A DNA stretch of 64,000 nucleotides, taken from positions 2,205-66,204 of the IMG/VR virus record IMGVR_UViG_3300011008_000057; one strand, given 5' to 3'. The position numbers and the translations under genes are program-made. Positions 1-64,000 of the stretch are shown one piece after another. The notes under the pieces were generated by a model. That model ran no database searches and had not been told where the DNA came from. It saw only the letters and a list, made by a program, of their open reading frames with translations. The DNA is from a virus. Lineage: Duplodnaviria; Caudoviricetes. Every line of letters begins with the position of its first letter. Positions within the stretch are counted from its first letter, which is position 1.

Positions 1-61
1 TCGTTGCCTTTTTTTTTGCGATGGTGAATGTGGCGGCATCTTGGAAAAGTGTCATTTCTTC

Positions 62-92
62 CTTGTTTTTTGGTTGGAAAAGTGTACTTTTG
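62..92 (+). promoter_or_regulatory. Bacteroidota housekeeping-sigma promoter (-33/-7)
   Basis: TACTTTTG (TAnnTTTG) at 85-92, with CTTG at 62-65 and a 19-nt spacer. Confidence 0.6.
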
Positions 93-121
93 CGTTGCCA
101 ATCTATAAGCAGAAGGGGTTT

Positions 122-168
122 CGGGGCGCGGCTGGGCTGGATTCCGGTCGGTGCCCCGCGTTTTTTTT
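122..168 (+). terminator. Rho-independent terminator
   Basis: GC-rich stem CGGGGCGC-GGCTGG / CCGGTC-G-GTGCCCCG (122-158, with G:U pairs), followed by T8 at 161-168. Confidence 0.7.
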
Positions 169-329
169 GTTTTTGGCTGTATAAAAAACCGAGATATGCG
201 AAATCGGTTTTCCGGGCCGACCCTTGATTTTTGGAAATGATTTTTTGAGAATATGCTGAAAATCATCTTTTTACGATAATAGCAGCCAATTTCATCGACT
301 TTTGTTCTTAACATACCACGGATTTTGTA

Positions 330-337
330 TAATTTTG
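330..337 (+). promoter_or_regulatory. Bacteroidota -7 promoter element
   Basis: TAATTTTG 38 nt upstream of ATG 376; no well-spaced -33 element seen. Confidence 0.45.
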
Positions 338-375
338 CGTCGAAATCACAAAACGATGACACACAAACACTTTTA

Positions 376-846
376 ATGCCTAACGCCATTCCCGGCAAGC
401 CTTACGACATCGTATGTAAAGAGCACAGCCTGCCGGAGTTCCCCGACATGCTCTTCGGGGTATCAAATGACAACGGCCTGATGTACTTCAACGCATCGGC
501 ATATCTTAAGTCCAAAGGCCAAGACCTTAAACTGGCCGACTTCCTCAACTCCTACCAGCCGCTCATCAAAGCCTTGCAGGAAAGCTATTCGCTGCGTGAC
601 GACGAGGTGTGCAGGATCAACGGGGACGGGGATTTCGTAATTGAAGTGGATTTTGTCTACCTTTTCATCTGTTTTATTGACCATAATTTCGCTGGGTACA
701 TCAACGAGCGAATGAACGACCTGTTCTCGACCGGCGTCGCCGTGTCCGACAGCTTCGTCTTCCAGTCGGCCAAGAGCCGTCTGACCGCCGATGTGATAGC
801 GCGTATGCTGCAAGATGAAAAGGAAGACACCCCAAGGGCCCAGTAG
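376..846 (+). CDS. KilA-N-like phage DNA-binding protein
   Basis: ORF 325-846. The TTG start overlaps a promoter motif, so ATG 376 is preferred. LFG..DNGLMYFNASAYL resembles KilA-N/APSES N-termini. Confidence 0.5.
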   Translation: MPNAIPGKPYDIVCKEHSLPEFPDMLFGVSNDNGLMYFNASAYLKSKGQDLKLADFLNSYQPLIKALQESYSLRDDEVCRINGDGDFVIEVDFVYLFICFIDHNFAGYINERMNDLFSTGVAVSDSFVFQSAKSRLTADVIARMLQDEKEDTPRAQ

Positions 847-1147
847 GACACCGAGCCGCGTGGCCGTGTTCAGCCCAGGCAAAAAGCTCATCGGTGTGTT
901 CAGCTCGCAAACCCTGCTGGCCAAGTTCATGGACGTGAGCACCCCTTCCGTACACTATGCCTGCGACGGCACCACTGTGGCCTGCAAGGGCTTCTACCTT
1001 CGCCCGCTCGACAATATCGACCTTGACATTCCAGACGACTTCGGCACCCTCACCCTTGAAGAGTTCGACGACCTCAACGGCGAAAAGCGCGTCACTTACC
1101 CTGACCGTGGAATGAGAAAGAAACGCACAACGAAAGTACCGGCATGA
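815..1147 (+). CDS. NUMOD1-like small DNA-binding protein
   Basis: VAVFSPGKKLIGVFSSQTLLAKFMDVSTPSVHYAC resembles a NUMOD1/HTH module. Confidence 0.5.
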   Translation: MKRKTPQGPSRTPSRVAVFSPGKKLIGVFSSQTLLAKFMDVSTPSVHYACDGTTVACKGFYLRPLDNIDLDIPDDFGTLTLEEFDDLNGEKRVTYPDRGMRKKRTTKVPA

Positions 1148-1966
1148 ACGACCTCGACAAGAAAATACAATCTTCTATCCGTCTGATTAAGGCACTTGAC
1201 GGCCTTGAGCCTGAACTTGCTTATTCCGGTGGCAAGGATAGCGATGTGATTCTTGCGCTTACGCAAATGAGCGGAATCAAGTTCCGTCCAATCTATAAGA
1301 TGACGACCATTGATCCGCCCGGCACCCTCACGCATGTCAAATCAAAAGGTGTCGAAATCCATAAACCCAACCTCACGTTCTTTGAAATTATTCGTGAGCA
1401 CGGGATGCCAAACAGCAATTACAGGGTGTGTTGCGTTTACTTGAAAGAATACAAAATTCTCGACAAGGCGATTCTTGGAATCAGACAGGACGAAAGCACG
1501 AAGAGGAAGAAAAGATACAAGGAGTTTTCGCAATGCAGGGTTTACGAGAACAAAGACAGGGTTGAGCAATTCTTCCCCATACTGAATTGGAGTAATGATG
1601 ACATCAGCACCTTTGTCAATCACTTCGGCATCCAATGCGCTCCGTTGTATTATGATGAAGACGGGAATTTCGATGTAACCAGAAGATTAGGCTGCATGTG
1701 TTGCCCATTGAGGGCCGACAAAGGGCTTGCTCATTTCAAGCGATACCCGAAGTTCGTCAAACTATGGATTAGGGGGGGGTCAATTCATTGATAATCATAA
1801 AGATAGCAAAACAGCAAAGAAATATGGAAACGCATACAACCGATTCTTCGCTACCGTGTTCTGCAAGTCGTACCAAGACTACATCTACAAGACAACAGGC
1901 TTGTTCGGCAATCTCAACACCAAGCAATGGCTTGAAGATTACTTCAAGATAGACTTAACAGTTTGA
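1144..1966 (+). pseudogene. PAPS reductase-family protein, frameshifted at G8 tract (1772-1779)
   Basis: PP-loop AYSGGKDS, GIR and RLGCMCCP motifs in 1144-1791. The C-terminal part (GGQFIDNHK...LEDYFKIDL) continues in the +1 frame to 1966; G7 would give one 273-aa ORF. Confidence 0.75.
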
Positions 1967-2319
1967 AAACAATAAACGAAATGATTAATAGCAACATGTT
2001 TGTCGGAGAGCCGACGATAAAAGACTACCGGGATATGATACTCGAAGACATTCTCGAAGAGTATCTTTTGTTCAAAGGCACAACGGATTCACGAGGACTT
2101 CCTTGTAACCAAAGTGTTTCCCCAAAAGAACTTGTATCCTCTGGCTTATTCATATACAGGCTAAAGGACAATCCAACCAACAGAACCAGTATTGCCTACT
2201 ATTGCGAAAGGCAGGCAAGGAAAAACCTTTGGATGGACGGGAATAAAATCATGATTCCGAAGGAAGTATGGGAAAAATGTAATGAAATCAACAATAAATA
2301 CAAACAAACGAAACAATGA
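1963..2319 (+). CDS. hypothetical phage protein
   Basis: ORF coupled to both neighbours by overlapping stop/start; start may be ATG 1981. Confidence 0.6.
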   Translation: MKTINEMINSNMFVGEPTIKDYRDMILEDILEEYLLFKGTTDSRGLPCNQSVSPKELVSSGLFIYRLKDNPTNRTSIAYYCERQARKNLWMDGNKIMIPKEVWEKCNEINNKYKQTKQ

Positions 2320-2837
2320 AAACATACATCGCAATAGACCCAGGGAAAGAAGGCTTCATCACCATCAGACACGACAACGGTCTGTTTGAGTTTATCCCAA
2401 TTGAAGGCTGCGACATCCACAATTTGGCACTGAAATTCCAGCAACTCCATTTGTCAAAAGACGTGTTCGCTGTCATGGAGGAAGTACACGCCATATTTGG
2501 ATCGTCGGCAAAGGCCACATTTGCCTTCGGTGAAATCAACGGCTTGCTGAAGGGCTTGCTCATCGCCACGGGCATACCCTACCAACTCGTTCAGCCAAAG
2601 ACATGGCAGAAGGAGATTTGGATCAACCAGGACATGGTTGTGGAGCACAAGAAGGTCGTCGTGAAAGGCGTGGAGCAGAGCCGGAAGGAAGTCAACACCA
2701 AGCAGACATCTTTCAACGCCGCCAAGCGGCTATTCCCTGACATCGACCTGCGCAAGAGCGAGCGCTGCCGCAACTGGGACGACAACAAAGTGGACAGTTT
2801 GCTGCTCTGCGAATACGCGAGAAGGAAGAACCTATAA
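2316..2837 (+). CDS. RuvC-like Holliday junction resolvase
   Basis: YIAIDPG, VMEEVHA, FAFG, PKTWQK and DSLLL motifs typical of phage RuvC-like nucleases. Confidence 0.8.
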   Translation: MKTYIAIDPGKEGFITIRHDNGLFEFIPIEGCDIHNLALKFQQLHLSKDVFAVMEEVHAIFGSSAKATFAFGEINGLLKGLLIATGIPYQLVQPKTWQKEIWINQDMVVEHKKVVVKGVEQSRKEVNTKQTSFNAAKRLFPDIDLRKSERCRNWDDNKVDSLLLCEYARRKNL

Positions 2838-2861
2838 CACTAACAATAAAATCACACTACA

Positions 2862-3107
2862 ATGACAAGAACAGAAGAAATCGTTGCCAACAAGCAACTC
2901 AGAAAAGACTTGGACGAGAAAATCCAACAAGTGAAGGGCCTGCCAGCAAGCCGCGAGCGCAGCCTGGCCATCACCAAGTTGCAGGAAGCCGTCATGTGGC
3001 TCGGCATGGACCTGAAACGCCTCAACGAGGAAGACCCTTACCCGCACAGCAAAGACCCAGGCTCAGGCGACGTGATTGACCCTACGGCACAAGGACTGAA
3101 ATTCTAA
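2862..3107 (+). CDS. Acb2/Tad1-like hairpin protein (candidate anti-defence sponge)
   Basis: SRERSLAITKLQEAVMWL resembles the Tad1 helix SRENACALTHVEEALMW. Confidence 0.55.
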   Translation: MTRTEEIVANKQLRKDLDEKIQQVKGLPASRERSLAITKLQEAVMWLGMDLKRLNEEDPYPHSKDPGSGDVIDPTAQGLKF

Positions 3108-3112
3108 CAGCC

Positions 3113-3838
3113 ATGAGACTGAAACACATTACATTCACCGGCATTGACGCAAAGACTGAGATTACGGCTTTGGAGGCTATTCAAAAGCAATACCCAATCG
3201 CTGAGTTCGGCGTGCTGACGAGTTATCGCTGGTACGAGAACGGCAACCGCTATCTCGACCCGAAAAACATGAGCCTTCTTTATGGCAGCGGTCTTAAAGG
3301 AGATCTTAATCTTGCCCTTCACATCTGCGGTTCTGCCGCCCATGATGCAGCCACCGGATATTGGGATAAAATCGACAAGTTCACACGCCGTTGCCTCTGC
3401 ATGTTCAATAGAATACAACTCAACATTGCCAACCGAAAAGACAATCCGAAACATTGTTGGATGCCGTCTGTTGTTGGGCAGGAAATCATCATTCAGCAGC
3501 GAAATGCCAACGAACTCGATTTGTTCAACCACACGATGGAGGAACACAAACACAGGCTATGCCTTGGATCATTCTCCGTGCTTCTTGATGCTTCAGGCGG
3601 TCGTGGCATTGACACCCCTATTGAAGTGCTCAAAGGCAATTACAAGGTTGGTTATGCTGGAGGCATGAATCCTGATAATGTCGGTGAGAAGTTGTCGTAT
3701 CTCATGGAGAATGTAGATGGCGACTTCTGGATTGACATGGAAAGCGGGGTCAGAACCGACGATTGGTTTGACCTTGACAAGGTGGTCAAGGTATTGGAAA
3801 TCTGTACAAAAGTAATTGACGAACACAAGAACGACTAA
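3113..3838 (+). CDS. Phosphoribosylanthranilate isomerase (TrpF)-like TIM-barrel protein
   Basis: LLDASGGRG, GYAGGMNPDNV and WIDMESGVRT are phosphate-binding barrel motifs. Confidence 0.7.
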   Translation: MRLKHITFTGIDAKTEITALEAIQKQYPIAEFGVLTSYRWYENGNRYLDPKNMSLLYGSGLKGDLNLALHICGSAAHDAATGYWDKIDKFTRRCLCMFNRIQLNIANRKDNPKHCWMPSVVGQEIIIQQRNANELDLFNHTMEEHKHRLCLGSFSVLLDASGGRGIDTPIEVLKGNYKVGYAGGMNPDNVGEKLSYLMENVDGDFWIDMESGVRTDDWFDLDKVVKVLEICTKVIDEHKND

Positions 3839-3840
3839 CC

Positions 3841-4356
3841 ATGAAAACAATCGAACTATCGGACCAGGACTATGAGTTCCTGAAAGAGCTTCAGCACGAG
3901 CTGAACACACAGACAACCGACGGCAACGCCCAACCCGTCTACTGGGGCGTGATGGAAACCAGAGAAGAAGGCGTGCCAGACGGCTGTGGCGAGCCTCGCG
4001 TCTACATGGGCGACGGAGGCACGCTCAGCCTCGACGATGCCATTGAATACACGGAAGAGTACATCACCGACGGAAACCGTGAACAATGGGAACGGCTTGA
4101 CAAGACCAGCATGGAAGATTTCGTCGGATTCTGCAATGAAGAACTACGATGGAACGATGTGAGGGTTGTGGATGTAGAGAGGAAGTCGATCCTGTCGGAA
4201 ACCACCGGTGCGTTCCTCACCAAACGCGCCTGCCAGCAGTATATCGAAAAATACGGCTACAACCACAGCAACCCTCAAACATACGCGATGACCGCATACC
4301 GCAACTTCGAACTGGAGAGACTGCTCACTATTTTAAGAACCATAAGCATGATTTGA
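3841..4356 (+). CDS. hypothetical phage protein
   Basis: 171-aa ORF in operon with phage-like codon usage. Confidence 0.7.
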   Translation: MKTIELSDQDYEFLKELQHELNTQTTDGNAQPVYWGVMETREEGVPDGCGEPRVYMGDGGTLSLDDAIEYTEEYITDGNREQWERLDKTSMEDFVGFCNEELRWNDVRVVDVERKSILSETTGAFLTKRACQQYIEKYGYNHSNPQTYAMTAYRNFELERLLTILRTISMI

Positions 4357-4357
4357 A

Positions 4358-4624
4358 ATGAAATCAGATTATTCACCAGGAGAAATCCTATTTGAAGAAG
4401 ACACCCAACAGCCTTTCATACACGACGGATGGGTAACAGCAGATGGTCTTGGTATTGTCATAGGCTTTGCCGAGCACAAAGGAGAATGGGTGCTCTGCCG
4501 CACATCTGGAATGGGTAATTTCCAAACATCCAGTAAGGTGAGATTGGCAACTGAAGAAGAAAAAGAATGGCTGATGAACCAAATCGCCATCGCAAAGAGC
4601 ATTCCGTTTTACAGTTGTATTTAG
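4358..4624 (+). CDS. hypothetical phage protein
   Basis: 88-aa ORF abutting both neighbours. Confidence 0.6.
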   Translation: MKSDYSPGEILFEEDTQQPFIHDGWVTADGLGIVIGFAEHKGEWVLCRTSGMGNFQTSSKVRLATEEEKEWLMNQIAIAKSIPFYSCI

Positions 4625-4629
4625 CAACC

Positions 4630-5496
4630 ATGACCCAAGACAAGCCGATATACACCGAGGAATCCATGCAAAGGCAGCTTTCGCGTTTCTTCGCCTATAG
4701 TTCCGTCAAGTACGACATCGACGGCCTGTATGTGTTCGGGTGGGAAAGCGACAAGTTGCTTGAAACCCGGTCGGGCTACATCTATGAGTTTGAAATCAAG
4801 ATCAGCCGCGCCGACTTCAAGAACGACTTCAAGCACAAGAGGAACAAGCACATCGTCCTCAACTCGCCTTTCACCGGAGAGAAGTACCTGCCTGAGTTTT
4901 GGGATTTCTATGAGGCCAACAAGCACAGGTTCGCCTCGGTTGAGGCTTGGGAGGGGTATTGCGAGAAGCATGGCAGGACCTGTCTCGTCGCCAACCACAA
5001 GAAGCCGAACTACTTCTACTATGCCGTCCCGCCCGATCTGATAGCCGTTGACGAGGTTCCGCAGTATGCCGGTCTGGTCTATGTGAAGGACTATGCTTTC
5101 GACATCATCAAGAAGGCCCCGCTCCTTCACAAGGAGAAATACTCAGACGACCAGTTAGGGTTGGGTGAGAAGTTCTACTACAACATGGTCTCGTGGCGGC
5201 AGAAGTGCAACACGGCAAAAGAGGAGCGCGACATGTACAGGGAGAAACTGGATGCCGAAATCAAGACCAAGGGGCAGGAAGGGGCTTATTTCGACTTGAA
5301 ACGGGAGTGCGAGAACATGACCGACCTTTTCGAAGAGTCTCAGCGCGAATTGAGCGAACTCCGAAAGCTCAGATACGGGGATTTGAGGGACCATCGGCGC
5401 ATCGAACGCGCTATGGCTGCTGAAATCAGGAAGCATGACCCCGGCTTCAACTACATTGATTTTGAAAAAGAGATATTAAACAACGAACAGCAATGA
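4630..5496 (+). CDS. MmcB-like / PD-(D/E)xK nuclease-fold protein
   Basis: ESD...YEFEIKISRADFKNDF and PNYFYYAVP motifs; ATG 4630 preferred as start. Confidence 0.6.
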   Translation: MTQDKPIYTEESMQRQLSRFFAYSSVKYDIDGLYVFGWESDKLLETRSGYIYEFEIKISRADFKNDFKHKRNKHIVLNSPFTGEKYLPEFWDFYEANKHRFASVEAWEGYCEKHGRTCLVANHKKPNYFYYAVPPDLIAVDEVPQYAGLVYVKDYAFDIIKKAPLLHKEKYSDDQLGLGEKFYYNMVSWRQKCNTAKEERDMYREKLDAEIKTKGQEGAYFDLKRECENMTDLFEESQRELSELRKLRYGDLRDHRRIERAMAAEIRKHDPGFNYIDFEKEILNNEQQ

Positions 5497-5975
5497 AAAC
5501 AGAAGTGTTAGACAAAATCAGAGAATGGTATTTCCTGCATGACCCAGAAGAAGTCTGCTACATCGAAAAGTACGACAACGAAGGTTATATGATTGAAGAG
5601 ATTGATGGCGACTATTGCTATGGATGCGCAAAGGAGAAAGCCGAACAACTTGACAAGGAATGTGGCGGAGGTGTATATCACGAAGTCCATAAGGAATCGT
5701 TACCTGAGAACGACCATCTGGCCTATTGTACAGATTGCGGCTGCCTGCTCAATGCTTCTTTGATTACAAGTGAACTTGCTGATGATGACATTGACGAACT
5801 CGTTGAGGATTTGCACAATGTAAAACAATTCGATGATGTTCAAGGCGAACTTGCATGGAAAATATGGCAGTTTTTCACCGACGAGGACGAATTTCGCAAA
5901 TTGTTCCCGAAGCAAATGAAGTATATATCAAGGCGACTAAACAACTTGTATAACAAAAGCTATAAGGAGGACTGA
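5493..5975 (+). CDS. hypothetical phage protein (CxxC motifs)
   Basis: 160-aa ORF with CYGC and CTDC; ATGA overlap. Confidence 0.65.
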   Translation: MKTEVLDKIREWYFLHDPEEVCYIEKYDNEGYMIEEIDGDYCYGCAKEKAEQLDKECGGGVYHEVHKESLPENDHLAYCTDCGCLLNASLITSELADDDIDELVEDLHNVKQFDDVQGELAWKIWQFFTDEDEFRKLFPKQMKYISRRLNNLYNKSYKED

Positions 5976-5977
5976 AA

Positions 5978-6178
5978 ATGACCACTTACGACCTTGACAA
6001 CAATAAAACAGGATGGGTTCTTTTGCCTGGTGACGCAGATGACATTGTTGCCCACTACAAAGACGGGCATAAAGAAACAATGAAAGTATGGCAGTTTGTC
6101 GCATTAGGCAAAAAGCAGAGGAACCTAATCACAAAGATTGATTGCTATTGTAAAGGAGAAAAGATAAAGGAGGATTGA
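5978..6178 (+). CDS. hypothetical phage protein
   Basis: 66-aa ORF tightly spaced in operon. Confidence 0.55.
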   Translation: MTTYDLDNNKTGWVLLPGDADDIVAHYKDGHKETMKVWQFVALGKKQRNLITKIDCYCKGEKIKED

Positions 6179-6181
6179 GAT

Positions 6182-6514
6182 ATGGGTTTCAAAACAGGCG
6201 GGTTGAAGGCTATATATAGACCTCCAACATCAGGTTATGAGCCAGAGAGAATATTCACTATTTACACGGCTTGCGAAAGTGTAAGTGATATGAGTGGCTA
6301 TATCATGCTTGACGAGAAAGGCAAGAAGGTAGACATAATGGAATATTGGGAAGATGATACTGCTGTTGGTCAGGAGTCTCTTATTGACGTGCTTTACTAT
6401 CTCAAGCATTTTGATGTTGGAGTATATGACTTTGGCGCTAAATGGAGAGAAATTACCATTGAAGCAATGACTTCCGAAGAAATGGAAAAACTGTTTATTA
6501 ACAAAGGTATATGA
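6182..6514 (+). CDS. hypothetical phage protein
   Basis: 110-aa ORF in operon. Confidence 0.6.
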   Translation: MGFKTGGLKAIYRPPTSGYEPERIFTIYTACESVSDMSGYIMLDEKGKKVDIMEYWEDDTAVGQESLIDVLYYLKHFDVGVYDFGAKWREITIEAMTSEEMEKLFINKGI

Positions 6515-6708
6515 TTACAAAAACACTGATTGACCACGAACCATTTGTTGCCGCGCTCAACGCGATGATTACCGCACGGAAAAGAATCATGTCCGGCAGC
6601 AGCTACTCGCCCGAAGCAAAGCAGAAGGCAGAACACGAAACGGGTGTCATCAAGCAGGTGCTTGGAATGACAAACGATTCGAGATACAGAAAGGAGATTA
6701 CGCTATGA
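6511..6708 (+). CDS. hypothetical phage protein
   Basis: 65-aa ORF with ATGA overlaps on both sides. Confidence 0.6.
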   Translation: MITKTLIDHEPFVAALNAMITARKRIMSGSSYSPEAKQKAEHETGVIKQVLGMTNDSRYRKEITL

Positions 6709-6947
6709 CACCACTTGAAGAATGGCAGGTAAAAGATATCGAGGACACCTTGCGCCTCGTGTCAAACATGATGGATGCGCCCAAACGCGAATCATGCCTT
6801 GCGCGTAAGGTTATGACGTGCTGGAACTGGGTCACGGACGCGCTCAACGATGTGCCGATTGAAGAAACATCGAAGAACGGCGTCATGTATAGGATGAGAG
6901 TCGGACAAATGCCAGGTGACGACAACAAACGAATAAACACAAAATAA
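6705..6947 (+). CDS. hypothetical phage protein
   Basis: 80-aa ORF, ATGA overlap. Confidence 0.6.
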   Translation: MTPLEEWQVKDIEDTLRLVSNMMDAPKRESCLARKVMTCWNWVTDALNDVPIEETSKNGVMYRMRVGQMPGDDNKRINTK

Positions 6948-6949
6948 CC

Positions 6950-7432
6950 ATGAGCACACGACCATTAGGATGGACAACCTTAGAAGAGTCCGAGAGATTG
7001 GCGAAGGCTGGATTGGACAGCAACACCGCCGACATGATGTATTATCAGACACCGCAAGATGTTTTAGACCCCAACAACGGAGTCAGCAGTTTTGGAATCC
7101 TGCTGAACCTGTACCCTGATTTCAATACGGTAAAGAAGGACATGGAGCAATTCTATTCCGGCTACAAAGGCCCAGTCCCGGTGTTCTTCAAGCCTTGCTG
7201 GTCGCTCGGCAAACTGTTTGACTTGCTGCCGGAAACCATATACGGCGAAGGCTTCCAATTCGGGAAACACTTGGAATACTACGATGAATTTGACTTTGAG
7301 ATAGAATACTATTCCTCACAATGCCATCGCACAATCGAATGGTGGCACGGAGAAGTGATTATCGAGGTGGCTGTGGATGCCTTGGCCTGGCTTTCGGAAC
7401 ATGGCCATATCGAAAAACCAGCAGCAAAATGA
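6950..7432 (+). CDS. hypothetical phage protein
   Basis: 160-aa ORF (TTLEESERLAKAGLDSNTADM...PCWSLGKL) in operon. Confidence 0.7.
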   Translation: MSTRPLGWTTLEESERLAKAGLDSNTADMMYYQTPQDVLDPNNGVSSFGILLNLYPDFNTVKKDMEQFYSGYKGPVPVFFKPCWSLGKLFDLLPETIYGEGFQFGKHLEYYDEFDFEIEYYSSQCHRTIEWWHGEVIIEVAVDALAWLSEHGHIEKPAAK

Positions 7433-7542
7433 ATGAGCGATGCGCATGGTACGACCCTTTCTGGTGCGACCCTTCGGAATGCGAAGGATGCGCATCCTTC
7501 ATTGGAAAAGAAACAGAACAACAACTAACACTTGAACTATGA
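7429..7542 (+). CDS. small Cys-rich hypothetical protein (37 aa)
   Basis: ATGA overlap with the upstream stop; MNERCAWYDPFWCDPSECEGCASF... Confidence 0.5.
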   Translation: MNERCAWYDPFWCDPSECEGCASFIGKETEQQLTLEL

Positions 7543-7724
7543 GCCCATTCGCAACAAATACAGTCAAAGTCGACGTGCTTACCCAATCCGGGTGGCAGAC
7601 ATTCGACACGATAAAGGAAGCCGCAGCGCACATCGGAGTCTCGCATTCGTGCCTGACCGTTGCCCTGCGCAAGGAAAAGCCATGCAAAGGATTCATTGTA
7701 AGACATCACGAAGAAAACACATGA
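7539..7724 (+). CDS. NUMOD1-like HTH protein
   Basis: FDTIKEAAAHIGVSHSCLTVAL...CKGF pattern. Confidence 0.55.
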   Translation: MSPFATNTVKVDVLTQSGWQTFDTIKEAAAHIGVSHSCLTVALRKEKPCKGFIVRHHEENT

Positions 7725-7727
7725 CCA

Positions 7728-8099
7728 ATGACAACTGAAGAACAACGAGAACAAAGGAGAAGGGAGTTTTCGGAAGGCGGCGCAAATCCGAAATACAATT
7801 CCTCTCACGCCAAATGCAAAAGATGCGGTAAGACAATCTACGCGCCAATGCCAAGCAACGTCCACCTCAAAGAATGGGGATGCCCGACATGGACCATCCT
7901 TATCGTTGCATATCTCGATGACAGAGGATGGAAAGTGGTTAGAACGGAGAGGTTCGGTGGCGATTTCGTTTGCCCTGATTGCCTAACCGATGCTGACAAG
8001 AACATAGTGCATCCTCTGGAATGTGCCACGAAAGCAAACGAGCCGTACAAGGAATGGGTAGAAAAAATGAGGCAGAAATATCAATACTTTGAGCCATGA
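7728..8099 (+). CDS. Zn-finger-like hypothetical protein
   Basis: CKRCG and CPDC motifs. Confidence 0.6.
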   Translation: MTTEEQREQRRREFSEGGANPKYNSSHAKCKRCGKTIYAPMPSNVHLKEWGCPTWTILIVAYLDDRGWKVVRTERFGGDFVCPDCLTDADKNIVHPLECATKANEPYKEWVEKMRQKYQYFEP

Positions 8100-8227
8100 C
8101 ACAAAAGGAACCCTTCATAGCAATTCCAATTCAAGAATGCCCATACTTCCCACAACCTTGCCCATATCACAGGCATTGGCCTTGCTATGATTGTCCAGCA
8201 ATACCAAATGTAAACACAGGAAAATGA
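8096..8227 (+). CDS. small Cys-rich hypothetical protein (43 aa)
   Basis: Read manually: MTQKEPFIAIPIQECPYFPQPCPYHRHWPCYDCPAIPNVNTGK; ATGA overlaps at both ends. Confidence 0.5.
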   Translation: MTQKEPFIAIPIQECPYFPQPCPYHRHWPCYDCPAIPNVNTGK

Positions 8228-8739
8228 AAAAAGTCTATCAAAGAATTATGGACCCCCAACGTGGCGATTGCTTCAAATGCGCAATATGCTCGCTATTCGG
8301 TCTTGATTACGAAGCGGTTCCGAACTTCTCCGAACTATACGGCAGCGGCGAATGGTTCGTGCAAGCATACAAGTTCATAGAAAAACTCGGATACGAATAC
8401 TCGGCTGACACCCTGTGGAACCCCAATGTCCATTTCCTCGAAAACCCGACGGACTGCTGTTTCAACGATAGGATTGTCGCGGCAGACAAAACCCTCGACG
8501 CTCTGACTCTGGAAGACGGAATCGACGGTCTGTTCCTGGCCTCGGTGTATTCTCCTAAGTATTCTGATCCGAATGAGCACCCGATGAGCCACTTGCACGC
8601 AGTAATATGCGACAAGAACTTCAACATCGTGTTTGACCCGAACCCCAACTATGACGGCATATTGTGCTATCCATACTCGAAGCTGATCGGGTACAACGGG
8701 ATCAGAACCATTGACACGTTCAACAAATTAAGACAATGA
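8224..8739 (+). CDS. hypothetical protein, possible Cys-His-Asp (papain-like) fold
   Basis: GDCFKCAICSL...HAVI...VFDPNP; ATG 8224 preferred as start. Confidence 0.55.
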   Translation: MKKVYQRIMDPQRGDCFKCAICSLFGLDYEAVPNFSELYGSGEWFVQAYKFIEKLGYEYSADTLWNPNVHFLENPTDCCFNDRIVAADKTLDALTLEDGIDGLFLASVYSPKYSDPNEHPMSHLHAVICDKNFNIVFDPNPNYDGILCYPYSKLIGYNGIRTIDTFNKLRQ

Positions 8740-8742
8740 CCA

Positions 8743-9234
8743 ATGATTTATACCAACGAAGAAAACACACTGTTCCTCAATGGAGCGGAATATGAGGCCG
8801 TACCAAGTTTTGATATTTGCGATTCTTGCGACTTGAAAGATGTCGTTGGAACTGTATGCAGTATAAAATGCCTTTCAAATGAACGAAAAGACGGAAAACA
8901 TGTAATCTGGAAAAAGAAAGGAGTTGACAAAATGATAAACGAACCTTCACACATCAAACCCAACCCTGAAGAGGAAATGGAGCGCAAGCAACTCATGGAA
9001 ACCATTCGGGCGGAAGGCGACCAGCTTGCAAAGACCATCATGAGAATGGAAGCAGGCTTCCCAAAGAAAGTCTTGTTTGTTCCAAAAGAAAAGGACGGGA
9101 AGGTAGGCGGATTCGAACTCAAAATAGAAACGTCACCTGAAATCCAGGAACTCATCGACCGCCACACCAAACGCTGGCAGGACATGATTGAGCAGCACAA
9201 CAAGAAATTCGGTCTTGGAAAAATAATGATGTAA
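8743..9234 (+). CDS. hypothetical phage protein
   Basis: 163-aa ORF with an N-terminal CDSC...C...C cluster. Confidence 0.6.
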   Translation: MIYTNEENTLFLNGAEYEAVPSFDICDSCDLKDVVGTVCSIKCLSNERKDGKHVIWKKKGVDKMINEPSHIKPNPEEEMERKQLMETIRAEGDQLAKTIMRMEAGFPKKVLFVPKEKDGKVGGFELKIETSPEIQELIDRHTKRWQDMIEQHNKKFGLGKIMM

Positions 9235-9237
9235 GAA

Positions 9238-9507
9238 ATGGCTGACAAGACCTTCCAAGACTACATCATGTCGAAACTCGACGAGATCCACAACGCCAAA
9301 CTTGGCAAGGTGGAACCGACGCACGTCACCATCGGCGAGATGTCGCAGGCCCTCAACGAGGAAATGCGCAACACCCTCAACGACCTGTTCTGCCAAGGCA
9401 AGATCAGGGTCGGTGACACTCTCAACGGCAAATACATACTCTCTTACAGATGGGAAAATTCGAGCAGACAACAGCATACTACGGCGCCTACTACCTCGGA
9501 GCACTGA
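9238..9507 (+). CDS. hypothetical phage protein (possible winged HTH)
   Basis: 89-aa ORF; LNDLFCQGKIRVGDTLNGKY pattern. Confidence 0.55.
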   Translation: MADKTFQDYIMSKLDEIHNAKLGKVEPTHVTIGEMSQALNEEMRNTLNDLFCQGKIRVGDTLNGKYILSYRWENSSRQQHTTAPTTSEH

Positions 9508-9758
9508 TAGCGGCCAAGAAGATAATCGAGTCATATCCTCCGAAAGCCAAAGGTGACGACGGCATTTACACCAAGGCCGAATTGGAGTTGATAACGCGAG
9601 ACAAGGCAAACATGCAGAAGTTCCTTGAAGGATGCCATCGAATCGGATTCCGCAACCATGTCCGCAACGCAAAGGGCATACTTGTGAGTTGCGAGGCATA
9701 CTGGGTTGAAGAGCCGAAAAAGGAAATCGCATTGGAATCCAGTAACTTACAAAAATAG
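9450..9758 (+). CDS. hypothetical phage protein
   Basis: 102-aa ORF overlapping the previous gene. Confidence 0.55.
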   Translation: MGKFEQTTAYYGAYYLGALIAAKKIIESYPPKAKGDDGIYTKAELELITRDKANMQKFLEGCHRIGFRNHVRNAKGILVSCEAYWVEEPKKEIALESSNLQK

Positions 9759-9782
9759 CAGACAACAAGTCACACTCAACCC

Positions 9783-9813
9783 ATTGCCGTGAATATTCAC
9801 TTTTGTAATTTTG
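9783..9813 (+). promoter_or_regulatory. Bacteroidota housekeeping promoter for recombinase
   Basis: ATTG (9783-86), 19-nt spacer, then TAATTTTG (9806-13). Confidence 0.55.
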
Positions 9814-9845
9814 CCGCCGAAAGTGAATATCAAAAAGCAAACATC

Positions 9846-10454
9846 ATGGCAAAGAAAGGACAACTCACCACGGCAGAATGGATGGAATACGGCGAATATC
9901 AACGCCTGCTCACCTGCCTCCACAACGACAAGGAATACCTTTGGGAAACCTACGCCCGGCTCGGCTTCTGCACAGGATGCCGTATTTCCGACATCCTCAC
10001 GATGAAATGGAAGGATGTGCTCGCCGCCGAATGCACGGTCATCGAGAAGAAAACGGGGAAGGCCCGCAAGGTCAGCTTCAACGAGTCGGTGCATACCCGT
10101 CTCGCGGAACTCTACCAACTCCAAGGCAGCCCGGACACCGACAACTTGGTCTTTGAGAGTCCGACCGCAAAATGGCACACGGTTTACCACAAGCCGCATC
10201 CTTTCTCACAGCAACATGTCAACCTCAAGTTCCGCGAGTTCAAGAAAAGGTACGGCATCCACATCGGCAACTTCTCGTCTCACACCTTCAGAAAGACTTT
10301 CGGACGCTATGTGTACGACAGCCTCGGTCGCACCGAAGAAAGCCTGGTACTGCTGAACAAGATTTTCAGGCACTCGTCCATCGCCATGACCAAGGTCTAC
10401 ATCGGCATCACCGACGACGAAATCAAGAGTGTGTTTGACTCCATAAAGTTCTGA
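9846..10454 (+). CDS. Tyrosine recombinase (catalytic domain only, 202 aa)
   Basis: Catalytic residues: TGCRISD (R), SHTFRKTF (HxxR), FRHSS (H), TKVYIG (Y). No N-terminal arm-binding domain. Confidence 0.9.
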   Translation: MAKKGQLTTAEWMEYGEYQRLLTCLHNDKEYLWETYARLGFCTGCRISDILTMKWKDVLAAECTVIEKKTGKARKVSFNESVHTRLAELYQLQGSPDTDNLVFESPTAKWHTVYHKPHPFSQQHVNLKFREFKKRYGIHIGNFSSHTFRKTFGRYVYDSLGRTEESLVLLNKIFRHSSIAMTKVYIGITDDEIKSVFDSIKF

Positions 10455-10458
10455 CGCA

Positions 10459-10998
10459 ATGGAATGGACTGAAGGAAACACGGTGCATTTCTCATTAAGG
10501 AGGTCGTATAGCCACAGCTCGGTGTTCACAGCCATCGTCGGGCGTGACCCCGACCCCGACCCGTTCCTCAGATCCACACGATACGTCTTTATCCCCGCGC
10601 AACGCATCGCCTTTGCCGTCCACGATGTCGAAATAATCAAGGACGACAAGGAAAGATGGGCAGCAAGGGAACAACACCCCGACATGCCAAGCATTGTCTT
10701 CGTCGACGGCATCACGGCAAGGAAGATAAACACCCGACGCCACGACAACCTCGACTGCGACTTCAAAGGCTGTCTCGACCGATACCACTGCCTTTGGTTC
10801 AATCCAGACTCGGAGAAGGACAAAAAAGGCAAGAGGAAGCCATACAACAAAATCCCAAAGACCCACCGCGTCGGCGACGAACAATGCCCAAGGTTCTTCA
10901 ACAGGGCGGATGTCAAGGTCGTCAAACGGACCAAACCGGAACCGGAACCGGAACCGCCGCCGCCAAGACCGCCAGTCATCCTTTACTCCATCGAATGA
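10459..10998 (+). CDS. hypothetical protein with Cys cluster and Pro-rich tail
   Basis: CDFKGCLDRYHC...CPRF; PEPEPEPPPPRPP C-terminus. Confidence 0.6.
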   Translation: MEWTEGNTVHFSLRRSYSHSSVFTAIVGRDPDPDPFLRSTRYVFIPAQRIAFAVHDVEIIKDDKERWAAREQHPDMPSIVFVDGITARKINTRRHDNLDCDFKGCLDRYHCLWFNPDSEKDKKGKRKPYNKIPKTHRVGDEQCPRFFNRADVKVVKRTKPEPEPEPPPPRPPVILYSIE

Positions 10999-11006
10999 AA
11001 CACAAG

Positions 11007-11028
11007 AAGCCCGTCAAGGGCTTTTTTT
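11007..11028 (+). terminator. Rho-independent terminator ending early block
   Basis: AAGCCC-GTCAA-GGGCTT followed by TTTTT. Confidence 0.8.
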
Positions 11029-11046
11029 GTTCCCTGACATGATTCT

Positions 11047-11075
11047 GCAAACATTTGGAGCCTCGACGGACTATT
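11047..11075 (+). promoter_or_regulatory. Putative phage late promoter (portal operon)
   Basis: GCAAAC-N18-CTATT; motif repeated before six late operons. Confidence 0.7.
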
Positions 11076-11096
11076 CAAAGGAAAAACCGCATCTGA

Positions 11097-12419
11097 ATGG
11101 AAGTCGAGACCACGGACAAAGAGAAATTCAACATAGACCTTTTGGAGGCCATTTTCAGGACTTCGAAGAAGACCATACAGGAGTATGTGCGCGAGATTGA
11201 GCGCTACAACCGCTTCAAGTCGATGCAGAACGTGCTGGGCGGTCAGGGCTGCGTGATGGACGACCGTGGCAGACTGATGGACCTGTATGATGCCTGCGTG
11301 CAACAGGACGCGCACCTTGCGGGTGTCATCGAGACGCTGGAGTCGCAAATCATCGGCGAGCGCTACATGCTGTGCCATGTGAACGACAAAGGCAAGTTCG
11401 TCAAGGATGTAGATGCGACGGAGAAGGTGCAAGGCTCGCAGTTCGACAAGTTGATCCGTGGCATCATGGAGGCGAAACTGTACGGCTACACCGCCATAGA
11501 GATTCTGCCCGACATTGACAAGTGGACCGGAAAACTGAAGACCATCAATCTCATTGAGCGGCGCAATGTGCTGCCCGACCAGAGGCGCATCGTGCAGAGA
11601 CAGGGCATCTGGTTGCCCGGATGGGACTTTGACGACCACCAGTACGAGAACAACTACATCCTCGTCAACTGCGGTTCTTTGGGCCTGTTCTCGGCTACAA
11701 CTCCGCTGATTCTCGCCAAGAAGTTCACCTTGGCCAACTACGTCAATTTCTCGCACACCTACGGACAGCCCATCATCCACGGCAAGACCGATTCGACCAT
11801 GCAGTCGGACCGCAAGAAACTCGCCAATGATATCGCGAGCGCGGCACAGAACAAGGTCATCGTCACCGGATTGAACGACGAGGTTGACATCAAGACCTTC
11901 ACCATGTCGAACTCGGAGAAGATTTTCACCGGACTGATGGAACTGGTTGACCGTGATGTGTCGAACCTCATTCTCGGCTCGGAGTCGATGGCTGGTGCCA
12001 CGATGTCGTATGTGGGTGCCACCCGTGCCCATCAGGACATCTTCAGGGACAGGGTTGAATCGTATCGCCGTTACATTGAGAACGTGATGAACGAGGAGGT
12101 TCTGCCGCGTCTTGTCGCTATGGGCTATCTTGAAAAGGGACTGGTGTTCAAGTACGCGAAGCGCCTTGAAATGAGCGACCAAGACCAGATTCAACTTTAC
12201 GACTTCATTACCGACAAGTATGAGGTCAGCGCCGACGAGATTGAAAAGACCTTCGGCGTGGTGGTTGGCAGGCAGATCAACCTGATTGAAGGCGGCGGAG
12301 GTGGTGGAGGCGCCACTGGTGGCGACGACGACCACCACATCATGTCGGACGAGGAATATTATAAAAGGTACGGCCACCGCCGTGGTGAACCTGCAAATTT
12401 TTTCAGGGGGAGGCAGTGA
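11097..12419 (+). CDS. Portal protein (Mu gp29/DUF935-like)
   Basis: LYD...QDAHLAGVI, KLYGYTAIE, YGQP, LILGSESM and VHQD-like motifs; first gene of the head module. Confidence 0.85.
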   Translation: MEVETTDKEKFNIDLLEAIFRTSKKTIQEYVREIERYNRFKSMQNVLGGQGCVMDDRGRLMDLYDACVQQDAHLAGVIETLESQIIGERYMLCHVNDKGKFVKDVDATEKVQGSQFDKLIRGIMEAKLYGYTAIEILPDIDKWTGKLKTINLIERRNVLPDQRRIVQRQGIWLPGWDFDDHQYENNYILVNCGSLGLFSATTPLILAKKFTLANYVNFSHTYGQPIIHGKTDSTMQSDRKKLANDIASAAQNKVIVTGLNDEVDIKTFTMSNSEKIFTGLMELVDRDVSNLILGSESMAGATMSYVGATRAHQDIFRDRVESYRRYIENVMNEEVLPRLVAMGYLEKGLVFKYAKRLEMSDQDQIQLYDFITDKYEVSADEIEKTFGVVVGRQINLIEGGGGGGGATGGDDDHHIMSDEEYYKRYGHRRGEPANFFRGRQ

Positions 12420-13303
12420 AAGCGGCACACGGCATCCCGGTGAAAGCACAGGAAGACATAGAGCCGACAGAAGACGACCTTGACGAAAAGGCGTATGCCG
12501 CATTGCTGGCCATTTTCGAGGACTTCATCAAAGGCACAGGAGAGCAGATTACGATTGACGAGCTGCTTGAAGCGTTGGCGGCCTTGCGTGCCAAGTTCGG
12601 CATCGACGCTGCATTGAAAGGCTTTGAGATAGATTGGGAAACGGCATTTGAACTGCTCAATTCAGATGTCGCCAAACTGACGAATGAAGAAAAGAAACGC
12701 CGCGATGTGCTGATGGCCGCTTTCGACAACATCGTTGACTTTTCCGTGGCCGAGGAATACCAGATGATTGAAGATGTCGAGGACATGGCTGGCGAGCTGG
12801 AATGGGGTATGGAAACGGAGAGCGGTTTGCCTGACTGGATGGAAAGCCTGTTCAAGAAATACAATCTGACCTACATGGGTGTGGAGAACGGCGACATTGA
12901 GCACGCCATGCACATTGCGGTGATGCTGTATATGCTTGATGACGGGACGATGCTGACTTACAGGACGCAGCTTGACGACCGTGTGCGCCCGTGGCACGCC
13001 GTGTGGGAAGGCTATACGGTTCCGAAGATGCTTTTCCCCGAATGGCTCATTCCGCCCATCGAGCACGGTTGCCGTTGCTTCCTTGAAGAAGAAACCATCA
13101 AGGGCATGTTGGATGTGAAGGCTGCCGTGTATGAGGTTCCTGAAATGCCGTCGTGGTTCAACAGGACTTTCAAGGAGAGTGTGGCCAAGGGTGGCAGGAT
13201 CTTCTCCGACGAGCATCCGTATTTCGATGTGAAGGATGAAGACATTGAGCGGCTGCAAGGCATGGCCGAGAAGATAAAGAAAGGGCTTCTGAATGGCAAT
13301 TAA
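12416..13303 (+). CDS. Head morphogenesis protein (Mu gpF/SPP1 gp7-like)
   Basis: YRTQLDDRVRPWH...PPIEHGCRC motif. Confidence 0.85.
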   Translation: MKAAHGIPVKAQEDIEPTEDDLDEKAYAALLAIFEDFIKGTGEQITIDELLEALAALRAKFGIDAALKGFEIDWETAFELLNSDVAKLTNEEKKRRDVLMAAFDNIVDFSVAEEYQMIEDVEDMAGELEWGMETESGLPDWMESLFKKYNLTYMGVENGDIEHAMHIAVMLYMLDDGTMLTYRTQLDDRVRPWHAVWEGYTVPKMLFPEWLIPPIEHGCRCFLEEETIKGMLDVKAAVYEVPEMPSWFNRTFKESVAKGGRIFSDEHPYFDVKDEDIERLQGMAEKIKKGLLNGN

Positions 13304-13829
13304 GGTGACACCGGAACAAGTTGCTGCACAATGGGCCTTGCTGAAGCATGTGTTCAATGTGAACGCTTGGAACTTTGAGGTTGAGGCGAGCAAGGCAGCG
13401 AAAGAGACCTTCATAGGCTCTTTCGACAGGAGAGGCTTCAATACGAGGGGAGGCGGGAAATGGCCTCCGAGAAAGAAGACGCCGAAGCCGTACCATCCCA
13501 TCCTGAAAGAGACAGGCACATTGAAAAACTCCATCACAACCAAGGTGGCTGGAAGATGGAGTTTGGCCGGTGGCCGACATCTGACTGCGCATGTCTATAC
13601 GGACCCGAAGAAGTTCAACACGGCTGCAAGGCACAGGGGGTTCTGCTATGCAGCGGTACACAACGCCCCTGACGGCTCCGGGTTCAGGACCGGTAGGGCA
13701 GCCAATATCGCCAGAAGGCAGTTCATCGGCCATTCGACTGTTCTTGACGACAAGATGCTTAAACTGACACACCTGCTGCTGAGGGGTTTCCCTGTGACGA
13801 GAAAGATACCGCACACGGCATTAACATAA
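13293..13829 (+). CDS. Virion morphogenesis / tail completion protein (Mu gpG-like)
   Basis: GGGKWPPRK, ILKETGTL, AAVHN, ARRQFIG motifs. Confidence 0.75.
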   Translation: MAIKVTPEQVAAQWALLKHVFNVNAWNFEVEASKAAKETFIGSFDRRGFNTRGGGKWPPRKKTPKPYHPILKETGTLKNSITTKVAGRWSLAGGRHLTAHVYTDPKKFNTAARHRGFCYAAVHNAPDGSGFRTGRAANIARRQFIGHSTVLDDKMLKLTHLLLRGFPVTRKIPHTALT

Positions 13830-13842
13830 ATAATGAATAACA

Positions 13843-14601
13843 ATGATAGTAAGCAAGAAAAAGAACCAACAACCTGCGGAAACGGTCCATACAGAGACAG
13901 TGGCCGTGCCTGTAAATCCGCTTACCGAAGCATATAATGCCGTCCGTGAGATTATTTTGACCATCAAGGAGGACTGGACCATCAAAGAGAACGAACCAGA
14001 CACTCCGCCGTATTTCAAGACTGTCAAATTCGATAACGGGCAGCTGGCGAGGGTGAAAGGCAGAAGGCACAACACAGAATACCCAATCGTATTCCCGGCA
14101 GTCTTTATCCACTTCATTGATGTGAACTACAATGTGGGTCAGTCGAACATTGCCGAGGGCAAAGGCTCGATGCGCATCCACTATGTGCTGAACAGGTTGA
14201 ACAACAGTGACGATGTTGTTGAAACCGAAGTGTTGGAAATGTTCTCGATTATCAATACTGCCATACAGGATCAGAAGTATAAGTATCCTGCATTGTCGAA
14301 ACGATTCCAATTGGCTTATTGGGACCAGCCGTTGAGTTTCGACGACGGGTTGCAGCCATGCTGGATTGAATACGACATACAGTTTAACGACTACACCACA
14401 TATACGCAGCGCAACTATGTGGAGCGCTATATCGTTGCTCCGCCCTTCACTGACCACAGCGACCAGCTTGAGGAACACCGCAACGGTCACGAGGACCACA
14501 AGGTTCCGTTGTACGAAGACCTTCCTGGTTTTGTATATCCCAAGGTTGAAGAGAATATCAATGTCCCAACTGTTAGCGAAAACGATGAAAATGGCGAATA
14601 A
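13843..14601 (+). CDS. putative neck/tail-terminator protein
   Basis: 252-aa ORF in head module; FPAVFIHF pattern. Function inferred from position. Confidence 0.5.
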   Translation: MIVSKKKNQQPAETVHTETVAVPVNPLTEAYNAVREIILTIKEDWTIKENEPDTPPYFKTVKFDNGQLARVKGRRHNTEYPIVFPAVFIHFIDVNYNVGQSNIAEGKGSMRIHYVLNRLNNSDDVVETEVLEMFSIINTAIQDQKYKYPALSKRFQLAYWDQPLSFDDGLQPCWIEYDIQFNDYTTYTQRNYVERYIVAPPFTDHSDQLEEHRNGHEDHKVPLYEDLPGFVYPKVEENINVPTVSENDENGE

Positions 14602-14602
14602 A

Positions 14603-14629
14603 AAACCTTTTTCGACCGTGCCATCTATT
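14603..14629 (+). promoter_or_regulatory. Putative phage late promoter (protease/capsid operon)
   Basis: AAAC (14603-06)-N18-CTATT (14625-29). Confidence 0.7.
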
Positions 14630-14650
14630 GCCTAATAAAGCGAGTGCTTA

Positions 14651-15910
14651 ATGGATGTAAACAACCTGAAACATGTGGTCGGAAGTTACGAGCAGGGCAA
14701 ACCTGCCGTAATCCGGTTCTTTGGTCCTGTCGATTACTGGACCGTAAACGAGTTCAACGAAGAGTTCCTGTGGTTGCAGGAATGGGTGAAGCCCAGCAAG
14801 ATTATCGTCGCCATCAACTCTGAGGGCGGTTCGGTCATCTACGGGATGAGCACATTCTCGCTGATCAACAGTTGCCCGATTGAGACCGAGTGTGTCATCG
14901 AGGGCATTGCCGCGTCGATGGGTTCCATCATCTGGGCTGCTGGCAAGCGCCTCTACATGCACGACTATTCGCTGCTGATGATTCACAACCCGTTCATCGA
15001 GGATGCCACTGACGACGAGAACACCAAGCGTTCCATCGAGGTTTTCCGCAAGCAGATCGAGACCATCTATGTGAAGCGCTTCGGACTGAGCGAAGACCAG
15101 GTGAAGGACATCATGGACGGCAAGGAGAACCTTGACGGCACCTTCTTCTCGGCACAAGAGGCCGTTGACGCGGGCATCATCCCTGAAAGCCATGTCATCG
15201 AGACCGAGAGGGCTGTGACTGACAAGATCGGCGATGTGATGGCCGAGGCCAAGGAGGGCGGCAAGGATGTGCAGGTGCGCGAAATGTTCACCTCGATTGC
15301 CGCAGAAATCAGCAATGAAAAACTTATTGCGAAACTCGAAACTATTACCAATAAAAAACAACCCCAAACACAACACTTAATGAACGAGAAGGATTTCAAA
15401 GAAATCGTGGCGCAACTCGGACTGAAAGATGACGCTACGATGATTGCTGTCTCGGCCAAGGTGGGTGATCTGTTGAAGGCGAAGGATGAGTTGGCCGCTT
15501 TGCAGGCACAACATTCCGAGCTGAACATCAAGTTCACCGGAAAGGAAACCGAGGTCAGCAACCTGAAGGGCGAACTTGCTACCGCTAAGGCTGAATTGCA
15601 GAAATACAAGGATGCCGAAGCCGCCGCCCTGAAAGCCGAGATTGAGTCTGTGGTTGACGCTGCTGTCGCCGCAGGCAAGATTACCGCCGAGGCCAAAGAA
15701 TCGTGGATTCAGATGGCCCAGAACAACTTCGAGGTTGTCAAGGCCACCCTTGAGAGCATCGAAGGCCGCAATGTCATCAGCGAGCAAATCGCCAAAGACC
15801 CGAAGAACCAAGAGCAAGCCCAAGCCGCTTTGACCGACGCCGAGAAGCAGATGCAGGAGAAGGTGAATAAGGTCGTGGGTGAGAACTTTCAACTGAAAAA
15901 GTTTAACTAA
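14651..15910 (+). CDS. ClpP-type prohead protease fused to scaffold
   Basis: INSEGGSV, GIAASMGS, LMIHNP motifs; C-terminal coiled coil. Confidence 0.9.
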   Translation: MDVNNLKHVVGSYEQGKPAVIRFFGPVDYWTVNEFNEEFLWLQEWVKPSKIIVAINSEGGSVIYGMSTFSLINSCPIETECVIEGIAASMGSIIWAAGKRLYMHDYSLLMIHNPFIEDATDDENTKRSIEVFRKQIETIYVKRFGLSEDQVKDIMDGKENLDGTFFSAQEAVDAGIIPESHVIETERAVTDKIGDVMAEAKEGGKDVQVREMFTSIAAEISNEKLIAKLETITNKKQPQTQHLMNEKDFKEIVAQLGLKDDATMIAVSAKVGDLLKAKDELAALQAQHSELNIKFTGKETEVSNLKGELATAKAELQKYKDAEAAALKAEIESVVDAAVAAGKITAEAKESWIQMAQNNFEVVKATLESIEGRNVISEQIAKDPKNQEQAQAALTDAEKQMQEKVNKVVGENFQLKKFN

Positions 15911-15922
15911 AAACGAGAACGA

Positions 15923-17236
15923 ATGGCTACTATCAATTTTTCCGCCAACGGATACAACGGCGAAGTTCTTGAGGACTTTCTTGTCTATACCGCGCAGGGG
16001 AACGAAACCTATGAGGAAGGTTTGATCCACATCGTGCCGGGTATTCAGAAAAAGAAGACCCTGCCCCATATCCAACTGGGTTCCATTATCCAAGACAACA
16101 AGCCGACGCCAACCTCCACCCAGGGTGGTGCAGGCTTGAACGGCGAGAACACTTACAACATTTCGGAGCGCTATCTTGAACCGCAGGACTTCATGGTCTA
16201 CATCGAGTTCAATCCCCGCGACTTCGAGGACTACTGGAAGCCTTTCCAACCCGAAGGAAAGCTCGTTTTCCGCGAACTCGACCCGAAGGTTCAGGCTACG
16301 ATGGCACACTTGCTGCTTGACAAGAAAGACGCCTACATTGGCCAGTCTATCTGGTGTTCGCGCAAGGGTGGTATCAATGCCGCCTACGTCTCTGACGATG
16401 CCGAAAACATTACGCTTGGTGGTTCGTGCGATGCAGGCCCGATGAAGTATTTCGACGGTGCTGTGATGCGCGTCATCAACAACGTCCAAGCTGCCCTTGC
16501 AGCCAACCCGACCGACGATGAGAAGAACGAAGTCGCTTCCGGTAAGATCATCGTCGCCGGTAACACACCGCTTTCCACCGGTGCCCAGATTCAGGCTGCC
16601 CTCTACGCCATGTGGAGAAAAGCCCCGAAGAGGGTCCGCAAGAGCAGAAAGTACCGCTTCGTGATGCCCGAAGAGATGTGGGATGTCCTTGACTCCTATT
16701 GGAGCGACAAGGACGTCAAGTACGCCGACGACACCGAGGAGAACAAGAAACGCTTCAAGGGAAAGCGTATCTCCACCATCAACGACTTGCCGGAGAACAC
16801 CATTTTCCTTGGCAAGTTCACCAGTGGAGAGGACTCCTGCCTGTGGATGGGCGTTGACTACGCCACCGACCAAGACTCGCTGGTTGTCGATACTCTGCAA
16901 AACAACTCCGAGTTGTACTTCTTCCAGATGCGCATGAAGGTCGACGTGAACTTCGCCCTTCCGGGTGAAATTGTGGTTTGGACTACCTACCACAAGAACA
17001 TCCTTGCACTGAGTGCCACCACCGCCAGTGTCGCACAAGGCGCGAGCACCACTGTCACTGTGTCAGCCTCCACTGGCCAATGCAGCGTGGCGTCCTCGCA
17101 GGCCAAGCTGACGGCCTCTATCAACGAAGGCACGATCACCATCGCTGCCGCCGCTGACTGCCCGACCGGTTCTCACACCGTGACTGTGACCGATTCCACT
17201 GGCGACACCGCCACAATCGAAGTGACTGTTTCCTAA
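15923..17236 (+). CDS. Major capsid protein with C-terminal Ig-like domain
   Basis: Directly follows protease/scaffold. The last ~78 aa (from 17000) are a Thr/Val/Ser-rich beta-sandwich ending ...TVTVTDSTGDTATIEVTVS. Confidence 0.8.
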   Translation: MATINFSANGYNGEVLEDFLVYTAQGNETYEEGLIHIVPGIQKKKTLPHIQLGSIIQDNKPTPTSTQGGAGLNGENTYNISERYLEPQDFMVYIEFNPRDFEDYWKPFQPEGKLVFRELDPKVQATMAHLLLDKKDAYIGQSIWCSRKGGINAAYVSDDAENITLGGSCDAGPMKYFDGAVMRVINNVQAALAANPTDDEKNEVASGKIIVAGNTPLSTGAQIQAALYAMWRKAPKRVRKSRKYRFVMPEEMWDVLDSYWSDKDVKYADDTEENKKRFKGKRISTINDLPENTIFLGKFTSGEDSCLWMGVDYATDQDSLVVDTLQNNSELYFFQMRMKVDVNFALPGEIVVWTTYHKNILALSATTASVAQGASTTVTVSASTGQCSVASSQAKLTASINEGTITIAAAADCPTGSHTVTVTDSTGDTATIEVTVS

Positions 17237-17302
17237 ACTGTGAAACCATAGGACTAAGGGGGTGGGCCCACCGCCCCCGAATGTCCTGAAACTAAAGGAA
17301 TC

Positions 17303-17692
17303 ATGGCAAAGAAGAAAACAGAAGACGAGACCCCGAAGGAGGAAGCCGTGGAAACCAAGGTGGTGGAGGAAACCGTCACCGAAGAGACCCACGACGAACC
17401 CCAGGGAGAGGCTGGCGACGAGGCCCCTGCCACCCAAGAGACCACGGACGAGACCCCGAAGGAGGAAGCCGTGGAAACCAAGGTGGTGGAGGAAACGAAG
17501 CCAGAGCCTGTGGCCAAGGAGCAGGACATCCCAAAGGATGTGTTGAAGATCCTTGCCATTTTCCCTGAAATGGAGTTCCTGTATGTGGGCAAGGGCGGCG
17601 GCATCTGGACCAAAGGCACGCCTGAGAGCATCAGAGGCAAGGCTGTCCTGTACAAGAATCCTTATTTCAAAAACAACAAAACTGAAAAATAA
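17303..17692 (+). CDS. acidic low-complexity protein with internal duplication
   Basis: 129 aa; DETPKEEAVETKVVEET occurs twice. Confidence 0.7.
   Translation: MAKKKTEDETPKEEAVETKVVEETVTEETHDEPQGEAGDEAPATQETTDETPKEEAVETKVVEETKPEPVAKEQDIPKDVLKILAIFPEMEFLYVGKGGGIWTKGTPESIRGKAVLYKNPYFKNNKTEK
17324..17496 (+). repeat. 50-bp exact direct repeat (17324-17373 and 17447-17496)
   Basis: GACGAGACCCCGAAGGAGGAAGCCGTGGAAACCAAGGTGGTGGAGGAAAC read at both positions. Confidence 0.95.
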
Positions 17693-19191
17693 TGGCATTA
17701 GGTGGAGTATTCATGACCGACAGCGACGGTAACATTGGGTACAATGTACCGAACAATACCGAACGCATTTGCGGTCTCTTGTTTGACATTTCCGGCCAAC
17801 CTGGTTTTTGGGAAAGCGGTTATCCGGCTACGGTTGCCGACAACCTGAAAGACACGGTGGTCGAGTTTAATACCTTGCCGGATGCAGTTGATGCAGGTAT
17901 CAAGCCGTTTGACGCGGACACTGATGCCACCAGCAACTTCCTGCATGGTATTCCCTACTACCATATCAAGCATTTCTTTGATGTTGCAGGAGGCAGCGGA
18001 CGTTTGTTCGTGATGTTTGCTGATTGCAGCCAAAACTGGAATGCCTTGATTACGATGCAGAAGGCTGCTTTCGGTGTCATCAACCAATTTGGTGTGTGGA
18101 CGGAACAGTATCTCTGGTCACACATCGACAACACTTCTCCTCTCTATGGAGTGCGACTGGTTGGTGAACTGAACTCAATTGCGGTCTCTCTTGCGAACGA
18201 CTACAACGCCCCTGTTAGCGTTCTGCTGAACGCCAACTCTGCCAAGGTACTTGGTGCCACAAACACAACGACGGAGTACAGCTACACGAAGGTCGACGAC
18301 CCGACTGGCAATCCTCATGAGCAAGGTTGGTATAAGTCGGATGGTAACGGCGGCTATGTGGAAGCCTCAGAGACCTCGGTTGCTTCAGAGACCGACTACT
18401 ACATCCAAACGAGCGCGGAAACTTCGAACACTACGGTCTACGATACCGTGGACCTGACGAAGATTCCGACCTGCATCATCAGCAAGCGTTATGTCAGTGT
18501 CCTGCTTGGTCAGGGTATCGACAACGATGTGTCTGGTATGCAGTGCAAGTTGACCTCGAAGACACCTGTCGGCAATGTCGGAGCAGCTTTGGGTGTGCTC
18601 TCCATTGCTTCGGTGGCCGAGAGCATCGGTTGGGTTGAGAGATACGACGTGGTGAGCCAGTTCCCAGACATTGAAATGGGCTTTGGCGATTCCACGATTG
18701 ACGCGACAACTGGCAAGCTGAACAACGCAATTTCCTATTCTTCGCTATCTACGGCGCAGATTGACACGCTGGAAGACAAGGGTTACATCTTCCTCTGCCG
18801 CTATGTCGGTTATGAGGGCCATGTGTTCTTCAGCAGTGACAGGACTTGCGATGACGGCGACTACAGAACCATTTCGCGTAACCGCACTATCAACAAGTCG
18901 CGCCGAGGTGTGCGTCGCGCCCTGCTGAAGTATGTGAACAGTCCTGTGAAGATTGACCCCGCAACGGGCCAACTTGCAGCCACACAGATAGCCATCTACC
19001 ACAATACTGTGAAGGCCGTACTCAATGATATGGTCAACAACAGCGAGGTAAGTGGTATCGGTTCCATCAGCATCCCTGGCGACCAGAACATCTTGCAGAC
19101 AGACATGCTGAAGATTTCGTACACCCTGGTTCCGATTGGTACGGCCAAGGAAATCAGAGTGACCGAAGGTTTTGTCCTGAAACAACAGTAA
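17692..19191 (+). CDS. Tail sheath protein (DUF2586-like)
   Basis: 499 aa between capsid and tube genes; GYIFLCRYVGYEG, YRTISRNRTINKSRR and YTLVPIGTAKEIRV patterns. Confidence 0.8.
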   Translation: MALGGVFMTDSDGNIGYNVPNNTERICGLLFDISGQPGFWESGYPATVADNLKDTVVEFNTLPDAVDAGIKPFDADTDATSNFLHGIPYYHIKHFFDVAGGSGRLFVMFADCSQNWNALITMQKAAFGVINQFGVWTEQYLWSHIDNTSPLYGVRLVGELNSIAVSLANDYNAPVSVLLNANSAKVLGATNTTTEYSYTKVDDPTGNPHEQGWYKSDGNGGYVEASETSVASETDYYIQTSAETSNTTVYDTVDLTKIPTCIISKRYVSVLLGQGIDNDVSGMQCKLTSKTPVGNVGAALGVLSIASVAESIGWVERYDVVSQFPDIEMGFGDSTIDATTGKLNNAISYSSLSTAQIDTLEDKGYIFLCRYVGYEGHVFFSSDRTCDDGDYRTISRNRTINKSRRGVRRALLKYVNSPVKIDPATGQLAATQIAIYHNTVKAVLNDMVNNSEVSGIGSISIPGDQNILQTDMLKISYTLVPIGTAKEIRVTEGFVLKQQ

Positions 19192-19203
19192 AAACGCAGA
19201 GCA

Positions 19204-19692
19204 ATGGCACTTACTATCAACAATGTAACCTACAACTGGTCGATGATTCAGCTTGTCAGCCCTGGTCTTACCGGGAGCAGTGACCCGAACCCGACCATCC
19301 TTCAAGGCGTCAGTGCAATCAAGTACAATGTCAGCCGCAAGGTGTCTAAGAACTACGGGTTGGGTGGCAACCTCACCAGCCGTGGTCTTGGCAACCGCGA
19401 ATGCACTGCGTCGATCACGATGGACTACGCGACGCAGAAGCAACTGCGCAACGGCGCCCGTGGCCTCATTGAGATTGGAGAGTTCGACCTCATCGTCTCG
19501 TTTGCCAATCCGCAGATCAACGGTGTTGACGCCTTCGCTGGCGAAAGCATCCCTGCCGGAAACTGGGACACCGAGATTGTGACCTTGAAAGGTTGTTTCT
19601 TCAACGAGGACGGCCTTGAGAGTGAAACCGACGACGACGGCATCAAGAAGGAGTTCGACTTGAACCCGTTCGACATCGAAATCGGACAATAG
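19204..19692 (+). CDS. Tail tube protein
   Basis: INNVTYNWSMI, YG.GG...SRG.GN, FDLIVSF, EFDLNPFDIE; follows sheath. Confidence 0.8.
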   Translation: MALTINNVTYNWSMIQLVSPGLTGSSDPNPTILQGVSAIKYNVSRKVSKNYGLGGNLTSRGLGNRECTASITMDYATQKQLRNGARGLIEIGEFDLIVSFANPQINGVDAFAGESIPAGNWDTEIVTLKGCFFNEDGLESETDDDGIKKEFDLNPFDIEIGQ

Positions 19693-19814
19693 TTTTTCAT
19701 GATGTTTTGTCTTTTGACGGAAGGCGAGTCGCATTGGCGGTCTCGCCTGACCGTCGAAAGGCAGACAAGATTGAACATTTAACCAATTAAACAAACCAAT
19801 AAAAGACAAGACAA

Positions 19815-20198
19815 ATGGAAGACAACGAAAAAAACTTCATGAACCAGGAAATTACAGAGGCAGTGGCTCAAAGAGTCGCTGAAATCAAGAAGAACAACCC
19901 CAAGCTGCGTACCGTGTTTCCGCTTGCAGTGGAAGGCAACCCCGACTTCGATGAAAAAGAGGTCTATATCGGCTACTTCAAGCAGCCCGATTTCCCGACC
20001 TTCTCGAAGTATTTGTCGGCCTCTCAGCAAGACCAAGCCGTTGCGATGCGCACGTTGGCGAAAGACTGCTTCATCGAGGGCGACCGTGAACTCATCGACG
20101 ACGACTCACTGTTCCTGTTCGGACTGATGGGCCAGTTGAGCGAGATCATCAAGATGCGCCAAGGCAAGTTGGTAAATTTATCAAAGACCGGGAAGTAA
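19815..20198 (+). CDS. Tail assembly chaperone (G)
   Basis: Lies between tube and tape measure; ends LVNLSKTGK with a slippery heptamer. Confidence 0.8.
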   Translation: MEDNEKNFMNQEITEAVAQRVAEIKKNNPKLRTVFPLAVEGNPDFDEKEVYIGYFKQPDFPTFSKYLSASQQDQAVAMRTLAKDCFIEGDRELIDDDSLFLFGLMGQLSEIIKMRQGKLVNLSKTGK

Positions 20199-20392
20199 GG
20201 AAGGATGACTACCTTCGCCAGAGGCTTATCCTCATACGCCATTACTTTCCCGGCGTTGATATGGGAACGCTTGATGACGAGCAGTTCGCCGAACTGTCTG
20301 GCGATGCCGAATGGATGCACTCACAGCAGATGATGCTGATGCAGGTCAATGCCATAGGTGCCGCCATCGGACAAGGAGGCAAGGGAAAATGA
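20174..20392 (+). CDS. -1 frameshift extension of tail chaperone (GT)
   Basis: A-AAT-TTA at 20174-80. The -1 frame is open (IKDREVRKDDYLRQRLILIRHYFPG...) to TGA 20390-92 and has no early start codon. Confidence 0.75.
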   Translation, partial: KFIKDREVRKDDYLRQRLILIRHYFPGVDMGTLDDEQFAELSGDAEWMHSQQMMLMQVNAIGAAIGQGGKGK

Positions 20393-20423
20393 CATTTACC
20401 CTACTTTTTTGAATTTGGTTTTG

Positions 20424-20463
20424 AGGTCCCGCTGTGTCGAATGATGCAGCGGGATTTCTTTTT
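20424..20463 (+). terminator. Rho-independent terminator
   Basis: AGGTCCCGCTG / CAGCGGGATTT stem, then CTTTTT. Confidence 0.7.
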
Positions 20464-20473
20464 GCCTTGGATA

Positions 20474-20502
20474 GCAAACGGAAAGAGGCTTTGTACACTA
20501 TT
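20474..20502 (+). promoter_or_regulatory. Putative phage late promoter (tape measure operon)
   Basis: GCAAAC (20474-79)-N18-CTATT (20498-502). Confidence 0.7.
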
Positions 20503-20521
20503 ATTGAGAAAACGGGAACCA

Positions 20522-23500
20522 ATGTTTGGCGAGCAGTATCAGGTAGATTATATAATTAACTTGCAGGACAATGCTTCTGCGGGGATAATGGCTTTTTCGC
20601 GGGCTGCGAGCAAATTGGCCAACGCGACAAAGAACTTCAAGCAGTTTGAGGAACGGTTCAGCAAAATGACTGCAACCTTCAACAAGCAGTTGGAGTTGAA
20701 GATTAGCACAAGTCAGGCGAGTCGTAAACTCAACAGGGTAATCAAGCAACTTGAGAGGATTGATGGTCTTGCGAAAGGAATCAATCTTGGTGTAGCAGGT
20801 GGCGTAAGTCAGATAGGTGGAGCGGCTAATAGGAGAAATACAGCAACTCCAGTGGCCGCGCCTGTGCCAAGACAGCCTCGTGTGAGCCAGCCACAAGGTC
20901 CGAGACCTCTGGATGCACCGAGAGGAAGGCAACCGCTTGTTCCGAGGAACTTGGAATACCAAGTGCTTGGCCCGACTCGTCTGGGCAATGTTGCCATGCT
21001 CGACATGTTCAAGGGCATGGGCCTGATGTATGGTATTTCAGCCATTGGATCTGGCGTGCGCGATATCATCAGCCAGTCGACGGAGTATGAGAACATCATG
21101 CAGACGGCGAAGAACATCTTGAAGACCAATTACAAGGGTGGCAATTTCAATGTCAGTTTCAACGACATGGAGCGCATTGTTCGTGAGGTGGGTGTGGAAA
21201 CCAAGTTCACTGCTCCAGAGGTAGCCGATGCCGTGAAGTTCCTTGCTATGGCAGGTCTTGACATCAACGCTATTACGAAGTCAATTCGACCCATTGCCGA
21301 CATTGCATTGATAGGCGACACCGACTTGGGTCAGACCGCAGACGTGATGACTAACATCATGACTGCCTACGGTATCAAGCCAGACGACATGCGGAAGACT
21401 GCCGATGTGATGACGAGGACCTTCACCATGTCGAACACGACGCTGTTGGAGTTGGCTGAGTCGTTCAAGATGGCAGGCTCGATGCTGCATCTTGCCAATG
21501 TCCCATTTGAGACTGCTGCCGCTGCATTTGGTGTGTTGGGCGATGCCGGTATCAAGGCTACTATGGCTGGTACTACGATGCGCACCATCATGAATAACCT
21601 GCGCAACCCGACGAAGAATCAACAGAAATACTGGGATATGCTTGGCATCCGTCGTTATGATGAATACGGCAATCTCAGGGAAATCAACGAGATATTCGCT
21701 GACATCAACAAACTTAACAGCAATGATGCAAGATCTGCCGAAGCAAAAAGACGCTATGACGAATTGCAGAAACAGTTTGCTCCGAGGTTTGAAGGATTGC
21801 AGGAAGGGAGTATCGAATATAATAAGGTGCTCGCCGAATACGACAAGGAGAGTGATGCCATCAGGAAACAGTTTGGTGGCGTTGATGTGTTCCGTCTTTT
21901 CCGTTTGACAGCGGCATCTGGTGCCGGTGTTCTGATGAACAGTGTGGAGAAATGGAATAGGATTATTGAGGAAAACTTCCTCTCTGAAGGGTTATCGAAC
22001 AAACTGGCCGAACAAAAGAAGAACACCATAGCAGGTTTGTGGGCACAGTTGAAGTCTGCATTCCAAGAGGGCGGTTTGAAGGTGTTTGAGGAGAACGACA
22101 GCAGGGTTCGTGGCTATCTCCAAAAAGGCATTTCGTGGCTTAAGAGTGATGATTTTACAAAGATACTAAGGAGTATTATTGACTTGGTTGCTGAACTTGG
22201 GAAAACGCTGCTTGATTTTACAAAACATGTAATCAATTTTTATAACAAGTTTTCTCCCATTATCAAAACTTTCTTAAAACTTCAGTTGTATCTGAAAGGA
22301 TTACAGACTATTCTTTTGTCTTTCAAACAAGTTTGGAACTCCATATTGTTTTATGGAGTAGGGAACATAGCAAAAGGAATAGCAGGAATACCTTTTGTCC
22401 AAAGAAATATGCCTGGATTGTTTGGCTATTCAAATGCTGTACAAAGCGCATATTCCGTTAAAGGAGGTATGGTTCAAGGTGCCTATCCTGGAATGGCACC
22501 TGGCATGAATCCATTTCTTGCGTATTGGGCGGCAGGAAGACCAGGTAAAGGCGTCCCAGAGAAACCAGAGCCAGTGGTCAATAGAGGAGCACCAAACATA
22601 TACAAAAACCAACCTATCGCTTTCTCTGCAAATCCTAACATTATGCCAATGTCGTCTTATAATCAGAAATGGACGGCGTACAATAAGCAGATGGCGGCAT
22701 ACAACAAAAGGATTAGGGTAGCAAATGCCATCAATAATTGGAGTGGATTTACTTCATTAATCGGGATGGGCCTTGGAGGTGTGATTGGCAATAATTTCAA
22801 TGAGGAAAGCGGAACAATGTGGGGAAGTATCATAGGCGGAGGTGTTGGCTCTATGTTTCCAATGCTTTTCTCTGCTGGTCCTTGGGGTATATTCGCAGGT
22901 GCGGCAATTACTGCTATAACAGGCGTAACGTCCTATATTGTTAAGTTCAAGAGAGAACTTGCCGAGGCAAAGAGGCAATTGGATTTGTTTAATAGCACAG
23001 AAGTTAGATTGGGGCTTCACAATCTGGATGTGTCTGATGCTGAAAGCGTATTCCGTGCGAACATTAAGTTAAGTACAGATGCCTTGATTAACGAAAATGA
23101 GGCTATGCGCATGAAACTTAAGCTAATGCAGCAAATTGCCGACTTCGGTACTGAAGAGCATGAATCGGCTGAACAGGGTGTTCAATTGGACCAGACACCT
23201 TTTGGTCAGTCTTTCAAGGAAAAGTTGGGATATTATCAGGCAAAGGTCAAGGAAGATTGGTCGTTGGGGCAACATCTTGACAGTTGGTTGCCTTGGATTG
23301 ACTCACCGGTTACATGGAAGCAAGCCGCTACTGATATGGCAAATTCCAATGAAAACCCAAAGTATATTGAGGGTAGTGATTATATCAGAAAAACGCTTCT
23401 TGGTATCACAAACAAGGAGGAATGGAATCGTTTCAAAGAATGGTATGTGAAAGAAGGTCCTGGCTATACACCATCTGAATTGATAAATCAAGGCATTAGC

Positions 23501-24514
23501 TTGACAGACAAGCAGGTGGAAAATTTAACCGATACAGAGTTCTACAGGTTACAACCGTTTGCAGGTGCGACTAACAAGAGACTTGAAAATGAACTTAATT
23601 ATGAAGGTTATCAAGAGTTTGTTAATCTCGTGGATCAAATTCGCTCTTTCAATCCTGAAAACCTTGACCATTACATTACCGCACAGAAAGCGATGCGTTC
23701 CATTAACTCAAATCCTTTTGCAAGCGAATTGCTTGACCAAGGAAAATATGGATGGTTTGGTTCGCAAGATTGGATTGAGAACATGCAGGCGCTCCGTAAA
23801 CAGGGATCTTGGACTTTTACAGGCGAGGACGGAAAAGAATACGACGTTGATATCAGCACTGTTGGCAAGTTCAACAATGTCATGCAGAGTATATATGACA
23901 GTTTTTCAAATGTCTACGGGCAACTTAATCCAGAAATACAAAAATACTTCAGTTATTGGTTTGACAAGAGCTACTGGGAACAGATAGGCGAAGGTCTTGA
24001 TCTGTCTAAATTTAACACTCCTATACCTTATACACCTCTTTTAGCCCCTGACGAAAACGGAGAAGGAATAAGATACAAGATTCCGAACTATGGTATTGAC
24101 GAATGGACCGTAAAAAGAACGCCTTGGGGTACTACAGCTTCTCTTTACGGTAATACGGTTCCGTTCTATAATCCAGACAGGACACAAGAGAATACGATTG
24201 TTAGAACAGTTGCAAATGAAAATGAGTTTGCATATCAGACGCAGTTGTATAGTTCAAACAATGGAGAAAACATATTCCCTCAACCGGCTCTTCCTTCGAC
24301 CCGTGCTGTGAATGAGGCTTTGGCACTTGCAGAAAGCGGCATCAAGGTACAGCCCAATGTGACGAAGAACAATACCTACACATTCACATTCCAAATCGAG
24401 AACCTTCGTACCGACATGGATGAAGACCAGCTATCGCAGTTTATAGACGAGCGATTCATCCCATCGGTGATTGACAAACTTGACCATTCATTTGAAGGGT
24501 CGTTGTCGGCATAA
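20522..24514 (+). CDS. Tail tape measure protein (TP901-like core)
   Basis: ETKFTAPEVADAVKFLAMAG, GIKATMAGTTMR; 1330 aa from ATG 20522, which lies downstream of the late promoter. Confidence 0.92.
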   Translation: MFGEQYQVDYIINLQDNASAGIMAFSRAASKLANATKNFKQFEERFSKMTATFNKQLELKISTSQASRKLNRVIKQLERIDGLAKGINLGVAGGVSQIGGAANRRNTATPVAAPVPRQPRVSQPQGPRPLDAPRGRQPLVPRNLEYQVLGPTRLGNVAMLDMFKGMGLMYGISAIGSGVRDIISQSTEYENIMQTAKNILKTNYKGGNFNVSFNDMERIVREVGVETKFTAPEVADAVKFLAMAGLDINAITKSIRPIADIALIGDTDLGQTADVMTNIMTAYGIKPDDMRKTADVMTRTFTMSNTTLLELAESFKMAGSMLHLANVPFETAAAAFGVLGDAGIKATMAGTTMRTIMNNLRNPTKNQQKYWDMLGIRRYDEYGNLREINEIFADINKLNSNDARSAEAKRRYDELQKQFAPRFEGLQEGSIEYNKVLAEYDKESDAIRKQFGGVDVFRLFRLTAASGAGVLMNSVEKWNRIIEENFLSEGLSNKLAEQKKNTIAGLWAQLKSAFQEGGLKVFEENDSRVRGYLQKGISWLKSDDFTKILRSIIDLVAELGKTLLDFTKHVINFYNKFSPIIKTFLKLQLYLKGLQTILLSFKQVWNSILFYGVGNIAKGIAGIPFVQRNMPGLFGYSNAVQSAYSVKGGMVQGAYPGMAPGMNPFLAYWAAGRPGKGVPEKPEPVVNRGAPNIYKNQPIAFSANPNIMPMSSYNQKWTAYNKQMAAYNKRIRVANAINNWSGFTSLIGMGLGGVIGNNFNEESGTMWGSIIGGGVGSMFPMLFSAGPWGIFAGAAITAITGVTSYIVKFKRELAEAKRQLDLFNSTEVRLGLHNLDVSDAESVFRANIKLSTDALINENEAMRMKLKLMQQIADFGTEEHESAEQGVQLDQTPFGQSFKEKLGYYQAKVKEDWSLGQHLDSWLPWIDSPVTWKQAATDMANSNENPKYIEGSDYIRKTLLGITNKEEWNRFKEWYVKEGPGYTPSELINQGISLTDKQVENLTDTEFYRLQPFAGATNKRLENELNYEGYQEFVNLVDQIRSFNPENLDHYITAQKAMRSINSNPFASELLDQGKYGWFGSQDWIENMQALRKQGSWTFTGEDGKEYDVDISTVGKFNNVMQSIYDSFSNVYGQLNPEIQKYFSYWFDKSYWEQIGEGLDLSKFNTPIPYTPLLAPDENGEGIRYKIPNYGIDEWTVKRTPWGTTASLYGNTVPFYNPDRTQENTIVRTVANENEFAYQTQLYSSNNGENIFPQPALPSTRAVNEALALAESGIKVQPNVTKNNTYTFTFQIENLRTDMDEDQLSQFIDERFIPSVIDKLDHSFEGSLSA

Positions 24515-24535
24515 AACAGAAGAAAGGAAAACAAC

Positions 24536-25573
24536 ATGAGCCAACTTACAGACGAACTCAGCAACTTTTACGGCACTAACGAAAACGCATGGAAGAATGT
24601 GCAGTGGCATTTCGCGTCACAAGCCGCATACCTGCTCACGCGGGCCACGGTGAAAGACTTGGTGTATGATGTGAAAAACACCGAATTGCCTTCTGCGAGC
24701 CAGAGCGCATTGATTCTTACCTCAAAGCGCATTGCATGGGCACAGGCAGAGTTGCTTTCGGTGCAGAATATGTTCAGTGCGGCACAGCGAGCAAAGGAAA
24801 TAAAGCTGTTGAAGAAGAAAAAAGAGGAAAGGGAGAAGCGAATCTCAATCATCGAGAAGAAGCAGTTGAAAAGAGACAAGTTGCTTGGCGAAATAGTGAT
24901 GAATGCAAGAGGTAGCAAGTTCTACGCTAAGGATGGACTTGGCAGAAAAGTCACGGAATCGCTGATTATCTATTACGAGGGCGATGAGGAATTCAAAGTG
25001 ACCACTCATGTTGTCAATGCCGACGGTACGGAGGAGGACAAGGACATGTACACTACAAAGATAGTCGCGGTTGCCGACTTGTCTCCGAGGATTTCGTTAC
25101 AGTCAGGAAAGAACCTGATAATGACAACGGTTCAAGGACGCGACTATTCTCGCAAGGAGCTGGTGTCTGGTGGCGACCTTAATTTCAGCGTGAGTGGTGT
25201 AATTGTTTCCCCAATCCTTGACGATTATCCAACGAACGATGTGAGGAAGTTCATCAACATCATGGAATACGGCGGCATCGTACAGGTGAACAACATGATT
25301 TTCGACCAGTACAATGTAGACCGCATATTGATTAAGGACTGGCGCCTCGATGCCCAGGAGTGCAAGAACATACAGCCCTATTCATTTACATGTGTTGCTG
25401 TGGAGCCTGATACCGATGTCGTAGTTGAGTCGGACACCATAGATCTCATTAACTACCAGATAGGTGAGAGCGGTGTCGACGGCGTTGTAAGTGTTATGCT
25501 GAACAAGAAATGGGCAAACAGGGCGGCAGGATTCGACTTCAGTCTGGCCGACATACTCGGACAAATCATATAA
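24536..25573 (+). CDS. Tail/baseplate initiator protein (DUF6046-like)
   Basis: KNLIMTTVQGRDYSRKELVSGGDLNFSVSG; follows tape measure. Confidence 0.6.
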   Translation: MSQLTDELSNFYGTNENAWKNVQWHFASQAAYLLTRATVKDLVYDVKNTELPSASQSALILTSKRIAWAQAELLSVQNMFSAAQRAKEIKLLKKKKEEREKRISIIEKKQLKRDKLLGEIVMNARGSKFYAKDGLGRKVTESLIIYYEGDEEFKVTTHVVNADGTEEDKDMYTTKIVAVADLSPRISLQSGKNLIMTTVQGRDYSRKELVSGGDLNFSVSGVIVSPILDDYPTNDVRKFINIMEYGGIVQVNNMIFDQYNVDRILIKDWRLDAQECKNIQPYSFTCVAVEPDTDVVVESDTIDLINYQIGESGVDGVVSVMLNKKWANRAAGFDFSLADILGQII

Positions 25574-25576
25574 GCC

Positions 25577-26986
25577 ATGAAATCAGTACCAGGACAACCA
25601 AGTTTTAAGATTCTCATCTGCATGATCAGGGTATGGGACGCTGATACCAACGATTTGATGAGCATTCCCGACGAATGTGATATGCTGACGGAGGTTAAGG
25701 GTGTGGAGATTTCGGAATCGTACACCGAAGTGGTCGACACGGCGGTGATGCGATTGCCGAAAGGCTCGGTGATACGCAAGACCATACATTCGATAAACGC
25801 CGATGTCGAGACCGGCAAGCTGAGCGTGTCGGTCGACGATGCGGGCGTTGTCGAGGAAATCAGGTCGGAGGCGAGGCGGGCCAAGGTAACGGATTTCTCG
25901 GTGGGCCGGCGCATCAAGATACAACTCGGCTACACCACCGACCCCAAGGTGGCGGCTATGGCAAAGGTAGTGGCAGGCAAGAAGAGTGTCTACACCGACC
26001 ATGAGATGCGCAGGGAATACGAGAAGGCGATGAATTACACCTTTGACGGCTACATCACCAAGTGTGGCATGGAGGAGCCTATCGAGGTGCGTTGCGAAGA
26101 CCTCGGCCACATGCTGAAGAAGGTGATGTGTCCGCGCATCGGTGCCACAACAGGGCTTACGGTGAACGACTTCCTTGAAAAGGGCGGCAAGTACGACTTG
26201 CTTGAAGGGACGGGGCTGACGCTTTATCCGGCTACCGCCCAGGCCAAGATGAAGCTGGGGAAATTCAGCCCCGACAAGAACATGACCGTGTATGAACTGC
26301 TTGTCTCGTGGAGGAAAAAGAAGTTGTGCCCGTTTGTCGTGGTCGATGGAACCACGCCGTGTCTTGCTGTCGGAAAGGCATATTTCTCGAACGCGAAAAG
26401 CGATTCGGTGGTGAAGATACTTGAGGAGATGCGCAAGGTGGTTGATATTGACTTCGGCTACCATGTGGCAAACAACGGATTGACGCTTTCGCGAGTGGAT
26501 CCGCTTTGCCTTGCAGTTAGGGCGAAGGGGACTACTTCGGCGGGGAAGGAGCTTCACATGGTGGTGATGCTGAACCCAGAGCACGGCTCCAATGCCGCAG
26601 CAGAGAAATACAGGGTGGTCAACGAGACCGAGTTGAGCAAGAAAAACAAGAAGGCAGGCAAGGGCACGGCAAAGGTGGACTTGAAAAGATACACCGTTGT
26701 CGACTACAGGTCGGAGGAACAGGTGACAAAGGAGTCGTTGAAGAAAGAGGCCATAGAGTATTTTGAGGATTACAACCTCAATGGCATGGACGGCACCCTG
26801 ACTTTGTTTGGCGACCTTGCACTAAGCACCGGCCAGAAAGTCCATTTGGCCGACGAAAGGCAATCGGTGAAGAACGGTGTGTATGTCGTCGGCGAGGTGG
26901 TCACGAAATTCGGCACCGAAGGTTACAGGCAGACCGTGAAACTGCCTTATTGCATAGCACTTGACAGCGAGAATGGAGAACAGTAA
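25577..26986 (+). CDS. Baseplate hub protein (gpD/late control-like)
   Basis: RIKIQLGY, FDGYIT, IEVRCED, GTLTLFG...YVVGEVVTKFGTEGYRQ patterns. Confidence 0.7.
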   Translation: MKSVPGQPSFKILICMIRVWDADTNDLMSIPDECDMLTEVKGVEISESYTEVVDTAVMRLPKGSVIRKTIHSINADVETGKLSVSVDDAGVVEEIRSEARRAKVTDFSVGRRIKIQLGYTTDPKVAAMAKVVAGKKSVYTDHEMRREYEKAMNYTFDGYITKCGMEEPIEVRCEDLGHMLKKVMCPRIGATTGLTVNDFLEKGGKYDLLEGTGLTLYPATAQAKMKLGKFSPDKNMTVYELLVSWRKKKLCPFVVVDGTTPCLAVGKAYFSNAKSDSVVKILEEMRKVVDIDFGYHVANNGLTLSRVDPLCLAVRAKGTTSAGKELHMVVMLNPEHGSNAAAEKYRVVNETELSKKNKKAGKGTAKVDLKRYTVVDYRSEEQVTKESLKKEAIEYFEDYNLNGMDGTLTLFGDLALSTGQKVHLADERQSVKNGVYVVGEVVTKFGTEGYRQTVKLPYCIALDSENGEQ

Positions 26987-27944
26987 GGACACGAACAAGA
27001 AACCGTCGCCAGGAGTTGGCGGCACGACGGCATTGGCCGATGCCATCAGGAAGATTGCCTTGCATGGCGTGGCCGATCCCGACAGCGGCACCGTTTTCGG
27101 CGCGAAACGGGTGAACGGCTATGTGGCCAAGGTGAACGACAACAAGACCGTCGACGTGCAAGAATACCTTGACGTTGAGGAGAACTCAAAGGGCGTGAGG
27201 GAAGGCTATCACGAGGGCGTTTGGCTCAGCGCCCTGGAATCGAACCTGAACGGCTATCTCATCGTTCCGAAACTGTATTCTGAGGTTGTCATAGCCAAGG
27301 ACCCGATCACGCTGACGGAGTATGTGGTCATGTATTCCCACGTCGACCTCATCCAACTTGAATCGAGCGACAGCGTGACCATCGGCGTGGTAGAGCGCGA
27401 AGAGTTGGACCTCAACGACGACAACTCGCCCGATGTGGACGAGTTGGAGCCAACTGGCCTGTCGGGGAGAACGACATACGCCAAGGACGAGGTGAAGACC
27501 GAGGTGGTGGACGAGGAGGGCGACAAGTCTTCGTCCATCGACATGAAAAGCGATGCTATTGACATTGCTGTGAGTGATGGCGACGAGAGCACGGCGCATT
27601 TCGACAAGGAGAAAATCGAGTTTGAGCGCGGCAAGTCGAAGACCACCTTGAACGACAAGGAGAACACGATGGAGAACGGCGGCGAGAAGGTGAAAGTGAC
27701 CGAGAATGTCGTGTATATCGGTAGCGACTCAGGCACCAGCCATGCCGTTTTGGGCGAGGAACTGGCCGACATCCTGATGGATATACTCGACTATTGCTCG
27801 CAGATAAAGACAACGACAATGCTGGGGCCTCAGCCTGTGCTGCCGCCTACAATCGTACAGTTCATCACCTTGAAGACCAAAATATCAGTATGGAAGAGTG
27901 CGACGAGCCAATTCCTAACCCGTAAAGTGGAGATACAGAAATAA
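26973..27944 (+). CDS. Baseplate spike protein (gpV-like)
   Basis: OB-like N-terminus (GYVAKV...LIVPKLYSEVVI), repeat-like beta region, and HAVLGEEL C-terminus. Confidence 0.6.
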   Translation: MENSKDTNKKPSPGVGGTTALADAIRKIALHGVADPDSGTVFGAKRVNGYVAKVNDNKTVDVQEYLDVEENSKGVREGYHEGVWLSALESNLNGYLIVPKLYSEVVIAKDPITLTEYVVMYSHVDLIQLESSDSVTIGVVEREELDLNDDNSPDVDELEPTGLSGRTTYAKDEVKTEVVDEEGDKSSSIDMKSDAIDIAVSDGDESTAHFDKEKIEFERGKSKTTLNDKENTMENGGEKVKVTENVVYIGSDSGTSHAVLGEELADILMDILDYCSQIKTTTMLGPQPVLPPTIVQFITLKTKISVWKSATSQFLTRKVEIQK

Positions 27945-29761
27945 TGGCACTACCAGTATTAAATCCAGGCATTGCGAATCTCAGCCAAGATTCCGCCATC
28001 TACGACCTCTATACGAGGTACTACAACAACATGGTTGCGGCCAATGACGTTGATACTCCCAGCTTTGATCCGCTTCCAAGTGAGATAGAAGCCAACGGTG
28101 ACTTGACACAGGAGTATTACGACAGGGTTAATGCAGGCTTGGCATCGTACAGCGAGATACAGATGAGAAATGCCGCCTATAACTCTGCCGTGGCCGTGTT
28201 CTCGTCACTTGGTGGCGGCAGTGGTGGCGGTAGCGGGAGCACCAGCGGCTTTTTGGCCCGTGCGGGCGACAGTATGTTGGGCTTGCTTCAGGCGAGATAC
28301 GGTTTCGAGGCAGGTTTCGACAATGTGAAGATTTTCGACACGACCATTGTCGATAATGTCAATACCGCTCATGTGTACGGGACGCTCATTGTAGACAGCG
28401 ATGCGGAAGTCACTGGTAAGATTGTTGTTGGTGACGATGGTATTTATTTCGGCAACGACCAGACATTATATAAGGATGATTCCACGGACGATATAGTTCT
28501 TGCAGGAACCAACATTGTGCTTGACGGTGCCGTTGAGAGCACTGGAAGCATAACCGTTGGCGATGTTGTTGTCGGTCAGAGTTCCATCACCAACAACGGC
28601 CATGTGTACTACCATGCCGGGAATGCAAACAACCAGTATGTGGATTGGGCGTCAGACGACATGGAAGTGTTCGGCGACCTTACCGTTCACGGCGACCAGT
28701 CGTTCGGCGGCATGTTAAGCGCCCTGAACGGCTTTGAGTTGGGCGCCGACAATACGGTGATGTTCCAGTCTGTCGTTGTGGAGAGCAACGGCGTAATCAC
28801 CGACAAGTGGCTTAATCTCAAGTCGATGATTGACTTGGACGGCGGTGCCGGATTGAGTTACAACGGTCATCCCATCCTGAAAGCATATCGTGACGCCAAT
28901 AACAACAACGAATACAGGGTGGATTTCGGCGCTCCTGGTATGAACATGTACCTTGGCGCTTCGGATGGCAACATGCTTACTACGAAGGTGTTTCTTGCTT
29001 CCGACATCTGGAACTACGCAAACACCTTCCGTATCGTTTCGAGGTTCGGCGACGGCAACTTTCCCAATTCGTTGAGTGCTGGTTGCGCCACTTCAGGGCC
29101 TACGGTGTTGCAGACCTATTTTGGCTCTCAGTCGGATTGCGGCGTGGTGTTCCAGAAGCTCATCCGCTTGAACAGCGTGAACGGTCCATCCATATCCATA
29201 GGTGAAAGCGAATACGAGGCGAAGATAGACCTCCCGTACCAGCATGTGGTGAACGACATGAACACCTTGGAACGGTTGCCCATCGTGTTTTCGTTTGAGC
29301 CTACGACATCGTTGTTTGCCGACAGGTCGTTGTCGTGGTCGGCAAGCCTTGGTATAGACTTGGAAGACGAGAACGCCGAATTTTTCTCTTTCAGGAAGCC
29401 TGTCGAGGCCGAGTTTTTTTCCATAATAGGGGAGCAGTATAAAACCAAACTGGGCGAAAATGTCCTATTCTTTGACGACGGAGTTTTCCTCGAAGGCATC
29501 GTTGGAGGCATATACCATTCGGGCAACGGCACCTTCTCTGGCAGCATAAGCTCATCTACTTTCGCAAGTGGTTTTGCCGGGTACGGATGGGCTGTCAAGC
29601 CCGACCAACTGTACGGCGGCTATGAGGCCACTTTTGATTCGCTTGTCGTAAGGAAGAAGATGCGGGTCTATGAGTTGGAGGTGCAGAAGATTTCGGCCAC
29701 CAACGGCTCCTTGTGGGTCAGCGACTCATGTTCTGGTGACACCGTGACGGAAATCGTTTGA
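27944..29761 (+). CDS. Tail/baseplate structural protein
   Basis: 605 aa; ends STFASGFAGYGW...FDSLVVRKKMRVYELEVQKISATNGSLWVS. Confidence 0.6.
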   Translation: MALPVLNPGIANLSQDSAIYDLYTRYYNNMVAANDVDTPSFDPLPSEIEANGDLTQEYYDRVNAGLASYSEIQMRNAAYNSAVAVFSSLGGGSGGGSGSTSGFLARAGDSMLGLLQARYGFEAGFDNVKIFDTTIVDNVNTAHVYGTLIVDSDAEVTGKIVVGDDGIYFGNDQTLYKDDSTDDIVLAGTNIVLDGAVESTGSITVGDVVVGQSSITNNGHVYYHAGNANNQYVDWASDDMEVFGDLTVHGDQSFGGMLSALNGFELGADNTVMFQSVVVESNGVITDKWLNLKSMIDLDGGAGLSYNGHPILKAYRDANNNNEYRVDFGAPGMNMYLGASDGNMLTTKVFLASDIWNYANTFRIVSRFGDGNFPNSLSAGCATSGPTVLQTYFGSQSDCGVVFQKLIRLNSVNGPSISIGESEYEAKIDLPYQHVVNDMNTLERLPIVFSFEPTTSLFADRSLSWSASLGIDLEDENAEFFSFRKPVEAEFFSIIGEQYKTKLGENVLFFDDGVFLEGIVGGIYHSGNGTFSGSISSSTFASGFAGYGWAVKPDQLYGGYEATFDSLVVRKKMRVYELEVQKISATNGSLWVSDSCSGDTVTEIV

Positions 29762-29762
29762 T

Positions 29763-32225
29763 ATGGCTGTATTCAATTATCGGAAGTTCAAGGTTCTGCT
29801 CGACGCAGACTCGAAGAAGACGCAGGGGTTGAGGACCGGCGACATCGTTAGGCGCCAGTATTTCGACGGCCAGAATGTCGTCTATTCCTTGATGTGCGTC
29901 TTGGGCTATGGCATCGAGGAAACAGTAGATGCCGAGACCAACGATGTGATTCGTCAGCCTTATTTCATCGGCGCACTTCTTGAAGGTGACGCTCCGCAAA
30001 CCAGCCAACTGCTTGATTTCGTCAGGGTGACAAGCCTTTTCGACACCGACAGGAGCGGAGCCTTGTACCTCACGGCATCGGATTCGGACGCGCCTTTTAT
30101 GGATGTCATCGACGGCATAGGCAGGAATATGAGCCTGTGCTGGCCGACAAACATAGCCAACACCGATTCCATCGACTCCAAGACGCAGTATGTCACGATA
30201 GGAAACGAATACATCACCTCCGAATACATGTCGTCACTTGACGGCAACGGCAGGGTGTGCCATATCACAAGAACTGGAGAAAACGCGCCTCAAAATGAGG
30301 CCATCGGCATCAGACAGGACTTCTACAACTACATAGCGAATCCGAACCGTGTATTGGTGTCATTCAAGGTGAAGGCGAGCAAAAGGATGAACGCCAATGT
30401 GTCGCTGAAATACATCAACGGCTTGCAGACCGACGGGTCGATAGACTTTGAGGTCACAACGGATTGGGAGTACAAGTTCTTCGCCATCACCGTAGACTAC
30501 TCTGGCAGGCATCTACGCACCCTGTCCGTGGCTTTCAAGAATTTCTACGCCAACGACGAGGCATGGATTGCGGACTTGAACATCATCCTGCTTTCGAGCG
30601 TTTCATCATTTGGCGACGCGAGCCAGACGAGGATAGGAAAGCTCGACGGCATCGTGGATCCAGTGTTCGGTCGTCTCGACGGGTATGGGGGTTATCTTCA
30701 AAAGATGTTCGCCTCTGGTTCCGCTCATGTGTCCGGCACGTTGACCGCAGGTGACGAGAACGGTTTCGGGGCAACTTTCTATGCAGGAAAGATACACAGG
30801 AACGCATTCCTCAATTCAATCATGCCCGCGTTTTTGAGTTCTATCGAGCCATCTGAAAACATGGCTAATCCAACTGGCATTGGAGAGGTGTATGAATTGG
30901 ACGGGGAAGCCACGATGTCGGCTCAGAGAAGCGACTGGATGATGCCGAGAATCGGAGTTGAATACTGCTTCTCATGTTGGATTTACACCAAGAAGGAATG
31001 CCTGCTTTCCATCTACCAGAACGGTACGCTTGTCGGCATTATACAAATACCATATTCACAGGCTCACGCATGGTACAGGCAATCAGTTTCTTTTAAGTTG
31101 CAGCCTCCCGCCAATGCCGAGGACGACATGCTGATTACACTGAGTCCATCGTTCATCGACACGCCTTCGCGTGAGGTGACGAACAACGAGTCCGTTCTTG
31201 CACAGGACCATATCATGCCCGACGAGGACATTATGTTCTTCGCATCGCCTCAAGTCGAACTTGGCGATACGGCAACGCAATACCAGCCTACCGACAATAA
31301 GCTGAACTATACCGACGACTATGGCGCATGGTTTGCCCGTGGTGGAATAGGCGGAACCATCCAAAACCCGCTATTGATGCTCAATTACGATGGCAACGGC
31401 AGCATCGGCGCGAGAGGTAATGCCTTTGTGCTGAGGAATGACGGCAGCGGACATTTGGCCAACGCAAACATAGTTTGGGACGAAAACGGGAACGTGACTT
31501 TCGGTGAAGGCGTGAAGCTGACATGGGATAACATCGGAGGAACGCCTCCAGAGGAGTTTATCCACAGGGCTGTGCGGATAACAGGGCAGGACACTTTCGT
31601 AATATCCAGTGAATTTGGCGTTGCGATGGTGACACCAGAGGCCATAACACTGACAGCAGCCGAAACCAACCTGTCGAGCACGGCCGACCAGAGGCAGTGG
31701 TACTATTCGGACGGCCTCAACTTTTATCCGATTCCAAACGCAAAACTGAAGACATTTGTTCTTGCACACGATTCGTATTTATGGGACTATTCGCCCAATG
31801 TCCTTGTGTTGAAATACGAGGTCAACATAGACGGCAATCTATATTATGACACAATTTCCATCAGAAAGCAGAGGCTTGAGGGCTACGAAGTGAGGATTAC
31901 ATCGCAACAGGGAGAGCTGTTCGGCAGTGGTGTGTGCCATACGGTTTTGGAGGCGAATGTCTATTACCAAGGCGAACTGATGGAAGATATTCCTCCTGCG
32001 TTGGGGTTCATGTGGCATAAATATAGCCTCCCGGATACCGACAACGAAGTTGAGGGATGGTGGTTCGCTGTCGAGGACGGATTGGGCAATGTCGTTACGC
32101 CGGAAATTGACAGGACCGCAAAACAAATCACCCTTGACTACACTATTATAACAAGGGATATGTTTGTATGCGAACTGATCATGGAGAACAACCATTTCCC
32201 GTATCAATTACCAATAATATTCTGA
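29763..32225 (+). CDS. Tail structural protein with carbohydrate-binding-like domains
   Basis: 820 aa; RIGKLDGI, PQVELGDTATQYQP, DGSGHLANANIVWD patterns. Confidence 0.6.
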   Translation: MAVFNYRKFKVLLDADSKKTQGLRTGDIVRRQYFDGQNVVYSLMCVLGYGIEETVDAETNDVIRQPYFIGALLEGDAPQTSQLLDFVRVTSLFDTDRSGALYLTASDSDAPFMDVIDGIGRNMSLCWPTNIANTDSIDSKTQYVTIGNEYITSEYMSSLDGNGRVCHITRTGENAPQNEAIGIRQDFYNYIANPNRVLVSFKVKASKRMNANVSLKYINGLQTDGSIDFEVTTDWEYKFFAITVDYSGRHLRTLSVAFKNFYANDEAWIADLNIILLSSVSSFGDASQTRIGKLDGIVDPVFGRLDGYGGYLQKMFASGSAHVSGTLTAGDENGFGATFYAGKIHRNAFLNSIMPAFLSSIEPSENMANPTGIGEVYELDGEATMSAQRSDWMMPRIGVEYCFSCWIYTKKECLLSIYQNGTLVGIIQIPYSQAHAWYRQSVSFKLQPPANAEDDMLITLSPSFIDTPSREVTNNESVLAQDHIMPDEDIMFFASPQVELGDTATQYQPTDNKLNYTDDYGAWFARGGIGGTIQNPLLMLNYDGNGSIGARGNAFVLRNDGSGHLANANIVWDENGNVTFGEGVKLTWDNIGGTPPEEFIHRAVRITGQDTFVISSEFGVAMVTPEAITLTAAETNLSSTADQRQWYYSDGLNFYPIPNAKLKTFVLAHDSYLWDYSPNVLVLKYEVNIDGNLYYDTISIRKQRLEGYEVRITSQQGELFGSGVCHTVLEANVYYQGELMEDIPPALGFMWHKYSLPDTDNEVEGWWFAVEDGLGNVVTPEIDRTAKQITLDYTIITRDMFVCELIMENNHFPYQLPIIF

Positions 32226-32226
32226 A

Positions 32227-32748
32227 ATGGCGTTAGACTTCGGAAATAAGATACAAAACTTGGGCGCTACTGCGCAAGGCAGGCTGACTGCTGCGGAGTT
32301 TAACGCAATCATCCAATTGCTCAACGAGCACGATGAATTGCTTCGTAAGAGGTGGATAGGCTCGGAAAGCGAGTATGCCGCATTGGTTGCCAGCAACCAG
32401 ATACATGACGACTGGCTATACTACATTTATGAAGACGATGGGGAGGGTGGCGGTGGAACGCCACAGACCGAACAGACCATTGCCATAGAAGGTGACTTGA
32501 TGACGATTCAAGGCGCAGAGCTTTCGGCGGACGGAGAGACCCTTACGGTTCACGGTTCGCTGTCGTCGGATGGAGAAACGCTGATATTCTCCGGTTCGGC
32601 ACAGCAGGAAGATGAACAACAGACCCAACAGGCAGCCATCAGCGGCGAGTTGATGACGATACAAGGCGCCTCGCTATCGCAAGACGGCGAGACATTGACC
32701 GTGAGAGGAGCCTTGTCATCGGAAACATTGGTTTTGACAAACACTTAA
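32227..32748 (+). CDS. Tail-fibre-associated protein with duplicated C-terminal module
   Basis: WIGSESEYAAL...WLYYIYED motif; LMTIQGA.LS.DGETLTV.G.LSS occurs twice. Confidence 0.6.
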   Translation: MALDFGNKIQNLGATAQGRLTAAEFNAIIQLLNEHDELLRKRWIGSESEYAALVASNQIHDDWLYYIYEDDGEGGGGTPQTEQTIAIEGDLMTIQGAELSADGETLTVHGSLSSDGETLIFSGSAQQEDEQQTQQAAISGELMTIQGASLSQDGETLTVRGALSSETLVLTNT

Positions 32749-32771
32749 ACTAACGATAAAAATAGAATGCA

Positions 32772-33662
32772 ATGATCAAGCAAATCAAAGTAATAGACGA
32801 ACTTGGGAACGAAACCACTGTTACTGTAGGGCAGTTGGCAGCAGAGGTCGCATCCCATATTTCATTGAGTTCGAAGAATAACCTCGAATTAACATCACCA
32901 AAGAGCATCAATATCGAGCCGACAAAACATGTCAAGGTGAAGCCAGGTGATGGAGGACAGATAGAGTTGCTTGCGGACCATACTGGCGACTTGGATGAAG
33001 TGCTTGTCAAGGCTTTGGTCAGCGTGGACGACCAGGGTGTTGACCTTTCCAGCGAGCTGCCCATCAGGTTGAAGCTGAACTCGACCGAAATGGAGTTCAA
33101 CACCAAGGGCGCTGCCGATGTCAACGAATACGACGTGAAGTTCAAGACCGGTGTCAAGGACTCTTCTGCCGGAGAGCACTACTGCCAGACCAAGATGAAA
33201 GGCCGCTCGTTCGACATACGTTGCTACGAGCACGGAGGCATAGCCTTGCAGCCCTGTGGTGAGGACAGCAACCACAACGAGAACAAGATCAAGTTCGAGA
33301 GTTCAAGGACCAACGCCATCGGACAAGCAGGACAGTACGATTCAGAGGGCGGACAGGGCCTTGAGTTTGGCACATTCAATAATGAGCACGCATCTCTCTA
33401 TACAGGAGATTACAGATTCAAGGCCGACGGTAGGGTGATTGCCGTTACCCGTGGCGCCATCGCTCAGGCGGCCAGCGGGAAGACCGACTATCCGACCCAA
33501 GACGATGACTTCAAAGATATCCCGCTCACTACAGAAGGGTCGCCCTGCACGTTCAATGCCTCTAACGGATGGGAAGCGTCGGCTGGCGAGACCATGCTTT
33601 CCTGCACATGGGAAGACATCATTAAAGCAGTCCTGTATCTGAAAGGCAATGGCTCAATTTAA
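32772..33662 (+). CDS. hypothetical structural protein
   Basis: 296-aa ORF in tail operon. Confidence 0.65.
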   Translation: MIKQIKVIDELGNETTVTVGQLAAEVASHISLSSKNNLELTSPKSINIEPTKHVKVKPGDGGQIELLADHTGDLDEVLVKALVSVDDQGVDLSSELPIRLKLNSTEMEFNTKGAADVNEYDVKFKTGVKDSSAGEHYCQTKMKGRSFDIRCYEHGGIALQPCGEDSNHNENKIKFESSRTNAIGQAGQYDSEGGQGLEFGTFNNEHASLYTGDYRFKADGRVIAVTRGAIAQAASGKTDYPTQDDDFKDIPLTTEGSPCTFNASNGWEASAGETMLSCTWEDIIKAVLYLKGNGSI

Positions 33663-33825
33663 CCGGAAAGACATAGTAGACGTCAAGTTTGGCAGAAGAC
33701 AGCTCGTTGAAATCAGGAGCGGCCTTGTGACCGTCTGGGAGTTTTTGACAGGCTTCATCTTCACGTCTGACGGCTATGTGTGCCAGACTTCGGACGGCTA
33801 CATTGAAAAGTGCAACGACCAATAG
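33649..33825 (+). CDS. small tail-module protein (58 aa), not in ORF track
   Basis: Read manually: MAQFNRKDIVDVKFGRRQLVEIRSGLVTVWEFLTGFIFTSDGYVCQTSDGYIEKCNDQ. Confidence 0.6.
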   Translation: MAQFNRKDIVDVKFGRRQLVEIRSGLVTVWEFLTGFIFTSDGYVCQTSDGYIEKCNDQ

Positions 33826-33834
33826 AAACAAGCT

Positions 33835-36800
33835 ATGGCTAAAAAAATCATCAATCTTCCAATACTTGCCGAAAAGTGGCTGGCTGCGTGGACTCGCCTG
33901 AAGGACTATTTCGCCAATGGCACGTTCGCAGAGAAATTCATCCGCCACGACGAGAAACCGTTTGTGCGCTGGTATGATGCTGGTAATCGTGTTTATCGCG
34001 AGTTCCCTGACGAGGAAAAGATGATGGCCTGGGTGGAAGCCTACGAAAACGGTACGTTAGACGAACACCCCGAAATCAGGGCATACGAGTTTACCGAAGG
34101 ATTCACTGCTCCGGCACCCTATACGATTTCCTTCATATCGCTGAAAGACAACCAATATTTCCTTATCGGTGACGACGGCAAGACGAGTGGCGTTACTATC
34201 GGATATTCCTTCAAGACGGTTGATGGCAGCAATGGCGTTGATGAGATTCTGGAGTCTGTTGATGCCTACTATACATTCCAGAGCACAAGCGGAACGCACC
34301 AAACGTCAAAGATTTACAATGCGGGCACAACGGTCAACATGAATATCGACGAGTTCCTGCATCTTGGCACCAACACAATCACGATACACCTTCGCGGTCG
34401 TTCAACTGGTGCGATGAGGACGACGATAGTGACTTACTATGTCGTGCAACTGAAGATTTCGACGACGTTCGACATTTCGCGCAGCATCCTGCCAAACACG
34501 AATTTCTCTTGCACATATACTGTTACGGGGCAGGCCGACAAAACCGTGAGGTTCTATGTTGACGGGAAATTGGAACATTCTCCTATAATTTCGAGTCTTG
34601 AGTCAACTGCTACCAGAACGCAGATTTTCAAAAACACAGACGGAAAATATCAACCCGGAAAGCACACTTTGCAGGTGCAGGCGGAAATGATGGCTGGCGA
34701 CAGCATCTTCACCTCCAATTTGCTTTATTATGAGTTTGTCATCACCGGCATAGACCAGACCGTGATCCTCATCGAAAACGTGTTTCCGAGGACGCAACCT
34801 GTGCTTATCGGCGAACAGCCTGGTCTTACAGGAAAGCAATACATCACGAAGAGCCTCAATTGGGCCTACTATTCGAGCGATGTGCAGCAGCAGTCGGCAA
34901 CCATCACATGGAGGCTGTTTGCCAACGGCAACGAGACCACCCTGGCGACGAGAAATGCCGATGTTGTCCATGCCGAGACCGACCGCAAGCCAGACCCGCT
35001 GACATTCATGCCTACCGAATACGGGACCTATCAACTTCAAGCCCTTATTGGCGGCGAAGTCATCGAGCCTTCGTATTCCATCGCCATCAGCGAGAACACG
35101 GAGATATTCGAGGCGAGAGAGGGTCTGACGATGAAGTTGAGCGGCCTTGGCCGTTCAAACGATGAGCCGCAAGAAACACTCCAATCGTGGGCCGACAGGG
35201 GATATTCCTGTCAGTTCAGCAACATGCCTTTCAATGGCAACTCGGGCTATTTCGACGACGCCGTGGTGTTCAACAACGGAGCCACTGGCCTTATCAACAA
35301 CAAGCCGTTTGCAGAGGAAATCGCAGTGCAAAGTCGTAACGGCAATGTAGTTGAGATTGACTTCATGTCGTTCAACGTGGACGAGAACGATGCCGTCATC
35401 TTCCAGATCGGCGACCCGTCTATCGGTCCGGCATTGACCATCTATCCGACCAAGGCGGTCCTGAAATCGCGTGCAGGAACTGAGATTGTGGCACGCTTCA
35501 AGGCAGACGAGAGAGTGAAGCTGGCTTTCATCACCCATCCCAACGCACAAGGGCACACGCAGTACCCGCGTTTTATGACGGTTTCGAATAACGGTGTCCT
35601 GGCTCCCGCCGTGGTATATGACATCACGGACAATTTCAATATCGGTCGCATGGCCGATACCAACGACACCTACGGCATGATCCGCATCGGCAATGCCGAC
35701 GGCAAGGCTGGAATCAAGATATTCTACCTGCGCACTTACGATGCCGTCATCAACGAGGTGCAGGAATTGAACAACTACATCATTGACAGCGGAAAGGACC
35801 TTGCTGCCATGATTGCCAAGAACAACATCTACCAGACCGGTTCCGTTTCTACCGTTGACATCGACAAGATCGAAGGGATGGTGCCGTTGGTGAAGATTAC
35901 CGGCGATGTCACTCCGATGATTGCCACTCAGTCAAAGGCTACCATATTCGGCGCTATGGAAATCACATTCCCTGAAAGCCCGGAATTGAACATAAGTTGT
36001 TCTAACGCGCAGTTCAGCAATGCCGGTCAGTCGACGCTGGGCTTGCACATGCCTCCGTCGATGCACGTCAAACTTGACAAGAACGGCAATGTGGTGTTTG
36101 ACCGTGACGGGAACCCGCTCTATAAGAACAGATGGGCCTTCCGTAAGGGCAATATCCCGGAGAAGAAATTCCGCCTGCAAGCCAATCCGATGGACTCGTC
36201 TTGTTGCCACAACGGTTCGTTCCTGCGAATGGTGAACGAGACTTACAAAAAGGCGCAGGTCAACGGTGAGTACGTTCTTCGTATTCCAGCACAGCAGTAT
36301 GTATTGAGTGGCCAATATGCGTCAGACATGGCGCAACGTCATGGAGGCGATGCCAAGGACTACGAGTTCCCGTACAACATCAACTTCGTTCCTGATTCGA
36401 GGCCGTGTGTCGTTGTATGGAGAGCGAATGAGAACACGCCTTACACTATGCTTGGCCTGTATGTCCTCATGGAAGAGAAGAAAGCCAACTATGCCAACGG
36501 AATGAGGAGCATCTACGACAAGATTGCCACTGACGGAACGCTTGACCCTTACGACTTCAAGTCGGGAACCAAAGGTTCGCGCCTTTGGGATAATGATGGT
36601 TGCAGACAGGTCGAGAACCTGCGTAACGACATCTACACGCTCTTTACTTCCGCAAACGGCTGGGATGCCAACGCTTCGGCAAGGGAAATGGCCTATGAGC
36701 TTATTTACCCGGATCCGGACGACATCATCGCTGACGGCGGTGACGTGGATGACTATTGGGAGGAGTTTGGCGAAGAGGTTGTGAAGCCCATCGCAGCGAC

Positions 36801-39783
36801 ATACAACAACCAGTCGGCCTTCGACGCCATCATCTTCGACATTATCGACAAATGGCACACTGCGGCCTATTACAGCCGTGTGATGCGCAACACCTGTTCC
36901 GACTCTTTGGTTCGTAACCTCGAATGGACGCGATACAGCACCGGAGGCAAGTGGATTCCGAAATGGTGGGACGTCGATATGCAATGTGGATTGCAGCAGT
37001 CTGGTGCCTGTGACGCGGAGCCGATGACCGACCGCGACACCATGCAGAACGGAAACTATGTGCTTTCTGGCCGCGACACCGAAGGTAACTCGTCGTGGTT
37101 GTGGGATGCTCTCGAAAACAACGACGAGTTCATGGATGCCGTGCATAAGATTGACCAAGCCTTGTATGCGGCAGGGTGGACCTACGACAACATCGTGAAG
37201 ATGCAGGACGAGGAATATGTCCAGAAGTGGGCACAGTCGCTTTACAACAAGGATGGCATGACCAAGTATGTGGAGCCGTACTTCAACGGTTACGACTACC
37301 TGACCATGTTCCAAGGCGACCGCACTTCGCACCGCCACTGGTTTGAGCGCACTTCATACGACTATTGGGATGCGAAATGGGCCGTCGGCGAGTTCAAGGA
37401 TAAGAGCGTGTATGTGCGTGCCGGTGGTGCCAACAACCAGAACACGATGTATTTCGTGGCCGGTGCCACTTCGTATTTCGGCTACGGCCAAACCCAAGAC
37501 ATCGCCTTGTCTGGTCTGTATTACGAGAAGGGTGATGCCTTCAGTATGCAGATCCAGTCGCCAACGCCAATCTTGGGTAACGACCCCATCCAAATCTACG
37601 CCTGCGACAAGCTGGACACCATCGACCTGCATGAAATCGCAAGATACATCTGGTCAACGGTGCAACTTGACAAGTGCTATGACGAGGTTACGGGTACGCT
37701 GCTGAAGAAATGCGTCGTTGGCATCAGCAAGGAAGACATGGCCGAAGGCATCATCAACCTGAACGACAATATCGCGTTCACTGGTCTCGACAAGCTGTCG
37801 CGCATGGAATGGTTTGACATCCAAGGATTGTCGGGCGTGACTTCGATTGACCTCAGCGCCATGTCGAACCTGAAGAAGTTCTTTGCCGCAGGAAGCGGGC
37901 TGTTGTCGTTCAACCCTGCCGACGGCGCCGACTTTGAGGCTGTGGAACTGCCCGTCACACTGACTTCCATCGTTGCCAACGGAGTGAGCTTCACCGACAG
38001 CCTTGGCGACTGTGCAATCACATGGTGGGACGATGCAGACGAGGACGAGCTGCCATCAACATTGCTTGTGCTTCGTCTTGTTGGCATGGGCAGCGACTCA
38101 GGAACGCATGAGTTGGTACATCAATGGTGCGCCATGCTGCGTGACAACCCGTCGCTCATTGCCAGCGCACAGATCCAATACCGCAATATCAACTGGACCG
38201 ACATCGACATCGACGACTTGCTGACCCTGGCACAGATTCCTGCGGCGCAACGTGACCTTACGGGCTATGTGAAATGCACCACGGAATACACCACGGCGCA
38301 GATGTCGGCCTTGATGGAGGCTTTCGGCGAGAATGTGTTCGCATTGGCCAATGCTTCGAGTAGCCTTTGCTGCGACTGCGACAGCAGAAACATCATCGTT
38401 TCTGCATCTGGCAACGGCGTTTCCGTTGACGCATACGGTGTGATCGAGGTGATGCAGGGCGAGTCGGCACAGCTTCAGGCCGTCGGTTTCCCCATCCTTG
38501 GAGAAGCACCTGTGTATGAATGGCATGTGCTGATTGACGGCGACTTCTTGTCAGGATCAGACTTCAATCCGAACATACCGTTCGACAGATGCACGCTTGG
38601 CTACCTTACTGGCATTCTGTCGACCACCGAATGTTCGGACGATGACCTTGAATATACCATCTATGTGGAGCGCAACACAGGCGGCAACGGAACCGCTACG
38701 GTGCGTGTCAAGAAACGCACCTATCCTACGGTCGCTATGATAGAGTTGACGCATTCACAGGCACCTGTCAGCGAATTGGAAGGCGTTCTGCAAATCCTTA
38801 CCAGAGGCCACTACCTGTTTGACGCATCGCACAAGCGTATCGTGAACAATGTCGAGGTTCCTTATACTGGGCGCATGGAATTGGTGAATGGTGGCGTTTG
38901 GAATCTGGTTGGAGCAGACTCTGACTATGTTGCTGCTTGCACTTCGGACTACCTGGAGGGCAAGACCGGATTCGACGAGTATTGCCTGCAAGTCGCGGCG
39001 TTGCCAGACGAAGATGTCAACATGAAGTTGCAGTACCAGTCGAACTGGCGCAACGGCCTTACGCTGACGGCGCAAGAGCTTGACATTTGCCTGACGACCA
39101 TCTTGAACAATGTGGTTACCAACTCAGCGCTTACAGGCAATGTGCCCTTGTTTAACGCGCTTGAGGCCGCAGGACTTGCACACACAGACGAAAACTCATT
39201 CAATTCAATGGAGCTGAAAAACCTCAGCGGCACACTGCGTATTGGGGATCTTATAGACCCATCACTTCTGTTGAATTTCGAGAGCACTGGGCGTAATGTC
39301 TTGCCTTTCTTCAAGAATGTCGGCAACCTTGATCTCAGCGGATGCGCCAATCTCGTTGGCGTATCACTGGTTCAGATGACTTGGCTGACAGGATTCAAGG
39401 CGAAGGGCTGTGTGGCGCTCGAATCCATCGACATGGCATCATTGACACACATTGCCTCAATTGTTGCAGAATGTTTCATGGGTTGCAACGCACTGAGAAC
39501 ACTTGTGTTTCCGACAACGGTTACGTCAATAGGCATTGACGCATTTGTGGGAACAAGTGAATTGCTTGAGGTGAAATACGCAGCCGACAGGACCCTTCCC
39601 TTGCAAGATTCAGGCATCGTTGTGTCGAAAGGCTCGTTGTTCGTCAACGACAACAAAGTGGCATCATACACAGGCTTTGAAGAATCCGTCGAACCCATTT
39701 CTGATTGGGGAGAGACCGCATTGATGTGGCCAGACGGAACCAGGATGCGCTTCGCCGATGGAAGCACGGCGTTGCTATATTAA
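33835..39783 (+). CDS. Giant tail/adhesin protein (1982 aa) with LamG-like, CotH-kinase-like and LRR regions
   Basis: GIKIFYLRTYD (LamG-like end), DSLVRN...WWDVD (CotH-like), LDLSGCANL / LRTLVFPTTVTSIG (LRR/BspA-like). Confidence 0.65.
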   Translation: MAKKIINLPILAEKWLAAWTRLKDYFANGTFAEKFIRHDEKPFVRWYDAGNRVYREFPDEEKMMAWVEAYENGTLDEHPEIRAYEFTEGFTAPAPYTISFISLKDNQYFLIGDDGKTSGVTIGYSFKTVDGSNGVDEILESVDAYYTFQSTSGTHQTSKIYNAGTTVNMNIDEFLHLGTNTITIHLRGRSTGAMRTTIVTYYVVQLKISTTFDISRSILPNTNFSCTYTVTGQADKTVRFYVDGKLEHSPIISSLESTATRTQIFKNTDGKYQPGKHTLQVQAEMMAGDSIFTSNLLYYEFVITGIDQTVILIENVFPRTQPVLIGEQPGLTGKQYITKSLNWAYYSSDVQQQSATITWRLFANGNETTLATRNADVVHAETDRKPDPLTFMPTEYGTYQLQALIGGEVIEPSYSIAISENTEIFEAREGLTMKLSGLGRSNDEPQETLQSWADRGYSCQFSNMPFNGNSGYFDDAVVFNNGATGLINNKPFAEEIAVQSRNGNVVEIDFMSFNVDENDAVIFQIGDPSIGPALTIYPTKAVLKSRAGTEIVARFKADERVKLAFITHPNAQGHTQYPRFMTVSNNGVLAPAVVYDITDNFNIGRMADTNDTYGMIRIGNADGKAGIKIFYLRTYDAVINEVQELNNYIIDSGKDLAAMIAKNNIYQTGSVSTVDIDKIEGMVPLVKITGDVTPMIATQSKATIFGAMEITFPESPELNISCSNAQFSNAGQSTLGLHMPPSMHVKLDKNGNVVFDRDGNPLYKNRWAFRKGNIPEKKFRLQANPMDSSCCHNGSFLRMVNETYKKAQVNGEYVLRIPAQQYVLSGQYASDMAQRHGGDAKDYEFPYNINFVPDSRPCVVVWRANENTPYTMLGLYVLMEEKKANYANGMRSIYDKIATDGTLDPYDFKSGTKGSRLWDNDGCRQVENLRNDIYTLFTSANGWDANASAREMAYELIYPDPDDIIADGGDVDDYWEEFGEEVVKPIAATYNNQSAFDAIIFDIIDKWHTAAYYSRVMRNTCSDSLVRNLEWTRYSTGGKWIPKWWDVDMQCGLQQSGACDAEPMTDRDTMQNGNYVLSGRDTEGNSSWLWDALENNDEFMDAVHKIDQALYAAGWTYDNIVKMQDEEYVQKWAQSLYNKDGMTKYVEPYFNGYDYLTMFQGDRTSHRHWFERTSYDYWDAKWAVGEFKDKSVYVRAGGANNQNTMYFVAGATSYFGYGQTQDIALSGLYYEKGDAFSMQIQSPTPILGNDPIQIYACDKLDTIDLHEIARYIWSTVQLDKCYDEVTGTLLKKCVVGISKEDMAEGIINLNDNIAFTGLDKLSRMEWFDIQGLSGVTSIDLSAMSNLKKFFAAGSGLLSFNPADGADFEAVELPVTLTSIVANGVSFTDSLGDCAITWWDDADEDELPSTLLVLRLVGMGSDSGTHELVHQWCAMLRDNPSLIASAQIQYRNINWTDIDIDDLLTLAQIPAAQRDLTGYVKCTTEYTTAQMSALMEAFGENVFALANASSSLCCDCDSRNIIVSASGNGVSVDAYGVIEVMQGESAQLQAVGFPILGEAPVYEWHVLIDGDFLSGSDFNPNIPFDRCTLGYLTGILSTTECSDDDLEYTIYVERNTGGNGTATVRVKKRTYPTVAMIELTHSQAPVSELEGVLQILTRGHYLFDASHKRIVNNVEVPYTGRMELVNGGVWNLVGADSDYVAACTSDYLEGKTGFDEYCLQVAALPDEDVNMKLQYQSNWRNGLTLTAQELDICLTTILNNVVTNSALTGNVPLFNALEAAGLAHTDENSFNSMELKNLSGTLRIGDLIDPSLLLNFESTGRNVLPFFKNVGNLDLSGCANLVGVSLVQMTWLTGFKAKGCVALESIDMASLTHIASIVAECFMGCNALRTLVFPTTVTSIGIDAFVGTSELLEVKYAADRTLPLQDSGIVVSKGSLFVNDNKVASYTGFEESVEPISDWGETALMWPDGTRMRFADGSTALLY

Positions 39784-39806
39784 ACTAACCAAAAAAAATA
39801 TCTATT

Positions 39807-41306
39807 ATGGCAGGAAAGAAAATAAACGATCCATCCTTGCTTGTCAATTCAGTGACAGGCGATCACATGATTCCCGTTGCAGACCCGAACTCCAATGCGC
39901 CAAAGGTTTGCACTGTAGACCAAATCTTCCTCTATCTTGAAGCAGCTCTTGGCGTCAACGAGATCCCTGTTTTCTCCACAACGTCAGACTATGCCGCGCC
40001 GGACCTGGTTAAGTACAATAACGTGCTTTATAGGTTCGTGGCTTATAAAGCTGCTGGCGTATGGGATTCGTCGAAGGTGGTGCAAACGAGTATCTTCGAG
40101 GAATTGCAGGCCATGCGAGACGGCGACAACGAGACCGTAAACGTCACCGTTGCATCTGGTGATAACAACCTTAACATTGAAGGATTGGTTGTCACGATGG
40201 AAGCGAACGGGGCTGTTACCAACGCGACGACAGATGAAAACGGCATTGCAACGTTTTCGGTTGCGAAAGGTGTGAAATACACGCTCTCGATGAGCGACCA
40301 GCAGGGGTATTATCATGTACCCACAAAGGCGTTCCGAGCAACCTACAATGAACGTTATGTGTTGTTCAATTTTGTGCCAAATGTGGAAACATTGACGGGA
40401 TATGAGGCCGTGAATGTATGCCTTTCCGTAGGTACGACGGGCGGAACGAGTGTGTTCCAGGAATCGAACGGCGAGAATGTGCAATACATCATAGATGGCG
40501 ACAGCGAGACCCACAATGCAGAAATCAACAACGGCTGGGCGGTTTTCAATGTGCCTATCAATTCGCATTACACCATCATTTTCCCACAAATTAGCGGATT
40601 CTCTCAGCCTCAAAACATGCAGTTTGTGGCTTCGTTGGAAAACAGGTATGTCATGGCTTATTATGCTTGGTATATTGGCGATGACGACATCCGCATCCTT
40701 GCCGACGATGACGTGGAATACACAATCGCAGCTTATGACGCATTGGCCACAAAGCCTACGGGAATCGCCATCCACGTTCAGCCGCTCAATTTGCTTTCGA
40801 AGGCAAGCGGACTTAATGATGGCAAGGCTTGCGATTTCTATATCGATGTCAATCTTGTTACTGCAAGCAAACAAATCCTCAACCAAAACGTTAACATCAC
40901 TGGTCTTCCGCAAATCGGTGGCTCGACGAGCGGTGTTGAGGCTTCGGACTGTCACTACAATCTTACTGGGATGCTCAATACGAGCAAAATACTTGAATTT
41001 GTCCAAAACAATAGCGGTTATACAAGTGCCGCAGCGACATGGGCGAGTGAGAAGACGCTGACCACCAATTCGAGAACTCTTACAGGATTCATAGGCGCGT
41101 TTGGTCAGCTGTGGGCCATCAAGTCCGCGCTTACTTCGATAAATGCAGCATTGGCTTTAACATCTGGAAAAGTGTTAAATATTAATAACGGCACCTGGTG
41201 GAGTTCCACCCAGTACAATTACGACACCATGTGGCGCCTGAATGGTGGCAGTCCCAACGGCAACGGCAAGAACTACAGTTACACTGTCCTGCCGTTGTTC
41301 GCTTAA
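39807..41306 (+). CDS. DGR target protein, putative receptor-binding tail adhesin with C-terminal CLec-type VR
   Basis: C-terminus WWSSTQYN...W...G......K.YSYTVLPLFA is encoded by VR; CBM-like and Ig-like repeats lie upstream. Confidence 0.9.
   Translation: MAGKKINDPSLLVNSVTGDHMIPVADPNSNAPKVCTVDQIFLYLEAALGVNEIPVFSTTSDYAAPDLVKYNNVLYRFVAYKAAGVWDSSKVVQTSIFEELQAMRDGDNETVNVTVASGDNNLNIEGLVVTMEANGAVTNATTDENGIATFSVAKGVKYTLSMSDQQGYYHVPTKAFRATYNERYVLFNFVPNVETLTGYEAVNVCLSVGTTGGTSVFQESNGENVQYIIDGDSETHNAEINNGWAVFNVPINSHYTIIFPQISGFSQPQNMQFVASLENRYVMAYYAWYIGDDDIRILADDDVEYTIAAYDALATKPTGIAIHVQPLNLLSKASGLNDGKACDFYIDVNLVTASKQILNQNVNITGLPQIGGSTSGVEASDCHYNLTGMLNTSKILEFVQNNSGYTSAAATWASEKTLTTNSRTLTGFIGAFGQLWAIKSALTSINAALALTSGKVLNINNGTWWSSTQYNYDTMWRLNGGSPNGNGKNYSYTVLPLFA
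41187..41302 (+). repeat. DGR variable repeat (VR), 116 nt
   Basis: Aligns ungapped to 41994-42109 with 12 mismatches, all at TR adenines. Confidence 0.97.
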
Positions 41307-41319
41307 TCAATCCATCCCT

Positions 41320-41351
41320 TCCGTAGGGCATCGCAAAGCGTGCCCTACGGA
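41320..41351 (+). other. DGR target-recognition hairpin/cruciform
   Basis: TCCGTAGGGCA-T-CGC-AAA-GCG-TGCCCTACGGA: 11-bp perfect stem plus 3 bp, 13 nt after the target stop codon. Confidence 0.85.
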
Positions 41352-41429
41352 CTTTATCACTTTAATGATTATTTTGTCGATTTTCTGAAGAAAGTTGAAC
41401 AGAATCGGTTTTTGTATGCGGAAAAGCGC

Positions 41430-41437
41430 TATTTTTG
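41430..41437 (+). promoter_or_regulatory. Bacteroidota -7 element upstream of avd
   Basis: TATTTTTG followed by CAC, 33 nt before the avd ATG. Confidence 0.5.
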
Positions 41438-41470
41438 CACGCTTTACAAGCGTGCAAAAATAGTTTTTGA

Positions 41471-41824
41471 ATGGCACTAACAAAGGATTTGGCGATACAC
41501 AAGGAATGTCTCAAGTTGCTGCATCTGGTTGACGTTGCTGTGGTAAACATGGATCGGTTCCAGAAATACAATATAGGCAACAGGATGTTCAATTATGTGC
41601 TTGACATGCGAGAACATATTGGTCATGCAAACAGGAGGAAGGGGCGGGAACGAATAGATGCGCTCAACGATTTGCTGGAGAAAAACGATAGTCTGGATTC
41701 GCTCGTCAATTATTGTCTTGAGTATCGCTATTTGAGCTTGCGGCAAGTGTCGGAAATTTCAAAGTCGATTGAGGTTGTAGGCAAGCAGGCGACCGCTTGG
41801 CGGAATTCGACAAAGGATGAATAA
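41471..41824 (+). CDS. avd: DGR accessory variability determinant (Avd-like four-helix bundle)
   Basis: 117 aa; DLAIHKEC..L...MDRFQKYNIGNRM...IGHAN...VGKQATAW; lies between target and TR. Confidence 0.85.
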   Translation: MALTKDLAIHKECLKLLHLVDVAVVNMDRFQKYNIGNRMFNYVLDMREHIGHANRRKGRERIDALNDLLEKNDSLDSLVNYCLEYRYLSLRQVSEISKSIEVVGKQATAWRNSTKDE

Positions 41825-41851
41825 GATTACAAGTTTGAAATATTGATATAC

Positions 41852-42152
41852 AAAAAAGAGGAACGAAGCCCACAGTCAGATTCGGTTTGTCGTACTGCGC
41901 TTCCGAGAGCACTGCGGGATGGATTGATAAGGGCATACTACCGTCTCTCTGGCAAGAGGCCAGAATCGGTTACTTCAAATAAGCGTATGCAGCAACGGCA
42001 CCTGGTGGAGTTCCACCCAGTACAATAACAACAACATGTGGAACATGAATGGTGGAAGTCCCAACAACAACAACAAGAACAACAGTTACACTGTCCTGCC
42101 GTTGTTCGCCTGTCAGACTTGCGCATTACTGCGGGACGGGTTCCTCTTTTTT
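41852..42152 (+). ncRNA. Putative DGR template RNA (leader + TR + 3' spacer)
   Basis: Ends are complementary: AAAAAAGAGGAAC (41852-64) pairs with GTTCCTCTTTTTT (42140-52), enclosing TR. Confidence 0.6.
41994..42109 (+). repeat. DGR template repeat (TR), 116 nt
   Basis: AAC-rich invariant copy of VR (40 adenines, 13 AAY codons), intergenic between avd and RT. Confidence 0.97.
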
Positions 42153-42164
42153 TCTTGATTCGCA

Positions 42165-43373
42165 ATGTCAGATTGGGTCACTATAGAAGACATAGAGGAG
42201 GCTTACTTCGATTTTCTGCGCCACAAGCGGAGCAAGCGGTCGGCCTATTTGTTTTCTATCACAGCACATCATGAGCTTCCGCGCCTTTGCTAGGAATTGA
42301 ACAGCCACACTTACGAAATCGGTGATAGCATTGCATTCTGTGTCACAAGGCCAAAACTACGCGAGGTGTTTGCTGCCGACTCACGCGACAGAATCGTACA
42401 CCATTTACTCATCCTCAAATTTGGCGACATGTTTGAGCATTATAGCATAAACAACTCGTTCAACTGCCGTAAAGGTAAGGGAAATACTGCAATGACACGG
42501 TTCGCGCATGAAGCATTGACACAGGTAGGCAAAGACGGATGGGTGATGAAGCTCGATGTGAAAGGATGCTTCATGAGCATTGACAAAGACATTCTATGGT
42601 CGAAGCTCAGTTATGCGGTTTCCGATTGGTGTGACAGGTCCGATGAGCTTCGCGACCATAAGGAAGATTGGCTGTGGTTATGGAAAAAGGTGGTGTACCA
42701 TCGCCCTGAACAGCATTGCATCATTCATGGTGATCCGAATCTTTTCAAAAAACTGCCCGCTGACAAGACTCTTTTCAAGACGAAAGGGAAGGGGCTCGCA
42801 ATAGGCAACCTCACTTCGCAGATGCTTGCCAACTTCTATTTTTCGGAAATGGACCATCGACTTGCCGCAATCGCGGCCCGTCATGGTGGTTATTACGGAA
42901 GATACATGGACGACATCTTTTCGGCTTATCCAAATAAGGAAGAGATGACCGACACCATACAAGTTGTTAGAGAAGAATTGTCAAATCTTTGCATGAGAAT
43001 CAATCCGAAAAAGGTCTATATACAAAGGGCATGTCTTTCGGTTTCTGTGATCGGAACAGTACACTGCGACGATAGGATCTATGTCGGAAAGAGAACGATG
43101 GGGAACGCATGGAACCTTTTGAAAGAGATAGAAGGTTACACCGACGAATATTGCGAGGAAAACGCAGAGAAGATTGCATCACGAATTAATGCCTACATGG
43201 GCTTCATGCGCGATGGCTGCACCTACAAGAAACGCAAGTGGTTGTGGGACAACATCCCTCAAAATTTCCGCAGGCTCACCTACTGCAAAAACATGAAGGT
43301 GGTGAAGGTCAAGAACATTTATAAAAAGAAGCACCAACGTGATTTGTCGCTCCATAAAATAGCACGTCGATGA
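42165..43373 (+). pseudogene. DGR reverse transcriptase with in-frame TAG at codon 43 (42291-93)
   Basis: MSDWVTIEDIEEAYFDFLRHKRSK...LPRLC*ELNSHTYEIG...PKLREVFAADSRDRIVHH; GLAIGNLTSQ and RYMDD motifs. Confidence 0.85.
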
Positions 43374-43400
43374 AACCTTTTTGCGGTTCGCAAGCCTATT
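43373..43400 (+). promoter_or_regulatory. Putative phage late promoter (post-DGR tail operon)
   Basis: AAAC (43373-76)-N19-CTATT (43396-400). Confidence 0.6.
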
Positions 43401-43421
43401 CATTATAATAATGGCGTTGCG

Positions 43422-46400
43422 ATGAGTCTCCTTGCAAAAGGTTCAATATTACTATCTGCTATTGACGACGCATATTCGGTTACTATGACGCCGAACAATT
43501 TCGTCATCAATGCTTCATACGATGGTAGCACCGTCGACCTCAATGATGCTTTCTCTGATATACGAGTTTTTCGTGGCGAAACTCCAGAGGCTTTCAGCAT
43601 CGACATTGATTCGTCGAGCAGCATCGGCATTGCATACACGGTTACGAGCGTCGATAGTCTTGTAAAGCGTATCAGGATTACGGAAATTCCTAATGGAGAA
43701 GTGAATGGATGGATCTCTTTTGTGATTACAACTGTGCTTACGGGACATGTCATCCTTGCAACGCTCAACTTCACAGTTGTGCGTGAAACGACCATGTTCG
43801 ATTGGATTCTTGACTGGGAAAACAACAAGACAACAATTGGAGATACATATCTCATTACGCCAAAGTTGTTTGTCGGCCATCGAACCCAGGGAATTGGTCT
43901 CGGAACGTTGAGCGGTGTCTATATTGGACCAGACGACCAGACTGTCGGAACGGCTGGTATCTATGGATTGCATGGCGGCGAAGAGATTTTCCATATCAAC
44001 AAGGATGGAGGCGTCATAGGCGGGTGGACTATTGGAACGGAATACCTGTATAGCGCCCATGTGTTGCTTGGCGCAGACACTTCTTACGTTGGTGTATCGC
44101 CGTCCGCACTGACGGAATCCATCGTTTCTGCAAGCGGTTTCTCTCACAGGGACATTGTTCACAATCACGGCGGCGTTGCCATGTTCTACAATACGGCACA
44201 GGACTATGGTCTCGAAGGCTATCTGCCAGCCACTATGTCTGGTGGGACAACGACGCTTAACAAGGTCTTCAGCCTTGGCAATGAAAACAAGATAGCCGCT
44301 TGGAATTTCGATACCGATTCGCTTTGGATCGGAACCAAGTCGAATGTCGCGGGTGCAGGCACTTCCAGTAGCGGCAGTATCACCATCGGCAGTAACGGCT
44401 TGCGCGGCTACGGATGGTATATAGACACTGGCGGCAATGCGAGTTTCGCAAACGGTCATGTAACGCTTGGTTATTCGACAAACCTTATAGCAGGTTGGAA
44501 AATCACTCAAGGCAGGCTCTCGACGTCTCATGTCGCACTTGTTTCAGATGTGAATAACGGAGCCGTATTCGTGTCGGCATCAAATATCGGAAACATCGCA
44601 AACGCGAATCTTGCATCCGCTATCGAAGGCAGCGGTGGCATTTACATGCGTTCCTTGTCGAATGGGTCGGAATTGGCGGGGTACTCTACTGGCGGAAATC
44701 TGCTTTTCTATCTGTCGACGACCCATCCGTCACAAATTGCGGCTTGGTATTTCGACAACCAGGCTTTATACATCGGCACAAAAGCCACAAGCGGTTTCAC
44801 TTCGGCATCGGGTTACATCACGCTTAGTTCAACTGGCATCAGAGGCTTCAAGTGGCGCATTGAATCCACCGGGGTTGCTGTGTTTGCAGGTGGCTTCGTC
44901 CAGTTCAATGTCGACGGTGGCGGCTATTTGGCCAACCAGAACATCATCTGGGATGCGTCTGGCAACATTGAGTTTGCTGGTTCGTCGATGGAACTGACAG
45001 GTGCCATCTATGTTAAGGACGAGAACGGTGTCATCAAGGCTGGAATGCTTGCGGCGGGTTCGGGTTCGGCGGGCATCAGGTTTTTCGCAGGTGATTCAAC
45101 ACCGGCAAGAGCGCCATTCCGTGTAGACGAAACGGGGCTATTCTACGCTTCCAATGCAAATGTCACGGGAACAATAAGTTCCACGAATGGTTCCATTGGA
45201 GGATGGACCATCGACAGCGATTCCATATTCAAAGGTACGAAAGCGACATCAGGATTCACGGGAGCGTCGGGGTCGATTACCATTGGCAGCACCGGTATTA
45301 GGGGCTACAAGTGGCGCTTGGAAAACACAGGTGAGGCTGTTTTTGCCGATGGCAAAGTCGTTTTCCATAGCAACGGTTCCGGCAACATCGCCAACGGAGC
45401 CATATATTGGACCACTAACGGAGGGACATTCATATCTGGCTCCTTATTGATTACTGATGGAAATCTTTTGGTTAGAGCTGGTATTTCGTCAGTAGGATCT
45501 GGCTCAAATGGCATCAGGTTCTTTGCAGGTGGACCAACTTTAACAACGGCCCCTTTCAGAGTTGATGAAAATGGCCATGTTTACGCATCTGACATTGATG
45601 CAGATGGTGGATATATAGGCAGTTGGATTATTTCCGATAATGGAACCATCATATCGGACAATAGTGGAACCCCGAAAGTCACGCTCGACGCTTCAGGGAG
45701 CATAAGGCTATATATAAACAGTTTGGATGCCTGCGTCGAGCACATGGTGTGCGGAGGTGAAGGGTATTCTCGCGGGATTGGATCTGACATAAGACTCGAT
45801 GCCGACCTTGGTATCATCAGGATTAAGACGGTAGGCGACGTGTCAGGTGGAGTGGGTTCGGTTCTTTTGACACCGACAGGAATATATGCAGACAGGGCCG
45901 GTATGCTTGCCCCGTCAAGTGACGACACCTATTCCCAACGATCGGCTATCGTTGGAGATGGAAAGTCGACGCTTGTCGCTTCAAGCCATAACAATGGCAG
46001 TGACGAAAACTGTATAATAGGCGTATATGGGTCTGCAACCAACACGCGGGCATCATCGCCTGCACCGTGTTATGGCGGTTTCTTCGACGGTTTGAAGATG
46101 CGGGGGCTGTATCTTGGGAGGAAAGTTATCACGACAACTGGAAGCCATCAACTTGACGGGAAAGACACGCTTGTCATCGCTCTGCCACCAGTGAACGGAG
46201 TCTCTGCTAATATCTATCTGCCAACGGAAGGTGCCTATGAGGGCCGCACGGTCATAGTCAAATTGCTTAATTCTGGTGATGCTATGGTGTTTCCAGGAAG
46301 TGGTTCCTATATGAATTCCACGACCAATACAGGAGGGGTGTACATCGCGAACGGAGAGACGTGGGTGTTTATATTGGTCAAAATACCGGTGACAACATCG

Positions 46401-46499
46401 GGGTCAGGATCTGGCGATTCGCACGAACTTTCCGGGTCTGGTAGTGGCAGCACAACATATTACAATGTTTGGACATCAATGAAAGCAAACCAGCAATGA
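43422..46499 (+). CDS. Tail fibre protein with internal repeats
   Basis: 1025 aa; three IA(A/G)W.....L..GTK...G..SG.IT....G.RG..W units and two GIRFFAG...APFRVDE.G units. Confidence 0.75.
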   Translation: MSLLAKGSILLSAIDDAYSVTMTPNNFVINASYDGSTVDLNDAFSDIRVFRGETPEAFSIDIDSSSSIGIAYTVTSVDSLVKRIRITEIPNGEVNGWISFVITTVLTGHVILATLNFTVVRETTMFDWILDWENNKTTIGDTYLITPKLFVGHRTQGIGLGTLSGVYIGPDDQTVGTAGIYGLHGGEEIFHINKDGGVIGGWTIGTEYLYSAHVLLGADTSYVGVSPSALTESIVSASGFSHRDIVHNHGGVAMFYNTAQDYGLEGYLPATMSGGTTTLNKVFSLGNENKIAAWNFDTDSLWIGTKSNVAGAGTSSSGSITIGSNGLRGYGWYIDTGGNASFANGHVTLGYSTNLIAGWKITQGRLSTSHVALVSDVNNGAVFVSASNIGNIANANLASAIEGSGGIYMRSLSNGSELAGYSTGGNLLFYLSTTHPSQIAAWYFDNQALYIGTKATSGFTSASGYITLSSTGIRGFKWRIESTGVAVFAGGFVQFNVDGGGYLANQNIIWDASGNIEFAGSSMELTGAIYVKDENGVIKAGMLAAGSGSAGIRFFAGDSTPARAPFRVDETGLFYASNANVTGTISSTNGSIGGWTIDSDSIFKGTKATSGFTGASGSITIGSTGIRGYKWRLENTGEAVFADGKVVFHSNGSGNIANGAIYWTTNGGTFISGSLLITDGNLLVRAGISSVGSGSNGIRFFAGGPTLTTAPFRVDENGHVYASDIDADGGYIGSWIISDNGTIISDNSGTPKVTLDASGSIRLYINSLDACVEHMVCGGEGYSRGIGSDIRLDADLGIIRIKTVGDVSGGVGSVLLTPTGIYADRAGMLAPSSDDTYSQRSAIVGDGKSTLVASSHNNGSDENCIIGVYGSATNTRASSPAPCYGGFFDGLKMRGLYLGRKVITTTGSHQLDGKDTLVIALPPVNGVSANIYLPTEGAYEGRTVIVKLLNSGDAMVFPGSGSYMNSTTNTGGVYIANGETWVFILVKIPVTTSGSGSGDSHELSGSGSGSTTYYNVWTSMKANQQ

Positions 46500-47182
46500 G
46501 AAGAGATATTGAAGTAAAGTCATCTACATGCGATGTTACGCTTGTTAGCGGCAGGCGATATGCAGTCTACCAATTCCAATGGGTAGAGAACCCGATCGGG
46601 TTGCAACGCTACGTTTACGGAGAGATAACGGTTCCTGCCTTTGTACCGGAAGGCACGTTGAGGCAAAACGGCATGTATGTCACTATTCCATACACACCGA
46701 AATACAAGGAGGTCATGTTGCGCATCAGGCGGATGATAGGGCCGACTTCCTACACCTATCTCCAAAATCCTATTGATGGTTCCGAATGGTTCACGGTGAA
46801 GGCCGGTATGTTTGGCAGACCGATTGAGAACGTATTCGCTTGCCAATTGATGCTTGTTTCGGAAGGCTCGCTGCATTTGATGATCGAGGGCGGGAATGTC
46901 GTGCTGTATGATGCAGAAGAATTGGATTTCAATATTGTGAAAGCCAACAAGCAGAACGGGAACATGTTGCTGAAGTGCGTCCCAACGAACAACTACCGTT
47001 ATCCGGTCACTGGCGTCGGATTGGTCAGATGGACCAATTCGAACATCGAATACACAAGGCTGTCGGAAATCCTGCAACGCGAGTTCCAAGATGACGGCGT
47101 GACCGTAATGGACGCCTCATACGACTTCGACACCAAAGACCTTTATCTTGACCTTGATACGACATTTGTAGACTTGGAATAA
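46496..47182 (+). CDS. Baseplate wedge-like protein
   Basis: C-terminus NYRYPVTGVGL...ILQREFQDDG resembles gp25/W-like; ATG 46496 overlaps the upstream stop. Confidence 0.55.
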   Translation: MRRDIEVKSSTCDVTLVSGRRYAVYQFQWVENPIGLQRYVYGEITVPAFVPEGTLRQNGMYVTIPYTPKYKEVMLRIRRMIGPTSYTYLQNPIDGSEWFTVKAGMFGRPIENVFACQLMLVSEGSLHLMIEGGNVVLYDAEELDFNIVKANKQNGNMLLKCVPTNNYRYPVTGVGLVRWTNSNIEYTRLSEILQREFQDDGVTVMDASYDFDTKDLYLDLDTTFVDLE

Positions 47183-48066
47183 TGGCAACCTATATCGTAA
47201 AACCGAACCAGAACATTTTTGATGTGGCCATCATGCTTCACGGGAGCATCGAAGGCTTGTTTGACCTGTTGATCAGCAACGAGTGGCTGACAATGACGAC
47301 CGACCTGAAGGCGGGAATGAAACTTGAGTACCACGATTTCTATAAGACAAACGAAGGCATTGTGTCGGAAATCGAGGAGCAAGGCTATTTGGCCGCAAAT
47401 GGAGAGCGGCATGTGTATCACAAGAGCACGGATCTGCCTTTGGTGTTCGTATTTGCTATTGACGAAAGCGAGACCGAACGGATGTGGTTCGGCGTATCAG
47501 CTGAAAGCGGTTCGATTCTTGTCGACTGGGGCGACAATTCAGACTTGCAGGAGGTGCCGCTATCGACGACAGTCAGCCGCGTCGAGCATTGGTTTGACAA
47601 CAAGGTTGACAAGCGTCGCGTGAGAGTGTACGGAAACTTTGAACTGAACACCTTCGACGCTGAGGGCATACCTGGAACAATATTCACAATGCGCAATGTC
47701 ACGATTGACGAATTTTCGTACCGTAAAAACATATACCCGCTTGACGGACTATTTCTTTTCGAAGGCACCTATTCACTGGACCTGCGCGAAGCAAAGGTGA
47801 GAGACCTTGCGCCGATTGGGAACATGAGCCTGCAAATGCTTGATTTGCGCGGTGCAAACATTGGTAGCGATACGATTGACGACTACCTGACTTACATTGT
47901 CGCCAACTATGGCAGCAGGCGTGACTGTACGGTTCTATTGACCACCGAACCGTCCGAAATCGGGATGGCTGCCATACAGACCATCATCGGCGAGGAGAGT
48001 TGGAACCAAGGCGGACATTGGGTGTTCGACATCAACGGAACGATATACACATACACAGGGCAATAA
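47182..48066 (+). CDS. LysM/tail-X-like baseplate protein
   Basis: YIVKPNQNIFDVAIMLHGSIEGLFDLL N-terminus. Confidence 0.65.
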   Translation: MATYIVKPNQNIFDVAIMLHGSIEGLFDLLISNEWLTMTTDLKAGMKLEYHDFYKTNEGIVSEIEEQGYLAANGERHVYHKSTDLPLVFVFAIDESETERMWFGVSAESGSILVDWGDNSDLQEVPLSTTVSRVEHWFDNKVDKRRVRVYGNFELNTFDAEGIPGTIFTMRNVTIDEFSYRKNIYPLDGLFLFEGTYSLDLREAKVRDLAPIGNMSLQMLDLRGANIGSDTIDDYLTYIVANYGSRRDCTVLLTTEPSEIGMAAIQTIIGEESWNQGGHWVFDINGTIYTYTGQ

Positions 48067-48986
48067 TGGCAAGGACTTTGACAGAGATTTATAGCGCGGC
48101 TAAGGAGAAGCGCGACGAATATCTTGAACTGACCGAGTTTCACAACAGTTCGAAGATGTCGGTTCTCGATGCCTTCACATGGGTCGTATCGGCCTGTATC
48201 TGGACTTTCGAGAACATCCTTGATGTGTTCAAGGTCGACTTGGCCAAGGATTTGCAGTACCGCATCAACGGCAACGCGGCATACTATGCCAATGCGTTGC
48301 TGAAATACCAAAGTGGAGACTCATTGCAGATGAACGACGAGGGCACAGCCTTCTCCTATCCGAGCGTTGACTTGTCGAAACGCATCATAACCAAGGTAAG
48401 CTATTCTGAGGTCGTCGAAGAAGGCTTCAACGACAAGAAACTCTATCTGAAAGTGGCCACAGGCGAACCAGGTGCCTACGAGCGCATCAGTGACATGGAG
48501 TTGCTATCTGTGCAAGCCTACTTGAACCAGATTTCGTTTGCAGGAACACATGGAATCGTCGTGAGCAGGAATGGTGATGTGCTGATTCCTCGGCTTACCG
48601 TTTACTATGACGGTGCGGTAAGTCCTGAAGAGGTGTATGCCAACATTGAGGCGTCTCTTAACGACTTTGTGCAGAACCTTCCGTTTGACGGAGTGGTGTA
48701 TGTGCAGAAAATCATCGACGCAATTCAAAAGGCCGAGCATGTCGTTGACGTGTTTGTAGGTCAAGACCAAGGCATCTATGTCGCACAATACGACAGCGAC
48801 AACCAGCTTGTCGTTCAAGATACCGATGAGAACGAAGAACCTATCTACGAAATGCGTGTCAGCCGTTCGTTTGTGCCCAATGCCGGATTTGTGAAGCAAA
48901 GCACTGGTGAAGATGTCGAGGAGCGGTTCCAGAAATGGGCCGAATCAATAACGCTCGTTGTGGAAGGACAAGAGACCGAGGGATAA
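48066..48986 (+). CDS. Baseplate J-like wedge protein
   Basis: MARTLTEIY..., GNAAYYA..LLKYQSG, LKVA..E, ISFAGT...VSRNGDVL, IIDAIQKAEHV. Confidence 0.7.
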   Translation: MARTLTEIYSAAKEKRDEYLELTEFHNSSKMSVLDAFTWVVSACIWTFENILDVFKVDLAKDLQYRINGNAAYYANALLKYQSGDSLQMNDEGTAFSYPSVDLSKRIITKVSYSEVVEEGFNDKKLYLKVATGEPGAYERISDMELLSVQAYLNQISFAGTHGIVVSRNGDVLIPRLTVYYDGAVSPEEVYANIEASLNDFVQNLPFDGVVYVQKIIDAIQKAEHVVDVFVGQDQGIYVAQYDSDNQLVVQDTDENEEPIYEMRVSRSFVPNAGFVKQSTGEDVEERFQKWAESITLVVEGQETEG

Positions 48987-49519
48987 TGAGGTACAGGATC
49001 AATTTTGACAAGACCGTGAATCAGCTTGTGCCGCATTACATCGGCGGAAGGAAGCTGATACTATACTTGCAAGCCCTCGTCAGCCCATTGCAGGCACTGA
49101 ACGATGCTTTTGTCGAATGGGCCAAGGAAACGCGAATAGAAGCCTCGATGACATCGCAGATATTCAAGTTCGAATGGTTCCTTAACAGGAAGTTCAAGAA
49201 ATACTTTGCCAACCCAAACGGCAGAATTACGATAAGCAATGGCTCATCGCTTGGTGTTCCATTGTATTGGCAGTCGGAAAACATGCCGCGAACAGCATTC
49301 TATCACCAAAACGGCGACGAGCAACAAGCCATTGAAGACAACCCTGCCTTCTATTATAGCGACGAAAGGCTGACAGGAAGCGGCTTCAGTTTCGTGGTAC
49401 ATTCGCCACGCCCCGACACAGCTTTGATAACACAGTCGGCATACGACAGCCAGCTTCGTTACTGGATTGACAGATACAGACTTGCAAGCAAAACATATAA
49501 CATACAATATCACGACTAA
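48986..49519 (+). CDS. Baseplate I-like protein
   Basis: INFDKTVNQLVP...SQIFKFEWFLN...YRLASKTY; follows J-like gene. Confidence 0.6.
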   Translation: MRYRINFDKTVNQLVPHYIGGRKLILYLQALVSPLQALNDAFVEWAKETRIEASMTSQIFKFEWFLNRKFKKYFANPNGRITISNGSSLGVPLYWQSENMPRTAFYHQNGDEQQAIEDNPAFYYSDERLTGSGFSFVVHSPRPDTALITQSAYDSQLRYWIDRYRLASKTYNIQYHD

Positions 49520-51333
49520 TGAAAGAATTTAGCGCACAAACCGGCGGACGTTATACCTATGTTGATGATTTCATCAACCTACAGGATTTGGCCCTTGCTT
49601 TCGTGAACATCTTTGACGAATGTGAGAATTTCATCGTTTCAGGATGCGAAGTATCAGGCTCTACGGTCTCGCCCGGATATGTATATATCAATAAGCGGAT
49701 ACGCTATTTCAACGGTGCGACAAACGCGACGTTCCCATGCTATATCTATGAGCAGAACAACGCCGAAACCCTTACTTACGCCAATGGTCAGGACAAGGTT
49801 GGCAGGAAGATATACGGTTGTGCGCTGGGTGCTTCAGTCCCGTCGGGAGATGACCCATTGACCAACGTGGCGAGACAATACATTCTGCTCGACGAAAGGG
49901 GTAATGGGCTGAGGATGGATGAGGCTTTCTTCGGCACGAACTGCATGTTACTCAACTCAAACGGGCAAACCGTCCAAGGCAATGTGACCTTCGCCAACAA
50001 CGTGACAATAGTAGGCTCCTTGAACCTCGACTCAATCATGCTGACTTCGGGCAACTTCATAGGGAGAATCTATTTTGAGGCAGACGGCAAGTTCGTCGTG
50101 CAAAACAGGAAGGGGGATGTGGCATACGGGATGACCATTGCGCATGGCAACGGTTTCGTCTTTTCCGCAGCGGGCCAGACTTTGCTGACCATTGGCACAA
50201 GCCAAGTGTCGGCTTCGGTCCCGTTGTCGGTGCCGAGGATGAACACTTCCAACGTCACCATCGCGTCAAACAACGTCTACGAGCACGCCACCAATGCCGA
50301 CAATGGTGCCTTGAAAATCAACATGCTTGGATACAACGGCGCTTCCAGCCGATACCGCGATACGGTGATTGGCAACGGCAGGGGAGCGGCCATAATCACC
50401 GTTGATGGTTCTGCCTCTATGGTACAGATTGACGGAACAATTGTCGCCAACAGCTCAGACAAGGAGGCTTTCGTGCTGAAAAGCACATATCCACGTTCCA
50501 GTGAAGAGAACTTCCTCAAGACCCTCGTCATCGAAGATTCGAGCAACTATGTTGCGGCAGTCTTCGGTTACAATTCAGCAACAGACGGCACGAATTCAAA
50601 CGCCGTTCACGACGGAAAGGTGCTGTCAATCATCAACAACATCGGAAGTATCGACATCACTGGAACGGGATGTGTGAACATAGGTCCTGTAATCCAAGAG
50701 AACGGAGTGGCGCTTTCAACGAAGTATATTCTCAGGTCCGAATTGCCGTCATGGGTGTTCGGCAACGCACCAACGAGCGGTATGACACAGGAAATTGCTG
50801 ATGGCAGGTATGCGCGATTGACCAACGGACTGGCACAATTCATCCGTGGTTCGAACACCGCATCGGTGCTTTGCAGCCAGATAGGGGCGATGACGCAGAC
50901 ACAAGCCGACTCAAGGTATGCGAAACTCAGTTCCTACCTTTCCGACATGGCTCGTACAGAAGCCGAGAAGTCGCTTATCAGGCATAATATTGGAGCCGCA
51001 TCCTCATCACTCGTCACATCAACTTACGACTCAGGATGGAAGGATTTGAGGGGCGGGCTGCTATGGGCAAGGCAATGGGGTAAGGTTGTCACCATTCAAG
51101 GCACTCTTGCTACATCTTCCGTCGGTAACACCGCATTCCTTATCCCTGCCGGAATAGCTCCGCCAGCTTATGATGTCGAGCTTGTCGCTTTTGAGGCAAC
51201 CAGAAGCGGCGATGACGCCCGATTGTTCAGGGTGAAAATACTGGCAGGACAAAGAAACGGATTGATAACGCATTGTCCGGACGCCATTGTCAATACTATT
51301 GTTACAGTCACATTAACTTATATGGTAGCATAA
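49519..51333 (+). CDS. Tail fibre/baseplate protein
   Basis: 604 aa; FIVSGCEV...VSPGYVYIN N-terminus and DSGW...RQWGKVVTIQG C-terminus. Confidence 0.7.
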   Translation: MKEFSAQTGGRYTYVDDFINLQDLALAFVNIFDECENFIVSGCEVSGSTVSPGYVYINKRIRYFNGATNATFPCYIYEQNNAETLTYANGQDKVGRKIYGCALGASVPSGDDPLTNVARQYILLDERGNGLRMDEAFFGTNCMLLNSNGQTVQGNVTFANNVTIVGSLNLDSIMLTSGNFIGRIYFEADGKFVVQNRKGDVAYGMTIAHGNGFVFSAAGQTLLTIGTSQVSASVPLSVPRMNTSNVTIASNNVYEHATNADNGALKINMLGYNGASSRYRDTVIGNGRGAAIITVDGSASMVQIDGTIVANSSDKEAFVLKSTYPRSSEENFLKTLVIEDSSNYVAAVFGYNSATDGTNSNAVHDGKVLSIINNIGSIDITGTGCVNIGPVIQENGVALSTKYILRSELPSWVFGNAPTSGMTQEIADGRYARLTNGLAQFIRGSNTASVLCSQIGAMTQTQADSRYAKLSSYLSDMARTEAEKSLIRHNIGAASSSLVTSTYDSGWKDLRGGLLWARQWGKVVTIQGTLATSSVGNTAFLIPAGIAPPAYDVELVAFEATRSGDDARLFRVKILAGQRNGLITHCPDAIVNTIVTVTLTYMVA

Positions 51334-51524
51334 TGTTCAAAGTACACAGAAATCTCTATGATGCCCAGGAAAACGGCAAGGAAGTGAAAATCGAGACACA
51401 TGAAGTCAAGTCAGAACCGAAGATTGTCGAAACAGTCAGGGCCGTCGCACAGGAAAGCGAAGCAGAAAAGCCAGTCAAGAGTGGTGGCAAGAAAAGGAAG
51501 AAAGCCAAGAAGGAAGAGGTTTGA
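51333..51524 (+). CDS. small hypothetical protein
   Basis: ATG overlaps the upstream TAA; 63 aa with Lys-rich end. Confidence 0.55.
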   Translation: MFKVHRNLYDAQENGKEVKIETHEVKSEPKIVETVRAVAQESEAEKPVKSGGKKRKKAKKEEV

Positions 51525-51759
51525 GGACATCCGGCTCGGCTATCTCATGCGCTATCGTGCGCCGATCGAGTTCGCGCTGATAGTTGATTCTTGCGGGGCA
51601 AAGGATGCCCCGTCAGCCGACATCATCGAAAAGCTGGCCTACATATCCGACAACAAGTTCTTCAGGACGATACAGTTCAGGAGAGCGTTGATAGACTATC
51701 GGAAAAACGGCTTGAGAAGCAAGAAGGCTTGGGGTGTTACCCACAAGCCAAAACGCTGA
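51484..51759 (+). CDS. hypothetical protein
   Basis: Probable GTG start (MARKGRKPRRKRFEDIRLGYLMRY...). Confidence 0.5.
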   Translation: MARKGRKPRRKRFEDIRLGYLMRYRAPIEFALIVDSCGAKDAPSADIIEKLAYISDNKFFRTIQFRRALIDYRKNGLRSKKAWGVTHKPKR

Positions 51760-51804
51760 TTTTGAAAAGTTTTCGCTGTCCATACATTTATCTGGAAAAA
51801 GTGT

Positions 51805-51812
51805 TACTTTTG
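51805..51812 (+). promoter_or_regulatory. Bacteroidota -7 element upstream of sigma gene
   Basis: TACTTTTG followed by CCG, 52 nt before ATG 51865. Confidence 0.55.
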
Positions 51813-51864
51813 CCGGAAATTTGATTCGTATAGTTTCTTTGTTGAATCCGGCAATGTAAACTTA

Positions 51865-52455
51865 ATGAACAAATGTGGCCGTGAGAATCCCACCAGGCCA
51901 AATTCCGACAAAAAGAAAGAACTTTTCGACAAGTATGTGATGCCCAACTACGATTTCGTGAAGAAATTGTGTGAGCGTTACACGGCCTCACGTCAGGATG
52001 TTGACGAAAACTTCAACGATGTCCTGCTCAACCTTTACATCTATATCGAGACATACGACGAGAGTCGCGACCTGAAAACGTGGCTCCATGTCGTCACAAA
52101 GCGTTATGTGTTCGGCGTAAACAAGAGGCGGATGCAATATGGCAATTCATTGCAGGACATCGAAACTGTTTACGGCACGGACTGTGAAGACAAGCCTTGC
52201 GAAATGGAATACTGCGACGGTGGCTACCACGACGGCCTGTCAGTGGCCCTCGACCTCATGCCTCAGATACACCGCAAGGCGTTTGAAATGCAGATGTCCG
52301 GGTATTCCCTCAAGGAGATTGCGAAGATATTGAACGAATCTGGCGAACTTGAATCGAACAACATCAACACCGTGAAGACCAGGGTGTTCAACGCGAGGAA
52401 GTTCCTGCGCAAGCATGTCGACCGAGAGGGGAATCTCATCATTGAAAACAAATAA
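51865..52455 (+). CDS. ECF-type RNA polymerase sigma factor (phage late sigma candidate)
   Basis: Region 2 (DVDENFNDVLL...LKTWLHVVTKR) and region 4 (GYSLKEIAKIL...NTVKTRVFNARKFL). Confidence 0.9.
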   Translation: MNKCGRENPTRPNSDKKKELFDKYVMPNYDFVKKLCERYTASRQDVDENFNDVLLNLYIYIETYDESRDLKTWLHVVTKRYVFGVNKRRMQYGNSLQDIETVYGTDCEDKPCEMEYCDGGYHDGLSVALDLMPQIHRKAFEMQMSGYSLKEIAKILNESGELESNNINTVKTRVFNARKFLRKHVDREGNLIIENK

Positions 52456-52465
52456 TCAAGACACT

Positions 52466-52720
52466 ATGGAAGAAGACAACAAATTGAAGGACGAACCCAT
52501 CGTGCAGTTCAGGTCAATCAGCGATGTGGTCGCATTGCAGGTCAAGAATCCCGAAATTGAGGAACCGCTTGCGGAAATCTCCGGCTATGACCTCCGCGTC
52601 AGCTTCAACTTCAAGTACCTGAAATCGCTGGAAGACGTGGAGATTGCTTCGGCGGCTATCGGCGACCTGTTCAAGCAGATGATGCTTGAGGAATTGTTGG
52701 GCAAGCGAAAAACCGAATAA
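52466..52720 (+). CDS. hypothetical protein
   Basis: 84 aa from ATG 52466, directly after the sigma gene. Confidence 0.6.
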   Translation: MEEDNKLKDEPIVQFRSISDVVALQVKNPEIEEPLAEISGYDLRVSFNFKYLKSLEDVEIASAAIGDLFKQMMLEELLGKRKTE

Positions 52721-52736
52721 CACCGTCGCCACTATT
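52710..52736 (+). promoter_or_regulatory. Putative phage late promoter (terS/lysis operon)
   Basis: AAAC (52710-13)-N18-CTATT (52732-36). Confidence 0.7.
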
Positions 52737-52757
52737 TGTGATTAGAAAGGAAAGCGT

Positions 52758-53318
52758 ATGCCAGACAATGAAATCATACCAGTGAGCGAGGCTGAAGTGG
52801 TTGCTCCCGTTGAAGCAGATGCCATGTTGCCAAATCCTGTCGGACTTAACGACCGTGAACAGAAGTTCTGCGAGTTGTATGCAGCAGGCAAGGCACCATT
52901 CGCCGGTAATGCCGTGAAATGCTATGAAGAGGCTTTCGGCGACAACGATCCGTTGTCGGGCATGAAGGCGCACATTCTCTTGTCGAGGCATGAGGTGCAG
53001 CGATACCTTTCCGAAATCAGCAGTCTTGATTTCGACAAGACAAAGTACATGAAGGAGTTCATGAACACGACGCTGATGAACATCGCGGACGAAATGGCCA
53101 CTTGTGCAGGTGCCAAAGACAGGAACGGAAACACGATACCACCTTCGTCATGCCGTGGAGTTGCGGTCAGTGCAATCAAGCTGCTGATGGATCTTAATGG
53201 ACTCAAGGAAGGCGGTCATGATGCCGAGTTGAAGATAAAGAACGAAAGCGGCGGAAACATCACGTTCAACGTCATAGTCCCCGCAGGCACGAAACAGAAA
53301 GAGGAGATTGGCCAATGA
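52758..53318 (+). CDS. terS: Terminase small subunit
   Basis: LNDREQKFCELY...GNAVKCYEEAF HTH, LLSRHEVQRYL, AIKLLMDLNG. Confidence 0.75.
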   Translation: MPDNEIIPVSEAEVVAPVEADAMLPNPVGLNDREQKFCELYAAGKAPFAGNAVKCYEEAFGDNDPLSGMKAHILLSRHEVQRYLSEISSLDFDKTKYMKEFMNTTLMNIADEMATCAGAKDRNGNTIPPSSCRGVAVSAIKLLMDLNGLKEGGHDAELKIKNESGGNITFNVIVPAGTKQKEEIGQ

Positions 53319-53527
53319 TGGAGAATGACATCATCGTCGTGATACCGTCGAGGGATTTGGATGAAATGGGGATGTCGGCGTTGGTCAACCACAAGATGGA
53401 AATGACGGAGCCGGTGTTTTCGAAAGACGGCAGGATGATTGGATGCTGGGCGCAACTGATAGACGAAACCTTCCTCGGAGAAAAAGAGTGGTTTATCCCA
53501 TACGAATCAATTTTTCTAATCAAATAA
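53315..53527 (+). CDS. hypothetical protein
   Basis: 70 aa, ATGA overlap. Confidence 0.6.
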   Translation: MMENDIIVVIPSRDLDEMGMSALVNHKMEMTEPVFSKDGRMIGCWAQLIDETFLGEKEWFIPYESIFLIK

Positions 53528-53534
53528 AAGCATA

Positions 53535-54035
53535 ATGGATTGGACAACAATTAAATCAATGACTGCGGTAATCGGAATGGCCTGCGTCATCGTGTTATTG
53601 GCTATGATGGTGGATCTCGTCAGTGGACTGCACAAGGCGAAGATGAGAGGAGAGTTTCGTTCATCTTGGGGGTTAAAGAGAACATTGACGAAGTTCATAA
53701 CCTACGAAGGCGGCGTAATTGTAGCCGCAGGTGTAGACATGCTGCTCTACTTCTCACGCCTGTTTGAACTGTTTCGGTTGAATGTCATCACCGGTGTTCC
53801 AGTTATTACCTGTCTTGTCGGAATCTATCTGCTCGTTGTCGAGATAATGAGCATAAGGGAGAAAGCCGATAAGAAGACAAAGAAGGACTTCTCAGAGGCC
53901 GGAGAATTTATCACGAAGTTTCTTGAAAGCAAGACATTCAAAGACGCTTTCGTGGCGGCAGTAAAGGCACAGACGTCCAGCACCACAAGTGTATGCGAAC
54001 AACCAGACGGAGAAGGCGGTGAAAACGAAGAATAA
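53535..54035 (+). CDS. Holin-family membrane protein
   Basis: Three hydrophobic segments; MVDLVSGLHKA...SWGLKRTLTK...EIMSIREK pattern. Confidence 0.75.
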   Translation: MDWTTIKSMTAVIGMACVIVLLAMMVDLVSGLHKAKMRGEFRSSWGLKRTLTKFITYEGGVIVAAGVDMLLYFSRLFELFRLNVITGVPVITCLVGIYLLVVEIMSIREKADKKTKKDFSEAGEFITKFLESKTFKDAFVAAVKAQTSSTTSVCEQPDGEGGENEE

Positions 54036-54058
54036 ACAACTCTTAAACACAAATAAAC

Positions 54059-54394
54059 ATGAAAAAAATTGCTCAATGGCTATCGGAACACGCTGTTGTG
54101 TTGGGTAGCGGCGGAAAAGACTCCGTGTGGCACCTATGGTGTATTGTAATCTCTTTTGCCCTGATGACATTTTTTGGCATCATGGGATGGAACGGCAAGG
54201 CTTTCGAATTACTGTGCGCCGTTCTGTTCCTTGGCGGTTCAATCGTGCCGCCGGCGGTCGCTGCTGTCATCGCTTTGGTAAAGCATGAGAAATGGACCCC
54301 CTGGTATTGGTTCCCGACAATTATAGGATTCGTTGTCGGAGGCATCATCGCCATTTTGGTCGGACTTGTTGGAGGATGGTGTTCGCTATGGTAG
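54059..54394 (+). CDS. Membrane protein (lysis cassette)
   Basis: Three predicted TM helices; DSVWHL motif. Confidence 0.6.
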   Translation: MKKIAQWLSEHAVVLGSGGKDSVWHLWCIVISFALMTFFGIMGWNGKAFELLCAVLFLGGSIVPPAVAAVIALVKHEKWTPWYWFPTIIGFVVGGIIAILVGLVGGWCSLW

Positions 54395-54660
54395 AGAGAC
54401 TGAAATCTTGGATCTACGGCATCAAGGCTGACAAGCTGCTGCATTTCATCTGTGGCTTGCTCATTGCCCAAGTGTTGTATGCTCTGCTTTCGATAGGATG
54501 CACGAAGCAGGTGTCGATGTTGGTGGCTCTGATTTTCGCTACGGCTGTATCTATAGTGAAGGAGATATGGGACATCAAGCACGGTGTTCCGTCTTGGAAG
54601 GATTTCATTGCGAGCGAGGCGGGGGTTATCATTGGGCTTTTGGTTATGGTTTTGATATAG
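54388..54660 (+). CDS. VanZ-like small membrane protein
   Basis: DKLLHFICG...IVKEIWD...WKDFIA; ATG 54388. Confidence 0.6.
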   Translation: MVERLKSWIYGIKADKLLHFICGLLIAQVLYALLSIGCTKQVSMLVALIFATAVSIVKEIWDIKHGVPSWKDFIASEAGVIIGLLVMVLI

Positions 54661-54683
54661 TATAAATACAAAAGGAGAATACA

Positions 54684-55319
54684 ATGGCGAAAGTTGAAAA
54701 ACTCATACCGGTCATCATCAAATGGGAGGCCGGTGTATCAGGAAACGGGCTGACAAACGAGCAGCTCTTTGAAAAAGCAAGACCAAAAGGTTTTGGAAAC
54801 GACCCGGTGGATGCCGGTGGTGCAACCATGATCGGCATCACCATTGCAACCTATACATCATATTGCAAGGCGAAGAAAAAACCAATACCGAGTATTGATG
54901 ACCTGAAAGCCATCACGTATGAAGAATGGCGCGACATTCTCAAGACTATGTTTTGGGACAGGATGCAGGCCGACCGAATTGAGAACCAATCCATCGCCAA
55001 CCTATGCGTCAACACCATCTGGGGCAGCGGAGCAGGGTACATCAAGACTATCCAATCCGTTCTCGGCGTGAAGCAGGATGGCATAGTCGGTCCTGTCACG
55101 CTGGCGAAAATCAACGGATGGCAACCTCAAAAAGACCTTTTCGACCGCCTTTGGTGGAGAAGGAAAAAGTTCTTTGAAGACATCGTGGCAACGAACGTAA
55201 AAGCCTACGAAAAGAAGATTGGCAGACCCGCCACGGAACGCGAGAGACTGAAGTACACTTACAAACGCTTTTTGCGTGGCTGGCTAAACCGTTTGAACGA
55301 CTTCCAATTCTCAGAGTGA
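54684..55319 (+). CDS. Endolysin, glycoside hydrolase family 108
   Basis: KWEAG...DPVDAGGATMIGIT, DGIVGPVTL, GWLNRL motifs. Confidence 0.9.
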   Translation: MAKVEKLIPVIIKWEAGVSGNGLTNEQLFEKARPKGFGNDPVDAGGATMIGITIATYTSYCKAKKKPIPSIDDLKAITYEEWRDILKTMFWDRMQADRIENQSIANLCVNTIWGSGAGYIKTIQSVLGVKQDGIVGPVTLAKINGWQPQKDLFDRLWWRRKKFFEDIVATNVKAYEKKIGRPATERERLKYTYKRFLRGWLNRLNDFQFSE

Positions 55320-55903
55320 TGAAACGCAAGATAGCGATAGCACTCATTGTGGTGTTTTTGGTAGCTCTGATACTACTCGCCATGTTCAACGCAGGCTACA
55401 GGTATCGCGGCAAGCAGATACAGCCTCTTGCCCCAGATACGGTCACAATCCACCACTGGGACACAACTTTTCTGCCGTCGCCGCCAGACACCATAAATAG
55501 CGTTGAGGAAAAACCATATCCAGTACCGTACTATATCAAGGACACCGACACGATACACGATTCCATCCTCGTTGTCCTGCCTTACGAGCATCACCAGGCC
55601 GATTTGGAAGATGTTGCTACGGTATGGTATAGCGGATATGACACAAAGATTGACAGCGCGTTGGTTTACAAGCATCATACTACACAAATAATCCATCAGC
55701 CCTACGAGGTTTTCAAAACCCCAAGGCTAACGGTTGATTTTGGGGTCGGGAACCACCAATGGAAACAACTCGACCCCTATGTCTTTGCCAGGGCGACTGT
55801 CAATGTCAGCAAATGGAAGATTGAGCCTTATGCCGGATATTCATATACGCAACAGCCTATGTTTGGTATAAGCGTGTCGAGAAGTTTTGTCTTGATAAAA
55901 TAA
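55316..55903 (+). CDS. Membrane-anchored protein after endolysin (possible spanin-like)
   Basis: N-terminal TM helix, DTVTIHHWDT and a beta-rich C-terminus ending in an aromatic-type motif; position-based call. Confidence 0.5.
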   Translation: MMKRKIAIALIVVFLVALILLAMFNAGYRYRGKQIQPLAPDTVTIHHWDTTFLPSPPDTINSVEEKPYPVPYYIKDTDTIHDSILVVLPYEHHQADLEDVATVWYSGYDTKIDSALVYKHHTTQIIHQPYEVFKTPRLTVDFGVGNHQWKQLDPYVFARATVNVSKWKIEPYAGYSYTQQPMFGISVSRSFVLIK

Positions 55904-55915
55904 AACGGCATTTCA

Positions 55916-55944
55916 GCAAACCTCGAAACGGAATCCGGCCTATT
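55916..55944 (+). promoter_or_regulatory. Putative phage late promoter (terL operon)
   Basis: GCAAAC (55916-21)-N18-CTATT (55940-44). Confidence 0.7.
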
Positions 55945-55971
55945 CAAATAATAAACCAACACTTAAATATT

Positions 55972-56292
55972 ATGCAGTTACACATTAAAGACAGAATCTA
56001 TTTCCCGAACATCATGCCCAGGACCGGCACGTTCATGGAGTTCAACCTGAAGAAGTCCATCATCAACAAGGTCGCCATCACCGATGAAGACAAGGAACGC
56101 TTCAACATCAAGACCGACCAAGAGAGAGGAGCCATCACCTGGGACAGCGAGAAAGACATGGCGGAACCGCTTGAAGTGAGTTTCACCACCGAAGAACTTG
56201 AATTCCTGAAGAAGTCCTGTGAAAGCCTGACTGAAAAGGAGAACACGGACGACTTCTGGATGGTGGTTGAGAAGATTTACAACTCTCTGTAA
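55972..56292 (+). CDS. hypothetical protein
   Basis: 106-aa ORF after the late promoter. Confidence 0.7.
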   Translation: MQLHIKDRIYFPNIMPRTGTFMEFNLKKSIINKVAITDEDKERFNIKTDQERGAITWDSEKDMAEPLEVSFTTEELEFLKKSCESLTEKENTDDFWMVVEKIYNSL

Positions 56293-56354
56293 CTTTTTTC
56301 ATCTCGATATCTTGAACGAAAGCGTGCCCTGTTGGTGCGCTTTCAATTTATAAA

Positions 56355-57947
56355 ATGGCCAACCAACTCAGACACCCAGGGAACTTGCGGATAGACTTCG
56401 CGCCGTCGGAAAGGCAGTACGAGCTGTGGAACTATTTGCAGCCCGACCATTGCCCGCATTGCGGCAGCGACGGAAGCATCGAGAATGTCTTTGTTGGACA
56501 CGACAGGGAAGGGAACCCTCAATACAAACCAAGATGTAAGAATTGCGGTACGACGAATCTTCCGCAGACCATATTGGGCGGAGGCGCCGCAGGTGGCGGT
56601 AAGAGCTTCCTTGGGAGTTGTTGGTTGATTAGCAGTTGTATGCGGTTTGACAACATCCGCGCCGTTGTCGCCCGTAAGACCATCAAGTCGCTGAAGGAAT
56701 CCACATTCAACACCATCAAGACGGTGATGACAGATTGGGGGTTGAAAGAAGGTGAAAACTACAAAATCAACAACCTTGAAGGCGTCGTGACATTCTGGAA
56801 CGGCTCCGTCATCATCTTGAAAGAGTTGGAGGACTTGCCGTCCGACCCGAATTTTGAAAGGCTTGGCTCGTCGGAATACACGATAGCCTTCATTGATGAG
56901 GTCAGTGAAATCTGCGAGAAGGCCGTTGAGGTGTTGTCGTCGCGTATAAGATGGAAGGTCCACGAGACATTCAAGATTCCGCGCCTGTTTATGTCGACAA
57001 ACCCTTGCATGACATGGGTGAGGTCGAGGTTCGTCCAAGACGATGATGGCAATCCTGTCGAATGCGATGAAACAGATGTCTTTGTCCGTTTCTCGCTTTA
57101 TGACAATCCTGACATTGAGTTTAGGAAGATATATGAGGCCAATCTGAACAAGATCAAGGACAAGGCCACGAGAGAACGCTTGAAGTACGGCAACTGGGAT
57201 TTCACCGATACCAATGTGTCGGCTGCCTATTGGAACTTCGATGGCGAAAAGCATCTTGTGTCGAACTTGAAGGAGCGCGTCTATGACCCGCTCAAGCCTG
57301 CCATAGTCTGCTTCGACTTCAATGTTATTCCATACATGGGTTCGATTTCGGTGCAAATCGACTATGAAAAGAAGAATGTCTATTTCCTCGAAGAGATTCT
57401 TGGCAAACAGGAAGACAAGGAAAACAACACGCCGAGGCTGTCGATAAAAGTCAGGGACAAGTTTGTCCGTGAGAACCACTTGGGCGGCATTGTTGTTACC
57501 GGCGACCCTGCTGGACTGGCCCGCTCTACGCAGACCGAGGATGGGACGAACAACTTCACCATCATCATGAACAACATGAGGAACACCACATTGAGACCTC
57601 AATTAAGGTTGTTGAGCAAGCAGCCGCCTCTTGTTACGAGGTTGGAGTTTGCCAATGCGGTGTTGACCGGGTTTGATGGTTGGAACATATACATCGACAT
57701 GAGGTGCAGAAGGTTGACCGAAGACATGGTGAACCAGAAGAAAAACGCGGATGGCACCAAGAACAAACCCAAGGTAACGGACCCGAAAACGAACACAAAA
57801 TACGAGAAATACGGGCACTTGTCCGATTGTTTTGACTATGTGCTGTGCTACTTCCTCAGCAATAGCTGGAGCAAGTTCCAGATGGGCGGAGGCGGCATTG
57901 GCATCGAGACAGTCGATACACCAGTCTATAACCAATTTGATTTCTAA
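56355..57947 (+). CDS. terL: Terminase large subunit
   Basis: Walker A GGAAGGGKS, Walker B AFIDE, MSTNP, nuclease CFDFN and HLSDCFDY. Confidence 0.93.
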   Translation: MANQLRHPGNLRIDFAPSERQYELWNYLQPDHCPHCGSDGSIENVFVGHDREGNPQYKPRCKNCGTTNLPQTILGGGAAGGGKSFLGSCWLISSCMRFDNIRAVVARKTIKSLKESTFNTIKTVMTDWGLKEGENYKINNLEGVVTFWNGSVIILKELEDLPSDPNFERLGSSEYTIAFIDEVSEICEKAVEVLSSRIRWKVHETFKIPRLFMSTNPCMTWVRSRFVQDDDGNPVECDETDVFVRFSLYDNPDIEFRKIYEANLNKIKDKATRERLKYGNWDFTDTNVSAAYWNFDGEKHLVSNLKERVYDPLKPAIVCFDFNVIPYMGSISVQIDYEKKNVYFLEEILGKQEDKENNTPRLSIKVRDKFVRENHLGGIVVTGDPAGLARSTQTEDGTNNFTIIMNNMRNTTLRPQLRLLSKQPPLVTRLEFANAVLTGFDGWNIYIDMRCRRLTEDMVNQKKNADGTKNKPKVTDPKTNTKYEKYGHLSDCFDYVLCYFLSNSWSKFQMGGGGIGIETVDTPVYNQFDF

Positions 57948-57949
57948 CA

Positions 57950-58966
57950 ATGTACAGAAGATTTCTCAACAACAAAGATTACAAAGGTCTCATCACAGAA
58001 GATGCACTTTCGCAAATGACGAGAGGCGATGAAGAGGACTTGCTCAATGCCGAGGAAGCCGCCGAGTTCTCAATCATCGAGTACCTGACAGAGAACTATG
58101 AGATTGAAAAAGTTCTCGAAGAAGGAAAGAAGATCCTGTCGTACAACAGGCAGATTACCTATCCAGTCGGCAGCTACTTCCTGTACGACGGCTATGTGCG
58201 TCAGGCTTTGCGCACCATCAACGGCTGCAAGGCACCAATGGTATCGGCCTATTGGGTTGAGGTCACTGTCGACGACGAGGAGAGTGTTCCGAAGTATTTG
58301 CAGATCGGGACCTATTATCCCGGCAATGTCGTGAAGTTCGCGAACGCCTGTTTCAAGTGCCTCGAACCGAACGGATATGACTTCGGCGACATCCGTGTGC
58401 CCGGCTCAAACGGATGGGAGGAGGTCAGCAGTTCCATTTGGGAGGCCAACATCGAGTATGGTCCGTGGGAGGTCGTTCAGCACGAAGGTAAATTCTACGC
58501 CCTTATTGACCTTGACGGCATTGACTTGACAGTCAATCCCCTTGAATCCGACAACTGGGGCCAGATAGGGGAGTATGACCCGAACTACAACGAATACGAG
58601 TTCTCGCCGACCGAGTATGTGGTCTATGGCGGCAAGGTCTTCGCCCCGGTGATGAATGTCAATTCCGACAAGATTGAGCAGGGGTATAACATCTGCGACC
58701 ATGACCCGCGCAACAAGAATGTGAAGAAGCACATGCTGCGGCTTGCGGTCTATGAGTTGACGAAGATGATATCCCCGAACAATGTCAGCACGGCCAGGAT
58801 TACCGATTACGAGAACTCTATCAAGTGGCTCGAAGACGCATCGAGGCTCCGCATCAACCCGATGATACCGCGCAAGGTCGACGAGAAGCAGCAGCCTGAG
58901 ACCGACTATGCGATTGCAACCTTTGCGAGGGACTACGACCCTAACAACAACCCGTGGCAGATATAG
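57950..58966 (+). CDS. Mu gp36/DUF1320-like head-tail adaptor with inserted Trp/Tyr-rich repeats
   Basis: N-terminal FL..KDY...I and C-terminal RLAVYEL...RITDYENSIKWL...INP.IP flank YQIGTYYPGNVVKF / WEANIEYGPWEVVQHEGKFY repeats. Confidence 0.55.
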   Translation: MYRRFLNNKDYKGLITEDALSQMTRGDEEDLLNAEEAAEFSIIEYLTENYEIEKVLEEGKKILSYNRQITYPVGSYFLYDGYVRQALRTINGCKAPMVSAYWVEVTVDDEESVPKYLQIGTYYPGNVVKFANACFKCLEPNGYDFGDIRVPGSNGWEEVSSSIWEANIEYGPWEVVQHEGKFYALIDLDGIDLTVNPLESDNWGQIGEYDPNYNEYEFSPTEYVVYGGKVFAPVMNVNSDKIEQGYNICDHDPRNKNVKKHMLRLAVYELTKMISPNNVSTARITDYENSIKWLEDASRLRINPMIPRKVDEKQQPETDYAIATFARDYDPNNNPWQI

Positions 58967-58969
58967 TTG

Positions 58970-58991
58970 GTTGCGCAAATGTTGCGCAAAA
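58970..58991. repeat. Tandem GTTGCGCAAA repeats (candidate integrase arm sites)
   Basis: GTTGCGCAAAT (58970-80) followed by GTTGCGCAAAA (58981-91), at the prophage boundary. Confidence 0.6.
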
Positions 58992-58995
58992 AATT

Positions 58996-59029
58996 AAGCC
59001 GTAACCTGATTTTCAGCAAGTTACGGCTT
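58996..59029 (-). terminator. Hairpin/terminator downstream of tRNA-Glu
   Basis: AAGCCGTAAC / GTTACGGCTT 10-bp inverted repeat with an inner CTGA/TCAG pair; A-run on + strand gives a U-tract on the - strand. Confidence 0.7.
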
Positions 59030-59036
59030 TATTTCG

Positions 59037-59108
59037 TAGCCCATAGCGGAATCGAACCGCTGTTTTAAGTGTGAGAAACTTACGACCTAACCGCTAGTCG
59101 AATGGGCC
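59037..59108 (-). tRNA. tRNA-Glu (CTC)
   Basis: Reverse complement GGCCCATTCGACTAGCGGTTAGGTCG-TAAGT-TTCTCAC-ACTTA-AAACAGCGGTTCGATTCCGCT-ATGGGCT-A folds as a cloverleaf. Confidence 0.93.
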
Positions 59109-59141
59109 AAAAAAATAGGTTCGTTTTGTGGAACCTTTTAG

Positions 59142-59215
59142 TGAACTAGGCGGGAGTCGAACCCACAACCGCCTGATCCGTAGTCAGGGACTCTATCCAA
59201 TTGAGCTACTAGTCC
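59142..59215 (-). tRNA. tRNA-Arg (ACG)
   Basis: Reverse complement GGACTAGTAGCTCAATTGGATAGAGT-CCTGA-CTACGGA-TCAGG...GTTCGACTC...CTAGTTC-A. Confidence 0.95.
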
Positions 59216-59232
59216 AGTCGTTTTTGACACTG

Positions 59233-59240
59233 CAAAAGTA
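59233..59240 (-). promoter_or_regulatory. Promoter -7 element of tRNA operon
   Basis: TACTTTTG on the - strand, 17 nt upstream of tRNA-Arg. Confidence 0.65.
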
Positions 59241-59371
59241 CAGCTTTTTTAAAATGCAATTTTTTTTTCTTTCTATATGCAACTCGTTGAAAAAGAAAAT
59301 GATAATTTTTGCTTGTCGTTTCTGAAACGCCTTGTTTTTCACTTTTTGCATTGCTGCATTCTGTTTTTTCC

Positions 59372-59379
59372 TATCTTTG
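59372..59379 (+). promoter_or_regulatory. Promoter -7 element of pepE
   Basis: TATCTTTG followed by C, upstream of ATG 59408. Confidence 0.6.
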
Positions 59380-59407
59380 CCTCATCAACTTTCAAACATT
59401 TTACGTC

Positions 59408-60181
59408 ATGAGATTACTATTGATCAGCAATTCGACCAACTTTGGCGAGAATTATCTGGCTTGGGCCACGACCCAAATCGAACTGTTCTGCTTGCAGAAC
59501 CATATTAATAAGGAGAGCCGCATCGTTTTCGTGCCTTTCGCGGGCGTCAACATCGGCGGCATGGTCTATCCCGAGAGCTACGATGCCTACGAGGCTAAGG
59601 TGAAGAACGTGTTTCGCACCAAGTTCGGCTTGGAGAACTTCATTTCGGTGCACCATTTCGACGACAAGGTGAAAGCCGTCAACGAAGCCGACTGCATCGT
59701 GGTGGGCGGTGGCAACACCTTCCATCTGGTGGCTGAGATGCACCGCTATGGACTGATGGAGGCCATCCGAAACCGCGCCCTTGCTGGCGTGCCTTACATG
59801 GGCTGGAGCGCAGGATCCAACGTGGCTTGCCCGACGCTGTGCACCACCAACGACATGCCCATCGTGCAACCTGCGTCGTTCAACTGCCTCAACTTGGTGC
59901 CGTTCCAAATCAATCCGCACTATCTTGACCCGCATCCCGAGATCGACAAGATGATCAAGCATGGCGGCGAGACGCGCCAAGACCGTATCAATGAGTATCT
60001 TGCCGTGAACCAGGACATGAAGGTGGTCGGACTGCGCGAAGCCACGGCGCTTTGGGTGGTCGACGACAAAATGTATCTGAAAGGCGGCAAGAAGATGGTC
60101 GTGATGCGCTACGGCAAAGAGGCTGTCGAGATCGAGCCGAATTCCGATGTCACATTCCTCATGGAAGGGAATTTGGCTTGA
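59408..60181 (+). CDS. pepE: Dipeptidase E (alpha-aspartyl dipeptidase)
   Basis: LLLISNST, FVPFAG, VGGGNTF, GWSAGSN, PFQINPHY, HGGETR, VVGLRE. Confidence 0.93.
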   Translation: MRLLLISNSTNFGENYLAWATTQIELFCLQNHINKESRIVFVPFAGVNIGGMVYPESYDAYEAKVKNVFRTKFGLENFISVHHFDDKVKAVNEADCIVVGGGNTFHLVAEMHRYGLMEAIRNRALAGVPYMGWSAGSNVACPTLCTTNDMPIVQPASFNCLNLVPFQINPHYLDPHPEIDKMIKHGGETRQDRINEYLAVNQDMKVVGLREATALWVVDDKMYLKGGKKMVVMRYGKEAVEIEPNSDVTFLMEGNLA

Positions 60182-60254
60182 TTCGTTTTGGTCAAGAATT
60201 TGAGAATTAGAGATGTAAATGCCATTCTTTAATTCTCTAATTCTTGATTTTGAA

Positions 60255-61628
60255 CTATTTGAACGCCTTGATGTCTTCGAAGACGACAAGGCGACGGTCG
60301 AGGTGGATGATTTTTCGTCCACCTTTTTCGCCTTTGATAAGGTATATATTGGCTTCGTCGCCGAGGATGTCGCGGAAGGCCTTGCGGATGCGTGAGAGGT
60401 TGGCGTTCATCGTCGATCCGATGAAGTCGGTAAGGTTGTCGATGGCCTTGCGGAGCAGGTCGTCGTCGCCATAGGTCGAGATGCGGCGGTAGATTTTGTA
60501 AAGCTCTGTCTTGTTGTCGTTTAGGTAGTTGAGCGACTGCCCTTCCTCATGGATGAGAAAAAAGATGTAGAGTGCCTTGCAGAGGGCGGGCATCTTCACC
60601 TCGGTATTGTTGCGGTCGGTGAGGAAGATGTCGCCACGCCTGCTGATGAATAGCCGGCTGACTTCGTGCGATCCACCGTATTTTAGCAAGATGTCGAGGA
60701 GGATTTTGTGGAACCCCGTGTAGTTCAGCTCGTCTTTTGGTGCCATCCCGTTTTTCAAGGTCAGCTTGGCGATGAACTCGGCCTCCTTGTCGCTGCCGAT
60801 GGGTGGGTTCAGGTTGAGTATGTTGGCGTTGAGCTGCACGAGGCGTTGCAAGGTCAGCAAGGGGGCTTTTCCGGTCTCGATGATGAGGAAGTCTTGGTAG
60901 ATGCCAGGCTTCATGTTCCTGATTTTCAGGAAAAAAGAGGGTTTTGTAATTTTCAACCGATTGGCGTTGAGATAGTTGAGAAATACTTCCTTGGAGAGGA
61001 ACACGCTGTCTAACAGGGGAAGGTTGGCGTCGATGAGGTCGAGTTGGTCTTCCGAAAGGGTAGGCTCGATATAACTTAAGGTGTTGCGGAAGGTCTTCTT
61101 TTTCTTTTTGAGTTCGCCGACGGCTTTGGGCAGATAGAAGAACTCGCGTTGCGATTGTCGCAGCAGGGAGCAAATGGCATCGTAATCGCGTCGGATGGCG
61201 GCGTTGGTCCTTTTGTTGTATTTGGGTTCGATGTAGAGCACCGCGTTTCGCGTTTCGAAACCGAGGTTGGGGATGGAGACGAAATTGGCCTTGAGTCCTT
61301 CGGTCTCGGGCAACTCGATGCCGATGGAGAGGAGCAGGGCGGTGATGAGTAACGACTCGGTGGGGTCGAGGGCATCGTCGGAAAGCGAAAGCTGCTGAAA
61401 GACCCTGAGGATGGCCGTTTTCTCTTGGTTTCCAAGGGTTTTCAGTGTGGAAACGGCTTCTGATAGGCTGATGTTTGTGGCTTTCTTGCGGCTGGTGAGC
61501 GTGATGTTGAACAGGCCGTAGACCAATTGCAGGAAGTCGATCTCACCCTGGTTGACGATGCCGTCGCATTGGACGAGATCGGAGACCACCTTGGCCAAGG
61601 CTGTCTTGTGTTTTTCCTTGAATATCAT
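60255..61628 (-). CDS. TerB-like N-terminal domain protein with C-terminal DNA-binding-like domain (host)
   Basis: LAKVVSDLVQCDGIVNQGEIDFL (TerB-like); C-terminal LCKALYIFFL...NLSRIRKAF...YLIKG. Confidence 0.6.
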   Translation of the reverse strand: MIFKEKHKTALAKVVSDLVQCDGIVNQGEIDFLQLVYGLFNITLTSRKKATNISLSEAVSTLKTLGNQEKTAILRVFQQLSLSDDALDPTESLLITALLLSIGIELPETEGLKANFVSIPNLGFETRNAVLYIEPKYNKRTNAAIRRDYDAICSLLRQSQREFFYLPKAVGELKKKKKTFRNTLSYIEPTLSEDQLDLIDANLPLLDSVFLSKEVFLNYLNANRLKITKPSFFLKIRNMKPGIYQDFLIIETGKAPLLTLQRLVQLNANILNLNPPIGSDKEAEFIAKLTLKNGMAPKDELNYTGFHKILLDILLKYGGSHEVSRLFISRRGDIFLTDRNNTEVKMPALCKALYIFFLIHEEGQSLNYLNDNKTELYKIYRRISTYGDDDLLRKAIDNLTDFIGSTMNANLSRIRKAFRDILGDEANIYLIKGEKGGRKIIHLDRRLVVFEDIKAFK

Positions 61629-61739
61629 TGTGTTGTGAGTAGAAAATTTGGGTTGTAACCTTGCAACCTCAAGTCAGTTTGATACTAGATTGTATTTTTG
61701 CGCCGTTTTTTTCATTGCAAAAATAAGAAAAATTGAATT

Positions 61740-64000
61740 ATGGCAAGAGATTATAAACGCGGTTTGTCGCAAGAAGAGGTGGAAGAGAGCCGCCGCAAAC
61801 ATGGTGACAATGTGTTGACTCCACCTGCGAAGGATCCGCTTTGGAAGCAGTTTTTGGAGAAGTTTAGCGATCCAATCATTCGTATTTTGCTGATAGCCTT
61901 GTTGTTGTCGGTAGCTGTTTCGCTCTATCAATTGTTTACGGGCGCTGAAGGCCCCAGCGTGCTCCTTGAGCCTTTGGGCATCTTTGTGGCGGTGATGTTG
62001 GCCACAACGGTGGGCTTCGTCTTTGAGCTGAGCGCCAACAAGAAGTTCGACATCCTCAACCAGAGCGAGGACGAGCAGATGGTGACGGTGTATCGCGACG
62101 GTTATATCCAACGCATCGAGCGGAAGGATGTCGTGGTGGGCGATTCGGTGGTGATCGAGACGGGCGATGAGGTGCCTGCCGACGGCACGTTGATGGAAGC
62201 TGTGGCAATGCGGGTGAACGAGGCCGACCTGACAGGCGAGCCTTCGTGCTGCAAGACTACGGAGGAGGAGGAGTTCAAGCCTGATGCGACCTATCCTTCC
62301 AACTACGTTTGCCGTGGGAGCCAGGTGATGGAAGGCCATGGCACCTTTGTGGTCGAGAAGGTGGGCGACGAAACCGAATGGGGCAAGGTGTATCAGGGTG
62401 CACAAATCGACAACAAGGTGAAAACACCTCTGAATGAGCAACTTGACAAGTTGGGCAAGGCAATTACCATCGCCAGTTATGTGATTGCCGACTTGATCGT
62501 GGCATTGCGTCTGGTGATGTATTTCGTCTATCGCGACGATGTGCCATTCGATTGGATGAATTTCGCTCACTATTTGCTCAACACCCTGATGATTGCGGTC
62601 ACGCTCATTGTCGTGGCCGTGCCCGAAGGCCTGCCGATGAGCGTCACGCTGAGCTTGGCGTTGAGCATGAAACGGATGTTGGAGACCAACAACTTGGTGC
62701 GCAAGATGCACGCTTGCGAGACCATGGGTGCGGCCACGGTGATTTGCACCGACAAGACTGGCACGCTGACCAAAAACCGCATGAGCTTGGGCGACAGCCT
62801 TTTCTTCTGCTTGAGGAATGGCAACCTCGATGATTCCGAAGCCTCGAAATTGGTGGAAGAAGGCATCGCGGTGAACACCACGGCCTTCCTTGACTATAGC
62901 GACGGAAAGAAAGTGAAGGTGGTGGGCAACCCCACCGAAGGGGCTTTGTTGCTTTGGCTGTTCGACAACAGCGTCGACTTCGCCCGCATCCGCGACAAGG
63001 CCAAGGTGGTGAAGCAGCTGCCTTTCACGACCAAGTACAAATACATGGCGACGATTGTGAAGACTTCGTTGTCGGGCGAATATGCCCTTTATGTGAAAGG
63101 CGCTCCCGAAATCCTGATGAAGCGGTGCTCGACGGTCAAGATGGCCGACAACGAGGCCGGTATCCAATGGGTGAAGGACCAAGTGGACGAGAAATTGCAA
63201 GAATACCAAGGCAAGGCTATGCGTACCTTGGGTTTTGCCTATAAGTTCATCACGGTAGAGGAAGTGAATCAGGTGTTTGCGAACGGAAAACTGCAAGTGG
63301 ACGACCTTTGTTTCCTCGGCATCGTGGGCATCATCGACCCGATTCGCGACGATGTGGCCGACTCCATCCAAGATTGCCTCAATGCTGGCATCGGCATCAA
63401 GATTGTGACGGGCGACACGCCTGGCACGGCACGTGAGATTGGCCGTCAGGTGGGGCTTTGGACCGAAAACGACGATCCTGAACGACAGATGATTACAGGC
63501 AAAGAGTTTAACTTGATGACCGACGACGAGCTGCGCGAGCGCATTGCCGACTTGAAGATCATGTCGAGGGCCAGACCGTCCGACAAGGAACGACTTGTGC
63601 GCCTGTTGCAGGAAAAGGGAGAGGTGGTGGCCGTCACAGGCGACGGCACCAACGACGCACCCGCCTTGAACAAGGCCCAAATTGGCCTCTCGATGGGCGA
63701 CGGCACTTCGGTGGCCAAGGAAGCCAGCGACATCACCATCCTCGACAACTCGTTCAAGAGCATCGCTCGTGCCGTGATGTGGGGCCGCTCGCTCTACCGC
63801 AACATCCAGCGTTTCATCCTTTTCCAGATGACCATCAACGTGGCGGCTTGCCTCATCGTGCTTTTGGGCGCCGTTTTGGGCACCTCATCGCCGCTCACCG
63901 TGACCCAGATGCTTTGGATCAACCTCATCATGGACACCTTCGCGGCCATGGCATTGGCCTCGTTGCCGCCCGACCACAGCGTGCTGAACGAAAAGCCCCG
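61740..64000 (+). CDS. P-type Ca2+-transporting ATPase (partial, runs off window)
   Basis: Read manually from ATG 61740: LTGE, VPEGLP, CTDKTGTLT, KGAPE, TGD, GDGTNDAPAL. Confidence 0.95.
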   Translation, partial: MARDYKRGLSQEEVEESRRKHGDNVLTPPAKDPLWKQFLEKFSDPIIRILLIALLLSVAVSLYQLFTGAEGPSVLLEPLGIFVAVMLATTVGFVFELSANKKFDILNQSEDEQMVTVYRDGYIQRIERKDVVVGDSVVIETGDEVPADGTLMEAVAMRVNEADLTGEPSCCKTTEEEEFKPDATYPSNYVCRGSQVMEGHGTFVVEKVGDETEWGKVYQGAQIDNKVKTPLNEQLDKLGKAITIASYVIADLIVALRLVMYFVYRDDVPFDWMNFAHYLLNTLMIAVTLIVVAVPEGLPMSVTLSLALSMKRMLETNNLVRKMHACETMGAATVICTDKTGTLTKNRMSLGDSLFFCLRNGNLDDSEASKLVEEGIAVNTTAFLDYSDGKKVKVVGNPTEGALLLWLFDNSVDFARIRDKAKVVKQLPFTTKYKYMATIVKTSLSGEYALYVKGAPEILMKRCSTVKMADNEAGIQWVKDQVDEKLQEYQGKAMRTLGFAYKFITVEEVNQVFANGKLQVDDLCFLGIVGIIDPIRDDVADSIQDCLNAGIGIKIVTGDTPGTAREIGRQVGLWTENDDPERQMITGKEFNLMTDDELRERIADLKIMSRARPSDKERLVRLLQEKGEVVAVTGDGTNDAPALNKAQIGLSMGDGTSVAKEASDITILDNSFKSIARAVMWGRSLYRNIQRFILFQMTINVAACLIVLLGAVLGTSSPLTVTQMLWINLIMDTFAAMALASLPPDHSVLNEKP

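Follow-up and report, generated by a model that had tools for sequence, protein, structure and literature searches.

In Bordetella phage BPP-1, experiments have established both a TR:Sp duplex (TR, template repeat; Sp, spacer) and priming at Sp A56 (PMC6182149; bioRxiv 10.1101/2023.10.23.563531). The synthesis of cDNA in diversity-generating retroelements (DGRs) is independent of the target, and Naorem et al. (2017) proposed that an RNA primer linked to the cDNA pairs with the DNA of the initiation of mutagenic homing (IMH) element, which would explain the directionality of the process (PMC5703328). If the terminal repeats of TR and the variable repeat (VR) are identical, as they are in the locus described here, the discrimination must reach downstream of them (PMC5758913). 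The way in which the cDNA locates and enters VR and the role of IMH are termed incompletely understood in papers from 2025 to 2026, and the searchable literature yielded no direct test of primer-IMH pairing as proposed in 2017. The element described here lends this idea independent support from natural variation. A sequence-only reading of the locus, which our analysis followed up, had regarded a pairing between the leader of a DGR RNA and its target as undescribed; the proposal of primer-IMH pairing already contains it (PMC5703328).

The window that we analysed is a 64-kb stretch of phage DNA, and all coordinates refer to its + strand. The DGR target gene (39807-41306) encodes a tail-fibre-like protein of 499 amino acids with VR at its C-terminal end; upstream of it lies the gene for a protein of 1982 amino acids, and the same arrangement is found in relatives. 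VR (41187-41302) and TR (41994-42109) form a direct repeat of 116 nt with 90% identity, and all 12 mismatches over the 116 nt are at adenines of TR, as is characteristic of a DGR. The putative avd gene (41471-41824) occupies the same position in relatives, and the size (117 amino acids) and position of its product match the expectation for a DGR accessory protein; its match to the Pfam family bAvd (PF22296) has an E value of 1.8e-7 and a score of 32.1 bits, which is under the curated cut-off of 40 bits. The gene for the reverse transcriptase (RT; 42165-43373; Pfam RVT_1, E 1.7e-15) is interrupted by an in-frame TAG codon at 42291-42293. The intact RTs of relatives have 401 or 402 amino acids, with A, D or E at this codon, and since TAG also terminates other long reading frames of the window, we rejected recoding as an explanation. 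Due to this stop codon, the DGR copy in the present record may be inactive. Homologues of the RT were plentiful (n=1676), and many of the related loci that we retrieved had an A-biased TR/VR pair of their own.

Between the target gene and avd there is a terminator-like palindrome with a 17-bp stem and a T run (41428-41468) that is conserved in most relatives; an Rfam search at E values up to 1 gave just two chance matches to miRNAs, both over this palindrome. Closer to VR, a perfect inverted repeat at 41320-41351 forms the target hairpin or cruciform, with an 11-bp stem (41320-41330 with 41341-41351) and an inner 3-bp stem. In six lineages, 100% of the cells of this hairpin are paired, with three pairs altered on both sides. 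The segment in front of this GC-rich repeat (41302-41318) is the candidate IMH equivalent: it starts at the last base shared by TR and VR, and it differs at most positions from the corresponding flank of TR (42109-42125), with scattered identities in common.

Within this candidate primer-binding segment, the core 13-mer ATCAATCCATCCC (41306-41318) is the exact reverse complement of GGGATGGATTGAT (41916-41928) in the leader 5' of TR. Direct comparison bore out this observation of the sequence-only reading together with two others, i.e. that the inverted repeat extends to 16/17 positions between 41302-41318 and the leader segment 41916-41931 if either A41305 or A41306 is bulged out, and that it occupies exactly the gap from the end of the TR/VR homology (41302) to the base of the target hairpin (41320). 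The earlier chance estimate of about 1e-4 was also close to our own: we calculate about 2e-4 for this pair of regions (a background density of about 6e-8 per position pair x 17 x 170 positions). Allowing up to one mismatch, the 13-mer occurs only at these two places in the 64-kb window. Long-range inverted repeats (up to 1 kb apart, seed of at least 12 nt) number just five in the whole window, and two of them are elements of the DGR RNA. None of 100 shuffles of the VR flank paired with the leader segment as strongly as the real flank.

It had been stated before that the leader segment lacks a partner within the predicted RNA. Here our analysis disagrees: in the RNAalifold consensus of five lineages, positions 41913-41932 pair with the 17 nt that directly follow TR (42109-42125) in a helix of 13 predicted pairs with bulges. 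The leader stretch 41911-41933 with its core 41916-41928 can thus be regarded as a putative primer strand, and 42109-42125, its predicted imperfect partner, as the equivalent of IMH*, which in BPP-1 is located at the 3' end of TR as IMH is at that of VR. In six lineages, 93.6% of the cells of this helix are paired, as compared to 24-58% when the strands are slid; against shuffles, the match of the primer strand with the TR flank is not significant within the present clade (p 0.06-0.5). The 3' end of the strand is the conserved motif GATAAGGG (41926-41933). In BPP-1, the priming nucleotide is an adenosine followed by G, and by analogy A41929 and A41930, which are followed by GGG in this motif, are possibly the priming nucleotides here.

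A second long-range helix encloses TR: 41852-41876 pairs with 42128-42152 with a complementarity of 80% over 25 nt, 13 perfect pairs among them, and is also part of the RNAalifold consensus. In length and position it resembles the cPRT Stop duplex (about 13 bp), of which we consider it the analogue. The 11 pairs at its base are formed in nearly all cells of five lineages (one cell is A-C) and are near-invariant. Between the primer strand and TR, the consensus predicts a structured junction (41933-41990) with a stem (41933-38/41985-90) and inner hairpins. The spacer after TR is just 55 nt long, and the post-TR partner together with one strand of the closing duplex (42128-42152) takes up all of it; other RNA elements must therefore lie in the 170-nt leader.

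Close relatives of the DGR were obtained by protein look-ups and one metagenome scan, in which three of seven matches belonged to the clade and the others were unrelated; scans of viral contigs with RT peptide patterns and with the leader motif yielded no close relatives, and a scan of genome contigs for a leader 24-mer yielded no match. Contigs aligned from sequencing runs showed no joints; by their nature they do not record RNA ends or RNA-cDNA junctions. Seven related phage lineages, with RTs that are 79-86% identical, have retained the leader/post-VR repeat, and in the same lineages the neighbouring intergenic DNA diverges freely. Among the 16 leader/post-VR pairs in six lineages, 14 are invariant; of the other two, one shows a compensated change and one, an outer pair, is frequently mismatched. 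The compensated pair was found in the lineage L004/L005/L105/L106, drawn from four independent assemblies: a change of C to T in the post-VR segment is accompanied by a change of G to A at the exact partner in the leader. We estimate the chance probability of this single event at about 0.05-0.1. The predicted post-TR partner of the same leader base has changed in step with it (C to T); we give this apparent triple covariation of leader, post-VR and post-TR positions little weight, however, since L101 breaks the post-TR pair and the post-TR region varies freely. Two changes lack compensation, i.e. a 1-nt deletion inside the leader 13-mer of L003 and a C to A change at 41317 in at least four lineages, and the conserved core is therefore just 11 bp long. 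Thus, the covariation among related DGRs by which the sequence-only reading wanted its idea to be judged was found in part: the repeat is retained in seven lineages with one compensated change, but the L003 deletion and the change at 41317 have no counterpart. The loci L098-L100, in which identical post-VR DNA is combined with a different leader, lack TR and most of the RT gene and were rejected as a test case because they are deletion remnants.

Of the two flanks, that of VR forms the stronger duplex with the primer strand: in the window, the duplex energies are -26 kcal/mol for the VR flank and -14 to -16 kcal/mol for the TR flank, and all five lineages favour the VR flank (-17.9 to -28.1 as compared to -12.5 to -17.5 kcal/mol). 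This is the asymmetry that the model of Naorem et al. (2017) requires of IMH and IMH*, and it is also present in BPP-1 (AY029185), with -16.7 kcal/mol for IMH and -11.1 kcal/mol for IMH*. Judged by its sequence, L043 is a second, independent case: its leader segment CCGTTAATGA is a 10/10 complement across its own VR junction, and the pairing with its own TR junction is weaker.

The parallel to BPP-1 extends to the architecture. There, the counterpart of the leader/post-TR pairing is that of Sp47-56 with TR118-129, and in both systems one RNA strand pairs, here by prediction, imperfectly with the 3' end of TR and better with the 3' end of VR, at a site that has the mutagenised positions of VR on one side and a GC-rich hairpin on the other. 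However, the order of the RNA is permuted: in BPP-1, the primer strand is located in the 140-nt spacer between TR and RT, downstream of TR, whereas here it is located about 65 nt upstream of TR in the 170-nt leader. Moreover, the binding site lies wholly outside the recognisable TR/VR homology, unlike in BPP-1, and the duplex is longer (13 to 16 pairs as compared to nine contiguous pairs with IMH). It has to be kept in mind that priming was mapped in BPP-1 whereas the priming site here is predicted from sequence, and that the two RTs are just distantly related.

With moderate confidence, we suggest that the leader segment 41911-41933 is a cis-priming primer strand that also docks the cDNA at the VR flank and thereby gives direction. 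In this mechanism, the imperfect pairing of the strand with 42109-42125 in the RNA would set up self-primed reverse transcription at the 3' boundary of TR, possibly from an A of GATAAGG, and the primer RNA would remain attached to the 5' end of the cDNA after synthesis. In vivo, this cDNA-linked RNA might then anneal to the + strand at 41302-41318, directly before the hairpin; since the cDNA anneals to the same strand, primer RNA and cDNA would be contiguous on it. The preference of the primer strand for the flank of VR over that of TR would confer the TR-to-VR directionality. Docking is favoured by the conservation and the one compensatory change, by the exact fit of the site between VR and the hairpin, and by the asymmetry shared with BPP-1. 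That the RNA pairs with the + strand beside VR and aids homing, as the earlier reading had suggested, is thus the best-supported view; its idea of a free-standing guide had to be given up, since the segment is the strand that is predicted to pair with the 3' flank of TR, likely as a template:primer duplex. A guiding role is plausible but not new. What is new are the permuted layout of the RNA, the long pairing outside the TR/VR homology and the natural covariation. RNA-guided retrohoming by short base pairing beside the site of cDNA installation is known from the EBS/IBS interactions of group II introns. These, however, are introns with a ribozyme and target-primed reverse transcription, so that the resemblance is functional only.

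How general are these pairings? We compared 21 family representatives of distant DGRs (RTs 33-50% identical) using cognate and non-cognate flanks. Directly 5' of a conserved A-rich-GG(G) motif, the GG of which ends about 40-100 nt before TR, these DGRs have a homologous leader segment. Complementarity of this segment to the cognate TR 3' flank is found across the family, with 11 of the 21 representatives in the top 10% (binomial p 1.4e-6). For the VR flank, this was the case in 4 of the 21 families (p 0.15), and the present clade, L043 and, marginally, L012 are the only ones with VR-flank complementarity in the top tenth. Among related DGR loci (86 repeat pairs), the longest exact leader/post-VR complements were at the chance level of 5-8 nt, and tests of duplex energy for the leader/VR-flank pairing were negative in most families; we therefore rejected leader/post-VR complementarity as a universal rule of DGRs. 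In the relatives with about 50% RT identity (L088-L094, L095/L096), the homologous part of the leader contains a local hairpin, CGAAT-NNNN-ATTCG, and we found no significant VR-flank complement. Since a significant VR-flank pairing is missing from these relatives and from most distant families, it is not a general requirement of this DGR family. The complementarity in related DGRs that the sequence-only reading had called for is thus present in the close clade and in L043, but missing in most of the 21 distant families.

These results bear on the possibility that the complementarity has no present function and is either a relic of ancestral identity of IMH and IMH* or a chance match kept through recent descent. 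The clade is indeed shallow (RTs 79-86% identical), the 14 invariant pairs of 16 are uninformative either way, the post-VR and post-TR flanks have their scattered identities, and other families of this DGR group do without VR-flank pairing. However, the local chance of such a match is about 2e-4, and a relic should favour the TR flank, which needs the pairing, whereas the opposite was observed in five of five lineages. Moreover, the intergenic DNA past the hairpin is heavily diverged, but within the 17-nt post-VR flank just two sites vary, with a compensated change at one of these, and the same asymmetry occurs independently in BPP-1 and L043. We therefore regard an absence of function as unlikely.

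Somewhat less probable still is that the leader pairs as RNA with the 3' UTR of the target mRNA, which the sequence-only reading had given as its alternative, or with a read-through transcript (target-avd-TR), rather than with DNA, so that the primer strand would be masked for regulation or a processing site created. The mRNA has the sequence of the + strand, and all the complementarity and covariation would fit equally well; moreover, a leader/post-VR helix forms in the fold of 41290-42165. The conserved terminator-like 17-bp palindrome with its T run separates the two segments, however, and a single transcript is thus not the simplest case. A site flush with the end of VR and with the hairpin, and the parallel to BPP-1, where the primer is covalently joined to the cDNA, suit docking on DNA better. 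We know of no function for RNA-RNA pairing of this kind in DGRs.

Finally, we consider it very improbable that the primer strand also serves as a template which rewrites the post-VR DNA by occasional copying across the RNA-cDNA junction, so that the paired substitutions (G to A in the leader, C to T after VR) would be accounted for by information transfer rather than by selection for pairing: such a footprint would agree with a post-VR segment that is the leader complement from the VR boundary onward with one extra A, with a compensated position closer to VR than the persistently mismatched one, and with the non-templated insertions at primer-cDNA junctions of BPP-1 (PMC5703328), but the leader deletion of L003 and, in at least four lineages, the mismatch at 41317 were not transferred, most related DGR families have no such footprint, and BPP-1 does not transfer markers that lie 3' of its initiation site, its primer presumably being removed by RNase H and Pol I (PMC5703328). 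If rewriting did occur, the element would renew its own recognition site, and a mutation in the leader would reach the target as well.

For the preferred reading, i.e. priming and docking by the same strand, the element offers a cleaner test system, with an RNA-target duplex of 13-16 bp outside the TR/VR homology. Targeting and priming should be separately mutable since the targeting duplex differs in sequence from the weaker duplex of primer and TR flank. If base pairing sets the target, it would be possible to retarget DGRs by design for use in directed evolution.

The element also has company. Among the avd-TR-RT DGRs of gut and rumen phages that we retrieved from IMG/VR and metagenomes (e.g. 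L026, L018, L061 and L088; RTs 33-52% identical), the order target-avd-TR-RT is the same. Their spacers are short, and their leaders are about 150-200 nt long and contain the A-rich-GG(G) motif as well as a segment with complementarity to the 3' flank of TR; unlike in the present element, this segment has no significant complement in the post-VR DNA of most of them. This suggests that phages of the gut and rumen harbour a large group of DGRs, matching no Rfam family, in which the RNA parts for priming and protein binding are upstream of TR. The ACCG...CGGTTA...AAG layout of the junction between primer strand and TR is found again in the leaders of distant DGRs.

The window comes from an IMG/VR virus record of 66 kb, and gut metagenomes of goats and other ruminants contain near-identical DNA. 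The window's DGR cassette is complete and lies entirely on the + strand: The target gene (39807-41306) with the VR (41187-41302) is followed by the target hairpin (41320-41351), 17 nt beyond the VR, a terminator-like palindrome (41428-41468), avd (41471-41824), a non-coding leader of 170 nt, the TR (41994-42109), a spacer of 55 nt and the reverse transcriptase (RT) gene (42165-43373). The 12 differences between TR and VR all fall at TR adenines. The RT frame has a single in-frame TAG (42291-42293, codon 43), where intact relatives of 401-402 amino acids have A, D or E (GCG, GAT, GAA or GAC). The codon does not look recoded; more plausibly, it inactivates the RT or is an error of sequencing. 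TAG also terminates other long frames in the window. The palindrome between target hairpin and avd is perfect (16-17 bp, with a T run) and is kept in most relatives. Both of its arms read TATTTTTG, which fits the Bacteroidota -7 promoter motif, TAnnTTTG, and the element may combine terminator and promoter.

The leader carries an antisense copy of the DNA just downstream of the VR: Positions 41916-41928 are the exact reverse complement of 41306-41318, and with one bulged A the match grows to 16/17 (41302-41318 with 41916-41931). The paired post-VR segment is exactly the whole gap between the end of the TR/VR homology and the hairpin base. The sequence-only reading had given a rough chance estimate of about 1e-4 for the 13 nt, and our analysis confirms that the complementarity is real and not due to chance: Within 1 kb, long-range inverted repeats of comparable quality occur five times in the window, and two of these belong to the DGR RNA. 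From this background, about 2e-4 matches are expected between the two short regions, and none of 100 flank shuffles paired as well as the real flank.

Phage contigs of the same group were reached via RT and Avd homologues, and one extra variant (X2) came from sequencing-run contigs; seven lineages carry both segments. All 13 pairs are kept in the window and in L103/L104. L101, L109/L112/L114 and X2 have an uncompensated C-to-A change at 41317 that leaves 11 contiguous pairs and one more, and in L003 the leader 13-mer has lost 1 nt. Four separate assemblies (L004/L005/L105/L106) share the 41317 mismatch and, in addition, combine a C-to-T change at the middle post-VR position with G-to-A at its exact leader partner. 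Covariation, proposed earlier as a check on the pairing, was found at one pair; the 41317 mismatch and the L003 deletion are uncompensated. Across six lineages, 14 of 16 pairs are invariant; of the other two, one shows compensation and the second is frequently mismatched. The adjacent hairpin is 100% paired with three compensated pairs, and past it the DNA diverges freely among relatives. Goat gut contigs show population variants at 41317, where C to A weakens the outer duplex pair, and at 42121, an unpaired post-TR flank position (G to A, three runs).

The earlier view that the leader segment has no partner within the RNA did not hold. A consensus fold of five lineages (RNAalifold) predicts that 41852-41876 and 42128-42152 form a closing duplex, that the RNA immediately 5' of the TR folds into a structured junction, and that leader 41913-41932 joins the 17 nt following the TR (42109-42125) in an interrupted helix of 13 pairs. 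Across six lineages, 93.6% of the cells of this helix are paired, as compared to 24-58% if one side is slid. The leader G-to-A change of the L105 lineage is also matched in the post-TR flank, by C to T; L101 breaks this pair. The 55-nt spacer has no room beyond the post-TR partner and the closing-duplex strand. Leader (41911-41919) and spacer (42128-42136) each contain one copy of ACTGCGGGA, and the leader copy shares 4 nt with the 13-mer. Since either copy can pair with 41868-41876, the DGR RNA may alternate between two folds.

On balance, the sequence comparisons lead us to favour the idea that the leader segment (41911-41933) is a primer strand that anneals beside the VR and favours TR-to-VR transfer. 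Within the RNA, it would keep the 3' boundary of the TR in place for self-priming. Once linked to the cDNA in a branched or joined product, it would anneal to the + strand at 41302-41318; its 3' side would then abut the end of the VR, the annealing site of the cDNA 5' end, with the hairpin immediately past the paired segment. As the VR flank pairs more strongly than the TR flank, transfer from TR to VR would be favoured. The sequences themselves show the complementarities, their conservation, the compensated change and the pairing of leader and TR flank across the wider family, whereas we infer which nucleotide primes, that RNA and DNA pair in cells and that this pairing affects homing. In phage BPP-1, cDNA synthesis is self-primed at spacer A56, the end of the Sp47-56/TR118-129 duplex inside the TR-end element IMH* (PMC6182149; bioRxiv 10.1101/2023.10.23.563531; PMC5703328). 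In the BPP-1 sequences (AY029185), Sp47-57 is complementary to nine contiguous bases of the VR-end IMH, and to IMH* only with mismatches (-16.7 and -11.1 kcal/mol, respectively); in the window clade, the energies range from -17.9 to -28.1 kcal/mol with the VR flank as partner and from -12.5 to -17.5 kcal/mol with the TR flank. In both systems, the calculated pairing is stronger on the VR side; the primer strand lies in the spacer in BPP-1 and would lie upstream of the TR in the window. Naorem et al. 2017 (PMC5703328) reported more extensive RNA primer pairing with IMH than with IMH*, and proposed that directionality arises when the primer, still linked to the cDNA, pairs with IMH DNA, the hairpin aiding strand invasion. 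The guide function put forward in the sequence-only reading is the best-supported reading of the leader/post-VR pairing, but this kind of mechanism is not new, having been published for BPP-1. According to later studies, integration is still incompletely understood and cDNA annealing to the lagging-strand template is favoured; we found no direct test of primer-IMH pairing in the searchable literature. With identical terminal TR/VR repeats, as in the window, discrimination must reach downstream (Wu et al., PMC5758913).

We collected about 80 further DGR loci (RT 31-52% identical to that of the window), with the common order avd, long leader, TR, short spacer and RT. Their leaders share an A-rich-GG(G) motif, the GG ending about 40-100 nt 5' of the TR (GATAAGGG in the window), followed by a stem enclosing ACCG...CGGTTA...AAG. 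In the leaders of L008-L096, the 110 nt 5' of the TR contain, in this order, GAGAG, a variable strand, the A-rich-GG(G) motif and a stem around ACCG-hairpin-CGGTTAAGAAYAAG. This conserved layout recurs in many DGRs of gut and rumen phages and is a candidate for a new RNA family; the window's leader copy matched no Rfam family. The 30-nt stretch that ends at the motif complements the cognate TR 3' flank far above chance (p <=0.05 against shuffles in at least 12 families; with non-cognate flanks as the control, 11 of 21 family representatives ranked in the top tenth, binomial p 1.4e-6). Complementarity to the VR flank is not general among these representatives (4/21 in the top tenth, p 0.15): It is clear in the window clade and in L043, and a weaker match of 8 nt is present in one abundant family. 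L043 (2348-3271 of a 356-kb IMG/VR contig) is an independent DGR with an RT 37% identical to that of the window; its leader CCGTTAATGA is a perfect 10/10 complement across the VR 3' junction and pairs with the TR junction through wobbles only, which makes it a second natural case of a putative primer strand biased toward the VR. The nearest outgroup (RT about 50% identical) has a local hairpin at the homologous leader position.

A functionless relic or a chance match is improbable in view of this independent recurrence, the statistics of the match and the reversed asymmetry, i.e. the better pairing of the VR flank than of the TR flank. Slightly less probable still, the leader segment might pair with RNA, either a read-through transcript or the mRNA of the target gene; a terminator-like element stands between both sites, and the BPP-1 parallel also argues against this. 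That the post-VR segment is a footprint written into the target from the primer RNA is very unlikely, as uncompensated mismatches persist.

What is new is the permuted DGR RNA with its putative primer strand upstream of the TR, a layout that is absent from Rfam and apparently common to many DGRs of gut and rumen phages, a putative long primer-target duplex wholly outside the TR/VR homology, and natural covariation that supports the pairing. DGRs of the window type provide a clean system for testing primer-target pairing. L098-L100 (L098:2855-3294) are natural deletion remnants that retain target, VR, post-VR 13-mer, hairpin and avd intact and have lost half of the leader, the TR and most of the RT gene, the leader breaking after about 75 nt and being joined to the RT gene 3' end. 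Finally, an RT-gene segment of 13-15 nt (TCGCGCATGAAGC..., 42502-42519) has two inverted copies downstream, one within the RT gene (43201-43213) and one just past it (43507-43521).
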